Shown here piece by piece: positions 1-64,000 of a stretch of 64,000 nt of DNA. The position numbers and the translations under genes were made by a program. How positions within the stretch are numbered: position 1 is the stretch's first letter; every line of letters begins with the position of its first letter. The notes below the pieces were generated by a model. That model worked only from the letters and a program-made list of their open reading frames with translations. It was not told where the DNA came from and did no database searches. The DNA is from Piromyces finnis finn (Eukaryota > Fungi > Neocallimastigomycota): assembly GCA_002104945.1 (NCBI GenBank), contig MCFH01000026.1, positions 310,001-374,000 on the forward strand, read 5' to 3'.

Positions 1-617
1 GATTTCTTATTTTAATTTTTTTTTTTAATTAATTAAATTAATTTTTCAAAAAAAAAAAAATTAAATTTGCTTTGCATAAAAAAAAGCTTTTTAATTTAAA
101 AAATGTTTTCATTACAATACATTAATTAATGTAACGTATTTATTATACATTTTAAATGATGAAATGTATAATTTAATTAATAATAAAAATATAATTACAA
201 TATACAATATCATAACTAATACAATTTATTAAATCAGATTTTGACCAATAAAAATATAGTACTTTTTTTTTTTCATTTTATATATAATAATCGATATGAA
301 AAAAATTTTTTTTACTACACAATTTATTTTATTTAAAAGGTAAATATAAAGATTAAAAGTGTTTTTAAAGAAATGAATAAATCATTATAATATGATGGAT
401 AGTAGTGTAAAATTTGATTTTGGGGGGTTATTATTAGCTTTTTAAAAAGAAAAATAATAAAATATGTAGTATTTAATGAAAATAATAATGCAGTACTAGA
501 GCTATTATATCACAAAATTAATATTAAATATAAAAAATTAAAATAAAATAATTATAAACTTATATAATATATGTATATTATAATTTTTTTAAACAAAAAA
601 GTACATTTTAAATTAAA

Positions 618-2969
618 ATGCCACCAAAGAAGCAAGTTCAAGAAGAAAAGCCATTACTTGGAAGACCAGGTAACAATTTAAAGGTCGGTATTCTTGGTTT
701 ACCAAATGTTGGTAAATCTTCTTTCTTTAAGTAAGTATTCATATTATAATTTTTTAATATCAAGATTAGAAATTTCAATTGGAAATTTATATCTGACTTT
801 AAATATTTCAAATCGTATATAATATACTATTTCAATAATTGTTTTCTTTTTTATCACCTTTGAATAAATAAATTTATACAATTATCATTATCTAATAATA
901 ACAAATTAAATCAATAAAGTGCTTTAACTCAATCTGCTGCTTCTGCTGAAAACTACCCATTCGTAAATATTATTTTTATTATACATTTTTAATATGAAAA
1001 TATAATTTAAAAAACAATAAATTTATAATATTTCCTAATTCATTTTATTAAAAATTTATAAAATTTTTATAATTACCTATTTATTATTATAAAAATAGTG
1101 TACCCTTGATCCAGAAGAAGCTCGTTGCTCCGTTGTTGACCCACGTTTTGACTGGCTTTGTGATCACTACAAGCCAGCTTCCAAGGTTCCAGCTTACTTA
1201 ACTGTTATTGATATTGCTGGTCTTGTTAAGGGTGCTGCTGAAGGTCAAGGTCTTGGTAACGCTTTCTTATCCCACGTCCGTGCTGTCGATGCTTTATACC
1301 ACGTCGTTCGTTGTTTCGATGATGCTGATATTATTCACGTTGAAGGTGATGTCAACCCAGTTCGTGATATTGAAATTATTCGTGAAGAATTACGTTTAAA
1401 GGATGTTGAATTCTTAACTAAGAGAGTTGAAGAAGCTGAATCTGCTTGCCGTAGAATTGGTCATGGTGGTAACGCCGCTGATAAGGCCAAGAAGGAAGAA
1501 TTCGAAATCTTAAAGAAGGTTTACAACTACGTTGCTGAAGAAAAGAAGGATGTTAGAAAGGGTGAATGGAACAACAAGGAAATTGAAGTCATTAACTCTT
1601 TATTACTTTTAACTGCTAAGCCAGTTATTGTTTTAGCTAACCTTTCTGAAAAGGACTATGCCCGTAAGAAGAACAAGTGGTATGTATAAATATATTTATT
1701 TTTTTAATAATAATTGCACTTCAAAATATATAAAGTTAATTTATATGAATATATTCTAAAAATTTTTTATGTTTTGTTACTGTATTTTATAATTAAAAAC
1801 ATATTATTGTACTATTCTATCTAAAATTCAATATTTCAAAAAAAAAAAAACATCTTCAAATTAATATATCAAATACGTATCATTTTATCATAAAGGCTTC
1901 CAAAGATTAAGAAGTGGATTGATGACAACAACCCAGGTGATTTATTAATTCCATTCTCAGTCCAAGTTGAAACCAACTTGTTAAACATGAGCAGTGATGA
2001 AGAAAGAGAAGCTTACCTCAAGGAATTAAGCGAAAAATACCCATGCCCACTCCCATGTAGATCTGTCTTACCAAAGATTATTAGTGCTGGTTACAGTGCT
2101 TTACAACTTATTTACTTCTTCACTGGTGGTATGTATATTTATTACTTTGTATTATAAATAATACGATAATTGTATAGTTGATGGGTTTTCTAATGATGAT
2201 AAAAAAATTTTTATTTACGAAAATAGGTCCAGATGAAGTTAGAGCTTGGACTATTCGTAAGGGTACTAAGGCTCCACAAGCTGCTGGTGTCATGTAAGTA
2301 GTAAATTATATAAATATTAAAAAAGAAGAAATGAATTTTTAATTAACAATCAAAATATTTATTTTTATTTAATAAATAATATAGTCACGTAAGTCACGTT
2401 TATGATTTATAGATATAAAAAATAGATTTTAATATTCTTATAAAATGTATTAAATTTTTTTAAATGTATAATTGATGATAAATTTTATATATTTCATTTT
2501 TAAATGAAATTAACAGACTGATTTCGAAAAGGTAAGAAATAGAATAATAATAATAAATGTAAAACTAGAATTTTATATTAATACGTCAATAAATTAATAT
2601 TAAATAGGGTTTCATTATGGCCGAAGTTATGAAATACGATGATATGCACGAATTAGGTACTGATGCTGCTGTTAAGGCTGCCGGTAAATACAAGCAAAAG
2701 GGAAAAGATTACGTTGTTGAAGATGGGTAAATACAAAAATATTATTTTCTAGTTAAATATTATAATAATTTAAAAAATGGCAATTTCATTAATAGGCATT
2801 CTTTAAATATATATAATAATTGTTTAGTGATATCATCTACTTCAAGTTCAATGGTAAGTTTTTTTATTTTTACTTTCTATTATTATGTTATAAAAATAAA
2901 TTTTGTTGAATATTGAACTAATCATTTAAAAAAAAAAAAATAGTTACCACCCAAGGAAAGAAGAAGTAA
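618..2969 (+). CDS. OLA1: Obg-like ATPase 1 (OLA1/YchF/Ybr025c family), 10 exons
   Basis: Exons 618-730, 920-962, 1099-1679, 1896-2128, 2227-2293, 2385-2388, 2517-2531, 2608-2726, 2828-2853, 2944-2969, all GT-AG. The spliced protein has [11 protein letters not shown] (P-loop), [41 protein letters not shown] and [12 protein letters not shown]. Confidence 0.97.
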
Positions 2970-3540
2970 GCAATTTTAACAAGTCTGTAATTTTAAAATT
3001 TTATCCGACCATTGTTCGTTCAATGCAATACAATAAGAAACTAATTTAAAATAAATAATTATTTTAAACAACCTTTGAAGAAAAGTGAAATAATGAATAG
3101 TAATTAAATGCAAATATAAAAATAAAAGAAAAAAATATATAGAATCAAATGTAATAAGAAAAAAAAAAAATTAAAAATAAAAGTTTTTTTTTAAAAAAAA
3201 AAAAAATAAAATAAAAATAGTCAAAAGTGTAGTTTTTTTTTTTTTAGAGTGTTTAGTAAATGTATAAAAAAAAAAAATAGGTGTGTGTGTGTAAGAGTAA
3301 AAATATGTAAAATTGGCTATTATCTATCCTTATTTTTAATGATCCACCTCCTCTTTTTCCATAATTCAAAAATTTTATTTATAATGGTATTAAAAAAAGA
3401 ATTTTAAACTTTTTTACTATCTATAATATATATTGAAATAAAAAGAATAGTTAAAAAAACTAGAGTTTTTCTTTTTTAAAAAAAAAAAAAAAGTATCTTT
3501 GCATTTGTTTGTTGTTGTTGATATGCTTCGTTGCCAAATT

Positions 3541-3965
<425 letters not shown>

Positions 3966-5132
3966 TTTTTCTATTTATTCAGTAAAAAAGGAAATTTTTA
4001 AATATAACTATTTTATCACGGGTTCAGAAATAAAATATATACGCCATAGTATTTATTAAATATCCATTTTTTTTATATAAAATTATATTATTAAAATATT
4101 TAAAAGCCATAGATAATGTTATATAGGATTATGTGACTTTCACCATTTATTATTTTATTCTATATTCTTCTTTAATAGAGTTTTATATATATTCCAATTT
4201 AATTAGGTAATATATTTATTTACTGACTTTTTTTTTATTATTATATTATTATTAAAAATTCTAATGTATAATATATAATAATATATGTAGAAAAAGAAAA
4301 ACAATATATTTAATATACTCAATGATTAGATAAAGTGAACTTCAATATAATACAATATATTTATTGGGTATAGTAATATATTTTTATATATTATCAATAT
4401 ACTTTTATTAAATGAACTATAAATAAAATAGAAATAGAAATAATATATTAATATTTTTTTTATATATATTATTATTTATTATTTGAAATTTATTATTTTT
4501 AAAATTTTGGTTTAAAGTTTTTTTATTTTTTTTTTTTTTTATATAAATATAAATAAAAAGTCTTTTTTTTTTTTTTTTTTTTACTATTATTATTATTAGT
4601 AATTTGTTAGTATATAATTATTTTGGTGTTAAAATCTATTAAATTATTATCAATTTTGAAATTGTTATTCATTTTTTATCAATATTAAAGGGAAAAAATA
4701 ATAAAATTTTAATTATTTATATACTAATAATACTAATATATAGTTAAGCAAGCAAAAAAAAAAATAATAATAATAAGCAATTGTTTTCATCAAAAATTAA
4801 AATTGGTTCTGTCTTTATTCTCAGCAACAATAATTTAAATATCAGAATTTTTTTTAGATATAAAGAATAGCCAATTTTAATTAATCAAATTTTAATATTC
4901 TATAATACAAAATATATATATAAATAATCTATTTAATAAAGTAAATAAACTGTTTATATTCTCTTCCTACTCTTTTTTATTTATTTCTATGATAATAATA
5001 TAATAATTCTTATTTTATTATTATATTAATATATATTTTAATTTAAATGTTCATGTATATTTTAAATAAAAGATATTAAATTTATTAAAATAATATTTTT
5101 ATTAATCTTTATAAAAAAAAAAAAAAAAAGAA

Positions 5133-6622
5133 ATGTCTTTTGAAAATCCATCTATGATACCACCTGCAATTACTGGCGCCAATGCTGGTAATGTTATACC
5201 TTCAACCCCAATAGCATCAACACCTTTACCTTCTACCCCATTCAACGATCCACAAAATTCTTCTGGAATACGACCAACCTTACAGTAAATAAAAATGCAA
5301 TCTTTTAAATATACAATTTTTTTTATGGATGATTCATTTATATTTTAATTTGTTTGTTTGTTTTCAATAGTAATAATAATACAGTTTATTACTTTTAAAA
5401 AAAAAACGTTATAATTTAAAAATAAAATAGACATTTACCTATTATTATTTTTTTCATTTAAAAAAAAAATAAAAATTTGAAATTTCTAATATCTTCCTTT
5501 TAAAATATATAATACATTTTTTATAAATATAAAAAGAAATATTGTCGCAACTGTTAATTTAGAAACCCGTCTTGATTTAAAGACCATCGCACTTCATGCA
5601 AGAAATGCAGAATATAACCCAAAAGTAAGAATCAAAAAGAAAAAATAATAATTTAATGATTAAAAAAAGAAAAATTGTAAAATATTGGGTGAAACGTGAG
5701 AGGGGAGAGTAAAAATAGTAAAAATGATATTAAAAATGCAATTTAATAGAATAAAAAAAAACTATGCATAATTTAATATCCTTTGTATATTAAAGATTGA
5801 TTTCAAGATTAATTTAAAAGAAATAAAAGCATAAGAATGTATATAATGAAGATAGTATTGTTTATTCGATAGCATTAGAATGAAACATGATATTTTCAAC
5901 TTTTTAGTATGTGCAGTTGATAAATTAAAAATATATATATTAATAAAATATATTTATTTTTATTAATAATTACAGCGTTTCGCTGCCGTAATTATGCGTA
6001 TCAGAGAACCAAAAACAACTGCATTAATTTTTGCTTCTGGTAAAATGGTCGTTACTGGTGCTAAGAGTGAAGAACAATCTAGATTAGCAGCAAGAAAATA
6101 TGCTAGAATTATTCAAAAGCTTGGTTTTCCAGCAAGATTTAGTGAATTTAAAATACAGAATATTGTAGGTAGTTGTGATGTTAAATTCCCAATTCGTTTA
6201 GAAGGTTTAGCTTGTGCTCACGGTCACTTCTCAAGTGTATGTCTCACAAACTATATACAATATAATTTTATCCAATTGACATAAAATGAACCATTATAAT
6301 GAATAATAACCAATTTATTAATTTTTTATTATTATTATATTTATAGTATGAACCAGAATTATTCCCAGGTCTTATCTACCGTATGGTTAAACCAAAAATT
6401 GTACTACTTATTTTCGTTTCTGGAAAAATTGTATTGACTGGTGCTAAGGTATTATTTAATCCTTTTACTCAAAAAATTTAAAGTGAAACGCGATTTAAAA
6501 GATTGCCTTTTTTTAACTCTCAATTTTTTTTTTCTTTTTTTTTTTAATTATAGATCAGAGAAGAAATTTATCAAGCCTTCGAAAACATTTATCCTGTATT
6601 AACTGATTTCAGAAAAACATAA
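5133..6622 (+). CDS. TBP: TATA-box binding protein, 5 exons
   Basis: Exons 5133-5284, 5537-5624, 5976-6236, 6347-6448, 6554-6622. Motifs [50 protein letters not shown] and [13 protein letters not shown]. Confidence 0.97.
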
Positions 6623-6918
6623 ATATCATTCATCGCATTTTAAAAAGTTTCTTTTTTTTTTTAATTATTAATAGTATTTCATTTTAAATTTTTATTCTTT
6701 ATTTTTTTATATTATTATTATTATTTTATTTATTTATTTTTCTATAAATATAAGCAATATAAAACAAAAGTTTTTTTTATTCATTTTTTTTATTAAAGCA
6801 ATAAAAAAAAAAAAAATAAAATAAAAAATAACATGGTTAATTATATATAGCTTTTTTATTTTTTAGTTTTATTTTTTTTTTTTTTTCTATATATATAATT
6901 TGTATTATATCCATTTTT

Positions 6919-6957
<39 letters not shown>

Positions 6958-7392
6958 CTATTAAACAATTATAGACAATCAATAAAATATAATAAACAAA
7001 AATAAAAATAATTATATAATATAAAAAAAGTGTTTCACTTTTAAAAAATTCAAACTTTTAAAAAAAAAAAAAAAAAAAACCTATTTTAAATTTAAATAGG
7101 ATTTTTAAATTGGTAATGGTAGAATGGTAGTGTAGGTATAATCTAGTCATGCTATCACCTACCACCACCACCACCATGGCCATAGAAAAAAACCAAATTT
7201 TTTTTAAAAATAAAAAAAAAAAATTAATAATGATGAATAAATAAATATTATTATTTTTGATTGGTTCATGACACATTAAATTTTTATTCATAAAAATAGA
7301 GGTAGTGGAATTTCATAAATATTCCAAGAATATTCAAATAAATAAGAAGGAAGTGTCGTCGCGCAAAAAAGAATTTTTTTTTTTTGGTCTCT

Positions 7393-7619
7393 AAAAAGGG
7401 CTTATGTTTTTTTTTGTAAAATAAAAATTTTTTTTTTATTTTACAAAGGGTATAACACATTCCTGAATAAATACTTTTTTAAAAATTTTTTTTGGTCAAG
7501 TTTACCTTACCAAAAGAAAAGTTTTTTATAAATATTTATTGGGAGTGCGGAATCGATATCAAGAGATTTCGTGAGCATAATTTTTGAGACCTGAGAGAGT
7601 GGAAAAGTTTTTAGGGTCC
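7393..7619 (+). ncRNA. U11: U11 snRNA (minor spliceosome) with expanded stem-loops I and II
   Basis: 5' AAAAAGGGCTT at 7393-7403 matches the U11 5' end. GTGCGGAATCGATATCAAGAGATTTCGTGAGCATAATTTTTG at 7545-7586 closely matches recalled human U11 SL3 plus Sm site (GUGCGGAAUCGACAUCAAGAGAUUUCGGAAGCAUAAUUUUUUG). A 3' hairpin GACC...GGTC follows at 7588-7618. Confidence 0.9.
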
Positions 7620-8174
7620 AAATTCTTTTTTTTTTAATTTTAATGGTAGTTGATCCTTTATCAGATATCATTAAAAAAAAAAATAAAAGTTAGGATTAAC
7701 ATTCTACTCCGTTTAAAAAATATTTTATTTTAAAATTGAATTTAAAAAGTTTTTTTTTTTTAATAAAATAGGTATAGTATTTATTATAATATTTTTAAAA
7801 GTAAATGCTTTAGAAGCTTTTAAAAGAAGTTCACGTGTAGAATAGAAAAATAAACACAAAAGAATTAAAAGTATAATGTATTCTAGTCATTTTAACAACA
7901 TAAAAATAAAACTACCACCATAAAGTCATAGTTTAATAATTATACTTTAATTTTTTTTATTTTTTAAAACCATAAAAGATTCATATTTTAATTTTTATAA
8001 CATCAACTAATTACTTTAAAACTTGCCTTTTTTATTCTTTAATAATACCTTCTAATATTTCAATCTTCTATATATAAAAAAATATTATTCATCTCATAAA
8101 ATAATTATTCATTAAAATTCTGAAATAAAATTAAATTTTTAAATTAAATAAGTCTATAATAATTCAATATTTTA

Positions 8175-8337
8175 ATAATCAGACATCTAAGGAAGGAATT
8201 TTAATCCATCATCAGGAGTACTTAACCAATACTCGGTTAATGGAAGCATAACCGCTTCCCCGAAGTATAAGGAAGTAACAACAATGTCCTTTCGGTGGAA
8301 ACTGCGAAGTTTAGAAACCATAGATATCATCACCTTA
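8175..8337 (-). ncRNA. U14: U14 (snR128) C/D box snoRNA
   Basis: Minus strand: box C GTGATGA (8327-8333), domain A TTCGCAGTTTCCAC complementary to 18S GAAACUGCGAA, domain B CCTTCCTTAGATGT directly before box D CTGA (8179-8182), guiding the yeast 18S Cm414-equivalent. Internal hairpins at 8222-8240 and 8242-8259. Confidence 0.93.
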
Positions 8338-8434
8338 AAAATATTGATATTTCAATAATGACTTGATATGAATCACAACAATTATTTATTAAATTGTTGT
8401 CAAATCATTATTTATTTATTATTAATAATTAATT

Positions 8435-8560
8435 AAAAAGAGTCAGAGAAGGATAATCTGGCAAGATTGTTTAAGAAAAGTAGCGAACTTTTCAATCATT
8501 TATAGTATCTTCATAGTCGATAAGATGGGGAAATGAAGAAAAACTCATCTTCCTCTTTTT
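8435..8560 (-). ncRNA. snR190-like C/D box snoRNA
   Basis: Terminal stem AAAAAGAG/CTCTTTTT, variant box C AAGATGA (8545-8551), box D CTGA (8443-8446). Elements TCTTCATTTCCCC, TCGACTATGA and TCTTGCCAG resemble recalled yeast snR190 (UCUUCUUUCCUCG, UCGACCAUGA, UCUUGCCAG). Lies directly upstream of U14, as in yeast. Confidence 0.75.
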
Positions 8561-10154
8561 ATTATTAATAATTAATAATATTAATTTTAAATTTTTAAAT
8601 AATAAACATTTCAAATTTTGAAATATTTCATATTTAAATATTTTATTTTATTCTTTGATGTTGTTTAAATTGGAATGTGATTTTTGATTTTTTATATATT
8701 TGAAAATAAATTATTTTGTAAAAATTTTAGTGAATCAATTTTATCCAATCATATAAATTTCTTAAGTTAAACTAACCAGTAATATAATAATTCATTTTAT
8801 TCATGATTTTTAAATATTATTAATTACTTAATAGAACTGGTATCCTAATAATAAGATTCATCATGATAATTATTTATCTATTTAACATTACTTGTGCGTT
8901 TGTAATACCGTCAAGAATATTTTATATATACTACAAAAATTAAAGGCTAAAAATGTATATCTTCAATTTTTATTTCTTATTATTATTCCTTTTTTTTTTT
9001 TTTAATTTATATATTGTAATTGTTAATGGTTATCACTAGACCAGTTTCTAATACAATTAGAAAAAATAAAATCATGAGCTTTTTAACCCTTTGTATAAAT
9101 TTTTTATATGTACAACAAAGTACAAAAATAATAATAATTTAATTTAATTAAAAAAAGTACACTTTCTAATAATGCATATATGCATTAATGTCAAAAAAAA
9201 AAAAAAGTTTTTTATTAATAAACACAAAAAAATATTCTATATTATTTGTCTGTCTGTCTGTCTGTCTGTCTGTTTTTTAATTAAATTTTAATATTTTATG
9301 GAATAAAGAATTAATAAAATAAAAAGGACATTAAAAAAAATAGTATAATAGTGAAATAGTTTAACTTTTTAAAAAAAATAGATATATCCTACAACACACA
9401 ATAATACCCTACCATAAAATATATATATATATATAAAAGAGTAGATGTTTTTATTATAAAGCTTATTTTATATTTTTTAAATAATTGACATTTTAACTTT
9501 TATTTTTCTTTTTTTTACTTCCAGATTATGAATTAAAAAAAATGTATAGTTGGCGGTTTTTACTAACATATTTTATAATTTTTTTTATTGATGAAAAAAA
9601 AAAGAAAGAATAGTAATAATAAATAAAAAGAAAGGTGAATATTAATAAATATTACCTTTTATTAAGACTATATATTATTATTTTTTCAATTTTATAAATA
9701 TATATTTACTTTTTTTTTTTTTTTTTTTTGTTGAATGAAAAAAAAAGCACCTTAGCATTATGAAGAAATTTATAAATAAAAAGATATAAAAGATTAAATA
9801 AAAGTCATTTACTGTTATTATTACAGTATTTTTTGTTGATTTTGTTTGTTTGTTTGTTTGTTAATGTTTGTAATGCAAAGTATTTCTTTTTTTGAATTAA
9901 AAAAAAAAAAAAAACACTATCAAATTTACTATTTATTTACATTAATTTTATCGAGGTATGATTGATAAAATATATATATATATATTAATTACGCTATGAA
10001 TAAATTAAAATAAATTGGAATGGTATAACAAATTAAATCTTTTTTTAATCACAATTTAATATCATTAGCTATTAAAAATCATTTGATATTATATCATATA
10101 ATACATCACTTATACCATAGAAATTACTAATTTGTTTAAGCATTAATGCAATAA

Positions 10155-10646
10155 TTATTTTATACTTTTATCTATTACTTCTAGTGTGGCGTTTTGTGAA
10201 AGGCTTTGCGTTGATGTTTCAATTATTATATCATTTCCAAGTTCATTATAATTTGGTAATGGATTAAGAATATAATTAACATAGTTTCTATTATCAGTGA
10301 TAACCTCGGCATTATATATCCGTTCATTTATGAGTTTACTATCATTTATTGGGGGATTTAAATGAATATCTGAAAAATTAGCATCACCATAAGAAATAAA
10401 AGGTACACTACTATTTCCAATAGTATTGGTATTTAAAGGGTCCTTTTCATTTACATAAAGAACATAACCTTTATTTAGATCCTTAGGGTCATATACATTA
10501 ATTTGTTTCAATATTTGAATATTACCACTCATTCTTTTTTTACTCTTTTTTTTTTTTGTTACATATATACAGTAAATGAAAAAGAAAACTAAACTTGATA
10601 CTGATAAAAATAGTGGTATTAAAACTAATGAAATATCTAGATTCAT
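10155..10646 (-). CDS. hypothetical single-pass membrane protein (N-terminal TM followed by basic cluster)
   Basis: Intronless 163-aa ORF with mixed composition; hydrophobic residues ~5-28 followed by KKKKSKKR. No recognisable domain. Confidence 0.55.
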   Translation of the reverse strand: MNLDISLVLIPLFLSVSSLVFFFIYCIYVTKKKKSKKRMSGNIQILKQINVYDPKDLNKGYVLYVNEKDPLNTNTIGNSSVPFISYGDANFSDIHLNPPINDSKLINERIYNAEVITDNRNYVNYILNPLPNYNELGNDIIIETSTQSLSQNATLEVIDKSIK

Positions 10647-10866
10647 ATTGAATTAATATACAAATTTTTTATTATAATTTTTTTTCAGTCCATAATTTTT
10701 TTTGACACTAGTATTGTTTTTAATATTATTATGTTTATTATGCTTATTTATTATTATTAAAATTATAGATTTGTGGGGTTGTACTTTATTGTTTATTATT
10801 AAAGATTTATAAAAGTACTATTATTAAAAATTTAAATTGAATATAAAATCAATTTATTTATTTATT

Positions 10867-10908
<42 letters not shown>

Positions 10909-11483
10909 TAAATATATTGTTTTTTTTCTATTTAATTTCATTTTTATTTCATTTTATTATTTATAGATTCAACATTTTTATTTTTTTACTAATAATATTA
11001 TTTAAAAATTTTAAAAAAAAAAAAAACATATATATATATATATAGTATTAAATAAAATAAAAAAATTAATAAATAAATAAATTATTCGTTTTCCAAATTA
11101 TTCGCTAAAAAATTAATTATTTATAGTTTGTGTCACTTTGCTTAGAATAATATTAAATTTTAAAAAATGAATAAAAAAAAACTCGATACAACAAAATATA
11201 TACTTAAAAATTTGTAGTAAAATCAAGTTTTATTTTTAGTTGTTTTATTATGCTAAAGTATTTATATATCATACTACTACAAGTAAATAGGATTTATCAT
11301 AGTATCTTACTAAATATATATAATAGTATCAATAGAATTATCATTTTTTGTGAATTGCAAATATTTTTATTAATTAAAAAGTAATTTAAAATAGAACTAT
11401 ATTATTTAAATAAAATAAATAATTAGTTGTAATTTTGATATATTTTTCTTTTATATTTAAACAAACTTTTATAAAATAAAACA

Positions 11484-11681
<198 letters not shown>

Positions 11682-13902
11682 TATTATTAATTACTAAAAA
11701 ATAATAAATGCTTTAGTGAAACTTGTCCTTTCAATTTTAAATATTTTTTTAACAAAAATTTACATATACATTGTATGGTCAATTATATGTTATATGTATA
11801 AAATTGATAATAAATAATACTCTTTTTCAGATGTATTGTTATTTATATATAAATAATCTTTTATGAATATTACATTCAATGTAGTTTAATACTATTCTAC
11901 TATTCTTATAGTATTATCTAATCTTGAATTATCGGCCATATTTACATTAAAATAATTACTTCTACTATATCAACGATTTCAATCCATAATCCATCATTAT
12001 TTAAAGGAACAAGGTTTTACAAAGGAATCTCTTTAAAATAGGTAGGTATTTTTTTTAAAAAAAAATAAACAATCTAAAAATAACTCATTCAAAATCAAAT
12101 AACAAATATATAAATGAATAAGCTTATAATTAGAAATAAGTTTAAATAAATTAAACCAATACTAAACTAGATAAAAAACAACTATAGACATTCTTCCAAT
12201 TTAATTATATCAATTATATCCTATATTAATTCCTATTTTTTTTAAACTTTTTTTGTAAAAAGAATTCCAATTTAATTTTATGTAAGCTCATGATGATTAT
12301 AAAAATGTTGAGTAATAAAAAATCATTAATAAATAAAAATGAAATAAAAAAACTTTACTGATAAATAGGATATTTTCCCTTCTAGTCTTTTCATAAAAAG
12401 TTTAAAAAACAATGACAACTTCCTACCATATCATTAATAGGGTTAGGCTTAATTTCATCTCAAAAGGTTAGAATTTAAAACTATGGTATAATAAAACAAT
12501 CCTTAATATATATTATTATATTATTATTTATAATCTAATTTATATAAACCATAGATAAACTCTTTAATTTTTTATTTATTTTGCTTCATGATTTATTTAC
12601 TATTTTTACCAATAATTTTAATTATTAAATATTTTATATATTAATCAATACAATGTAATATATATAATCTATATAAATTTCATAATTAATATAAAAATCA
12701 TTTTTTTATATAGTTGCAGAATATATTGTAATATAAGATCATTTTTCATTTTCTAATTGAATTACATTATTAAAAAATGTATTACAATTATTTCCTTATT
12801 TGGTAATTTAATACACCGGCGGCCAAAAATTTTAGTTTAATATGAACTTCATGGTAGAAAAAAAAAAAGTTTTTTTTTTACGAAAGAAAATCTTTAATGC
12901 TACCTAAAGAAGAAGGGTGCCTTTCAAAGAATTTTAATTATTAAGAAAGTATGAGCGTGGCATAAAAAAAAAAGGTTATTCTTTAATTGATATGCATTAA
13001 TAATTATAAACTTTTCTTTTTCTTAATTAACTTATAAAAAATAAAGATTCTTTTGCCATCTTTTCTACCATTCATTACCCTATCAATTCTTAATTATGAA
13101 TTTTGTATAATTAAGACTAAATTTACATAAAATCTCATTTGATAATTTGAATGAACATAGTTAAAAAAAATTAAAAATTAAAGTTTTTATTAAAGAGTTT
13201 ATTTTCAACTTTTTTTTTTTTTGATGATTTCATTTCTTTCGAATTAATAGTTCGTTTTTTTTTTTTTTTTTTAGTTTTTATTTAAATTTCTATTTACATT
13301 CCATTCCATCCCATTCTCTTTTTTTTTTTTTATAATAAGCATTCGAGGTAGGTAGGTAGGTAGGTAGGTAGGTAGTAGGTATATTTAAAAAAAAGCAACT
13401 TTTTTAAAGTTTTACTTTTTTTTTTTCATATATTAATAAAATTAAAATGATTTCATAATTTAATTAGACAATATATTATTATTATATTAAATAATTCAAT
13501 TCATTAATCTTATTCTATATTAAATATATTGGGATATTATTTCAATTTATTTATTCATATTAAATACTAATTAAATAATTAAAGTAATAATACTAAAAAT
13601 CATAGAAAATAAAATTATTTTATTATAATTTATTTCCTAATTATAATAATAAATTTATAATCAATTAATAATCAATTATAGGAATGTCAGGAATATAAAT
13701 AATTTTATTTTTTTTATAAAAAATATTTTTTTTTTTTACTGAATAAATTATAATAAAATAAAAAAAAGAAATAATAATAATAATAATAATAAAAAAAATT
13801 AAAAGTTATTACCTTTATAAATTTTACAAAAAATAGACACTTTTTTTTTTTTCTGAAAACAACAACAACAACAAAAACTTTTATAATAAATAAATATTAA
13901 AA

Positions 13903-14574
13903 ATGAAAATCTTATCTTACGTTTTTACCGCTCTTAGTTTTGCTTGTGCCACTATGGCATCTCAATGTAATCGTGATATTGAATGTTTAACAAAGAATGC
14001 TCAAATTACTTTTATTGGTCAAGTAGAAACTAGAGAAGATACCAACACTAAATATTTTGCTGCTACTGTTAGACCATTATGTAATATGTACAGTAACTCT
14101 GGTTCTATTACCAATGATGAATTTAATCGTGCCATTAGAATTGGTGGATTTGGTAATCATGCTGGTGGTTCTTGCCAAGCTGAAGTTGGTAATGTAGGTG
14201 AAGTTGGTATTTTCTTTGTTCATGTTAATAACACTGTTGCCAATGGTGGTATTCGTACTTTTGGTTTATACGATCCATGTTATGGTGCTTTTGCTAACAC
14301 TACTGATAACTACATTCAATTAACTAAATTAGTTTACAGTGAAAACTACACTCCAGTTGGTCCATTATGTCCAATGGTTAGTCAAGACCAAGAACACATT
14401 TACATTGATGGAAATTCCTACGATAAGAAAGTTGATTTAAACCAAAACACTAACTCTAACGGTGGTTCAATTGACTTAGAATCTACTGATTCAAGTGATG
14501 CTACCAAGACTATTGTTATGACTTCTTCTGCTTTACTTGTTTTATTTGCTTTCTTTTCTCAATTATTCCTTTAA
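13903..14574 (+). CDS. secreted, probably GPI-anchored protein with agrin NtA/TIMP-like OB-fold domain
   Basis: Intronless 223 aa with an N-terminal signal peptide, six Cys in the mature part, an S/T/D-rich linker and a hydrophobic C-terminal tail. Codon bias is like the highly expressed genes here. NtA similarity recognised by eye (see findings). Confidence 0.85.
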   Translation: MKILSYVFTALSFACATMASQCNRDIECLTKNAQITFIGQVETREDTNTKYFAATVRPLCNMYSNSGSITNDEFNRAIRIGGFGNHAGGSCQAEVGNVGEVGIFFVHVNNTVANGGIRTFGLYDPCYGAFANTTDNYIQLTKLVYSENYTPVGPLCPMVSQDQEHIYIDGNSYDKKVDLNQNTNSNGGSIDLESTDSSDATKTIVMTSSALLVLFAFFSQLFL

Positions 14575-15149
14575 ATCAATAGATTTTTTTATTTTTTATA
14601 GATAATGATTAGATCATGATAAACAAACAAACACACTTTACCCTGTAATAGAATGGAAAATTCATTAAAAAAACACTAATTAATGAATAGTATTTATTTA
14701 TTTTTTTTTAAAAAAAAGTAAAAGAAAATAAATTATATATATTTAGAATTTATAAATAGTTTTAGAAATTTAATAATGTTAATACACCACTACTACTAAA
14801 AATTATATATATATAGTTTGAAAAAAAAAATAAAAAGTTATAAAAAAATATAAAAAAACATTAGGACTATTTTGTGGGTGTGGCTTTTTAAAAGTAAAAC
14901 AATATTTTTATAAACATTTTTTATTTATAATTTTTTTTTTTAATTTGATACAATTAGCTTTAATGAAATAAAAAAGAGGATGAAATAATTTTTACTATGA
15001 TATTACTACTACATTATATATATTATAATATATATAATTATTATAGATATAGTTTAAAAGATTTATTGATAAAAAATTAATATAACTCTGAGAAAAAAAA
15101 AAAACTCCCAAGAATAAACTGTATTCCTTTTCATTCCATAATGTTGCTT

Positions 15150-15330
15150 TTTTTTTATTTCTGGTATGTTTGATATTTATAATTGAAAAGAATTTTGACT
15201 TTTTTTTATTTTTTTATTTCTGGTATGTTTTATAGTTATAATTGAAAAGAATTTTGACTTTTTTTTATTTTTTTTTATTTCTGATATGTTTTATAGTTAT
15301 AATTGAAAAGAATTTTGACTTTTTTTATTT
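15150..15330. repeat. ~60-bp tandem repeat, 3 copies
   Basis: Unit TTTTTTTATTTCTGGTATGTTTTATAGTTATAATTGAAAAGAATTTTGAC; CTG(G/A)TATG recurs at 15161, 15220 and 15281. Confidence 0.9.
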
Positions 15331-15458
15331 TTTAATTTTTGACTTACACCTTTTCACGTAATTTTTTTTTAATGATTTTACGGGTAGAAGAAAAGGTATT
15401 TGATTAATTAATTCATTAAAATAATGTTGAGGTAAAAAAAAAAAAAAAAAACTTTTTT

Positions 15459-16777
15459 TTATTCAACAAATAAGAGAAGATGAAATCTTCTTGTTTTTAT
15501 AAAGTTGGCAAGATCTATATCATTCAATAATGGTATTTCATATCCTTCTTCATCCTTAAAGTAAACATCAACAATGTCTAAATCAAGGAAATCTTCAATT
15601 TTGGTCCATAATCGATCAAAAGAAATCTTATCTGAAATTTCTAAACGGTATGGACGATGATCAAATATAATTTTTAGAGGTAAGAAGGTTTCCTCGTAAT
15701 CTGAAAGTAAATCTAAGAAATCTTCTCCATCATTGTAACGTTCAGGAGAATAATTACGATCCAAGGATAATTCTGTTTCGGTATCGTTAGAACGAAGTAA
15801 AAAGAAACGCCTTACTGGGAATGAATTTTGAATTCTGTATGGCATTTTAGATATTCCTTTGACATAATTATCTAATTCTATTTTATATTTTTCCATATGA
15901 TTTTTATTGTTGTAATTGGTCATTACTTTGTTAGGTGCTGGTGGAACAAATGGTATAATTCTTTCGTAGCGTTCAACACGACCAGCTTCTTTTGGGAATA
16001 ATTTTAATAAAATAGATTGCATAGCAAAGAAATCATCGTATAAACGTTTAATTATTAATTTTTTATTTTTAGATGGTTTAGCTACTTCTATTGTAATAAG
16101 AAAACGGTTATTTTCTACTGGTCCACAGCTTATAATTTTGGTTGTAAAGACATCTTCTTTTGGTACATCACTAGAATCAATGGTATATTTGTTTCCATAA
16201 CTATCATATTCATCTCTGTGCTTGTTATTATATTCAGCTCTGTATTTTCCTCTATTTAAACTATTGTAGGTATAGTCGGCATATTGAGTTTTACGTTTTA
16301 CTGATTTATCAAGAGCATCACAAAAAATCTTTGGAACAAGACCTATTTTTTTTTTAAATATATTGATAAAAATTGATTATATATATATATATATTATTTA
16401 GTATGCCTATTATTATATATAGAGCGTATTTTTTTTTATTGCTATATTATTTATTATTATTTTTTTTTTCCCCTTCCTTTCTTTATTCAATTTATTCTAT
16501 TTTATTAGTATTTGCTATTTTTTTTCCTTTTCTTTTTTTTTTTTTTTAGATAAAGAAAACTATTTCGATACTATTAAACATAATGAAACCTACCTGTAAT
16601 TTTTTCAGCTGGATTTATAATTGAATAATATAAATCGTCTTCATCAATAACATAAAAGAAATCACCTTTTTTAAAAGAAATTTCTTGGGAATATTGTGCT
16701 TTGTAATCTTGGTTAGTTTTTATAACTTTTTTTGGGGGTATTTTAAAAAGTCTTTCGTCAATTTGATTTGAAATCAT
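15459..16777 (-). CDS. Bem1/Scd2-like polarity scaffold (SH3-PX-PB1), 2 exons, 355 aa
   Basis: Exons 16777-16594 and 16342-15459 join in frame (ITG|LVP). SH3 (DYKAQ..EISFKKGDFF), PX (KRLYDDFFAMQ..FPKEAG..IIPFVP), PB1 with acidic OPCA-like motif (FKDEEGYEIPLLNDIDL). Confidence 0.85.
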
Positions 16778-17639
16778 TTTTTTTTTTTTTTACTTTTTAT
16801 TATTATTTATTTTTATACTTTGTATATTTAATATTTATTTTATTTATATTATTATTGTTGTTTAATGCTAATAATAATAATATAAAAAAAACAAAAGATT
16901 TATTTTATTTTATTAATTGTTGAATATTTTCTTTTTATATATTATATATAATACAAGTGAGAAGCTTTTTTTTTTTTTTATTGTTTATGAAATTTAAATA
17001 TTATAAAATTTCTTAGTGTGAGTAAATATATATATATACAATTATTTTTTTTTTGTTTTCTTTCCCTTAGTTTTAATAATATCAAGTTTCTTTTTTGGTA
17101 TAGTTATTTACTATAAAAATAATTCTTGTGGTGGTAGTGTTTATTAGCTCAATAATAAACAAAGAAAACAATTTTCTTATTATTTCTCTCTTTTTTTACT
17201 ATTAAAAAATTAAAAAAAAAAAAAAAAAAGGATGGTAATTTCCCTTGTTTATATTTTTTTTAATTATTATAAAATAAAAAAAAAAAGAAGCAGAATTTTT
17301 AATTTATTAAATTAATCTTTTTTTTTTTTAAAATTATTATGAATTATATTAAATAATAAAAAGTTTATTTTATAATAAAATTTATTTAATATTTAATAAT
17401 AAAAAAAAAAAACAATTTTTATTATTATTTTTTATTAAAATTGTTTATATTAAGCTATAAAATTTTTATTTAATTTTAATGATAGTATTGTGAAGTAGAA
17501 TATTAATATTGATTAATTATTAAATAGTATTTAATAGGATTTAATACGATGTAAAAATTAATAAATATCAATGATATTCTTATTTTTTATTTCTATAATT
17601 TTTTACTTTAAATAATTAAATTCATCTCAATTGTTTTTT

Positions 17640-17683
17640 AAATAAATGTGGGTTTAAAGGAAGATTTAAACCCACATTTATTT
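17640..17683. other. perfect 19-bp inverted repeat with 6-nt loop
   Basis: AAATAAATGTGGGTTTAAA-GGAAGA-TTTAAACCCACATTTATTT. Confidence 0.9.
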
Positions 17684-19109
17684 TTAAAGGAAAGGTCGTT
17701 TTTTCACCATCAAAAGTTGACGCTAAAAAAACCAAGAAATTTTTTTCTAAAAGTATATATAATATTTATATATACATAATATATGAGTGTAATATATTAT
17801 AAATACAATAGAAATAAAATAAATCAAAAAATGATTCTAATTATCTTCATATATTAATTTAAAAATTTAATAATTTCTTTAGGTAACATTAATTAAAATT
17901 TTATTGGTTTAATCTTTTTTTAGTGATACATTCTATTACAATTCTAATAATTAATATAGTTTATTATATAATAAAGTATATTCGTATATATTGTGTTTTT
18001 ATTTTTATTAAATTTTATATTAAATTGTTTGATATAAAACATAATATATTGATAGGATTATTTTGAATTGATTAACAATGCATTTTAATATATTTTAAAT
18101 TAAATTAAATTAAAAATCATCATAAAAATTAATAATTAATTGTCACATTATTGAATTAGAGTCTACCATCCTTAAAATGAAACGCAAGGCAAGAATAACC
18201 AGAGAATAATTAAAATAGCTGGGCAAGTTAAGAACAAGCTTAACTGTGCAACTTTAACAATGGTAGTTGTCGTGCTGCTTGTAGTGGTGATGGTCAATAG
18301 ATTTTAAGAGTATTTCCCTTTAAATCATAATTATTATGTTAGGATACTAGGATATTATTCATGCCTAGTCATCTCTATAGAAAAAGTGTTTTATTTTCTT
18401 AAAAGATTATTATTATTATTATTAATTGTGAAATAACATGTTAATCCTCAGTTACTTATTTAAAAACAAATTATACAATAGTATCTAATGATTTATTTAT
18501 TTTTATATTATTCATTCATTTATACAATAGTATGGTAATCTAATGATTTATTTATTTTTATATTATTCATTCATTTATTTTAGTGACATCCTAAAAATTT
18601 TGTGTTTAAGATTTAAAGGACAACTTCATATAAATTTACCAATAAAATTTTTATTTAAAACAGAAACTGTCATTTTAATAATAATTAAAATTTTTGTATT
18701 TAAAACATTTATGAATTAAAGGTGAAGAAAAAAAAAATTAAGAAAAAGCTTTTTTTTTTTTTTTTTTTGAAAGAAAAAAGATGAATCATTTCTGTAGGTA
18801 GGTAGGTAGGTAGATAGGTTGAAAAGTCTTCATATTCTTTTTTATAATTGGAAATGCACTATTAATGGACATAAATGGAAAACTATGAATTTGATTATGT
18901 ATACTTTAAGATATTTCATGACATTTCATGCATTCTTTTGTATTTACAAATTATTTATTGCATTTGTTTTTTTTTTTTTTTTAAAAAATAGATTTTATGA
19001 ATGTTCTATTATATAAAATGTCATATGACTATTTCTATCATTTATGGTTATTTAATGTTCTTCATCTTTTATATTCCTATAAAAAAAACAATATTAATAC
19101 TTTAAATAA

Positions 19110-19128
19110 AATTATTATTATTATATAC

Positions 19129-19178
<50 letters not shown>

Positions 19179-19180
19179 TA

Positions 19181-19251
<71 letters not shown>

Positions 19252-19267
19252 GTTTATTATTATTATG

Positions 19268-19322
<55 letters not shown>

Positions 19323-19324
19323 TA

Positions 19325-19359
<35 letters not shown>

Positions 19360-19363
19360 TCTA

Positions 19364-19395
<32 letters not shown>

Positions 19396-19399
19396 TCTA

Positions 19400-19433
<34 letters not shown>

Positions 19434-19461
19434 TAATTATTATTATTATTATTATTATTAT
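19110..19461. repeat. (TAT)n trinucleotide microsatellite
   Basis: Directly visible; source of the poly-Y and poly-I ORFs. Confidence 0.95.
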
Positions 19462-20088
19462 TTAATTTCATAATAAATATTATTTAAAATAAAAAAAAAA
19501 TTACTTAATAAACTTTGGATCGTTTAAATAAATAAGAAATAAATTGTAATAATTGTCAACAGCAAATCCATTTATAGTATGATGCTACTTTTTTTTTTTT
19601 TTTTTCATTGGAATATCAAAAACTTTTATTTTAAAAAACTGATCAATATTACTTTCATCTTTTTTTTTCCTTTTAAAAAAAAAAAGCTTTTTCTTATCAT
19701 TGCTTGAATATTTATTTTAAATATTCATTTATTTATTTATTGCTTTCAATAGTAACTAATCTTTTTTTTTTTTGAATTTAAAATTTTATCCAATAAATAG
19801 GACAACAAAATGTCAATTTAGCTCCTTTTTTTAATTTATGTGTGTTAATACCATCCTTTTATACTTGAATAATAATAAAATTGCTATTTTTCCTTTTTCT
19901 AAAAAGGAATTTTAATTTAATTATAAAATTGACTTTTTTTGGAAAATATCAACATCATTCCATAAAAAAAAAAAAAAGGGAGATTGTTATTACAAATTAT
20001 AATCGGTGAAAATGGAAAATTTTCATATTATGATCAAAGTTTTTTTTTTTGTTAAGTTATTAATTAATAAAAAAAAGGAAAAACTAAA

Positions 20089-20111
20089 TAATCATATTCA
20101 TAATCATAATC

Positions 20112-20158
<47 letters not shown>

Positions 20159-20180
20159 CATAATAATAATAATCATAATC

Positions 20181-20221
<41 letters not shown>

Positions 20222-20264
20222 CATAATAATAATAATAATAAACATAATAATAATAATAATAAAC

Positions 20265-20351
<87 letters not shown>

Positions 20352-20352
20352 C

Positions 20353-20385
<33 letters not shown>
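20089..20385. repeat. (AAT)n trinucleotide microsatellite
   Basis: Directly visible; source of the poly-N/I/L/Y ORFs. Confidence 0.95.
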
Positions 20386-20388
<3 letters not shown>

Positions 20389-21669
20389 GAAACATATATT
20401 ATATAATTAGTGTTTTTTAAGGATATATAATTATTAGATATTTCATTTTACTTAATACGATTGTTGAAAAATTCTTATTAATATGACTTTGTTATATTAT
20501 AAAAAAAAGTTTAAAGCAACAAGTTTCGTAAAAAAAATATGAGATAAATAATTAAACTCCTTTTTTTTATTATTATGTATATTATGTATGATACATGAAT
20601 AATTAACATCATCATCATCATCATCATAATATATAGATATATAGATAATATTTACATTGATCTTTGAAAGTATAAATTAATTTTTTTTTAAAAGACACAT
20701 TAAATATGGAAAAGAAATAGTAGTTGTGAAATATCGTACAACGACATGCATCTAATGTACATGGATTAAGTGAGCGTCGAAGCTGAAGAAACAGTATGAC
20801 AGACCAGGAGGGTCACAACCACCTAGCAATAGGAATGAGCCAACGTTTCTCTAAGAACCACCATTGGAGCTAACTCTGATCGATGGGAGAAATGCACTCG
20901 GAAGTTAAAAAAAAAAAAAAAATATAAAAAATATTATATTAAACAAGATTTTTTGAATATATTATATTAAGAATTGAAATAGGTATATTTCTAATGAATG
21001 AATAATAAAAATAATAAATACTTTTAATTATTACAACTTGATAAACAAAGTCTTGGAAGGAAAAAGCTTTTTCATGGTTAAAAAAAGAAAACACTTAAGA
21101 GACAAGTTAATTAAATAAAACTTTAATACTATTTTTATTTCAAAGAATTTATTAATTAAATTAAATCAATAAATACGTGTGATAACCCATAAATCAACAT
21201 AAATTAATGTAATTATCCAATTAATTTATGCTTATATATTTTGAAAAAAAAAAACTGCTTAATAAATTAAAATTTTAAAATTGTAATATTTTTAATAAAA
21301 TATAAAAAGTAATAATATTGTTAGTTAAAAAAGAAAAAGAAAAAAAAAAAAGAAATATAGTGTGAAGATAAATAAGAAAAAAAAAAATTCAATAGTAGTG
21401 ATAACTAGAACAATAAGAAAAAATATCATTGAAAAAAAAAGTAAAACTTTTAAAATATATTTTTAGATAATTTTTAATTTATTTTTTTTAATGTAAAAAA
21501 AATCTAATATCCATTTATTATTATCATTCTAATTTTGACTAGTTTAATAATAAAATAAAAACAAGAAATTTATAAATATATATAAACTAAAAATTAAAAA
21601 AAAAAGTAGTAATGCGTTAATAAAAGAAAATTTTATTCATGAAATAAACAGAGATAAACAGTAAAGCAA

Positions 21670-23753
21670 ATGATTGATTCCAATTTAAGATCCATTTTTG
21701 GATTAATTTTAATTTTTATAATTGTTATTATATGGGTATCCTCTTCTTTTTTAGTTCAAGTAAATAAATTTTTATTTTTATTTTTATTTATTTTTTGAAA
21801 AGTGAAAAAAAAGAATAATTTATTTATTTATATATATATATATATAACTATTTTTTTTTATTTAATATATATTGAATAATAACTTTCTTTTTTTTTTATA
21901 TAATTAATTTTATTTTTTATTATTACTTTTTTTTTTTTAGTAGTTCTTTTATTAATTGAACTTTTATTTTTATTTCTATTATAAAAAGTTAGTTGAAAAA
22001 GATAAAAATATAAATAAACCGTTTTTTATAACTTTTTTTAACAATTCAACATTTACACTATATTTGGTAATTTATTATTTCAAAAATAGATATGGAAAAA
22101 ATAAAAAAGACTATAGGTAATTCTAAATATATCCATATTATATGAAATAACTTTTTTTTTTTTTAAAAAAGAATTAATTTGGCATGTCTTTCTAATCCTT
22201 ATTATTATTATTATTATTATTTATATATAATTCTGATTAAAAAAAATTTTTTTTTAATGTTGTTTTGGGAATAAAAAAATACATTTCTATTTATCTATTT
22301 TGGTTATTTCTCTATCAATCTTTTTCTTCTTCTTTCCTTTCCTTTCTTTCTTTTTATTTTTTATTAAAAAAAAAAAAAAAAAAAAAAGAAAACTAGAAAA
22401 TAATGATTCCTTGACAAATTATAGTTTACAACCTGTAGAAAATATATATTTAAATCCTGACCAAAATACAAGTGATTCACATATTGAAGTTCAAGCATCA
22501 CCTACCTCCCCTACTTTTGAAAATGCTCTTCCTATAAATACAATGAATTCATCAGTAGAAAAGTATTCGGTGTATCAAACATTTAAACTTAGTTGTATAT
22601 TTAGTGTTATATGGTTTTTATCAAACTATTTTCAAAATGCTTCTCTAAGTTTAACCAATGTTTCAAGTTCAACTATTTTGGTATATACTTATTATGTTTA
22701 TATAAACCTGCCTTTTTTTTTTTTTTTTTTTTTTTTACTAATTTTCCTTTCCTTTCTTTTTCTTTTTATTTTTTAACATACATGGATATATCTACTTATT
22801 ATTAGAGTTCAACATCAGGTAACTTTATTTGCTTTTTAGTATATGGATATATTAAAGTTAAAAAAATCAAATTCTTTTTATTAATTTTTAAATAATAATA
22901 TTTAGGTCTCTTTACTTTGATTTTTGGAGTGATGGCTAGAACTGAAAAATTCAATTATATAAAATTTGCTGGGGTACTAGTTAGTTTATTTGGTGTTATT
23001 TTTGTTAGTAAAGCTGATCATGGGGTATCAGATGATATAGGCAATTCACCTATATTAGGTAATTTCTTTTTAAACCTTTTTTTTTTTTTGCCATCTTTAT
23101 ATTCCTAGTTACATATATTTAATTAAATGTTATAATAATTAACCTTTTTTTTTTTTAGGTGATATACTTAGTCTTTGTGGAAGTATTTTATATGGCTTTT
23201 ATACTGTTCTATTAAAAAAGAAAATACCAGATGAAGATAAAGTTGATCCTATGTTATTCTTTGGATTTGTAGGGCTTATCAATACCATTTGTTTACTTCC
23301 TCTTTTCCCACTATTTCATATTTTAGGTATAGAAAGTTTTAGTTTTGCTGAATTTGATAAAGATATTTGGAAAATATTATTTATCAATGCTTTCATTGGA
23401 TCTTTTATGTAATTTTTTTTTATTTCATACCTATTGTATTATATTATATCATATATAGATTTATTTAATATTTATTTTATTTTGTTTTCTGGATAATAAC
23501 TCTCTCGCTATTTTATTTATATTTAATAATAAAAAGATCAGATTGTTTGTGGCTTTATGCAGTAATTTTAACAAGTGCTGTTCTTGTCACTGTTGGTTTA
23601 AGTTTAACAATACCATTTGCTCTTATAGGCGATATATTCTTTAAAGGTACTGAAGCCAATATTCATCATTTTATAGGAGCAACTCTTGTTATTATTGGAT
23701 TTTTATTTGTAAATTTAGAAAAACAAATTTTAAAATTATTTAAGAAATCCTAG
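21670..23753 (+). CDS. DMT/EamA-fold transporter, SLC35F5/YML018C-like, 7 exons
   Basis: Exons 21670-21759, 21989-22116, 22389-22680, 22806-22818 (13-nt microexon), 22906-23058, 23159-23408, 23537-23753. Motifs IWVSSSFL, KPFFITF.NNS.F.LYL, SLSLTNVSSSTILSSTSGLFTL, GDILSLCGS..YG.YTVLLKK, SDCLW..A..LTS....TVGLSLTIP. Confidence 0.9.
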
Positions 23754-24247
23754 ATTTAACTTCAATATGGAATAATAATAATAATAATAAAAAAAGATGA
23801 ATAAAAAGAATTTATTAGCTATTCATTTTTTTTTATTCGTTAAACTATATTTATAGAGAGAATGAAATATTTAATAAACAACGATTACTATATTATACCA
23901 TATTTAAATAAGTATTTACTTATTATTTATTATCCTCGTTGTTATTATTATTGACTAATGCCTAATACTAATATACTAATAGTAATACTAATAATAAAGT
24001 AAAATAAAATAATATTAATATAAAAATAGTTTTTTTTTTTTATTTTATAAATATTAATGATTTTTTTCTTTCTTTTTTTTTTTTTTTTAAAAAACTGCTA
24101 ATGAATCAAAAACTAGTAAATTAAAAAGATATTTAATGGATGATTTTTGGATATTTTATTTTTAGTGTAACTTTATAATTTAAAAAAAAAATTTAAATTT
24201 TTTTTTAAATTTTATTATTTATTATTATTATTTTTTAAAAAAAGGTG

Positions 24248-24274
<27 letters not shown>

Positions 24275-24278
<4 letters not shown>

Positions 24279-26513
24279 ATGAATTATTACTTCAAGAAGA
24301 GTTTGAAGATGGTGAAATTGAATATGAAGACCAAGATATACAAGGAATTGAAACCGAAGAAAAGGAAACCAATTCCGAAATAATAAATGAAGAAAATGAA
24401 ACTGAAGAAAAGGAACAACAACCCAATAGTCTTGAACCTTCTTTACCAATGAACGATGAAGAAGATGGTAGTGTTCTAGACGAAACTAGTAAAAATGATT
24501 CCAAAGAAAAAAATACAGAGAATATAAATGAAATTGTAGGGGAAGAAAAAGAAAATGAGGAAGATGATTTTGAAGATACCAATGAAGAAATTTTAGTTTA
24601 TAGTAAAAACGATGATGATAATGTAATAATAATAAAACATAATACTTTTAATATATATATATATATATTATTCATTTTTTCAAAATTACTTTTTTCTTTC
24701 ATTATTAATATTATTATTATATATAATTTTTTTATTGTAATATATATATATATATATACATTTTTATTTTATAAAGAATTTAACACATGAAGAAATTTGG
24801 GATGATAGTATGCTTATTAAAGCCTGGGACAATGCTGTCGAAAATTATGAGGTTATTATTTTAACTTTACTTTTTATTATCCATACTACTATTATTATAT
24901 ATAAATGGATAAAAAAAAAAAAAAAAAGTTGAATTATTTTTAAATTTTATATTATATAATATAAATTTTAATTTAGAAATTTCATAGTATTAAAGCAACA
25001 GAAAAAGCAGCTTCAGAGGATAATACTTTTACAGATTATAAGTAAATAAATATATATATATATATAAATATGAAACTATACTATTATCATAAACTATTTA
25101 TTTAATGAAATATATCTATTTTATTTTTATATTATGTTCCTCTAGTTTACCTAAAAAGAGAAATGCTATGGGTAAATATTTATTTGTAGATAGTTTAAAA
25201 TTTAAATTTTCATTTCAACCAACTTTTTTAATTGAATTATAATTATATATATATAGCATTAAATGCCAATGATACTTTTAATAGTGGAAGCACTAGTCAG
25301 GTAAATATATATACTTACAAATATATTGAGTAAAAAAAAAAAAAAAGTATAAATTAAAAATTAAACATTAAATAATTCAATTCCTACCTTTTTTTTTTAA
25401 AAAAAGTCAAAATCAAAAAAGAGATCAAAACGTTCTAGAAAAAATAAAAAAAATCAAAAAAAGAATAATTCAGATGCAACCATTTTACCACATTATGATC
25501 AACCTGCATATGATGTTAATATGTATTCCATTAATTATGATGATAATGATACCGCTACCACCGCCGAACCTTCAAAGAAAGCTAATGAAAATCCTATTTC
25601 AGAACCAGTACAAACAAAAATCGATGTTGAAAAAGAAATTAATAAAAATGTCACTCATACCAATTCTAGTACCAAATCACCTTCCACTACTAATCTTACT
25701 ACTACTGCAACGACAATAACTCATAGTGATACTGATACCCCTCTTCAAAAAGAAGATAATCCTACCATTACCAATAATGAAAATCAAACTAAAGACAAGG
25801 AAACAACAACTTCAAAAACTCAGGAAAATTCTGGTCCAGCCCCAACAGATGATTACCAAAATTATTATTATTCAAATAATCAAGTAATTTTCAAATCCGT
25901 TTTTTCTTTTTATTATTTTAAAAACTTAATATTATATATATATAAAACATTATAACTAATTTGACATATTATCTTTTTTTTTTTTTTAATAGAACTATTA
26001 TGGCAATTCAAATAATAACTATAATACATCAGGTAATATAACCATATTAATTTTTTTTTCTTTTTACTTTTTAAAATCAATTGATATTAATATATATGTA
26101 GGTAAAAAAGGAGCGTGAATTTTTAACCTTTTTTTTTTTTTTTTTTTTTAAATTATATGTTAATATAGGTTCTTCAAAAACTGGTAAGTTTGTCTCTCTC
26201 TCTCTCTCTCTTTTTATATATATATATAATGTATTCACCATTAATTAATTTATTTAAAATTATCCCCCCCCTACCTTTTTGAATTCAAACAATATTAGAT
26301 GATGCATTAATGAATATGATGATGGCATGGTATTGGGCAGGTTATTATACCTGCAATTATTATGATACTTTGGTAAATTATCATTAGTACTATTTTTAAA
26401 CAAACAAAAAAAAAAGACTTTACTAATCCTTTTTATTTTTTATTTTATTTTATTATTTTATCTATTTCAAAATTAAAAAAAAAAAAAAAAAGAATAATAA
26501 TAACTCAAAATAA
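24275..26513 (+). CDS. SMN: survival motor neuron (SMN/Gemin1)-like protein, no Tudor domain seen, many short exons
   Basis: Gemin2-binding motif EEIWDDSMLIKAWDNAV (exon 24777-24851) and C-terminal YG-box-like ALMNMMMAWYWAGYYTCNYY (exon 26299-26372). Last exon 26493-26513. Internal exon boundaries are less certain. Confidence 0.85.
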
Positions 26514-27040
26514 AGATGACTTTTAATACAACAACAACAGCAACAACAACAGCAACAACAATAATAAAAAAAAAAAAGGATAAAAATCAATACCCATTCT
26601 CCTTTTTATTATATTAGTAAATACATTTTCATAATCTTTTTTAAAAAAAATGTTACAAAAAAATTAATTCAAAACACTCAATAAACTTATAAATATTTTA
26701 AGTATATATCAACACAAAAAATATTAAAACTTTAAGGATTTTTTTTTTTGTTATTTTCTTTATTTTTATTTTTTTTTCGTTATTTGCAAAAATAATATTT
26801 TGAATATAATAATAGGAAACCTATTATTATTAAAAACTATATTACAATAATAATCGTTATTATTATTATTATTTTTTTTGTATTGAATTATTATTTTCTT
26901 CTTGTTTTTAAAAGTAGTTTTACATTAATTATTCTTTTGGGAAAAAAAGATTTTTTTTTTTTTCTATTTTTCCTTGTTTCTTTTTTTATGATTTACTTAT
27001 ATTTTCATAAGTCGTGGGGCTATACTATTAAAGAAGGTGT

Positions 27041-27840
27041 TTACTTCTTTTTAGCAGCAGCAGCAGCTTGCTTTTGACGCATGATTTCAGCATCCCTATT
27101 TTATTAATGTCCATAAATTGATTTTATTTTATAAAATTGGGAGGAAGAGAGAATTTTTTATTTTATTTTTTATTATTTTTGATATTTTTTTTTTTATTTT
27201 GAAAAGATAATATTTGATTATAAAAATTATTTGATGAAGAATAAATTTATTAAAATAATAATAATTATAATAAGAATAATGATAATAATAAAAAAAGGTT
27301 AATTATTTACTTTAGAATAGATATTTTTCTTTTTTTTCTTTTTAACTTACTTTTCTTTTCTTTGAAGGTTAGATAAACCATCGTTCTTATTACCCTTCTT
27401 GTTTTGTTGTTGCTTCTTTAAGTTCTTTTCTCTAGCCTTTTCTCTTTGGTTACCACCTTTGTTTTAAAACAATTTATAAATTATTATTATTTAGAAAATA
27501 GATATTTGTATGAATATAATTATTATTTCTTTCTTAAATTTACATATAAAATAATAATAATCATAATAAAAAAGAAATTGATTTTAAACAAAACCATCCA
27601 AATGAAATTTTCTACTATTTTTTTTTTTTTTTTTTTTTAAATCTAATCATTTTTTATGATTTGTTACATCCAAGTCAAATTTATTAAATAGCTCTTTAAA
27701 AAATAAAAAATTACATATATATATACTACTATTTATTTATAAAACATTTCATACATATTTATATATTTATTTAATTTTAAATATTAAAACATTAAATAAA
27801 AAAAAAAGGTTTCAATCTATTTTAAATACTTACGAGTCAT
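27041..27840 (-). CDS. SERF: SERF/4F5 family small protein, 55 aa, 3 exons
   Basis: Exons 27840-27834, 27456-27351, 27095-27041 give [55 protein letters not shown], matching the SERF pattern MxRGNQRexaRxkN..K ...D.eIMr.KQ. Not in the ORF track. Confidence 0.92.
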
Positions 27841-29255
27841 TTTTAATAAATATTTATATTAATAAATAAAAATTATAAAGTATTTAAAGAAATAAAAAAA
27901 AATTTTTTTATATTTATTATGAAATGGTAAAAAAAAAAAAAATGATGATTCATTTCATGGAATGATCATTTTAAAAAGTAATGTGGCTAATGATCATTAA
28001 AACAAAACTGTTTATTCACATTTGAATCATTTGATCCTTTTTTAAAAGGATAAACATCGGTATTTCAAAATTTCAAAATTCTACTTTGTAGTAATGTATG
28101 GCTTGAAAACTAAATATTATTAATTTTTTTGGATGAATATAATCAATGTACATTATTTAATAAATCCTATCCAATAATATTACTACATATACTTTTTTAT
28201 TAAAATTTATAATTCTGTAAATTTCTTATTAAAATTGGTTATAATAACCAATCATTTTATGAAATAATATATGAGGGTTTGTTAGAAGAAATAAAGTTAA
28301 ATGTTTCAATTTTGCTTTGGAAAGGAAGTGGTGGTTGGTAGTGATAGTGGTTTGTTGTAGGCATATATAAAAAAATAAAAGCTATTTGTAGGGGAGAAAT
28401 AAAATATTAAAACAATTTTATAGAGTATTTTTTTTTTTTTTCTTATACACATATAAATAAATATATATGTATGTATTTTTTTTTAAAAAAAAGAGTAGAT
28501 GTAAAAAAAAAAAATAGTAATAAATTAAATAGTCTTTATTTGATGATGATTAAAAATTAAAAGTTAGAAAATTTTATATTATTGAAAAAAGTAATATTTT
28601 ATTTTTTTTTTTTTTTATATTTTATATAAATAAAAAAGAGAAAATGCGTAATATTGAGATTAAAAATAGGTAAAGCTTAACGAGACTTTCTAATATTTAC
28701 TTACAATTCATGGTACAATTTAAACTTTCTTTATTCCTACTTTTTTTTTTTTTAAAAAAATACTTTATTTTTTTCTTAATAAAGTTTAAATAACATTTAA
28801 TTAAAATGTTACACTAAAAAAAAAAAACATTTTAAAAGTCTTTCTTTTTTTTTTAAAAATTGTTTTCTTTTTTTATTTACATGATAGGTATTATGTATGT
28901 ATATTATGTATTTGTATTATAAAATATATATAGAAAAAAAAAAAAAAAGTCAAGTTATTATTATAATAATTGGTATTTTTTCAAGACATAATTTATTATT
29001 CACTAGTATAAACTTTTTAAAACTTAAATATGAAATTCTATTATTATTTCCTTTATGGATTAAAAGTGTTTTATGTTTAAATAGTGTAATTTCTTATTCA
29101 TTTTTAAATATTCTGATTTTTTTTTTTTTATTTTAAAAAAATACTAGTTTAAATAATTAAATTATTCCGTCTTTTTTTTTTTTAAAGATCTATAATATGT
29201 ATAATGGTAAAAGAAAAATAAAAAAGTATGGATATATTATAAATATTTTCTAAAT

Positions 29256-30227
29256 CTAATAAACATCGTTAGTTTCGACAGGTAAGATACGATGTTTATT
29301 CTTGTATCTTTGAGATTCTAAGTTTTCATATTCAATATCATAGGTTTGCATTTCAACAGAATATCTATGAGCTTGGTAACTAAGATAGGACTATAATATC
29401 ATTGAAAAATAAATAAATAAATAAATAAAATGAATATAAATATATATATTTTTATCATTTATTATATATAATTTATAATTTATTATTTAATAATAAATGT
29501 TCATAAATATTTAAATGTTACTAAAAGTAAAAAGTTTACTTACTTGAACTAAAAGTTCAAAAATCATACCAATGATTTCTAATATAATAGAGTGCTTAAT
29601 GTTACCTTTACTACAGAAGGCTTTACGTTCAATAATGGTGACATAAATTTCTTCACATCTTTCAACAAGGTCATCCAAAAAGAAGAAATAGAATAAAACA
29701 AGGTAACAATAGTATGATGTTAAAACAGCAACGATAACCCATCTAGCAACATCAAAATATCTTATAAATGTAGTATGATTCTAATATATATAAAAAAATA
29801 AAATATATTTTGAACAAAAAACATGGTTAGCTATTTAAATATAAAGACATATAGATATGTTTTATCAATGATAAAATATTTACCTTGTAGGTTGCATATA
29901 TACCAAGACAACTAACACTTAATATACAAATATCAAATAAAGTTAAGACAGCACCAGTAAGGTTAAATGAAGAAGGTATTTTAATAGTTAACTATATAAT
30001 AATAATAATAATAAAAAATAACATGTTATATTAGAGTATTCTACAAGTATTTGGAATTAGTAATATTATAAAGTTATATTCTATAGGCTACTATTTGGAA
30101 TTAGTGATATTATAATTTTAAAAAAGATTTTACATACAAGTGTTAATGCTGAAATGATATACATTCCAATCTTTTGTGGAATGAAAAATAAGAATTTATC
30201 TTTAGCAAAACCCCACTTTGAATCCAT
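29256..30227 (-). CDS. small four-transmembrane protein (tetraspan-like), 189 aa, 4 exons
   Basis: Exons 30227-30138, 29991-29884, 29780-29544, 29390-29256 join in phase 0. Four hydrophobic segments; loop with two Cys (ERCEE...AFCS). Not in the ORF track. Confidence 0.75.
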
Positions 30228-31234
30228 TTTTTATGGTTGTTTTATGTTGAAAATAGTTCTTTTGTAGAAATTGTGTGTGAATATATTTTTACAAATTATA
30301 AAATTAATTATATTACTATATTTAATAAAGTATATGTATATATATATAGTAATATAATAATATGAAGAGTATATATTGTTTCTCTAGTTTACAAAGAAAT
30401 ATACAAATAATTAAAAAAAAAAAAAGAATTGATTTACAATAGTAACTAATTCAATTCTACTACAAATTAAAATTACAAAAAAAAAATTGAAAAAAAAAAA
30501 AAAGTAAATTTAAATCTTTATTAAAAAAAAAAAATTTTTTTTATCCATCAATCTGCCGCAATCTCATATTTTAAACCCAAGATTTTCCTTTTTCCAACTT
30601 GTCATTATTAATTCATTTTTATTTTTTTTTATTTTTATTATTTCGTTATATTAAAAATAATTTCTAAAAATTAAAAATGAACTATTGATTATATTAATTT
30701 TATATTATTAGAATATTAAATTTTAATTTATTTACCGTTTTTTCTACCAATGAATGTACAGGAAAAAGATAATAATACCTAGTAATAATACTTCAACCAT
30801 AAATAAATTTAATGTATTTTTTTTTGGAAAACCATATATAATATGAAATAAATTAATAATAAATAAAGTTTAATATTTAACAAAGATAAAAATAATTAAA
30901 TATTTCTAAATATATAAAAACGGCCTATTAATCATCAATAGATTAAAAAATATACTTTCTATATATAGTATTATTTAAATTAAAATCACCATATATAGTA
31001 ATAAATAATGGATGTCATTTTTTAATTCAATAGATAAGAGAATTGGACTTACAATGAACTAGAATTCTTTATGAAAGGCAGATTTATCCTTTATTTAAAC
31101 TGCCTTGGAAGAATTCGTTATATAAACTTATTTAACTATTTGAATCATCAAAAGTAGTATATGTGTATGTATCATTTATTCAAAATAATGTAGAGTTTAA
31201 TTTTCATTTTTTTATTATTTTATATTTTTATCGT

Positions 31235-31404
31235 TGTTATTCCTAATTGGATTTGTTATTCCTAATTGAATTTGCTATTCCTAATTGAATTTATTATTCC
31301 TAATTGGATTTGTTATTCCTAATTGAATTTGTTATTCCTAATTGGATTTGTTATTCCTAATTGAATTTGCTATTCCTAATTGGATTTGTTATTCCTAATT
31401 GGAT
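31235..31404. repeat. 19-bp minisatellite, ~9 copies
   Basis: Unit GTTATTCCTAATTG(G/A)ATTT; TCCTAA recurs every 19 nt from 31241 to 31393. Confidence 0.93.
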
Positions 31405-31906
31405 GGTCAATACCTTTTAAAATCATTTATACTAGTTGAACGTAAAAAAAAAAAAAAACTAATTAAAAAAATACTTTTTTTTTTTTTTATCCATAATACA
31501 CAATAAAATTGTTTTCTTTTTATTAGTAATACACAATACACAATTATAAAGATGCTTAAAATTCAAAGTTATTATTTTATTGTATAAATGCTATTTAGCT
31601 TGTTATATATTTTAAAGATATTTAAAAATGTATCAATACATATATATTTTATTTATTAATACAATTCTTTATATTTTAATTTTTTTTTTTTTAAAAATAT
31701 TTAGATATTTTTGAAAAAAAAAAAAAAAAAGTAAAGAAGTTTATTTCTATTTCTATAATTTTCTATTTTCTATTTTAGGGATTTATAATTATTGATAAAA
31801 AAAAAAAAAGAAAAAAATAAAATTTAATATTATATTTTTTTTTTTTTTTTTTTTTTGAAATATTGTTGTTAATTATATTCATTTTTTTTTTTAAAAAAAA
31901 AAATAT

Positions 31907-33738
31907 CTAAGAATGACATTTAGAAGGAATACCACACCATTGATTTAATTCATATCCCCATGATCCATCGGAATCCTTTTCATAGACTTTACATCCTTGA
32001 CAACAGGTATAACCTAACTTTTCAGACCAACATTCTTCTTCTTCTTCTTCAGTTTCATTTTCTTCAAATGGAGTAAGTCCACACCATTCCTTACGCTTAA
32101 AATCATATCCCCAATCTCCATATTCATCATGACTGTAAACAATTGTAACCTTTGGTGGACAACATGGACTTCCTAATAATTCTGACCAACATTTATATTG
32201 ATTTTTAAATGGCTTAGATTCTTGATTGTTACCATTAGCTGCGTTAGTTGGTGTAGCTATAATAGTTGATGTGGTTTTTTGAACAGTGGTGGATTTTGTT
32301 GAGATTGTGGTTGTCGTAGTGATGGTTGGAATATTGACAGAAGTTTTATTTATTGTTGTATGATGTTCGGATTGACTCGTGGTGGTAGTTACCTTACTCG
32401 CAGGTGATGTATTTGTTGGTTGAGTAGATGTTTTAGTTTTTGTAATTGTTTTTTTGTTTGTAAAGGTGGTGGTTTGTTGGTCATCTTCAAATAGCGTAGT
32501 TGGTCCATCTTGTTCACCCAAAGCGGTGTCAAAATCGTCATTTTCAATAAAATCTGTTGGGATTTCAAAAAATGAATTATTTGACATGGTGTTTTCTTCT
32601 TCTTCTTCTTCCTCTTTAATATATTTAAATTTTTTTTCGTAATCTATAGCAAATTCTGATTTTCTAATGTTTCCTTGATATTCCACCTCTTCATCTATAG
32701 AATACTTATAATTTTCATCCATATAAACTGGATCACAATCCATACTGTAATAGGTACATAAGAATCGATATCTACCAAGAATCCAATATTTTAAACCAAA
32801 GGAATAATCCCATGTGGAAGATACAGTAGTAAACTCAGAGTTAGCATCCCAAACTGAATAAGAATAAAAGTCCCATCCAGATTCATTTATTCTACCTGGG
32901 TAATGGCCATCTTCGTCCATTTCTTTTTCCTTTTTTACATAAGGCCTGATTAAATCTTTTAATTCGTCAATGTGAGGGAAGAGTAAAGCAGGATTAAATA
33001 CTTTAGCGATGATATCTTGAACTATCTTATCAAAACGTTCTGTATTATCATTAATTAAAATATCAATGAGATGGACATCATTAATAAAATCAGAAAATCT
33101 ATAAATAGGATACATTTGATTTCCACTTAAATCCAAGTCAAAATCATAAGAAAGATAAAGCCACTTTCCATTTTTTTGTTTGTACATGAAATAATTATGA
33201 TCCGCTCTAAAATGATCCCATCCTCCAGTTAAAAAGTCAATGGCCATTTCTGTTAAAAATTGATCCACATCAAGAATCTTTTCAATTTCTTCAACACTAT
33301 TGGCTTGATCTAAGGATTGAATAAATGTATCCCATTCATTATATTCATCAACATCTTCATTTTCATTTTTGCAATAACTTTTTTCTGAAGTTAGTTTAGA
33401 TGCCTCACATTTATATAATGAAGTGGTATCCTTTTCTCCAAATTCATATTCTATCCATGATAACTTGTAGGAATCCATTAAAATGTATAACCCCATATAT
33501 TCTTCATTAATATATAATGTAACGTAATTTGCTGAAATTGATGGGACACCCAAACGATTATGAATATCTGCAACAAGTTTATCTCTTAATAAAGTTGGTT
33601 CCACTGTATCAGAACGAAGTTTAAATTGGGTACGACCAAATAAATCATCATTTCCACGAATTTTGAATTTGTATTGTGGTTTAGAGAACATACGAGAAAA
33701 GCGACCACTGATAGAGAAAGTAACTTTATTAAATGTTT

Positions 33739-33769
<31 letters not shown>

Positions 33770-36700
33770 ATTTTTATAATGATAATCAAAAAAATAAAAT
33801 TTGTTAATACTTATGGAAAAATTTTTTTTTATTCATAATTTTTTATAGTTTAAAAAATATTATAAAATGGAAAAATTTTATTTTATCCATATTTTTTTTT
33901 TTTTTCTATTTTAAAAAATATTATAATATCTTTTAAGTAGATGTGTTAATCAATTCATATAAAGCATGTTCGTTCAACTTACCCTTTAATTTCGGCAATA
34001 ATAGTAGCATTTTTAGTTTTAAAATCTTTATCATCATCGTCATCTTCTTCGATAATGGCATCGTAAAAACTGTAAGAAGGAAATAGGAGTTTATTTTCGT
34101 CAGTGGTTCTATGGGAATATAATCCATCCTCTTTTAAATACACAAATTTGAAAAAGGCTAATTCAAAAATAAAATCGTTATCTTTCCAGGAACCTTCAAA
34201 TGCTGTTCTATCGGACAAGTACTTTAAAATATGGAAATAATCAAAGGAAGTATTACTACGATATACAATAATTTTAAATTTTCCAGATTCACAATCCAAC
34301 TCATCTTCCTTTAGCGCAAAGTAATCTTCTTTATTATACACAAAATGACTTAATATTTCATCAACATTAATTTGGGAATAACCATAGTCATCAACTTCAA
34401 GTTCAGGTAATTCCTTGGAAAAGTTGATATTTGGGAATAGTTCGTTGAGGTTATTTTCCTTTAAATTCATAAGAGTATAACCGATCGTTCTGACGGTTAA
34501 TATAAATTGATGGTGCAATTCTTCGTATGAACTTTTTAAATAAGGAACATTTTCATAATAACGATTATAATAGATGAAATTATAATCATAATAAGATTTG
34601 TCAAATGAAAAGGTACCATCGTCATGAATAGTAACAAATTTATATAGTACTAATTCATGAAAGAGTAGATTATCGAATACCGAATTATCAAAAGTTGCTT
34701 CATTAGCAAGAGAAACAAGTATTTTCAGTAAATTAAATTTAGGATGACTTTGGAAGGTAATAAGTTTTGAAATAAAACTATCTTCTATATTTCCTTGTCT
34801 ACAATAGTAAATGTAATCTCTGGCATTAAATTCAAAACCATTTAGAGTTTCGTCTATATCTATGGAGGAATAACCATTTTTATTGACTTTTAATTCTGGA
34901 AATTTTGTATCAAAATCTGTAGTTGGAAAGAGTTCTTTTAAATTAAATTTTTTCAATAAGGCAATTGCATTTCTTATTTCAGTAAAATAGGAATTAAATA
35001 TTCCAAGTAAAATACCATTTCTTTCATCTTCGTTTAAGTAAGAATTATTAGCTCTTTGGTAAAAGAATTTGAATTCATTGTAAGCTTCTTTATCACATGA
35101 ATAACTACGACCATCATTATCTATACTACAATATTTAAACGGTACTAAATAACCTAGGATTCGAGAATCATTCATTGCACATGTAAAATTTGCATAATCT
35201 GCAAGTTTTATTGATACCTTTACAATATTGAAATCTTGATTACTTAAATAAAAGTATTGTTCAAGATCTTTAAATTCATAGTCAATATCTACTTCGGGAT
35301 AGTCATCAGTATTAATACTGTATCCATTGATAATGTCATCAATATCTATTTCTGAAAATCCTTCTTTATTAACCTTTAGTTCCGGCAATTCTTTTTCAAA
35401 ATCGAGCTTTGGAAATAGTTTGATTAAATTATTTCTTTTGAGTTCAGAAAGAATGTATATTATATGATCCATTATTTCCTTTAAATCGTATGAGAGTTCA
35501 TAAATATGATCATTGTATTCTTCATCATCTAAATTTTCAGTTGGAATCTTAGCTATGGATGAGGATGAAGAAGAATAATTTTCTTTTTCTTCATTTATAT
35601 TATAATAGGATTTACTTTCGGAGTTGTAGCCATTTTTATTAAAGATATACTTGTTGGAACCGTTCGTAGATACAAATTTATAATAGAATAATCTTCTTAT
35701 AAATTCATTATCTGATTTACTATTATGGAATGAAGTGAATTTCGCTAGGGTTGTTAAAACTTTTAATAAATCAAAATTTTTATTACTTTGATGAACCATG
35801 ATATTCAATTCAGAATAATCAAAGGCAATGTCACTTTCGTCATAATTTTCAAAATTAATGTCGAATCCTTTAATGAGAGTATCAATAGAAATATCGGAAA
35901 ACCCATCATCATTGATTTTTAATTCTGGTAACTTTTCTTCAACGTTAAAATCAGGATATAATTCTTTGAAATTATATTTTTTTAATAATCGAATTTCTCT
36001 TTTTAAGTTTTTACTAATATTTTCTAAATATTTATACAATTTATTCTTTCTCTCGTCAATTTTTGCATTATTTATATCCTTTAGATCTTCTGGGGCTTCA
36101 TAATCACGGTCTTCGTACGTATCTATGAATGATAAATAATTTTCTGAATCAAAATAATAATTACCATCTTCATCTTTTTTAACAAAATTGAAGTAGGATA
36201 ATCTTTCTACTAGTGTACTATCTACAGAAATGTTATTATAGGTTGTTAAACTGGCAAGTGTAGCTAAAATATCTAATAGTCTAAAATATTTGTTACTTCG
36301 GAGTACTTTTAATTTTAAATCCACAAATTTATATTCATTTTTAAGTTCTTCATCATAAAATTCGTCATTAAATTTAAATCCACCTAATACCTTTTCAATA
36401 TTATAATTACAATAACCTTTATCACTAATTTTTAATTCAGGAAATTCATCGGTTTTAAAATCTGGATATAACTTTACTATATTGTATTTCTTTAATAATT
36501 CTAGATAATATTTTGTAGTGTCCAAGAGATCGCTTAAATCAATGTACAAATTTTGAAAAAAAATTGGAAATGAACTTTCATTATTACCACTACCATACAC
36601 ATTTTTATTTGATTTTGCTTTTAACTTTAACATATCAAATTCATTATCTGGCATAGTAACTTTTATGACCGAAACTTCATTATCTGTTAATTCGAAAATT

Positions 36701-36958
36701 TCTGCTCTCTGTCCATTTTTAATAAAAGGTGTTGTCGTTCCTACAACATAATAGACTAATAATATTTTAAAAATATTTTATAAATAAAATTATAATAATT
36801 ATTTAGGCTTAACTGATATGTTGTAATATTATATATTTTAAAAACTTGAAAATCGTAAAATAAAAAAAGAAATATATATCGATAGTTTTTTTTTTTAAAA
36901 AAGAAAAAATAAATATATTACCATTAATTAAAGCAAATAGTATGAATAGAAACTTCAT
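31907..36958 (-). CDS. secreted CotH-family kinase with five tandem ~170-aa modules, S/T linker and two fungal dockerins; ~1549 aa, 3 exons
   Basis: Exons 36958-36922 (signal peptide MKFLFILFALIN), 36755-33983 and 33746-31907 total 4650 nt in frame. The splice joins DFKTKNATIIAEIKG|NKKTFNKVTFSISGRFSR. CotH motifs LRSDTVEPTLLRDKL, GWDHF..HNYFMY and YDFD. Dockerins CWSELLGSPCC..WCG and CWSEKLGYTCC..WCG. Confidence 0.88.
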
Positions 36959-39222
36959 TTTTTTTTCTTTCTCAGTGATTCTATTTTATATTTTTTTTTA
37001 TATCTAATCATTTTTTTTTTTTTTTTTTTAATGAAAATAAAAAAATGAACAATTTTAATTTTATTGAATCACATCAAGAATTGAAATTGTTAAAATTATT
37101 TGTCGTTTATTATAATTTATAATTTAACTTACTTTTGCTATTGTTTTTTTAGTATATATATATTTGTATTGTTATTTCTGTTTTAATTTGTTTGTGTTTT
37201 TAAATGTATTAAAAATTATTTTATTGCTATTTAATTTTATTAAATTGTTATAGTTTCTTATTATTTTTTCTTATAATTTAATAATGTGAAATTTATTGAA
37301 AATTTTCTCTTTTTATTTTAAGTATTTTATATTTTATATTTATTTATTTCATTGACTTTTATTATTTTTTTTTTAGCTTTTTCTTTATTTAATTTAGTAA
37401 TTGTAATTCCTTTTTGTAGAAATTTAAATTGTTAATTATTTTTTTATACTATTTTTTTTGTTTTAATTTTATTTTATATAATGATTTTTTTTCTTTTGTT
37501 TTTATATATATATATACATATAATATATATATATATAAATATATATTATTACTATTATTTTATTTTATTTTTTCAAATTATTAATTTTGACTTTAAGGAT
37601 TCATTTTATACCTTTTTGAAAAAGAGCTTAAAATCTATTTATTAAAAATAGATTTTTATATTTTACCTATTATAATTTAGTTTTATTAAATAAATTTAAG
37701 GATTTAATTTTTTAATATAATAAATTAAAAAAAAATGAATAAAAGGTTACACAAATCAATAGAATTAAAAATAAAGAAACTTTTGACGGAAAATAAAAAT
37801 TAATTAGTAATAATAATAATAAATAAAAAAAAAAAAAAACTTTTTTAAATATAAAGTAAAAAACTTGGCTTTGGTCATCCACTGGTTAATTGATCGGGTT
37901 TAAAGCCTTTTTTTTTTTTTTTTTTTACTAATTATTAGAAAAACTTTATTATTTTATCAAATGATGTTATTAAACCAACTTTTAAATGGTAATTATATAA
38001 TTATAATAATACATTGGGATATACTAAAGAATATATCTATTTGCATTTAGTTATATACTTTTCTGTATATTTGATAATTCAATTTAATTAAAAATATAAG
38101 AAATTAAGAGCGATTATTTGCATTAGTAAATTCATATTTTTAAAACTATTGAAACCTAGCTTATATACTTTATTGTGATGGTAAAGATATATTTTATTTT
38201 TAAATTCAATATACATCAATCTTGGCATAAAAACAGGATTATTATTAGTTGAAATAAAAATATAAATGGAATATATTACCTATATCTGAATTGAGAGTGA
38301 ATAAATGATAAATGGTATTATTCTTCTTTTGACATAAAACAATGGTGAATCAGCTCAAGTACCCATCTATTCATTTTTTTTTAAAAAAAAAAAGTAGTAG
38401 CTTTTTATGTTAAAAGTTGAGCTATATCAAAATTATAATAAATAAATTATAATAAATATCTATACACTATTCAAAATATTTACGTATATACACTAATTAT
38501 TTTGTCCATTTATACACAATTCTTGATTTAAAGACTTTTTAAAGTATAAAAAAAATATAAAATAGAAAAAGGTTAACACGAATTACTTTTAAAATTTAAT
38601 TCTAATTGAAAATAAATAAATTTACACATTGATAGCAAGAAATAAAAAAAAAGAAATATAAACTTTTATATAATGGATGCTATTTCGTAATTTATTTTTT
38701 TAATAGAATAATTCTTTTTACTTGTTATACATGAGATACTTTTTTTTTAAATTGTCAAATTTAATACATTAAAATTAATTAAAATGAGATACATTAATAC
38801 GTAATGTAATGTATCTAATAATGGATTTTTTTATTTAAATAAAAATGTTAAAAACCTCAATATTAAAAAAAGGATTTATAATTTTATCCAATCATATTGG
38901 AATATATTAAATTAAGCAATATATTATGAATATATTGTTACCTATTAAAATTTTAAATAACCAATAATAGAAAATAAAAAATAATTGAAAATTTCAAAAA
39001 AAAAAAAAAAAAAAACATTGAAATATAGAAGAAAAAAAGAAAAAGAATAAAATAATTATTTTATATTGAAAAACAATAGTTAATCATATTTATTAATATA
39101 TTAAAAACTATTGATACCATACACCCTTTTTTTTTTTTATTTAATTACTTTCAAATTTATTTCAATTTTAAAAATATAAAATTTAATAATTATTATTTAA
39201 AAAAAAGAAAAATAAAATAGTC

Positions 39223-41056
39223 ATGGATGTCGATTCAGCTTCAGAATTTTCAGAACAATCTGTTCAAACTCCATTATATACATGTTTAACTTGTAAAGTA
39301 GCTTTCCGTTCAGCTGATATTCAAAGAGAACACTATCGTCAAGACTGGCATAGATACAATCTTAAAAGAAAAGTAGCTGGTCTTCAACCAATTACATATG
39401 ATGTTTTTACAGAAAAAATTTCTGGTAATTATTATTTTATAATGATATTTTTTTAATAATATTTTCCCTTTTTTAAATACACATATATATTATTTTTATC
39501 TATTTATTCTGTACTGATATGTGCATACCTTTCATATATCTATATAATTGTTAATATTTTTTTATTGAATTTTAATTTAAAATTTAATAGCTCAAAATGA
39601 ACAATCAAAAGAAGAAACAAAATCAAATGGTTTTAATTGTGAAGCTTGCAAGTAATTATTCACAATGTTATAATATATCTATTATTATTATTATTACTTT
39701 TTTTTTTTTTAAAAAAAAAGTGGAATCAATATATATTAATATATTTTCAATATTTTTTTTTTTTTTAAAAAAAAACTAGAAAAACATTTAATACTGAAAA
39801 TGCTTTCAATAATCATAAAGTTTCCAAAAAACATTTAGAAAATGTTGCTAAATTTGAAAAGAGAAAGTCAAGTCAAAAAACAGAAAATAAAACTAATCTT
39901 GATAAGAAACAATCTATGCCAAGAATTAATTGGAAAAAGAAGCTTGCTGAAGCTCAAACTGAAGAAGAAGTTAATATGGTTATTGATGAAAAAATTAAAT
40001 TATCTAGAAGATTAGAAGAATTTGAATGTTTATTCTGTGACTTTAAGGGTACCACTTTAGAAGAGTATGTATACGAATCAATAATTTATTAAATCTATTT
40101 ATGAAATATAAAAATAATTAATGACATGTTATAATTATTAAAAAAATTATATATTTTAATATATAAATTGTCAACAACAACAACAACAACAACAATGATA
40201 ATAACAAAATAAATATGATTAAAACATGATACATTAAAAATATCAATTATAAAGAAAAATGGAACATATGACTCTTGAACATTCCTTCTTTATTCCAGAT
40301 ATTGAATTTTTAGTTGATTTAAAGGGTTTCATGAACTATTTAGCCGAAAAAATTGCTATTGGTAACACTTGTATCTATTGTAAAAAGTCTTTCAATACCT
40401 TGGAAGCTACCAGAAAGCATATTGTAAATATTATTATTATTATTTTAAGAAAAAAAGTGGCTATTTACGGATTCAAAAATTAATATTTTAATTTTTAAAA
40501 AATTAGTTAGATAAAAGTCATCAAAAAATTAGGTATGAAGAAGGTCCAGATTTAGAAATCTCTGACTTTTACGATTTCAGTTCTACCTATGATGATGATG
40601 TTAACCCAGATGAAGAACTTGATCCAAACTACAAGTAATTATCCTTTTTTTTTTTTTTTTATAAAATAGAAATATTAATTTTTTTTTTTTTTTAAATAAT
40701 GACTAATAAATAAAACTTTTTTTTTTTTTTTTAGTGTATTACAAATTACATCTGAAGGTACAGAACTTATTTTACCAAGTGGTGCTCATATTGGTCATCG
40801 TGAATATAAGAGATATTACGATCAAAACCTTCGTTACAACTACGAACCAGAATCTGTTGCTATTAATCGTCTTACTCAAAAATACAAGGCTCTCGGTTAT
40901 TACAATATTGGTAGTAGTGGTATGACAATTGAACAAGAACGTTTAGGTAAGATGAAGGCTGCTCGTGAACAATTAAGAGAATACCAAAGAAGAAAGGAAT
41001 CTCAAGGTATTAGAAATAACAAGTTACAAAAACACTTTAGAGCTCAAATTATATAA
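39223..41056 (+). CDS. REI1: pre-60S maturation factor REI1/REH1/ZNF622, 6 exons
   Basis: Exons 39223-39424, 39591-39651, 39780-40064, 40255-40423, 40507-40634, 40735-41056. Motifs YTCLTC...QREHYRQDWHRYNLKRKVA, HSFFIPDIEFLVDL.G, LILPSGAHIGHREYKRYYDQ, KHFRAQI. Confidence 0.93.
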
Positions 41057-41545
41057 GCAGAGTTATTTTATCTTTTTACGGATTTTATGCCTTTCAGAAA
41101 GAAAGCAAAAAACTATTTTTTATTTTTTTAATATCATGTATTATCTGCGTTTATTAATTTATATCAATAGATTATTCTTTTAAATTATTTAATAATTTAT
41201 TTTAAATAAATTTTTTATAATAAAATTTTTATATTATCTTTCGAAAAACTAAATGACAAAAAATTGCGGTTTTTTTTTAATTTCATAATTGTTATTATTA
41301 GAAAAACTTTAAAAATTACTATATTTCCAACTTTTTAAACACACAACAACATAACATTGAAAAAAAAACTTTCTTTTTTATTTTTTTTTATTATTTTTTT
41401 TTAAACATTTTTACATTTTAAAACAATATTTATAGAGTCAGATTAAAAATAAAGAAACATAATTTCATATTTACCTAATAAAAATATTTAAATAAAAAAT
41501 TATTAATACATTATTATAGTTTAATAAAATTTATATTATTATACT

Positions 41546-41630
41546 TATAATAATTGCTCAGTTTATAGAGAAAAATTTCTACAGTTTTTTTCAGTATTAG
41601 CATGGTAAAACCATCATAGCAATTATTATA
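41546..41630 (-). ncRNA. C/D box snoRNA, snR53-like (guide CCATGCTAATA before D')
   Basis: 12-bp terminal stem TATAATAATTGC/GCAATTATTATA, box C ATGATGG (41611-17), D' CTGA (41591-94), D CTGA (41558-61). The guide is complementary to 18S UAUUAGCAUGG; the D+5 rule points to the yeast Am796-equivalent. Confidence 0.82.
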
Positions 41631-41800
41631 AATATTATTTTTTTTAAACTTTTTTTTATTTACCTTTTTATTTAGCAGCTCATTTATTACAACCTTCTTC
41701 TTCCCCTCTTTTGAACCTTTTACACACCTATACAATATTTTTAAAATATAAATTTTATTAATAATCTTTTTTATAGAGTTTTTAAAAATTTTTAATTTTA

Positions 41801-41881
41801 TATATTAAATGATCAGTTAAATTTTGTCCTCATAATATCAGTATTTGATAGTACATATTAACCATCATATCATTCAATATA
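41801..41881 (-). ncRNA. C/D box snoRNA, Z17/SNORD4-like (18S Um121-equivalent)
   Basis: 12-bp terminal stem TATATTGAATGA/TCATTTAATATA, box C ATGATGG, D' CTGA (41838-41), C' ATGAGGA, D CTGA (41813-16). Guide GTACTATCAAATA is complementary to fungal 18S UAUUUGAUAGUAC. Confidence 0.82.
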
Positions 41882-42031
41882 CAATAATATCTAGAAAATA
41901 AATAATTACCCTTTTTGATTTCAAATTTAATTCTTATTGATAAACATTTTGAAATCTAAAATATTTATGTATATAAAATATTTTTTAATATATTATTTTA
42001 TATAATTATTATTATTTTTGCTTTATTTAAC

Positions 42032-42121
42032 AAAAATATTTCAGTTTTTTTGGCTGGTTGCTTATATTATCGACATAATTTGTTCCGCCTGGGGCGGCAA
42101 AGCGATCATCACGATATTTTT
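42032..42121 (-). ncRNA. orphan C/D box snoRNA-like RNA, copy A
   Basis: Box C GTGATGA (42106-12), box D CTGA (42041-44), terminal stem AAAAATAT/ATATTTTT, internal GC hairpin CCGCC/GGCGG. Confidence 0.72.
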
Positions 42122-42241
42122 TAATTTTTTTAAATAAAAAAAACTTTCAAGCTATTTACCTTTCATAACCTAAATATTAAATAAAATATATTAGTATTTT
42201 TTACTATTTCTTTTTTATTTTTTTTTATTTTCATTAACAAT

Positions 42242-42335
42242 ATAATGTATTTTCAGATTTTTTTGGCTGGTTGCTTATATTATCGACATAATTTGTTCCG
42301 CCTGGGGCGGCAAAGCGATCATCACGATACATTAT
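42242..42335 (-). ncRNA. orphan C/D box snoRNA-like RNA, copy B
   Basis: Core of ~72 nt identical to copy A; box C 42319-25, box D 42253-56; different terminal stem ATAATGTAT/ATACATTAT. Confidence 0.72.
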
Positions 42336-43320
42336 ATTTATTTATATTTATAAAATAATAAATCCTTTACCCAAATACACTACCTCTTTTTTTTTTTTTC
42401 TACGAGATAATAAATCTATTTCATTACTTTTTTATTTATTTATTAATATTTTTTATTATCTTTTTTTCTAAATACTACTTTAATGATTAATTAAAAGTTA
42501 AGGAGGACTTCCAACAAATAAAAATTTTGATCTTTTAAAAAAAATTTTGAATAATAAACCAATCATGAATAAGTGGCTTCTTTCAATTTTTCTTTTATTA
42601 AATTATTTAAACCTAATCATCTTAAACTAAGAATAAAATGTATTGAAATGCATTGTAGTACAATCAATTAAACAAGCCATAATATACATATTTTTTGAAT
42701 AAAAAGCATAGCCTTATGTAGGAAGGTATTGGAGAAAGGGTCTATCAGGAAATAGAATCATGTTTAAATCCATTATTCTTTTTTTTTTTTTTTTAAAAAT
42801 TATAATTTTATTTTTTTTCTATAGTGGATATAATAAATTGAACAAAATTTATAATTCACTTTTTTCTTTATTTTCTTTTTTAAAAAAAAAGAATAACTAA
42901 ATATTAAATATATTCAATAATTTTGGAAAACGTTTAAATTAAAAATTTTTATAAATAAATTAAATATTAAAAAGGAAAAAAAGGGTGAAAATAAATAAAA
43001 AAAAGAAACTTTCACAATTTTTCTTTTCTTTTTTTATTTTCTCTCTTTTAGTGGTAAGCACATTTCTAAAAAAAAAAAAAAAAAAGATAAAATTTTTTTT
43101 ATTTGTATTTATGTTTAATATAGGAGAAATTTTTAAAGAGATTAACAATAAATAATAGATGATTTATTTTTTCTTTTCTTCCTTCAATAATAATATACTC
43201 TAATTAATATTGGCGTTTATGAAAAAAAAATTTGCATTTATTATCATTCATACGACTCAACTTTAGAATTTTCTTCATATTCTACTACTTTTATCAAAAT
43301 AATAAAAAAAAATGGAGAAT

Positions 43321-46300
43321 TTAATTGGTCTTGTTTAAAAGGTTTATAATCTTTTGATTTTTAAATCTTTTAGCGATAGTCATTGGAGTTTCACCGTTAC
43401 TAGTTTTAATGTTGGTATTAGCCTTGTATTTTAATAAAAGTTCAACCAATTTTTCATTATTATTATTACAGGCAGCAATTAATGGAGTTTCATCATTAAC
43501 ATTCTTAGTATTAATATCAGCACCGTGTTCTAAAAGACTCTTTGTAATTTCAATACTATTTTGATAGCATGAAATAAATAAGGAAGATTCCTTCAAACTA
43601 TTACAATGGTCAATATCAATTTCTTGTTCAAGTAAAAGTTTAACAATGGCTTCTTGCTTTTTCCAACAGGCCATAATTAATGGACTTTCTTTCTTGTAAT
43701 TGCACATATTTACATCTACCTTTAATTCAAGTAATTTTTTTACGACATTAACTAATCCCTTTTTACAGGCTAATAATAAGGCTGTTTCTTTGTACTTGTT
43801 TTGATAGTTTGGATTACAGTTGTATTCCATTAAAGTTAAAGCAGAGGTTTCTTGTCCCTTCTTACAGGCTAAAATAAGTAAGGTGTAAAGTGCATTATTT
43901 TGAATGTTTGGATTCATACCATAACGAAGCATGATTTCTAATAATTTGTCATTTTGACTACCATTACAGATTAAAGAAAAGGAAAACATTTCAATATGAT
44001 CTAAAGTAATGTAACCTTGACGAGTTTTGTTAAATTCCTTTAATTCATTAATATTTGGTTTTTCTGGATTGAGTGGATTATAAAAGTTTTGTGGTAATTG
44101 GAAAATATTCTTTTCTCTCATTGCACTCTTTAAGAAAGCTTCAACTCCATCCATATCTCCAAAATAGCATGAGAATCTTAATCCCTTAATATCATCATTC
44201 AAAATTGGAATTTCCTTAGTTTCAGTATCCATTGTACCAGTCTTTTCATATGGTGTTACAGTACTAGTCTTATTCTTCTTATCAAACATAGAATTTTCAC
44301 TGTTAACTCTAGTGTAGGTTGCTGGGAATCTTTCTGGCTTATACATAGTCTTTTTTACGTATGTAGTATTGGCCTTTGGTGAGGTAAAGACATTCTTAAG
44401 ATATGGTGAGCTTGTAGCAGTACCCTTAATTGATTTCTTTGGCTTACTATAGCTGCTTCCAATGTTAGTACTGAATTTGGTGTTTGGCTTAAATTTAATA
44501 TTTTTGTAGTGTGACTCCTTCTTTTCTTCAGCTGGTTCTTCGAAAAGTGAAGTTGGTTCTTGCATCATAGATGATTGTGGTTCAGCAAACATAGCAGCAG
44601 CAGGTTTATGAGCTGGTGTTGGTGGAATTTCACTTGGTTCATCATAAAGTGAAGATGGTTCTTGCATCATTGACATCTTACTTCCATTTAAGGAAAATGC
44701 TTCCTTAATATCCTTTGTAACATTTTCTGATTTATCATAAATAGAAGATGGTTCCATCATCATCATAGAAGGAACTTTAACTGATGTGGCATTACCAGAT
44801 TCTGTTTCTAATGAAGATAGGGTATTCTTAAACTCTTCATTTCCACTAACTTTTGGACTTGCGTTTTCACTCTTGCTTTGGTAAGAAGAAGAATAAGAGT
44901 TTCTGGACTTCAAATTAGAGCTTTCACTCTTAATTCTAGTATGATATGGCTTAACGTCTGGTGAAGATTTACCAGAAGGAGAATATCTACTACTATTTCT
45001 TGGGATATATGGTCTTTCAGTATTACGACGAGTTAAACTCTTATCACTCTCAATGTGTTTTAATAAAATACCAGTAACTTCTTTATTATCAAGAGATTTA
45101 GCCAAGGTTAAAGGAGTTTGACCATCTTTATTGGTATAGGTAATACAAGCTTTGTTATTTAATAAGTATTTTGTGAGAATTTTACTTCCATTTCTTATAC
45201 TATGGAAAATAGCTGTTTCTCCATTAGCATCATAACGATTATTAATATTAGCTTTGTGGTCAATTAAAATCTTTGCAATATTATAATAATTTAATCTACA
45301 AGCAGCAATTAATGAGGTTTCAAGAACCTTATTAAGCATATCAATATTAGTCTTTGGATATTTTAATAATTCTAAGACAGTGTCAGAGTGGTTATTATAT
45401 ACAGCAATCATTAATGGGGTATCCCCATTTGGATCGGTAATATTTACATTTATTTGACTTTCTCTTAATAAAATCTTAACAATAGAGGTGTATTTACCAT
45501 AACAAGCGTAGTGAAGTGGTGTATTTCCATCCTTATCGGTACAATTAATATCAAAGTTTTTACCATTCTTTAAGAGGGATTCTAAAATGTTTCTTAAACC
45601 ATATCTACAAGCAATATGTAAGGCTGTTTCTTGTTTAGCATTTTTAATAGTAATTTTAGCATTCATTAATAATAAATACTTAATAATGTCAATATAGTCA
45701 GATTCAACAACATATGTTTTATCTTTAGCCTTCCAGTAACGATCACCATTTAATAATTTCCTGTTGGTATTATAAGCATTTTCGATAGAATTAAACTTTT
45801 CATTAATTGTACCTCCGGAATTAAGGATATCTTGAATTTTCTTTTCACTTTCGGCCATTTTTTCATAGGAAGAATAAGTTCTTCTAACAGTTAATTTTCT
45901 TCTAGCCAATCTTCCTGGAGTAGATGGTGTACCTGGTGTGACTGGAATTACTGGAGAATTAACTGGTGTTGATTTTCCAGAATTAATATTCATCTTTTCT
46001 TCTTGTGGTTCATCCATTACTACTGTATTAACATTACTGTTTTCAATAATTTCTTCAGAAGAAGCAGTCATATCCTTAAGAGTATTTTCACTTTCATCAG
46101 CTTGGGAAGAAGTTTCATTAATTATTTTGCTGTTGTCACTGCTTTTTCCAACTTCTATAACTTCGTGATCACTAATTACAGGTGTAGATTCTTTGGAGGC
46201 TTCTAATGCAAGTCTTTCGTAACGTTCTTTATTCTTTAAATATAAAGACTTGTAGTATTGTTCAGCTTCGATAATTTCATTTTTAACCTTTTCAACTAAA

Positions 46301-47427
46301 TAAACTAATGGAGTTTCCTTATTTTCGTTTATAAAGGCATTAATATCAACGTATGAAGCTATAACTTCGATAACATGTAAATTACCTGTATCTAATGCAG
46401 AAGCAAATAAATTTTTGCTTGAATTAGAGGAAGTAAATAAACTCTTATCTTTAGTTTTCTGGAATAAGCAATCAAGAGTATCCTTATCTTGATTCTCAAT
46501 AGCAATTTTGAATAAAGACTTTTTATTTCCAGCTATAACCTTTGAAGTATCAACATCTTTTTGATGATTCAATAACATCTTTAAAATATCTACATTCTTT
46601 TCCTTAACTGCTAATACTAAAGCAGTATCACCATCCTTATTCTTATTTGTTAAATCTGGATTTTTGGTTAATAAGAATTCAACAACCTTTTTACGGTTTT
46701 CTTTACAAGCTCTCATTAATAAAGTGTTTTCATCGACATCCTTAACATTAATAATTTGTTCTTCAAAATTCTTATCTTCCTTTTTGTCCTTCTTTTCGTC
46801 TTTAGCATCCTCTTTCTTATCTTTTTCCTTCTTATCTTTTTCTTCCTTTTTGTTTTTTATTTCTATATTGATAATTTCAGCGAATTCATCTTCAAGGACT
46901 AATAATTTAAATAATATATAAGATCCTTTATTATCATTAGCTTCCTTTTCCTTAACTAATGTGGTAGCACCATGTCTAATTAATTGTAATGCAGTAGAAT
47001 ACTTTTTATCGTCAACAGCCATGACTAATGGGAATTTACCATCCTTCTTCTTTTTGAAACTGAATTTTGGATTTTTTTCTAATAAAATATTTAAAATATT
47101 TTCATTTTTACAATTCATGGCCATGGTTAAAGCATTATCATTATTATTATTTCTATTATTAAACTTGAGTGGATATTGTAAAAGATATTTAAGAATATTT
47201 TCATTTTCACCGTAGATAGCCAAATGTAATGCAGTATTTCCATCCTTATTTTTTATATTCAAATCTCTTTCATTATTTTCTTCTAATAATTTTTTTACTA
47301 ATTTCTCATCATTGTTGATGATTGCTACCATTAAAGGATCATTACCATTTTCATCAGTTTTAACTTTAACTTGATTAACTTCTTTTATTTCCTCATTTAA
47401 GGAAACTTCAATATCATTGGTAACCAT
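43321..47427 (-). CDS. large ankyrin-repeat protein, 1368 aa, intronless
   Basis: Three clusters of ankyrin repeats (GNTALHLA, GNTPLHYAC, GDTPLMIAV, ETPLIAAC, GETPMTIA) separated by charged and S/P-rich linkers. Confidence 0.93.
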   Translation of the reverse strand: MVTNDIEVSLNEEIKEVNQVKVKTDENGNDPLMVAIINNDEKLVKKLLEENNERDLNIKNKDGNTALHLAIYGENENILKYLLQYPLKFNNRNNNNDNALTMAMNCKNENILNILLEKNPKFSFKKKKDGKFPLVMAVDDKKYSTALQLIRHGATTLVKEKEANDNKGSYILFKLLVLEDEFAEIINIEIKNKKEEKDKKEKDKKEDAKDEKKDKKEDKNFEEQIINVKDVDENTLLMRACKENRKKVVEFLLTKNPDLTNKNKDGDTALVLAVKEKNVDILKMLLNHQKDVDTSKVIAGNKKSLFKIAIENQDKDTLDCLFQKTKDKSLFTSSNSSKNLFASALDTGNLHVIEVIASYVDINAFINENKETPLVYLVEKVKNEIIEAEQYYKSLYLKNKERYERLALEASKESTPVISDHEVIEVGKSSDNSKIINETSSQADESENTLKDMTASSEEIIENSNVNTVVMDEPQEEKMNINSGKSTPVNSPVIPVTPGTPSTPGRLARRKLTVRRTYSSYEKMAESEKKIQDILNSGGTINEKFNSIENAYNTNRKLLNGDRYWKAKDKTYVVESDYIDIIKYLLLMNAKITIKNAKQETALHIACRYGLRNILESLLKNGKNFDINCTDKDGNTPLHYACYGKYTSIVKILLRESQINVNITDPNGDTPLMIAVYNNHSDTVLELLKYPKTNIDMLNKVLETSLIAACRLNYYNIAKILIDHKANINNRYDANGETAIFHSIRNGSKILTKYLLNNKACITYTNKDGQTPLTLAKSLDNKEVTGILLKHIESDKSLTRRNTERPYIPRNSSRYSPSGKSSPDVKPYHTRIKSESSNLKSRNSYSSSYQSKSENASPKVSGNEEFKNTLSSLETESGNATSVKVPSMMMMEPSSIYDKSENVTKDIKEAFSLNGSKMSMMQEPSSLYDEPSEIPPTPAHKPAAAMFAEPQSSMMQEPTSLFEEPAEEKKESHYKNIKFKPNTKFSTNIGSSYSKPKKSIKGTATSSPYLKNVFTSPKANTTYVKKTMYKPERFPATYTRVNSENSMFDKKNKTSTVTPYEKTGTMDTETKEIPILNDDIKGLRFSCYFGDMDGVEAFLKSAMREKNIFQLPQNFYNPLNPEKPNINELKEFNKTRQGYITLDHIEMFSFSLICNGSQNDKLLEIMLRYGMNPNIQNNALYTLLILACKKGQETSALTLMEYNCNPNYQNKYKETALLLACKKGLVNVVKKLLELKVDVNMCNYKKESPLIMACWKKQEAIVKLLLEQEIDIDHCNSLKESSLFISCYQNSIEITKSLLEHGADINTKNVNDETPLIAACNNNNEKLVELLLKYKANTNIKTSNGETPMTIAKRFKNQKIINLLNKTN

Positions 47428-49020
47428 ACTTATATTTATTAAAAAAAATTATAAAAAAATAAATATATTTTGAAAAAAAAATAATAATTTATTACTGGTT
47501 TTAAACTTTTAATTATTGTTTTATTTGTTCTTATTTATGTTTTGAAATTCTAAAAAAGATTTGGTTATATTTTCAATAATATAATAAACATATAACAATC
47601 TAAATAGATAAAAAATAGAATTACATTTTATAGGTTAGTATTGCATTTTTATTAAAAAAATATTTTTAATTATAAATATTGTTTTTTTTTTTTAATTCAA
47701 AATTTAATCATTTTTTATTTCTTTATAAAAAACTATTCTCATTCCTTTTTTTTTTTTTTTTTTGTTTACTCTTTCTATTATTTTCAATTTGTATACAAGT
47801 TGATGCGATAATAATAATTGTCATTTTTATTCAAATTAAATAATAATAAAGTAATAAAACCATTGTTTTTTTTTTTATTTCATATTATTCAATCTTTATA
47901 TATATTTTATGTAATTTAAATATTTCATATTATTCAATCTTTATATATATTTTATGTAATTTAAAAAAGTCTATACTATTATTTATAATATACTTTTTTT
48001 TTTTTTGAACTCCAACTACCTTATATATCTCTTATATGTTAATTACTTTTCCAATTTTTTTTCAAAGAAAACAAAAAGTTCCAAGAAAAACTCTTCTTAT
48101 ATATGAAATTTTTTAATCGTAATTTAATTTAATTTTGAAATTAAATTTAATATATAATTTAGTAATAAATATATTACTAATATATATTGTAAATAATTGT
48201 ATATAATTAATATATTGATGAATATATTACTTTTCTATAGCATTAAAGTTTTATTTCAAGTTTTTTTTCCATTTAATATTAAAAAAAATGTAAAAGATTT
48301 AATATAAAATTCAATTTATAATTTAATATATTGATTATATATACCAATTAATATAATGAATAAATAATATTAAACTATTCAAAATTCATTGGTTAAAAGT
48401 TTTATGAGTATATATTATTTAAATAAAAATCTATTGAATGGAATTTTATTAAATTTAAAAAAATGATAAAACCTAACCTTTAATGCAATTTACCAATCAA
48501 TCCTATATTTCAATACAATTTTAATAAATAAAGTTTATATGTAAGATGCTATTATTTTATTTTTTCGATAATACTAATTATTATATTACTAATATATTCA
48601 TAATAGTAGGGTTTGATATTAATAAATATGGTAATATTAAATTATCATTTCATAGTAAAAAAATTGAACATTTTTAAAAATATTAATTAAATATACCCTA
48701 CTTTTACATCATCTGATTTATTGTTGCCTCTACTACCTACCTATAGATTATCTGGTAGTGCACTATGAAGGAAGATTAAAAAATTAAAGTGTCAATAGGA
48801 TAAAAAAAAAAAGTGAATTGTTAGAATATCATTAAGAAGGAAGATAGAAATGATGAAATTTATTATTTTTTAGGATCAGGATGGATGACACCTTAATAAG
48901 ACATTAATGTAATCCATTGAGTTTCTTTTATTATTAGATATAATAAAAGCAATCAAACTTTAGTAAAAATATTTTAAAAAAATAAATGTATGCTGTTATT
49001 ACTTTTTTTCTATATATATT

Positions 49021-49390
49021 AGTAATAACAAAATAAATAATAAATAATAAATAAATAAGTAAATAAATAAATACATAAATACATAAATACATAAATAAAT
49101 AAATACATAAATAAATAAATACATAAATAAATACATAAATAAATAAATACATAAATAAGTAAATAAATAAATAAATACATAAATAAATAAATACATAAAT
49201 AAGTAAATAAATAAATAAGTAAATAAATAAATAAATACATAAATAAATAAATACATAAATAAATAAATACATAAATAAATAAATACATAAATAAGTAAAT
49301 AAGTAAATAAATAAATAAATAAATACATAAATAAATAAATACATAAATAAGTAAATAAGTAAATAAGTAAATAAATAAATAAATAAATTA
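49021..49390. repeat. (TAAA)n/(TACA)n/(TAAG)n compound microsatellite
   Basis: Directly visible; source of the YLFI-type ORFs. Confidence 0.95.
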
Positions 49391-52300
49391 TTTTTTTATT
49401 CAAATTTATGGAAAATTTTATTATTAAAAATTAGATTTTAAATTATTTCAACAAATGTAATTTTCTCTTATTACTATTAAATTATTATTTAAAAGTTTTA
49501 GAAATAGTATTATTATTACAAGGAATTTTCTGTAGAAAAATCGTTTAAAAGGGGATAGAAGTTATTAGAAGAACAAAAAACATATTTATTTATTTAGTGA
49601 ATAAGTAATGAATTTATATAAAGTTTAATTATATTTTTTTTTTTTTTAAAAAAAGACAAACTTTCTGTATATTCAACCAATAATTAAAAATGTATATATA
49701 AAAAATAATTAATTTACATATTTGCTTAAATAACATTAGTTAACCTTTTTAAATGTAATAGTTGTATAAATTTTATAGTAAATAAGTATTAATACAATAA
49801 AAGATGGTATATATAGAAAAACATTAAATATATATACAAAAGATAAAAATGCACTTTAGGATAAAAAGATATTTGATAAATATATTTTTTTTGTTTTATG
49901 AAACATAATATAAATGTAAATCCTAATAGCATCAATGAAAGCATTTATATTTGACTGGATTGTGATGTGATCATTAATCGCAACAATATTATTAAAAAAA
50001 AGTACGAAGAGAAAAGAGGAGAAAGCTTGCTTTTCCATAGTATATTAGTATTTTTCTTTTTAAATTGTAACTAAATTATATTGCAAAAAAAAAATAAAAA
50101 TTAAATTTATCAACAATGGTTACTTTCTAATTATGATATTTTAAATATATTGATATAATTTAAAAACTATTACTATAATTCAAGCATGATATATTATATT
50201 GAAGATAAGATGGAATTTTTTTATTAATGTCAATATATTTTTATTAAAAGAGAAAAAGAAAAGAAAAATTAAAATACATATAATAAATAGTTAATTACAA
50301 AAAAAAAAAAAAAAAAAAAAAACTAGTATTAAAACCCCAATTTATTAAAAGTCAGCATTCTTACTTATTAAATATGCTAATTTAGAAAACAATTTATTTA
50401 TTTTAATGATAATTAATAACTTTGAAAATCATCCGTAGTTTATATATAATGTATTTTTTTATTAGATTTTTTTATTATGGATAGATAGTTAGCTATTAAT
50501 AGTATTTTTTAAGTTCCTTTGATCAAAAGTATTTTTTAATATTTTCCAAACTATATATATATTTGATATACAAAAAGTTTCTCAAAAATGTAGCTATAGA
50601 ATTAATTATTATTTGTTATACTTTTATCAATAAAAATACATAACTATTAATAAGAAAAATCGACGTACAATAATAAAAAGAAAAAGAAAAATTTCTTTTA
50701 CTTAATTATGAATTAATTTTTTTAATTTTTCATTTTATATTTTTATACCATAAATTCCTATTTTCATTATTATTTTTATTAAGATTAATAGCCTTGTAAA
50801 TGATAATATAATAAATCAATTATAATCTATTTACTTTTTATTTAATAATACATTTATTTATTCATCCGATGTTATTTTTAAAATATATAAAAGAATGATA
50901 GCTAATAAAAAAAAGAATTAAAATCATAAATCATTAATACTGTAATTTTTATTCAATACTTTACTTAACATGTCATTGTTCACCGTATTTTAAGAGTTAA
51001 AGTAGCAATACAAACTTAAACTTTATTACATTTTATGTAATTTTTGTAAATATAATACAATAAATACATTTTTTTTTTATTAAATCATAAACTATTTACA
51101 TAATTGTACTATATCTTTCTATCGTTTATTTTTATTTTAAATAATATTCATAGTAATATGATTTTTCTTTATAAACAATATAAATATTATTCATTCTGTA
51201 GTAAAACTATTTTTAAAATAAAAGTTCACTTTTTTTTTTTATTATGTATACTTTTTTTTTTTTTTAAAAAAAATTAATATACAATTTTGAAACATGATGA
51301 TGATGATGATGATGATTATGACCGTTTTTTAAATATTTTAGGATTAATTAATTTTAAAATAAAGTTTTTTTTTTTTATGAAAATAATATATATAAAGGAT
51401 ACTATAATCTATAGCATTATTAATACTATTAATCATATTAAAGAATATTTATTATATTTATTATTATATTTATTAAAATTTGAGTTTTAGTCAAATTAAA
51501 CTCAATAAAATTTTCTTCATATGAAACTTTTTTTTTTTTTTTTTAAAAAAGAATTATATACATAGGATAAAAATAATATAATATAATACACAAGCGCACA
51601 AGCACACAAATACACGTATATTTTAAAATTGTATTCGCCAACTTTCATGTTTTTTAAAACTTTAAATATTTACATATTTACTATTTTTCTTTTTTTTTTA
51701 ATTAAAATGTTTACATGTAAATTACATTTTTTTATTACAATAAAAAATTTTTAGATTAATTTTTTTAATTAAAATCTATGTTTATATATATTTAAAGTTT
51801 ATAAATTCACATGATACAATACTATATTAAAGTCATACGTATTCATATATTTATGTATTTAACAACAAAATCTAAATAAATAATAGTAATATAAAATGAT
51901 GAAAATTCAACTTTAGAGTAATAATAAAGTTGGCAATTTAAAATATTATTATTTAATATTGTTTTATTATTATTATATATATTATTATCCCAAATTAACT
52001 CATTATTACTCTTTCTTTTTTTTTTTTATTTAATTAAAAAAAATGATGGCTTTTTTTTAGATATCATGATATGATCATTATTCTTATTACAAATACAAAA
52101 TTTTAGATTTCATGGCACGAATACTTGTTTGAAAGCGAATTAATGTGTTAAAGATGCCGTTGATATTTAAAATTTTTAAATTTCTATATGTTAAAATTGT
52201 ATTGGTTTAGAAATGGAATTAGTAAAACCATATGATAGTTAAACTATTTTAATTATTCCTTTTTTGATAATTCTTTTGAACTATTCTTGGTTATGCCAAT

Positions 52301-53124
52301 GCTTTTTTTTTTTTTTTTTTTCATTGATGATAAGTATAATAGAAAAAAAAGAAAAAAAGCATCCCTTTGAAGAAGCATTACTTTTTGTCATTTTTTAATT
52401 TAAATTTTTTATAATAAAAATAATGTTATATATTATTCTATTTATTTCTATTATATTATAATATATTTAATCATTTATTAACATTATATTAATTTTTCAT
52501 TCTTTTAGATCATATATGAATCATATGATTATAGTATTAAAATAATATTCATGTGCTTGCACCTTATTTAATTAATGTAAAATAAGTAATATAAATTAAT
52601 ATTTATGTAATAAAGTTATAAATTTATTGTATAACTATTAAAATTAAAATATAATTATATATATTAAAATAAATTAAATTTATATTAAATTCATTCCATA
52701 TAATAAATTAGTATTTACCATAATAGTAAATCTGCTAAAACAATTTTTTAAAAATTTTTTTAAAAAAATGAATATCAATGTACAATCCATTCAAATATAT
52801 TATTACAATATATAATAATATATTACAATAGAAAAGAAATTTAATTTATCTCAAAATTATAAAAAGGTGAAAAAAGTACAAAGAATTATGGATTAAAGCC
52901 AGCAAAAAAAAAAATAAATAATAACACTACAAAAAAAAAAAAAAAAAGAAAAAGGGTGAACCTTTTTACGAGTGATAATATTCAATAAAATAAACAATAA
53001 TAAAAACTCACTTTTATATCTATAATAAAAAAAAAAGTTATTAAAATAAACTATTACTTTATAAAAAAAAAAAAAACCCTTTAAATATACCAAAAAATAA
53101 AGTAATAATATATCAAATATATAA

Positions 53125-53256
53125 ATATCAAATATACATAGTAGTATCAAACAACTATAATTGTTAACAACAAATAAACTATTATTAAATATCAAATATA
53201 CATAGTAGTATCAAACAACTATAATTGTTAACAACAAATAAACTATTATTAAATAG
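53125..53256. repeat. ~66-bp tandem duplication
   Basis: ATATCAAATATACATAGTAGTATCAAACAACTATAATTGTTAACAACAAATAAACTATTATTAAAT occurs twice. Confidence 0.88.
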
Positions 53257-53795
53257 TATTGAACCAAAAAATAAAAGCTACAATTTTAACAAAAAAAAAA
53301 TAGTATTGAATACAGAAAATATACAATAACAATATTTAATTTAAATACTATCATTTTCTAAATATCTATATTTTCTTTGTTTAAATTGTTACAATTTTAA
53401 TAAATAATATTTACATTTTCTCGACTAATTTTATTAAAAGTAAATAGAATTAAACATAACGAAGAATATAATAATTATTTATTAAAGTTTAAATAATAAA
53501 AAACATTTTTTAAATTAAAATATTTTCATAAATTCCATAAACTTTTTTTTTTAAATAAAAAAAAGTTAATACATACATATATTATAAATATATTATAGAA
53601 AATGTTTTAAATAAAATTACATAAAACTTTAAATATTTTTAACAAATTAATACAATATCAATAACAATATTAATAATATAAAATAACAACAACAACAACA
53701 ACAACAACAACAATAATAATAATAAAAATATTATACTCTATATTAAAGTATCTTAAAGAATTAATATAAAATAAAATAATATAAAACAATATAAA

Positions 53796-54923
53796 ATGCC
53801 AAATTCTGGTGATACTATTTCTACTGTTTCAAACAGTAACAATAACTATATTGAAGAAGAAGAAATTATTCAAATTAAAAAGCCAAAAAAGAACATATTT
53901 AAAAAGTTCTTTAGTAAATTCAAAAAGAGTAAGAAAGAAAAGAGTAAGAAGGAAAAAAAGGGTAAAGCATCTCTTGAAATAGAAAATGAAACCAATAATT
54001 ATAATACAGTTACTTCTACTGTTTCATTTTCACTCCCAAGTACTTTAAATAATTCTAATCTTTGCTCTTCTTCAACAGCAACAGTAAAGTTTACTCCAAC
54101 TCAATATCAACCTGTTCCTTCTATTTTAAACCGATCTCTTTTCGTTGCTCCTTCTGATGATACTGTCTCAGAAGCTGATACTGAAATTACTTTGGTTGAT
54201 CCACTTATTGCAGAAAATAAAAAGAGTTCTATGAAAAAGAAAAAGTTATTAACAAGAAAAAAGCACAAGAGAAGACATTCATGGCAAGATAGTAGTTTTA
54301 ACGAACATATTGAAGATCCAAGAAATTGTAGAACAGTAACTAATATTAAGGAAATATTAGAAGCTGAAAGCAAGAAGGTTGAATTACATAATTATACATC
54401 TTCATCCTTTGAATTAGTAATGAATGAAGGACTTGCAGTAGAAATTAAGAAATATATTCCTCGTTTCTATCGTGAAGCTTGTAATCATTGGTATCTTGAA
54501 TATAGTCTTGGAGAACACGGTTCTAGTTTAACTACATTTTATGAAAGTCAAATGGATTTAGACTGTCCAATTGTCATGGTAATTACTGATAGTTATGATC
54601 AAGTTTTTGGTGCCTATCTTAGCGAACCATTTAATCTTGAAAAGAGTGGTTTTACCGGAAATAGAGAATGTTTCCTTTGGAAGAAAACAGATGATGGTTT
54701 AAAAATCTATCGTGCTAGTAGTATAAATGATTATTACATGATGTCTGATCAGGATTTTATTGCTATGGGAGTAGATGAAAATGGTGTTTTTGGACTTTTC
54801 CTTGATAATTTATTATTAAATGGGGAATGCAATAAATGTGATACCTATTTAAATGAAATTTTATCTTCAAAAAAACGCTTTGAATGTACTTCATTAGAAG
54901 TATGGTCTGTTCAATATGAATAG
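53796..54923 (+). CDS. TLDc-domain protein (OXR1-like)
   Basis: C-terminal WYLEYSLGEHGSSLTTFY, FGAYLS, GFTGNRECFLWK, FIAMG, FGLFLD, CDTYLNEIL, LEVW; disordered N-terminus. Confidence 0.92.
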   Translation: MPNSGDTISTVSNSNNNYIEEEEIIQIKKPKKNIFKKFFSKFKKSKKEKSKKEKKGKASLEIENETNNYNTVTSTVSFSLPSTLNNSNLCSSSTATVKFTPTQYQPVPSILNRSLFVAPSDDTVSEADTEITLVDPLIAENKKSSMKKKKLLTRKKHKRRHSWQDSSFNEHIEDPRNCRTVTNIKEILEAESKKVELHNYTSSSFELVMNEGLAVEIKKYIPRFYREACNHWYLEYSLGEHGSSLTTFYESQMDLDCPIVMVITDSYDQVFGAYLSEPFNLEKSGFTGNRECFLWKKTDDGLKIYRASSINDYYMMSDQDFIAMGVDENGVFGLFLDNLLLNGECNKCDTYLNEILSSKKRFECTSLEVWSVQYE

Positions 54924-56179
54924 TCTCAACATAAATATAAAAAGAATGTAAACATTCATTTTTTTTGAATTTATGTCTTTTTACTTTTAGATAAAAGATG
55001 GATTTTATCTTTTTTTTTTTTTTTTTTTTCTATTAAAGCAAATATTTTTTTTTTTTAAAAAAAAAAAATTTATTTATTTTTTAGAATTTAGTAATACTAT
55101 CAAATCAATTCCTTTTTCTTCATTAACCCTATCTATTATTTTAGTATATAGCAAGTAGGCTAAACTAAACTAAACTAAAAAAAAAAAAATATAAGAATTA
55201 TTATAGATATGTTTTTATCATTTTAAATATACCAAAAAACATGGATATAATTTTTTTTACTAAAAAAAATATACCACTTTATATATATTTATACCAAAAA
55301 TATACCTAATATAAAAATATCTGAAAATTAATAATAATCTCAATAATAATAATTATTATGAATTTAATATATAACAAAATTAAAAAATCATTTAATAAAA
55401 AAAAAAAAAAAACTTTTTTTTTTACCATAATTTTATATATCCATTAACTTTTTTTTTTCTTTTAAAGTTTAATTTTATAACTCTTTCTTTTAATAAAAAT
55501 AAAATATTATTTAACAATAATATTATAAATTGTAACGTTGTTTAAAAAAAAAAAAAAAAAAGAAAAAATTATAAACATACCATTTCAGTAATTATCATTC
55601 CCTTTTTTTTTTTTTTTATTTATTAAATGTATCTCTAATAAAATTATATTTCTTTTTTTTTTTTTTTTTAAAAAAAATAATTTTGTTATATTTATCCTAC
55701 CTTTTTATTTAATATTTATTTAGAGAGATTAATATTTATTTTATTTTATTATTTATACTACTAATAATCTATATATAATAGTTTCACACATATACACACC
55801 TAACTTAACTAACCTATATATTTTTTAATATATATAATTTTATCTTTTTTAAAAAAAAAAATTATTAAAAAGACTAAATGAATAAATAAATAAAAAGAAA
55901 TTAAAACTTTTTTTTTTTTTTTTTCTTTTTTAAAAAAAAAAACGATATGAATAATTAAAATCTTTATTTTTTTTTTTAAAGGATTTTTATTTTATTATCC
56001 TTTAAGTCCAACCACAACTACAACAAAAAGTAATAATAAAATTTTAAAATGAAAATGAAATAGTAAAATATATTCATTTTATTATATTTTATTATGTATA
56101 TAATTAAATAATAATAATAAAATTTATGTAAAAATAAAGAAAAAAAAAAAAAAAAAAACCAAATCATTATTATTGCTTC

Positions 56180-56210
<31 letters not shown>

Positions 56211-57192
56211 CTATCTTTTATTTTATTATCTCTAAATTCTATCTCTTTTATTTTTACCCCCTTTATATATAAATTATTATTATAGATTTATAAATATTTA
56301 CTACATTTTATCTTTAAACTATTTTTTTTTATTTTATAATTTATAATACCTTCTACTTCGCATTTAGAGTAATGCTATTTTATATATTGAAGTGAAACTA
56401 CAAATGATATTGCTAATATTATTAAAAAGTGAAATTATTTAAAACAAATTAAAACAAAAACAAAAAAAAAAATTTTGCTTTGAAATAAAAATTATATATA
56501 TATAAAAGAAAAACGAACAAATAAACAAACAGACAAATAAAAATAAAATAAAAAAAACAACAACAACAATATATATATTCCCATTTTTATATTTAGAAAA
56601 GAAAAAGTGTTAAAATTATAATAATTAAAAAGTTTTTTATATCATTTTATTTAATTCCCCTTTTGATTATTACTTTTTTTTTATTTAGAATATAGTCATT
56701 AAAATATAAATTGAAGTATCATAAATTTGGGATGTGTTGATTATTTTGTTTAAACTATTTTTTAGAATCATTCATTTTTTTTAAGAGTTTAGATACTAGA
56801 TTAAATAGTACCCTAACGACGATCATCGGTCAGAGTTTAGTTTGGAATTTATTAGAATATAAAAAGTGGAAATTTAATAGCTATAGATCACAGCGTTTCT
56901 TTTGATCTTTTACATATTATAATGTAGTCGTTTGTTAAATTTAAATATAATAAATTTAATGTTTTTTTTTTTTTTTTTTTTTTTTTATATATATATAGGA
57001 GATTGTTGGTGAAATTTAAAAATAAAATCCTTTATTGATAAAATTAACATATTAATAGATTTCTTTAATAGAAATCTTTAATACTCTATTTTCATCTATT
57101 TTTTTTATTTTATTATTGTTTTTTATATCAAAATGTATAGTGATTGAGAAATAAAACAGACCAATAAATAAAAAATATACTTTATTAAAACT

Positions 57193-57672
57193 TTATTTTA
57201 CTTTAATTTTTTCAGTATCATTATCATTAACATTGCCATAACCATCGTTTTTATTATTAGGCTTTATATCTATGCAATCTTTTCTTTTTTTTTTTTTTTT
57301 AGCTATTCCCTTTTTAATTATTTTTCTTTTTATTACTTTACTTTTGATAACCTTCTTTCTTATTATTCCTCTTTCTTGAGTAGCTAATCCCAATTCATCC
57401 AAAGCTTTAAGTAAACGCATCTTGTCAAGTTCGAATTTTAATGCTAAATCGTTGATTTTATAATTTAGATTGTAATAGAATTCTTTTACAATCGATAATT
57501 CATCTTCATTTAATCTAGTAATTTTCTTTTTTATATCTTTGATATCCATACGAACTTTTAATAATCGTAATGTAAATTCAATACTTGATCTTTTTCTCTC
57601 CATTATTTTACCATATTCAATACCTTCCAGAAAAGAAGCATGCATGTTTGATCCATAATCCGATGCATTCAT
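57193..57672 (-). CDS. protein resembling the C-terminal tail of bacterial Rpn/PD-(D/E)XK nuclease-transposase family
   Basis: FLEGIEYGK..ERK..IEFTLRLLKVRMDIKDIKKKITRLNEDEL matches the recalled tail pattern EGxExG...A..LL..GMD...I..IT.L...E. No nuclease domain lies upstream. Confidence 0.55.
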   Translation of the reverse strand: MNASDYGSNMHASFLEGIEYGKIMERKRSSIEFTLRLLKVRMDIKDIKKKITRLNEDELSIVKEFYYNLNYKINDLALKFELDKMRLLKALDELGLATQERGIIRKKVIKSKVIKRKIIKKGIAKKKKKRKDCIDIKPNNKNDGYGNVNDNDTEKIKVK

Positions 57673-58009
57673 TTATTTTATTTCTTTTCTTTGCTTTTTT
57701 TTTTTTTTTTCCTTTTCTTTTAATAAAAAGGAAAATGTTACTTTTTTGTTTTTTTAAAATTTTTTTAAAAATCATTAATAATTAAAAATAGATTAATATA
57801 TTAAATAATATATTAATGATTATATTTTCTATTTATTCAATAAAATATATTTTTTAAAGTTTTTTTTTTAATTTTCGATAATTTAATTATTATCTATATT
57901 ACAATATAATTTATATATATAATATGTTTTTTTAAATTTTAAAAAATTTAAACTTCACCACCACCTAATGTCCTATAAAAAAAAAGCTTATGCACAACAA
58001 CAACGATAA

Positions 58010-59020
58010 TAATGAAAGAATTTTTCTATACTACTACTACTGCTACTACTACTAATACTAATACTACTACTAATACTACTACTAATACTAATACTACTAC
58101 TACTACTAATACTACTACTAATACTAATACTAATACTAATACTAATACTAATACTAATACTACTACTAATACTAATACTACTACTAATACTAATACTAAT
58201 ACTAATACTAATACTAATACTAATACTAATACTACTACTAATACTAATACTAATACTAATACTAATACTAATACTAATACTAATACTAATACTAATACTA
58301 ATACTAATACTAATACTAATACTAATACTAATACTAATACTAATACTAATACTAATACTAATACTAATACTAATACTAATACTAATACTAATACTAATAC
58401 TAATACTAATACTAATACTAATACTAATACTACTACTAATACTACTACTAATACTACTACTAATACTACTACTAATACTACTACTAATACTACTACTAAT
58501 ACTAATACTACTACTACTACTACTAATACTAATACTAATACTAATACTAATACTAATACTAATACTAATACTAATACTAATACTAATACTAATACTAATA
58601 CTAATACTAATACTAATACTAATACTAATACTAATACTAATACTAATACTAATACTAATACTAATACTAATACTAATACTAATACTAATACTAATACTAA
58701 TACTAATACTAATACTAATACTAATACTAATACTAATACTAATACTAATACTAATACTAATATTAATACTAATACAATTATTAAAAGGTAATATGGATAT
58801 CAAAGATATAAAAAAAATTTACTAAGCTAAATGAAGATGAATTATCGATTGTAAAAGAATTCTATATTTTACAATCTAAATTATAAAGTCAACGATTTAG
58901 CATTAATATTTGAACTTGACAAGATGCGTATACTAAAAAAATTTAGATGAATTGGGATTAGCTACTAAAGAAAGAGGAATAATAAAAAAGAAGATTATCA
59001 AAAATAAGGTTGAAATAAAC
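58010..59020 (+). pseudogene. inverted, frameshifted copy of the 57193-57672 gene interrupted by an (ACTAAT)n array
   Basis: From 58776 onward (ATTATTAAAAGGTAATATGGATATCAAAGATATAAAA...GAATTGGGATTAGCTACTAAAGAAAGAGGAATAAT) the sequence matches the reverse complement of ~57330-57575, with indels. Confidence 0.85.
58030..58775. repeat. (ACTAAT)n/(ACT)n microsatellite, ~745 bp
   Basis: Directly visible; source of the poly-TN and poly-IS ORFs. Confidence 0.97.
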
Positions 59021-59049
59021 TTTAATAAAAAGACAATATTTAATATTAA

Positions 59050-59760
59050 AAGATCTCTTGGAAACATTTTATTTAAAGATATGTCATTTAGAAATTGTAG
59101 TAAAAAAAAAAAAGTGTAAATGTACTTGCAGTTAAAGTAATATATATATATATATTTTAAATTTAGTTGTACTGGATGTATATGAAAATAATTTATATTA
59201 AAAATTCTTATTTTTATGATAATATAATACGATAATTCTGATCTAATTATAAATAATGATTAATTAAATAAAGAAATCATCAACATGGCATCTAATCCAA
59301 TAGTATCAATAAAGGATTCATAATGGCAATAATGTTTCTGGTTCAATTATGGAGGAGCCTTCTATATATCAATAAATTTTTAAACATTTACCTAAATATA
59401 ATTTTATAGGCATATATGATAAAAAGAATATATAAATTAATTGTATATTTTTTTAACAATTAAATAAAATTAAAGGGAATAATGATATTTTAAATATAGT
59501 TATTAATGATTCTAAAAGTATAATAGGTGATAAATAATGAATATATAAATAAAATATAAAATATAAAATTATTTTTCATTTTAAATAAAGGATTAGCAAT
59601 TTTAATAATTGTTCTGATAACAACAATATATATACATTAATAAACAAAATGGTAAATATATAATGCTACTACTATACCGCTATACTGTTGGAAATAGGTG
59701 AAGATTCTAATAGAAAATGTTGAAATGAATATTAATCTTTAAAAATTATCTAATGGATAT
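59050..59760 (+). pseudogene. possible decayed gene fragment (beta-helix/adhesin-like)
   Basis: Stop-riddled coding-like patches such as ILFKDMSFRNCS and NYGGAFYI. The family assignment is speculative. Confidence 0.25.
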
Positions 59761-60293
59761 AAGTAATTATTAAATATGAATTTTTTTTTTATTATGATAA
59801 CCAAATTTGTATTTATATATTTTTATGTACTTTTGTATGTTTTAATTATATCCTAGTATTTATATACTTTTAAAATATTTAATGTAAAGAATAAAATTCT
59901 TTCTTTTCGTAGAGTGATTTTTCAGTATTAAAAAAAAAAAAAACACATAAGATGAAGTTATATATATAAATAATAAAACAATTTAAATTATTTTTCTAAT
60001 TTTGTTTTATTTTATTTTCGAAATTTAATAATGAAACATAATAAAACATTGAAAAATAATGGTTTTTTTTTATTATGATGAATTTATACAATTATGTTGT
60101 AAAAAATAAATAAAGAAAAAAGAGAAAAAAAAAGACAAACTATAAAGATAAATAATATAAATGAACCATTTCTTTTTTTCTCTCTAGATAATAATTAAAA
60201 ATAATGATAATATACACAATTTCTATTATACAATGAATTATTAAAAAGAAAAAAAAAAATGTTTTCTTTTATTTTTTTGTTATAATAATTAAA

Positions 60294-63200
60294 TTACTTT
60301 TTATTTTCGTATTCAATAGTATCGTAGAAGTCATTTTGAGCTTGAGTAATTAATTCCTATATATAAATAATTATATAAATTATATATTTTAGTATATATA
60401 GATGTATATATTTTTTGAATAACTAATATTTTATATAGATGTATATATTTTTTGAATAAATAATATTTTATAAAGATGTATATATTTTTTTCAAATAATA
60501 TTTCATTTACTTGAATAGTTTCAGCGCTTGGTTCTGGTAAGGCATCTGCCTTTTTAAGTTGTTTAACACGTTTTTCTCTGAGTGTACTTTCTAGAGCCTT
60601 TTCTCTTTTACCTTCACGTTCTAACATCTATATAAATTTATTTGTTTATTTAGAGAATAAACAAAAAAAAATAAAAATAATTTGTTTTTAGTATAAAATA
60701 TAAAAAAATATTGTATAATAATTATTATTTAATTTCAATAGGATTAAGAATAATTAAAAAGGTAAAAAGTAAAAAAAAAAAAAAAAGCTTTTTTTTTTTT
60801 TAAACATACTTCAGAGAATATTTTCTTTTCATTATTTTGAATATTGACTAAACCATCAGATAAACCTAAGAGAGTTGTAGTACCATCTCTTGCACCTACA
60901 GCTAACATTTTACCTTGTTCTTGAGCTTGTATAGTATGAATTGGTGCATCACAAACTTGGAATGTAAGTGTTGGATCATTTTGTTTAAATAGAAGATCCC
61001 AAACATCTATAGAACCATCCATTTTTGTAGTATATAAGACACTGGGTCTAGTAGTACTCCAACAACCATCAGTTAAGTATGGTGTAGAATTTTTAGTTAT
61101 AAGAAGTGGGAATTTAACATCTTCAGACCATATCTTTTATAGATTACCATTAAAAATGGTGATAAAGAAAAAAAAATTAAGTAAAATAAAAAAAAGAAAG
61201 TTTAACATTTTATTCATTTAATATGTTAGAAAAATAATATATATATGCTAACCTTGCATGACCAATCACCAATAGTTAAGAAGTTCTTTAAGAAGAATGG
61301 ATTTCTCTTTAAAATTTTATTTATTTGAATAATTTATCATTCAAATTAATGAAAAAAAAAATAGCAATGTTAATGTTAATATATTTATATTTTTTTTTTT
61401 GAAAAAAAGAAATAATAATTTTTTACAAATAAATAAAAAAAAAGGTATTTCAATTTACTCTTAAGGAATAAATTGGTCCTAAATGAGCTGGATAGTTATG
61501 AACAATTTTTTCAGCAGCTGTTTTTCCTTTTTTATTACAAATTAAAATGTTACCAGTTTCAGTACCAATCATGAATTTAGTTGGCTATAGATATGCATAT
61601 TAATTAATTTCAATGAAAAAGAATAGTTAAATATATAGAGATGAATTAAATATTATAATTAAAATGGATTAATAAATAGATTATTTTATTATCATTATTT
61701 TTAAATAAATAAATAAGTATACATATATATATATATATATATATTATTTCTGAATATTTACCATAGTAGATTCAAAATCTATGGTAGTACCACCAACGAT
61801 TTTTCCATTCTTTTCAGCATCAATTAATAAAGTTTCTGTAGGTTCACTTAATTTTCTAATATCCCACCATAAACATTTACCATCTGTAGATACTGAGAAG
61901 AATTCGGAACCTGATTTAGATTGAATCCAAGATAAACCAAATACGGGATCATTATGACTTTTTTCAATTAAAGAGGAATCTACTGGATATTGACCTTTTC
62001 TTAAATCCCAATAGGCTAATTTTATTAAAGATATTTAAAAATGTATATAAAAATATAAAAATAAAAATTTCATGTTTTTTTTTTTTTTTTTTTTTTTGTT
62101 GTTGTTGTTGTTGTTTGAAATATATAAATTTATTGAAGATTATAGATATAGATATTTATTAGTTTATTATATATATTGGTGTAATATTTAATATTATTAA
62201 TGAAAAAAGTATATATATATGTATAATGACAAATCAATGTAATAGTATAATGATACATTACAGACTAAACCATTGTAGGAACCACCAATTAAGATATGTG
62301 GGTCCTTTGGGTTATATTTTAAAGTGACAAGAGGTGAGGAAGGTGTAATAGTTTGATCAATAACATTTGGATTTTCAATATCCCAAATATAGGAATCTAA
62401 ACACATATTATATGGCATTTTTTGGAATTGAAGTATTGAATAGGCGACAGCAATTTTATGGTTATCATCTGGATACCATGAAACACATGATGCAGCTCTC
62501 TTTATTGGATTTGGATCACTATTTTTTTATGTTATTGTGATATTATTTAGTATTATATGAATACGAATATATACATATATATTTTTTTGTTTTTTATAAT
62601 AATTTATAAAAACATTCATCATGATAATGAATAAGGTTGTTGTTTTAAAATAACAAAATGAATAGGAATAATAATTATTTAAATATTATAAAAACAAAAT
62701 TAATTAATTATATACAATATATATGTGTATATATTATGTTATAAATTAAGAAAGATGTATATTTAAAAGGTTTTTTTTTTATTATAATAGATATTGTTGT
62801 GGTAATATATTTTCATTTTTATTTTCCTGTCTCCACCTTTTTTATTATTATTACTGATAATATATATAATAAATAATATTTACCGATAAACATTATAAGT
62901 TTTAAGTGATGGTGGTTCAACCACTGGTGGTTCAGATTCAATTTCATCTTTAAAGTATTCTTCATAAATATCAATAGCATTATTTTGTTTAATACATTGT
63001 TCCATGGTCTATTCAATATTTCATTTTTTTTTTATTTTCATATTTTTAATTTAATGTGCGTCAAGGGGTGATAAAAAAAAAAATTATATAAATTATATAA
63101 AATAAAATAAAAAAGTTAAAAATGTTATTTTACAAAACTACTTTTATCAATTATTTTTTTTTTCTTTTTTTTTTGTATCAAATTTATTGAAAAAAACAAT

Positions 63201-63929
63201 TTTCCGAGAAAAATTAATAACGAATAAATGTTACTATTGTAGTATATTAATCATCATGAATGAAGGTGTCTTACATCACCAAGAGTTTTAACTGATTTAA
63301 TATATTCTTCATCTTTTTCAATTTTTTTCCTATAACGAATAGTATGTTCTACATCTGAAGGATCAACATCTTTAGGCCATCCACCTTGTAAATGTAATAT
63401 ACCTTGATTTGCAAAAGTTAAACTTTCAGTATTTACCTTTTTGATTATTATTATTATTTATAAAAAAAAAAAAAAAAAAGGTATACATATATATAATTTT
63501 TTAATAAATATCTATTATTTTTTTATGAATTAACTATTTCATTTCTTAAAAAAAAAAAAAAAAAAAAAGAAAACTATGTTGAATATTTTAAATATTTTAT
63601 TATATAATATTTTTAAAAGTTTTTATCCATTATAATTTTCTTTTTTATTATTATCCAAAAGGTTAAACTTCATCATTTAGAAAATATTATAGATAAAATA
63701 AAATAAATAATAAAAAAAAAACATCCGAATTAATTTATATTATTACTTCATGTTCAGATTGTTCAGGAACACATTGACATTCCACTGAACAAAACTTTTT
63801 TTCGGTAAAATTTTCCATATAGCTTGGATCTGGTTCTATATCCACAGATTGCCATGCTGGTTTATTTCTAAATAATGGTTGTTTTCCAAATTCATTTCTT
63901 TTCCTCTGATATACATAGACAATTTCCAT
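60294..63929 (-). CDS. DNAI2: axonemal outer-arm dynein intermediate chain 2 (DNAI2/IC69/ODA6), 10 exons
   Basis: Exons 63929-63747, 63436-63275, 63008-62884, 62518-62262, 62015-61762, 61584-61459, 61306-61253, 61133-60810, 60627-60511, 60356-60294. Motifs [41 protein letters not shown]40 repeats, [15 protein letters not shown]. Confidence 0.96.
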
Positions 63930-64000
63930 TTTATAGCAAGCTTTTTTTTTTTTTTTTTTTTTTTATATCGAAATGGGTATTATAAAATGCTTTATATTAG

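Follow-up and report, generated by a model that had tools for sequence, protein, structure and literature searches.

The probable single U11 snRNA gene of Piromyces finnis carries two greatly lengthened AU-rich stem-loops

A 64,000-nucleotide stretch of the Piromyces finnis genome, referred to here as the window, contains at positions 7393-7619 of its plus strand a sequence that begins and ends like a U11 snRNA and has an unusually long middle. This raises the question of whether the locus encodes a working U11 and, if so, what the additional sequence is. We found that the U11-type 5′ end (AAAAAGGGCUUAUG), SL3, the Sm site and a 3′ hairpin are all present. In a search of positions 7300-7700 with E-value thresholds, the Rfam U11 model (RF00548) matched the locus with 38.2 bits and an E value of 1.4e-5, and U11 was the only non-trivial Rfam family to match there. 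Across the whole genome (56,455,805 bases in 232 contigs), this locus gave the only U11 match, with an E value of 4.9e-4. At gathering thresholds, no Rfam match was obtained in the window, as the locus misses the U11 gathering score of 39 by 0.8 bit. The covariance check named by the initial annotation thus gave a low E value at the sole matching locus of the genome, together with a score below the Rfam cutoff. In the Rfam alignment, SL3, the Sm site and the adjoining strand of helix H were placed with top posterior probability, and the model was forced onto 7514-7628, which put its 5′ end at 7514 and not at 7393. We attribute both the sub-gathering score and the misplaced 5′ end to a 143-nt insertion that the model cannot bridge.

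We aligned the P. finnis sequence with three canonical U11s from a pattern scan of metagenome contigs, which score 96-99 bits against the Rfam model (alignment A1). Positions 7393-7401 are identical to the canonical U11s, 13 of the first 14 nucleotides are invariant, and so are 37 of the 41 nucleotides of the block from SL3 to the Sm site. This block is also close to identical with that of animal U11s. The canonical genes, 119-139 nt long, lie on contigs L005/L007, L008 and L010, which come from eukaryotes that we take not to be human; over the part compared, L005 and L007 do not differ, and both also bear a tRNA. Besides these genes the metagenome scan returned two chance matches and nothing else. 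The assignment as U11 made by the initial annotation is therefore supported, and we consider it very probable that P. finnis has its only functional U11 snRNA gene at 7393-7619.

The predicted secondary structure follows the canonical U11 plan. In both the minimum free energy and the centroid fold, SL1, SL2 and SL3 radiate from a four-helix junction that is closed by helix H; the centroid fold shows three hairpins between the two strands of helix H, followed by the Sm site and SL4. The 5′ end (AAAAAGGGCTTATG, 7393-7406; all coordinates of the RNA are on the plus strand) starts with AAAAAGG (7393-7399), which is single-stranded in the fold and continues into G7400. In both folds, the 5′ strand of helix H, GCUUA (7400-7404), pairs with UGAGC (7572-7576), and these five base pairs are the counterpart of the 5-bp closing helix in the Rfam consensus. 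SL3 (7548-7571) has a 7-bp stem, CGGAAUC/GAUUUCG, and a 10-nt loop, GAUAUCAAGA, which carries AUCAAGA and is invariant relative to the canonical U11s; its placement is given by the highest Rfam posterior mark (*), by A1 and by the fold. The Sm site AAUUUUUGA (7579-7587), located by the Rfam alignment and A1, fits the consensus PuAU4-6GPu (PMC2396436). The RNA closes with GTGCGGAATCGATATCAAGAGATTTCGTGAGCATAATTTTTGA and then a 32-nt terminal hairpin, SL4 (7588-7619), which folds into 5+5+1 bp with a z score of −2.3. The 3′ end is probably at 7619-7625.

Between the 5′ end and SL3 there are 155 nt, including the 143 nt that make up SL1 and SL2, two long AU-rich hairpins at the canonical positions of these arms in the four-helix junction. 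SL1 (7405-7457) is 53 nt long, with 22 bp, where the canonical U11s in A1 have roughly 14 nt. It consists of four base pairs, UGUU/AACA, followed by an 18-bp AU-rich helix with a UUUUU loop; the inverted repeat TTTGTAAAATAAAAA/TTTTTATTTTACAAA (7413-7427/7433-7447) lies within it, the mean pair probability in the 18-bp helix is 0.95 and the z score of the arm alone is −5.4. SL2 (7458-7547) is 90 nt long, compared with roughly 30 nt in canonical U11s, and has about 37 bp in six helical segments (z score alone, −4.5). Its inverted repeat TCCTGAATAAATA/TATTTATTGGGA (7461-7473/7533-7544) encloses a further pairing, TTTTGGT/ACCAAAA (7490-7496/7509-7515). The SL1 and SL2 helices are predictions supported by thermodynamics only, not by covariation. 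The RNA as a whole has a minimum free energy of −59.3 kcal/mol and a z score of −5.27 relative to dinucleotide shuffles. Of 2112 segments of this length taken from the 64 kb, only 0.6% are as stable, and all of these lie in a simple tandem repeat; the stems of this U11 exceed what is expected by chance in this DNA. The repeat itself (57860-58900, with periods of 9, 12 and 18) yields 227-nt windows at −100 to −114 kcal/mol and is the only spot in the window that is more stable than U11. The description that we started from, a U11 of about 227 nt with AU-rich stem expansions, and the inverted repeats, SL3 and Sm site that it named were all recovered.

The composition of the two arms differs from that of the rest of the RNA. 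The conserved core has a GC content of 39%, whereas the 143 nt of SL1 and SL2 have 19% (13% for SL1 and 22% for SL2), which equals the genome background and the flanking kilobases. Because of this match with the flanks, the extra sequence resembles background DNA whose self-pairing arose by chance or under selection. A search of 240 kb of P. finnis genome DNA gave no further copy of the insert. The initial annotation spoke of structure kept despite compositional drift. This wording suits the core with its higher GC content, but not SL1, which was not kept but greatly lengthened, nor the insert with its background composition.

As two arms are stretched by AT-rich sequence, this U11 is about 70% longer than usual (about 227 nt, compared with 134 nt in the Rfam model). 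The lengths of the other snRNAs in this genome, with those of the Rfam models in parentheses, are 176 nt for U12 (151 nt), 149 nt for U6atac (126 nt), about 129 nt for U4atac (132 nt), 166-168 nt for U1 (166 nt) and 135 nt for U4 (138 nt). U1 belongs to the same clan as U11, shares its four-helix-junction plan and a CCAATCA box upstream, and scores a canonical 104-117 bits. As U1 has its canonical size, the expansion is a feature of U11 in particular and not a property of snRNAs across this genome. The middle stem-loop of U12 contains an AU-rich insertion of roughly 20 nt relative to the Rfam model (contig L002, minus strand, about 1590-1610).

The initial annotation had inferred a minor spliceosome in this fungus from the U11. 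Scans of the same 232 contigs (56,455,805 bases) found U12 with 66.6 bits and U6atac with 52.1 bits, both above gathering. A third candidate, with 49.2 bits as U4atac, was labelled U4 under Rfam clan competition. Its 5′ sequence CGUCCUUAUCU is the exact complement of AGAUAAGGACG in U6atac, forming an 11-bp stem II, which is followed by a second helix between the two RNAs, GGGAU/AUCCC. Because it pairs with U6atac in this way and a separate canonical U4 (89.9 bits) exists elsewhere in the genome, we assign the candidate as U4atac. The 5′-splice-site box of U6atac reads GCCGAGAGA in place of the Rfam consensus AAGGAGAGA (L004:1511-1520).

Two proteins of the U11/U12 particle were also detected. 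U11-48K is represented by an exon encoding a CHHC zinc finger (PF05253, 27.9 bits), which on its own is ambiguous, and by an exon about 0.8 kb downstream on the same strand that matches only human SNRNP48, at residues 202-247 (E value of 1.9e-9). For U11/U12-25K we found an exon with the ubiquitin-like domain of SNRNP25 (PF18036, 35 bits), which matches mouse and human 25K chains in the PDB with E values of 8e-4 to 2e-3. PDCD7/59K had no Pfam match in the genome, and the search for 35K, by a genome-wide RRM_1 scan and a signature regular expression, was uninformative. Thus the three partner RNAs that the initial annotation had suggested looking for are all encoded, and its suggested protein search yielded 48K and 25K but not PDCD7/59K. 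Together with the introns described below, these RNAs and proteins support the presence of a minor splicing system, as had been inferred.

We searched for U12-type introns with the pattern RTATCCTT-N(15-300)-TTCCTTAAC, in which the last element is the branch site, and used the reversed pattern as a control. A branch site TTCCTTAAC located 10-15 nt from the 3′ end was taken as the U12-type criterion. The pattern had 23 matches, compared with 7 for the reversed control. Eight matches were AT-AC introns flanked by open frames that agree in phase (contigs L031, L032, L033, L036, L038, L045, L052 and L053), with ATATCCTTT 5′ ends and the branch site TTCCTTAAC. Their hosts include ATG9, a KAP120/importin-like gene, TAF4 and the gene for the largest subunit of an RNA polymerase (RPC1). 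In four of the eight, the branch site is unusually far from the AC, at 23-33 nt. The exons flanking AT-AC introns were searched separately, each on its own. The 87-nt intron in ATG9 (L052:1491-1577, minus strand) was validated by exon continuity: the upstream exon corresponds to positions 415-451 of Pfam ATG9 and the downstream exon to positions 453-478, and the codon split by the intron supplies position 452. For the KAP120/importin-like gene (L031), the upstream exon matches KAP120 residues 506-551 and the downstream exon had no PDB match, so this intron is half confirmed. The window contains a single match to the pattern, at 46478-46608; it lies inside an apparent minus-strand coding sequence and is a chance match, in agreement with the initial annotation, which had found no U12-type intron in the window.

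These introns can be compared directly with the 5′ end of the RNA. AAAAAGG, with or without G7400, is complementary to positions +4 to +10 or +11 of the U12-type 5′ splice site (UCCUUUU; AAAAAGGGC), and the U11 5′ end is predicted to form a duplex of 7-8 bp with the AUAUCCUUUU 5′ splice sites of this genome. All eight phase-consistent AT-AC introns have a T at +9, which lengthens the stretch complementary to the U11 5′ end.

The region upstream of the locus was compared with those of the other snRNA genes (contigs L054, L055, L056, L002 and L003, with 7258-7264 of the window). An exact CCAATCA is present at −100 and −99 in two U1 genes, at −102 in U4, at −103 in U12 and at −143 in U4atac, and 142 kb of P. 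finnis genome DNA contain it at a background rate of 0.02 per 200 nt. At U11 the box is inverted: it lies on the minus strand at 7258-7264, where the plus strand reads TGATTGG, 135-129 nt upstream of the 5′ end. On sequence grounds, CCAATCA is a candidate for an upstream promoter element common to the Pol II snRNA genes of this fungus, and the shared box ties the U11 locus to the snRNA gene set, although its orientation and distance differ. Upstream of U6atac there is a CCAATAG at −89. TATAAATA-like boxes occur at about −35 (U1 and U4) or at about −45 to −50 (U12 and U4atac), and these together with CCAATCA may constitute the snRNA promoter architecture of this fungus. A GC-rich block, GTGTCGTCGCGC, is located on the plus strand at 7353-7364 (−40 to −29), amid sequence of 19% GC; it is possibly a proximal promoter element, and no counterpart was found in front of the other snRNA genes. 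A gene for a TATA-box-binding protein (5133-5288 and 5994-6284, plus strand) is located about 1.1 kb upstream of U11, and its second exon is 97-100% identical to open reading frames on metagenome contigs of related anaerobic fungi. These contigs, found through this synteny (L011-L023 and L057), could be aligned up to about 6996 and then run into low-complexity sequence, short of U11. For the 163-amino-acid open reading frame downstream, no relatives were found.

The minor spliceosome of P. finnis is not new, because a survey that applied the four Rfam models of minor snRNAs used here (E < 0.01) to over 3000 genomes lists Neocallimastigomycetes including P. finnis as having minor introns and many or all of the minor snRNAs (Larue & Roy, NAR 2023, PMC10639083). 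The same four-snRNA set and AT-AC and GT-AG U12-type introns are found in other early-diverging fungi, Rhizopus, Rhizophagus and Spizellomyces (PMC2396436, PMC10639083); these reports give presence calls, or drawings for other species. In the literature, we came across no account of the P. finnis U11 structure, and its anatomy, with an SL1 of 22 bp, is what is new here. In common with the human U11 (RF00548, 135 nt) it has the 5′ end (AAAAAGGGCUU in human), the 5-bp helix H, the four-helix junction, the 7-bp SL3 with its 10-nt AUCAAGA loop and the Sm site (AAUUUUUG) followed by a terminal hairpin, and the human U11 partners 48K and 25K are also encoded in the P. finnis genome. The U11 of Drosophila melanogaster, an independent lineage, is likewise much lengthened with its stem-loop plan kept, at 275 nt compared with 135 nt in human according to a passage of PMC12084885 that cites Schneider et al. 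2004; in this comparison P. finnis is marked by retaining 48K and 25K. The Drosophila length indicates that U11 tolerates large expansions.

Taken as a working U11, the RNA of roughly 227 nt would recognise U12-type 5′ splice sites (AUAUCCUUUU) by base pairing between their positions +4 to +10 and its unpaired 5′ end, AAAAAGGG, and would do so jointly with U11-48K, inside a U11/U12 particle. Helix H, the four-helix junction, SL3 with the AUCAAGA loop, the Sm site and SL4 would keep the canonical plan, and the distal parts of SL1 and SL2 would have grown by about 100 nt of self-pairing AT-rich sequence of background composition. These extensions most likely stick out from the particle and are passive. 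We infer that the gene is transcribed, that the expansions are present in the mature RNA and that they play such a passive role.

Could the locus instead be a decaying relic, a disused U11 gene with a middle overrun by AT-rich sequence, in a lineage where minor splicing is being lost? Several observations fit this picture: a Rfam score just below gathering, a 143-nt middle exactly of background composition, a CCAATCA box both displaced and inverted, and a PDCD7 that Pfam does not detect. However, this is the sole U11 locus of the genome, and U12-type introns with intact consensus sequences interrupt essential-looking genes (ATG9, TAF4, RPC1 and the importin) and therefore must be spliced. Every functional element of the RNA is intact and near-invariant, U11-48K and 25K are retained, and the insert extends precisely the tips of SL1 and SL2 with near-perfect helices and leaves the junction undisturbed. 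We consider decay very unlikely.

It is less likely still that the gene is functional but that its 143-nt middle is wholly or partly removed or untranscribed, so that the mature U11 is of near-canonical size. Some fungi have intron-containing snRNA genes, and GT and AG dinucleotides do occur inside the region, yet it contains no credible 5′ splice site or branch consensus, its removal would cost SL1 and SL2 entirely, and what it contains is two separate hairpins that begin and end exactly at the junction. A mature U11 as long as that reported for Drosophila in the cited passage of PMC12084885 also argues against such removal. As for a chance resemblance in AT-rich DNA, or another RNA of the U1/U11 clan, the match below the gathering score and the ease with which hairpins form in AT-rich DNA would allow it, but the genome-wide E value was obtained even for a misaligned match, and an exact U11 5′ end, independent of that match, is placed so as to form the 5-bp helix H with the 3′ side of SL3. 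The genome has separate, canonical U1 genes. This last reading is effectively refuted, and a functional U11 gene with expanded arms remains our preferred interpretation.

A functional U11 of this shape bears on how the particle is assembled. In the cryo-EM structure of the human U11 snRNP, SL1 is a very short hairpin that stacks through its loop on the loop of SL3, a stack that is recognised by SNRNP25 (25K) and SNRNP35 (35K) and that the longer helices of U1 could not make; human SL3, with a conserved UCA, is the site of the SNRNP35 RRM (bioRxiv 10.1101/2023.12.22.573053). We hypothesize that an SL1 of 22 bp could not build the human-type platform in the same way. As the fungus combines a rod-like SL1 of 22 bp with an unchanged SL3 and still encodes 25K and 48K, it is possible, if somewhat doubtful, that the fungal U11 particle assembles by a different contact, for example through SL3 alone or the base of SL1. 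If this were true, the SL1-SL3 platform would not be universal, and the architecture of the U11 particle would be more plastic than the single solved structure implies.

The map of where minor splicing occurs is unchanged by the P. finnis U11. What is gained is exact coordinates and an anatomy for the U11 of an anaerobic gut fungus for which minor splicing had been on record only as a presence call from a survey. That the Rfam U11 model narrowly misses the gene at gathering, owing to the insertion, is a warning for surveys that infer the loss of minor splicing from snRNA scans. The gene also serves as a natural experiment on what U11 can do without: SL1 and SL2 are free in length, and the 5′ end, helix H, SL3 and the Sm site are fixed.
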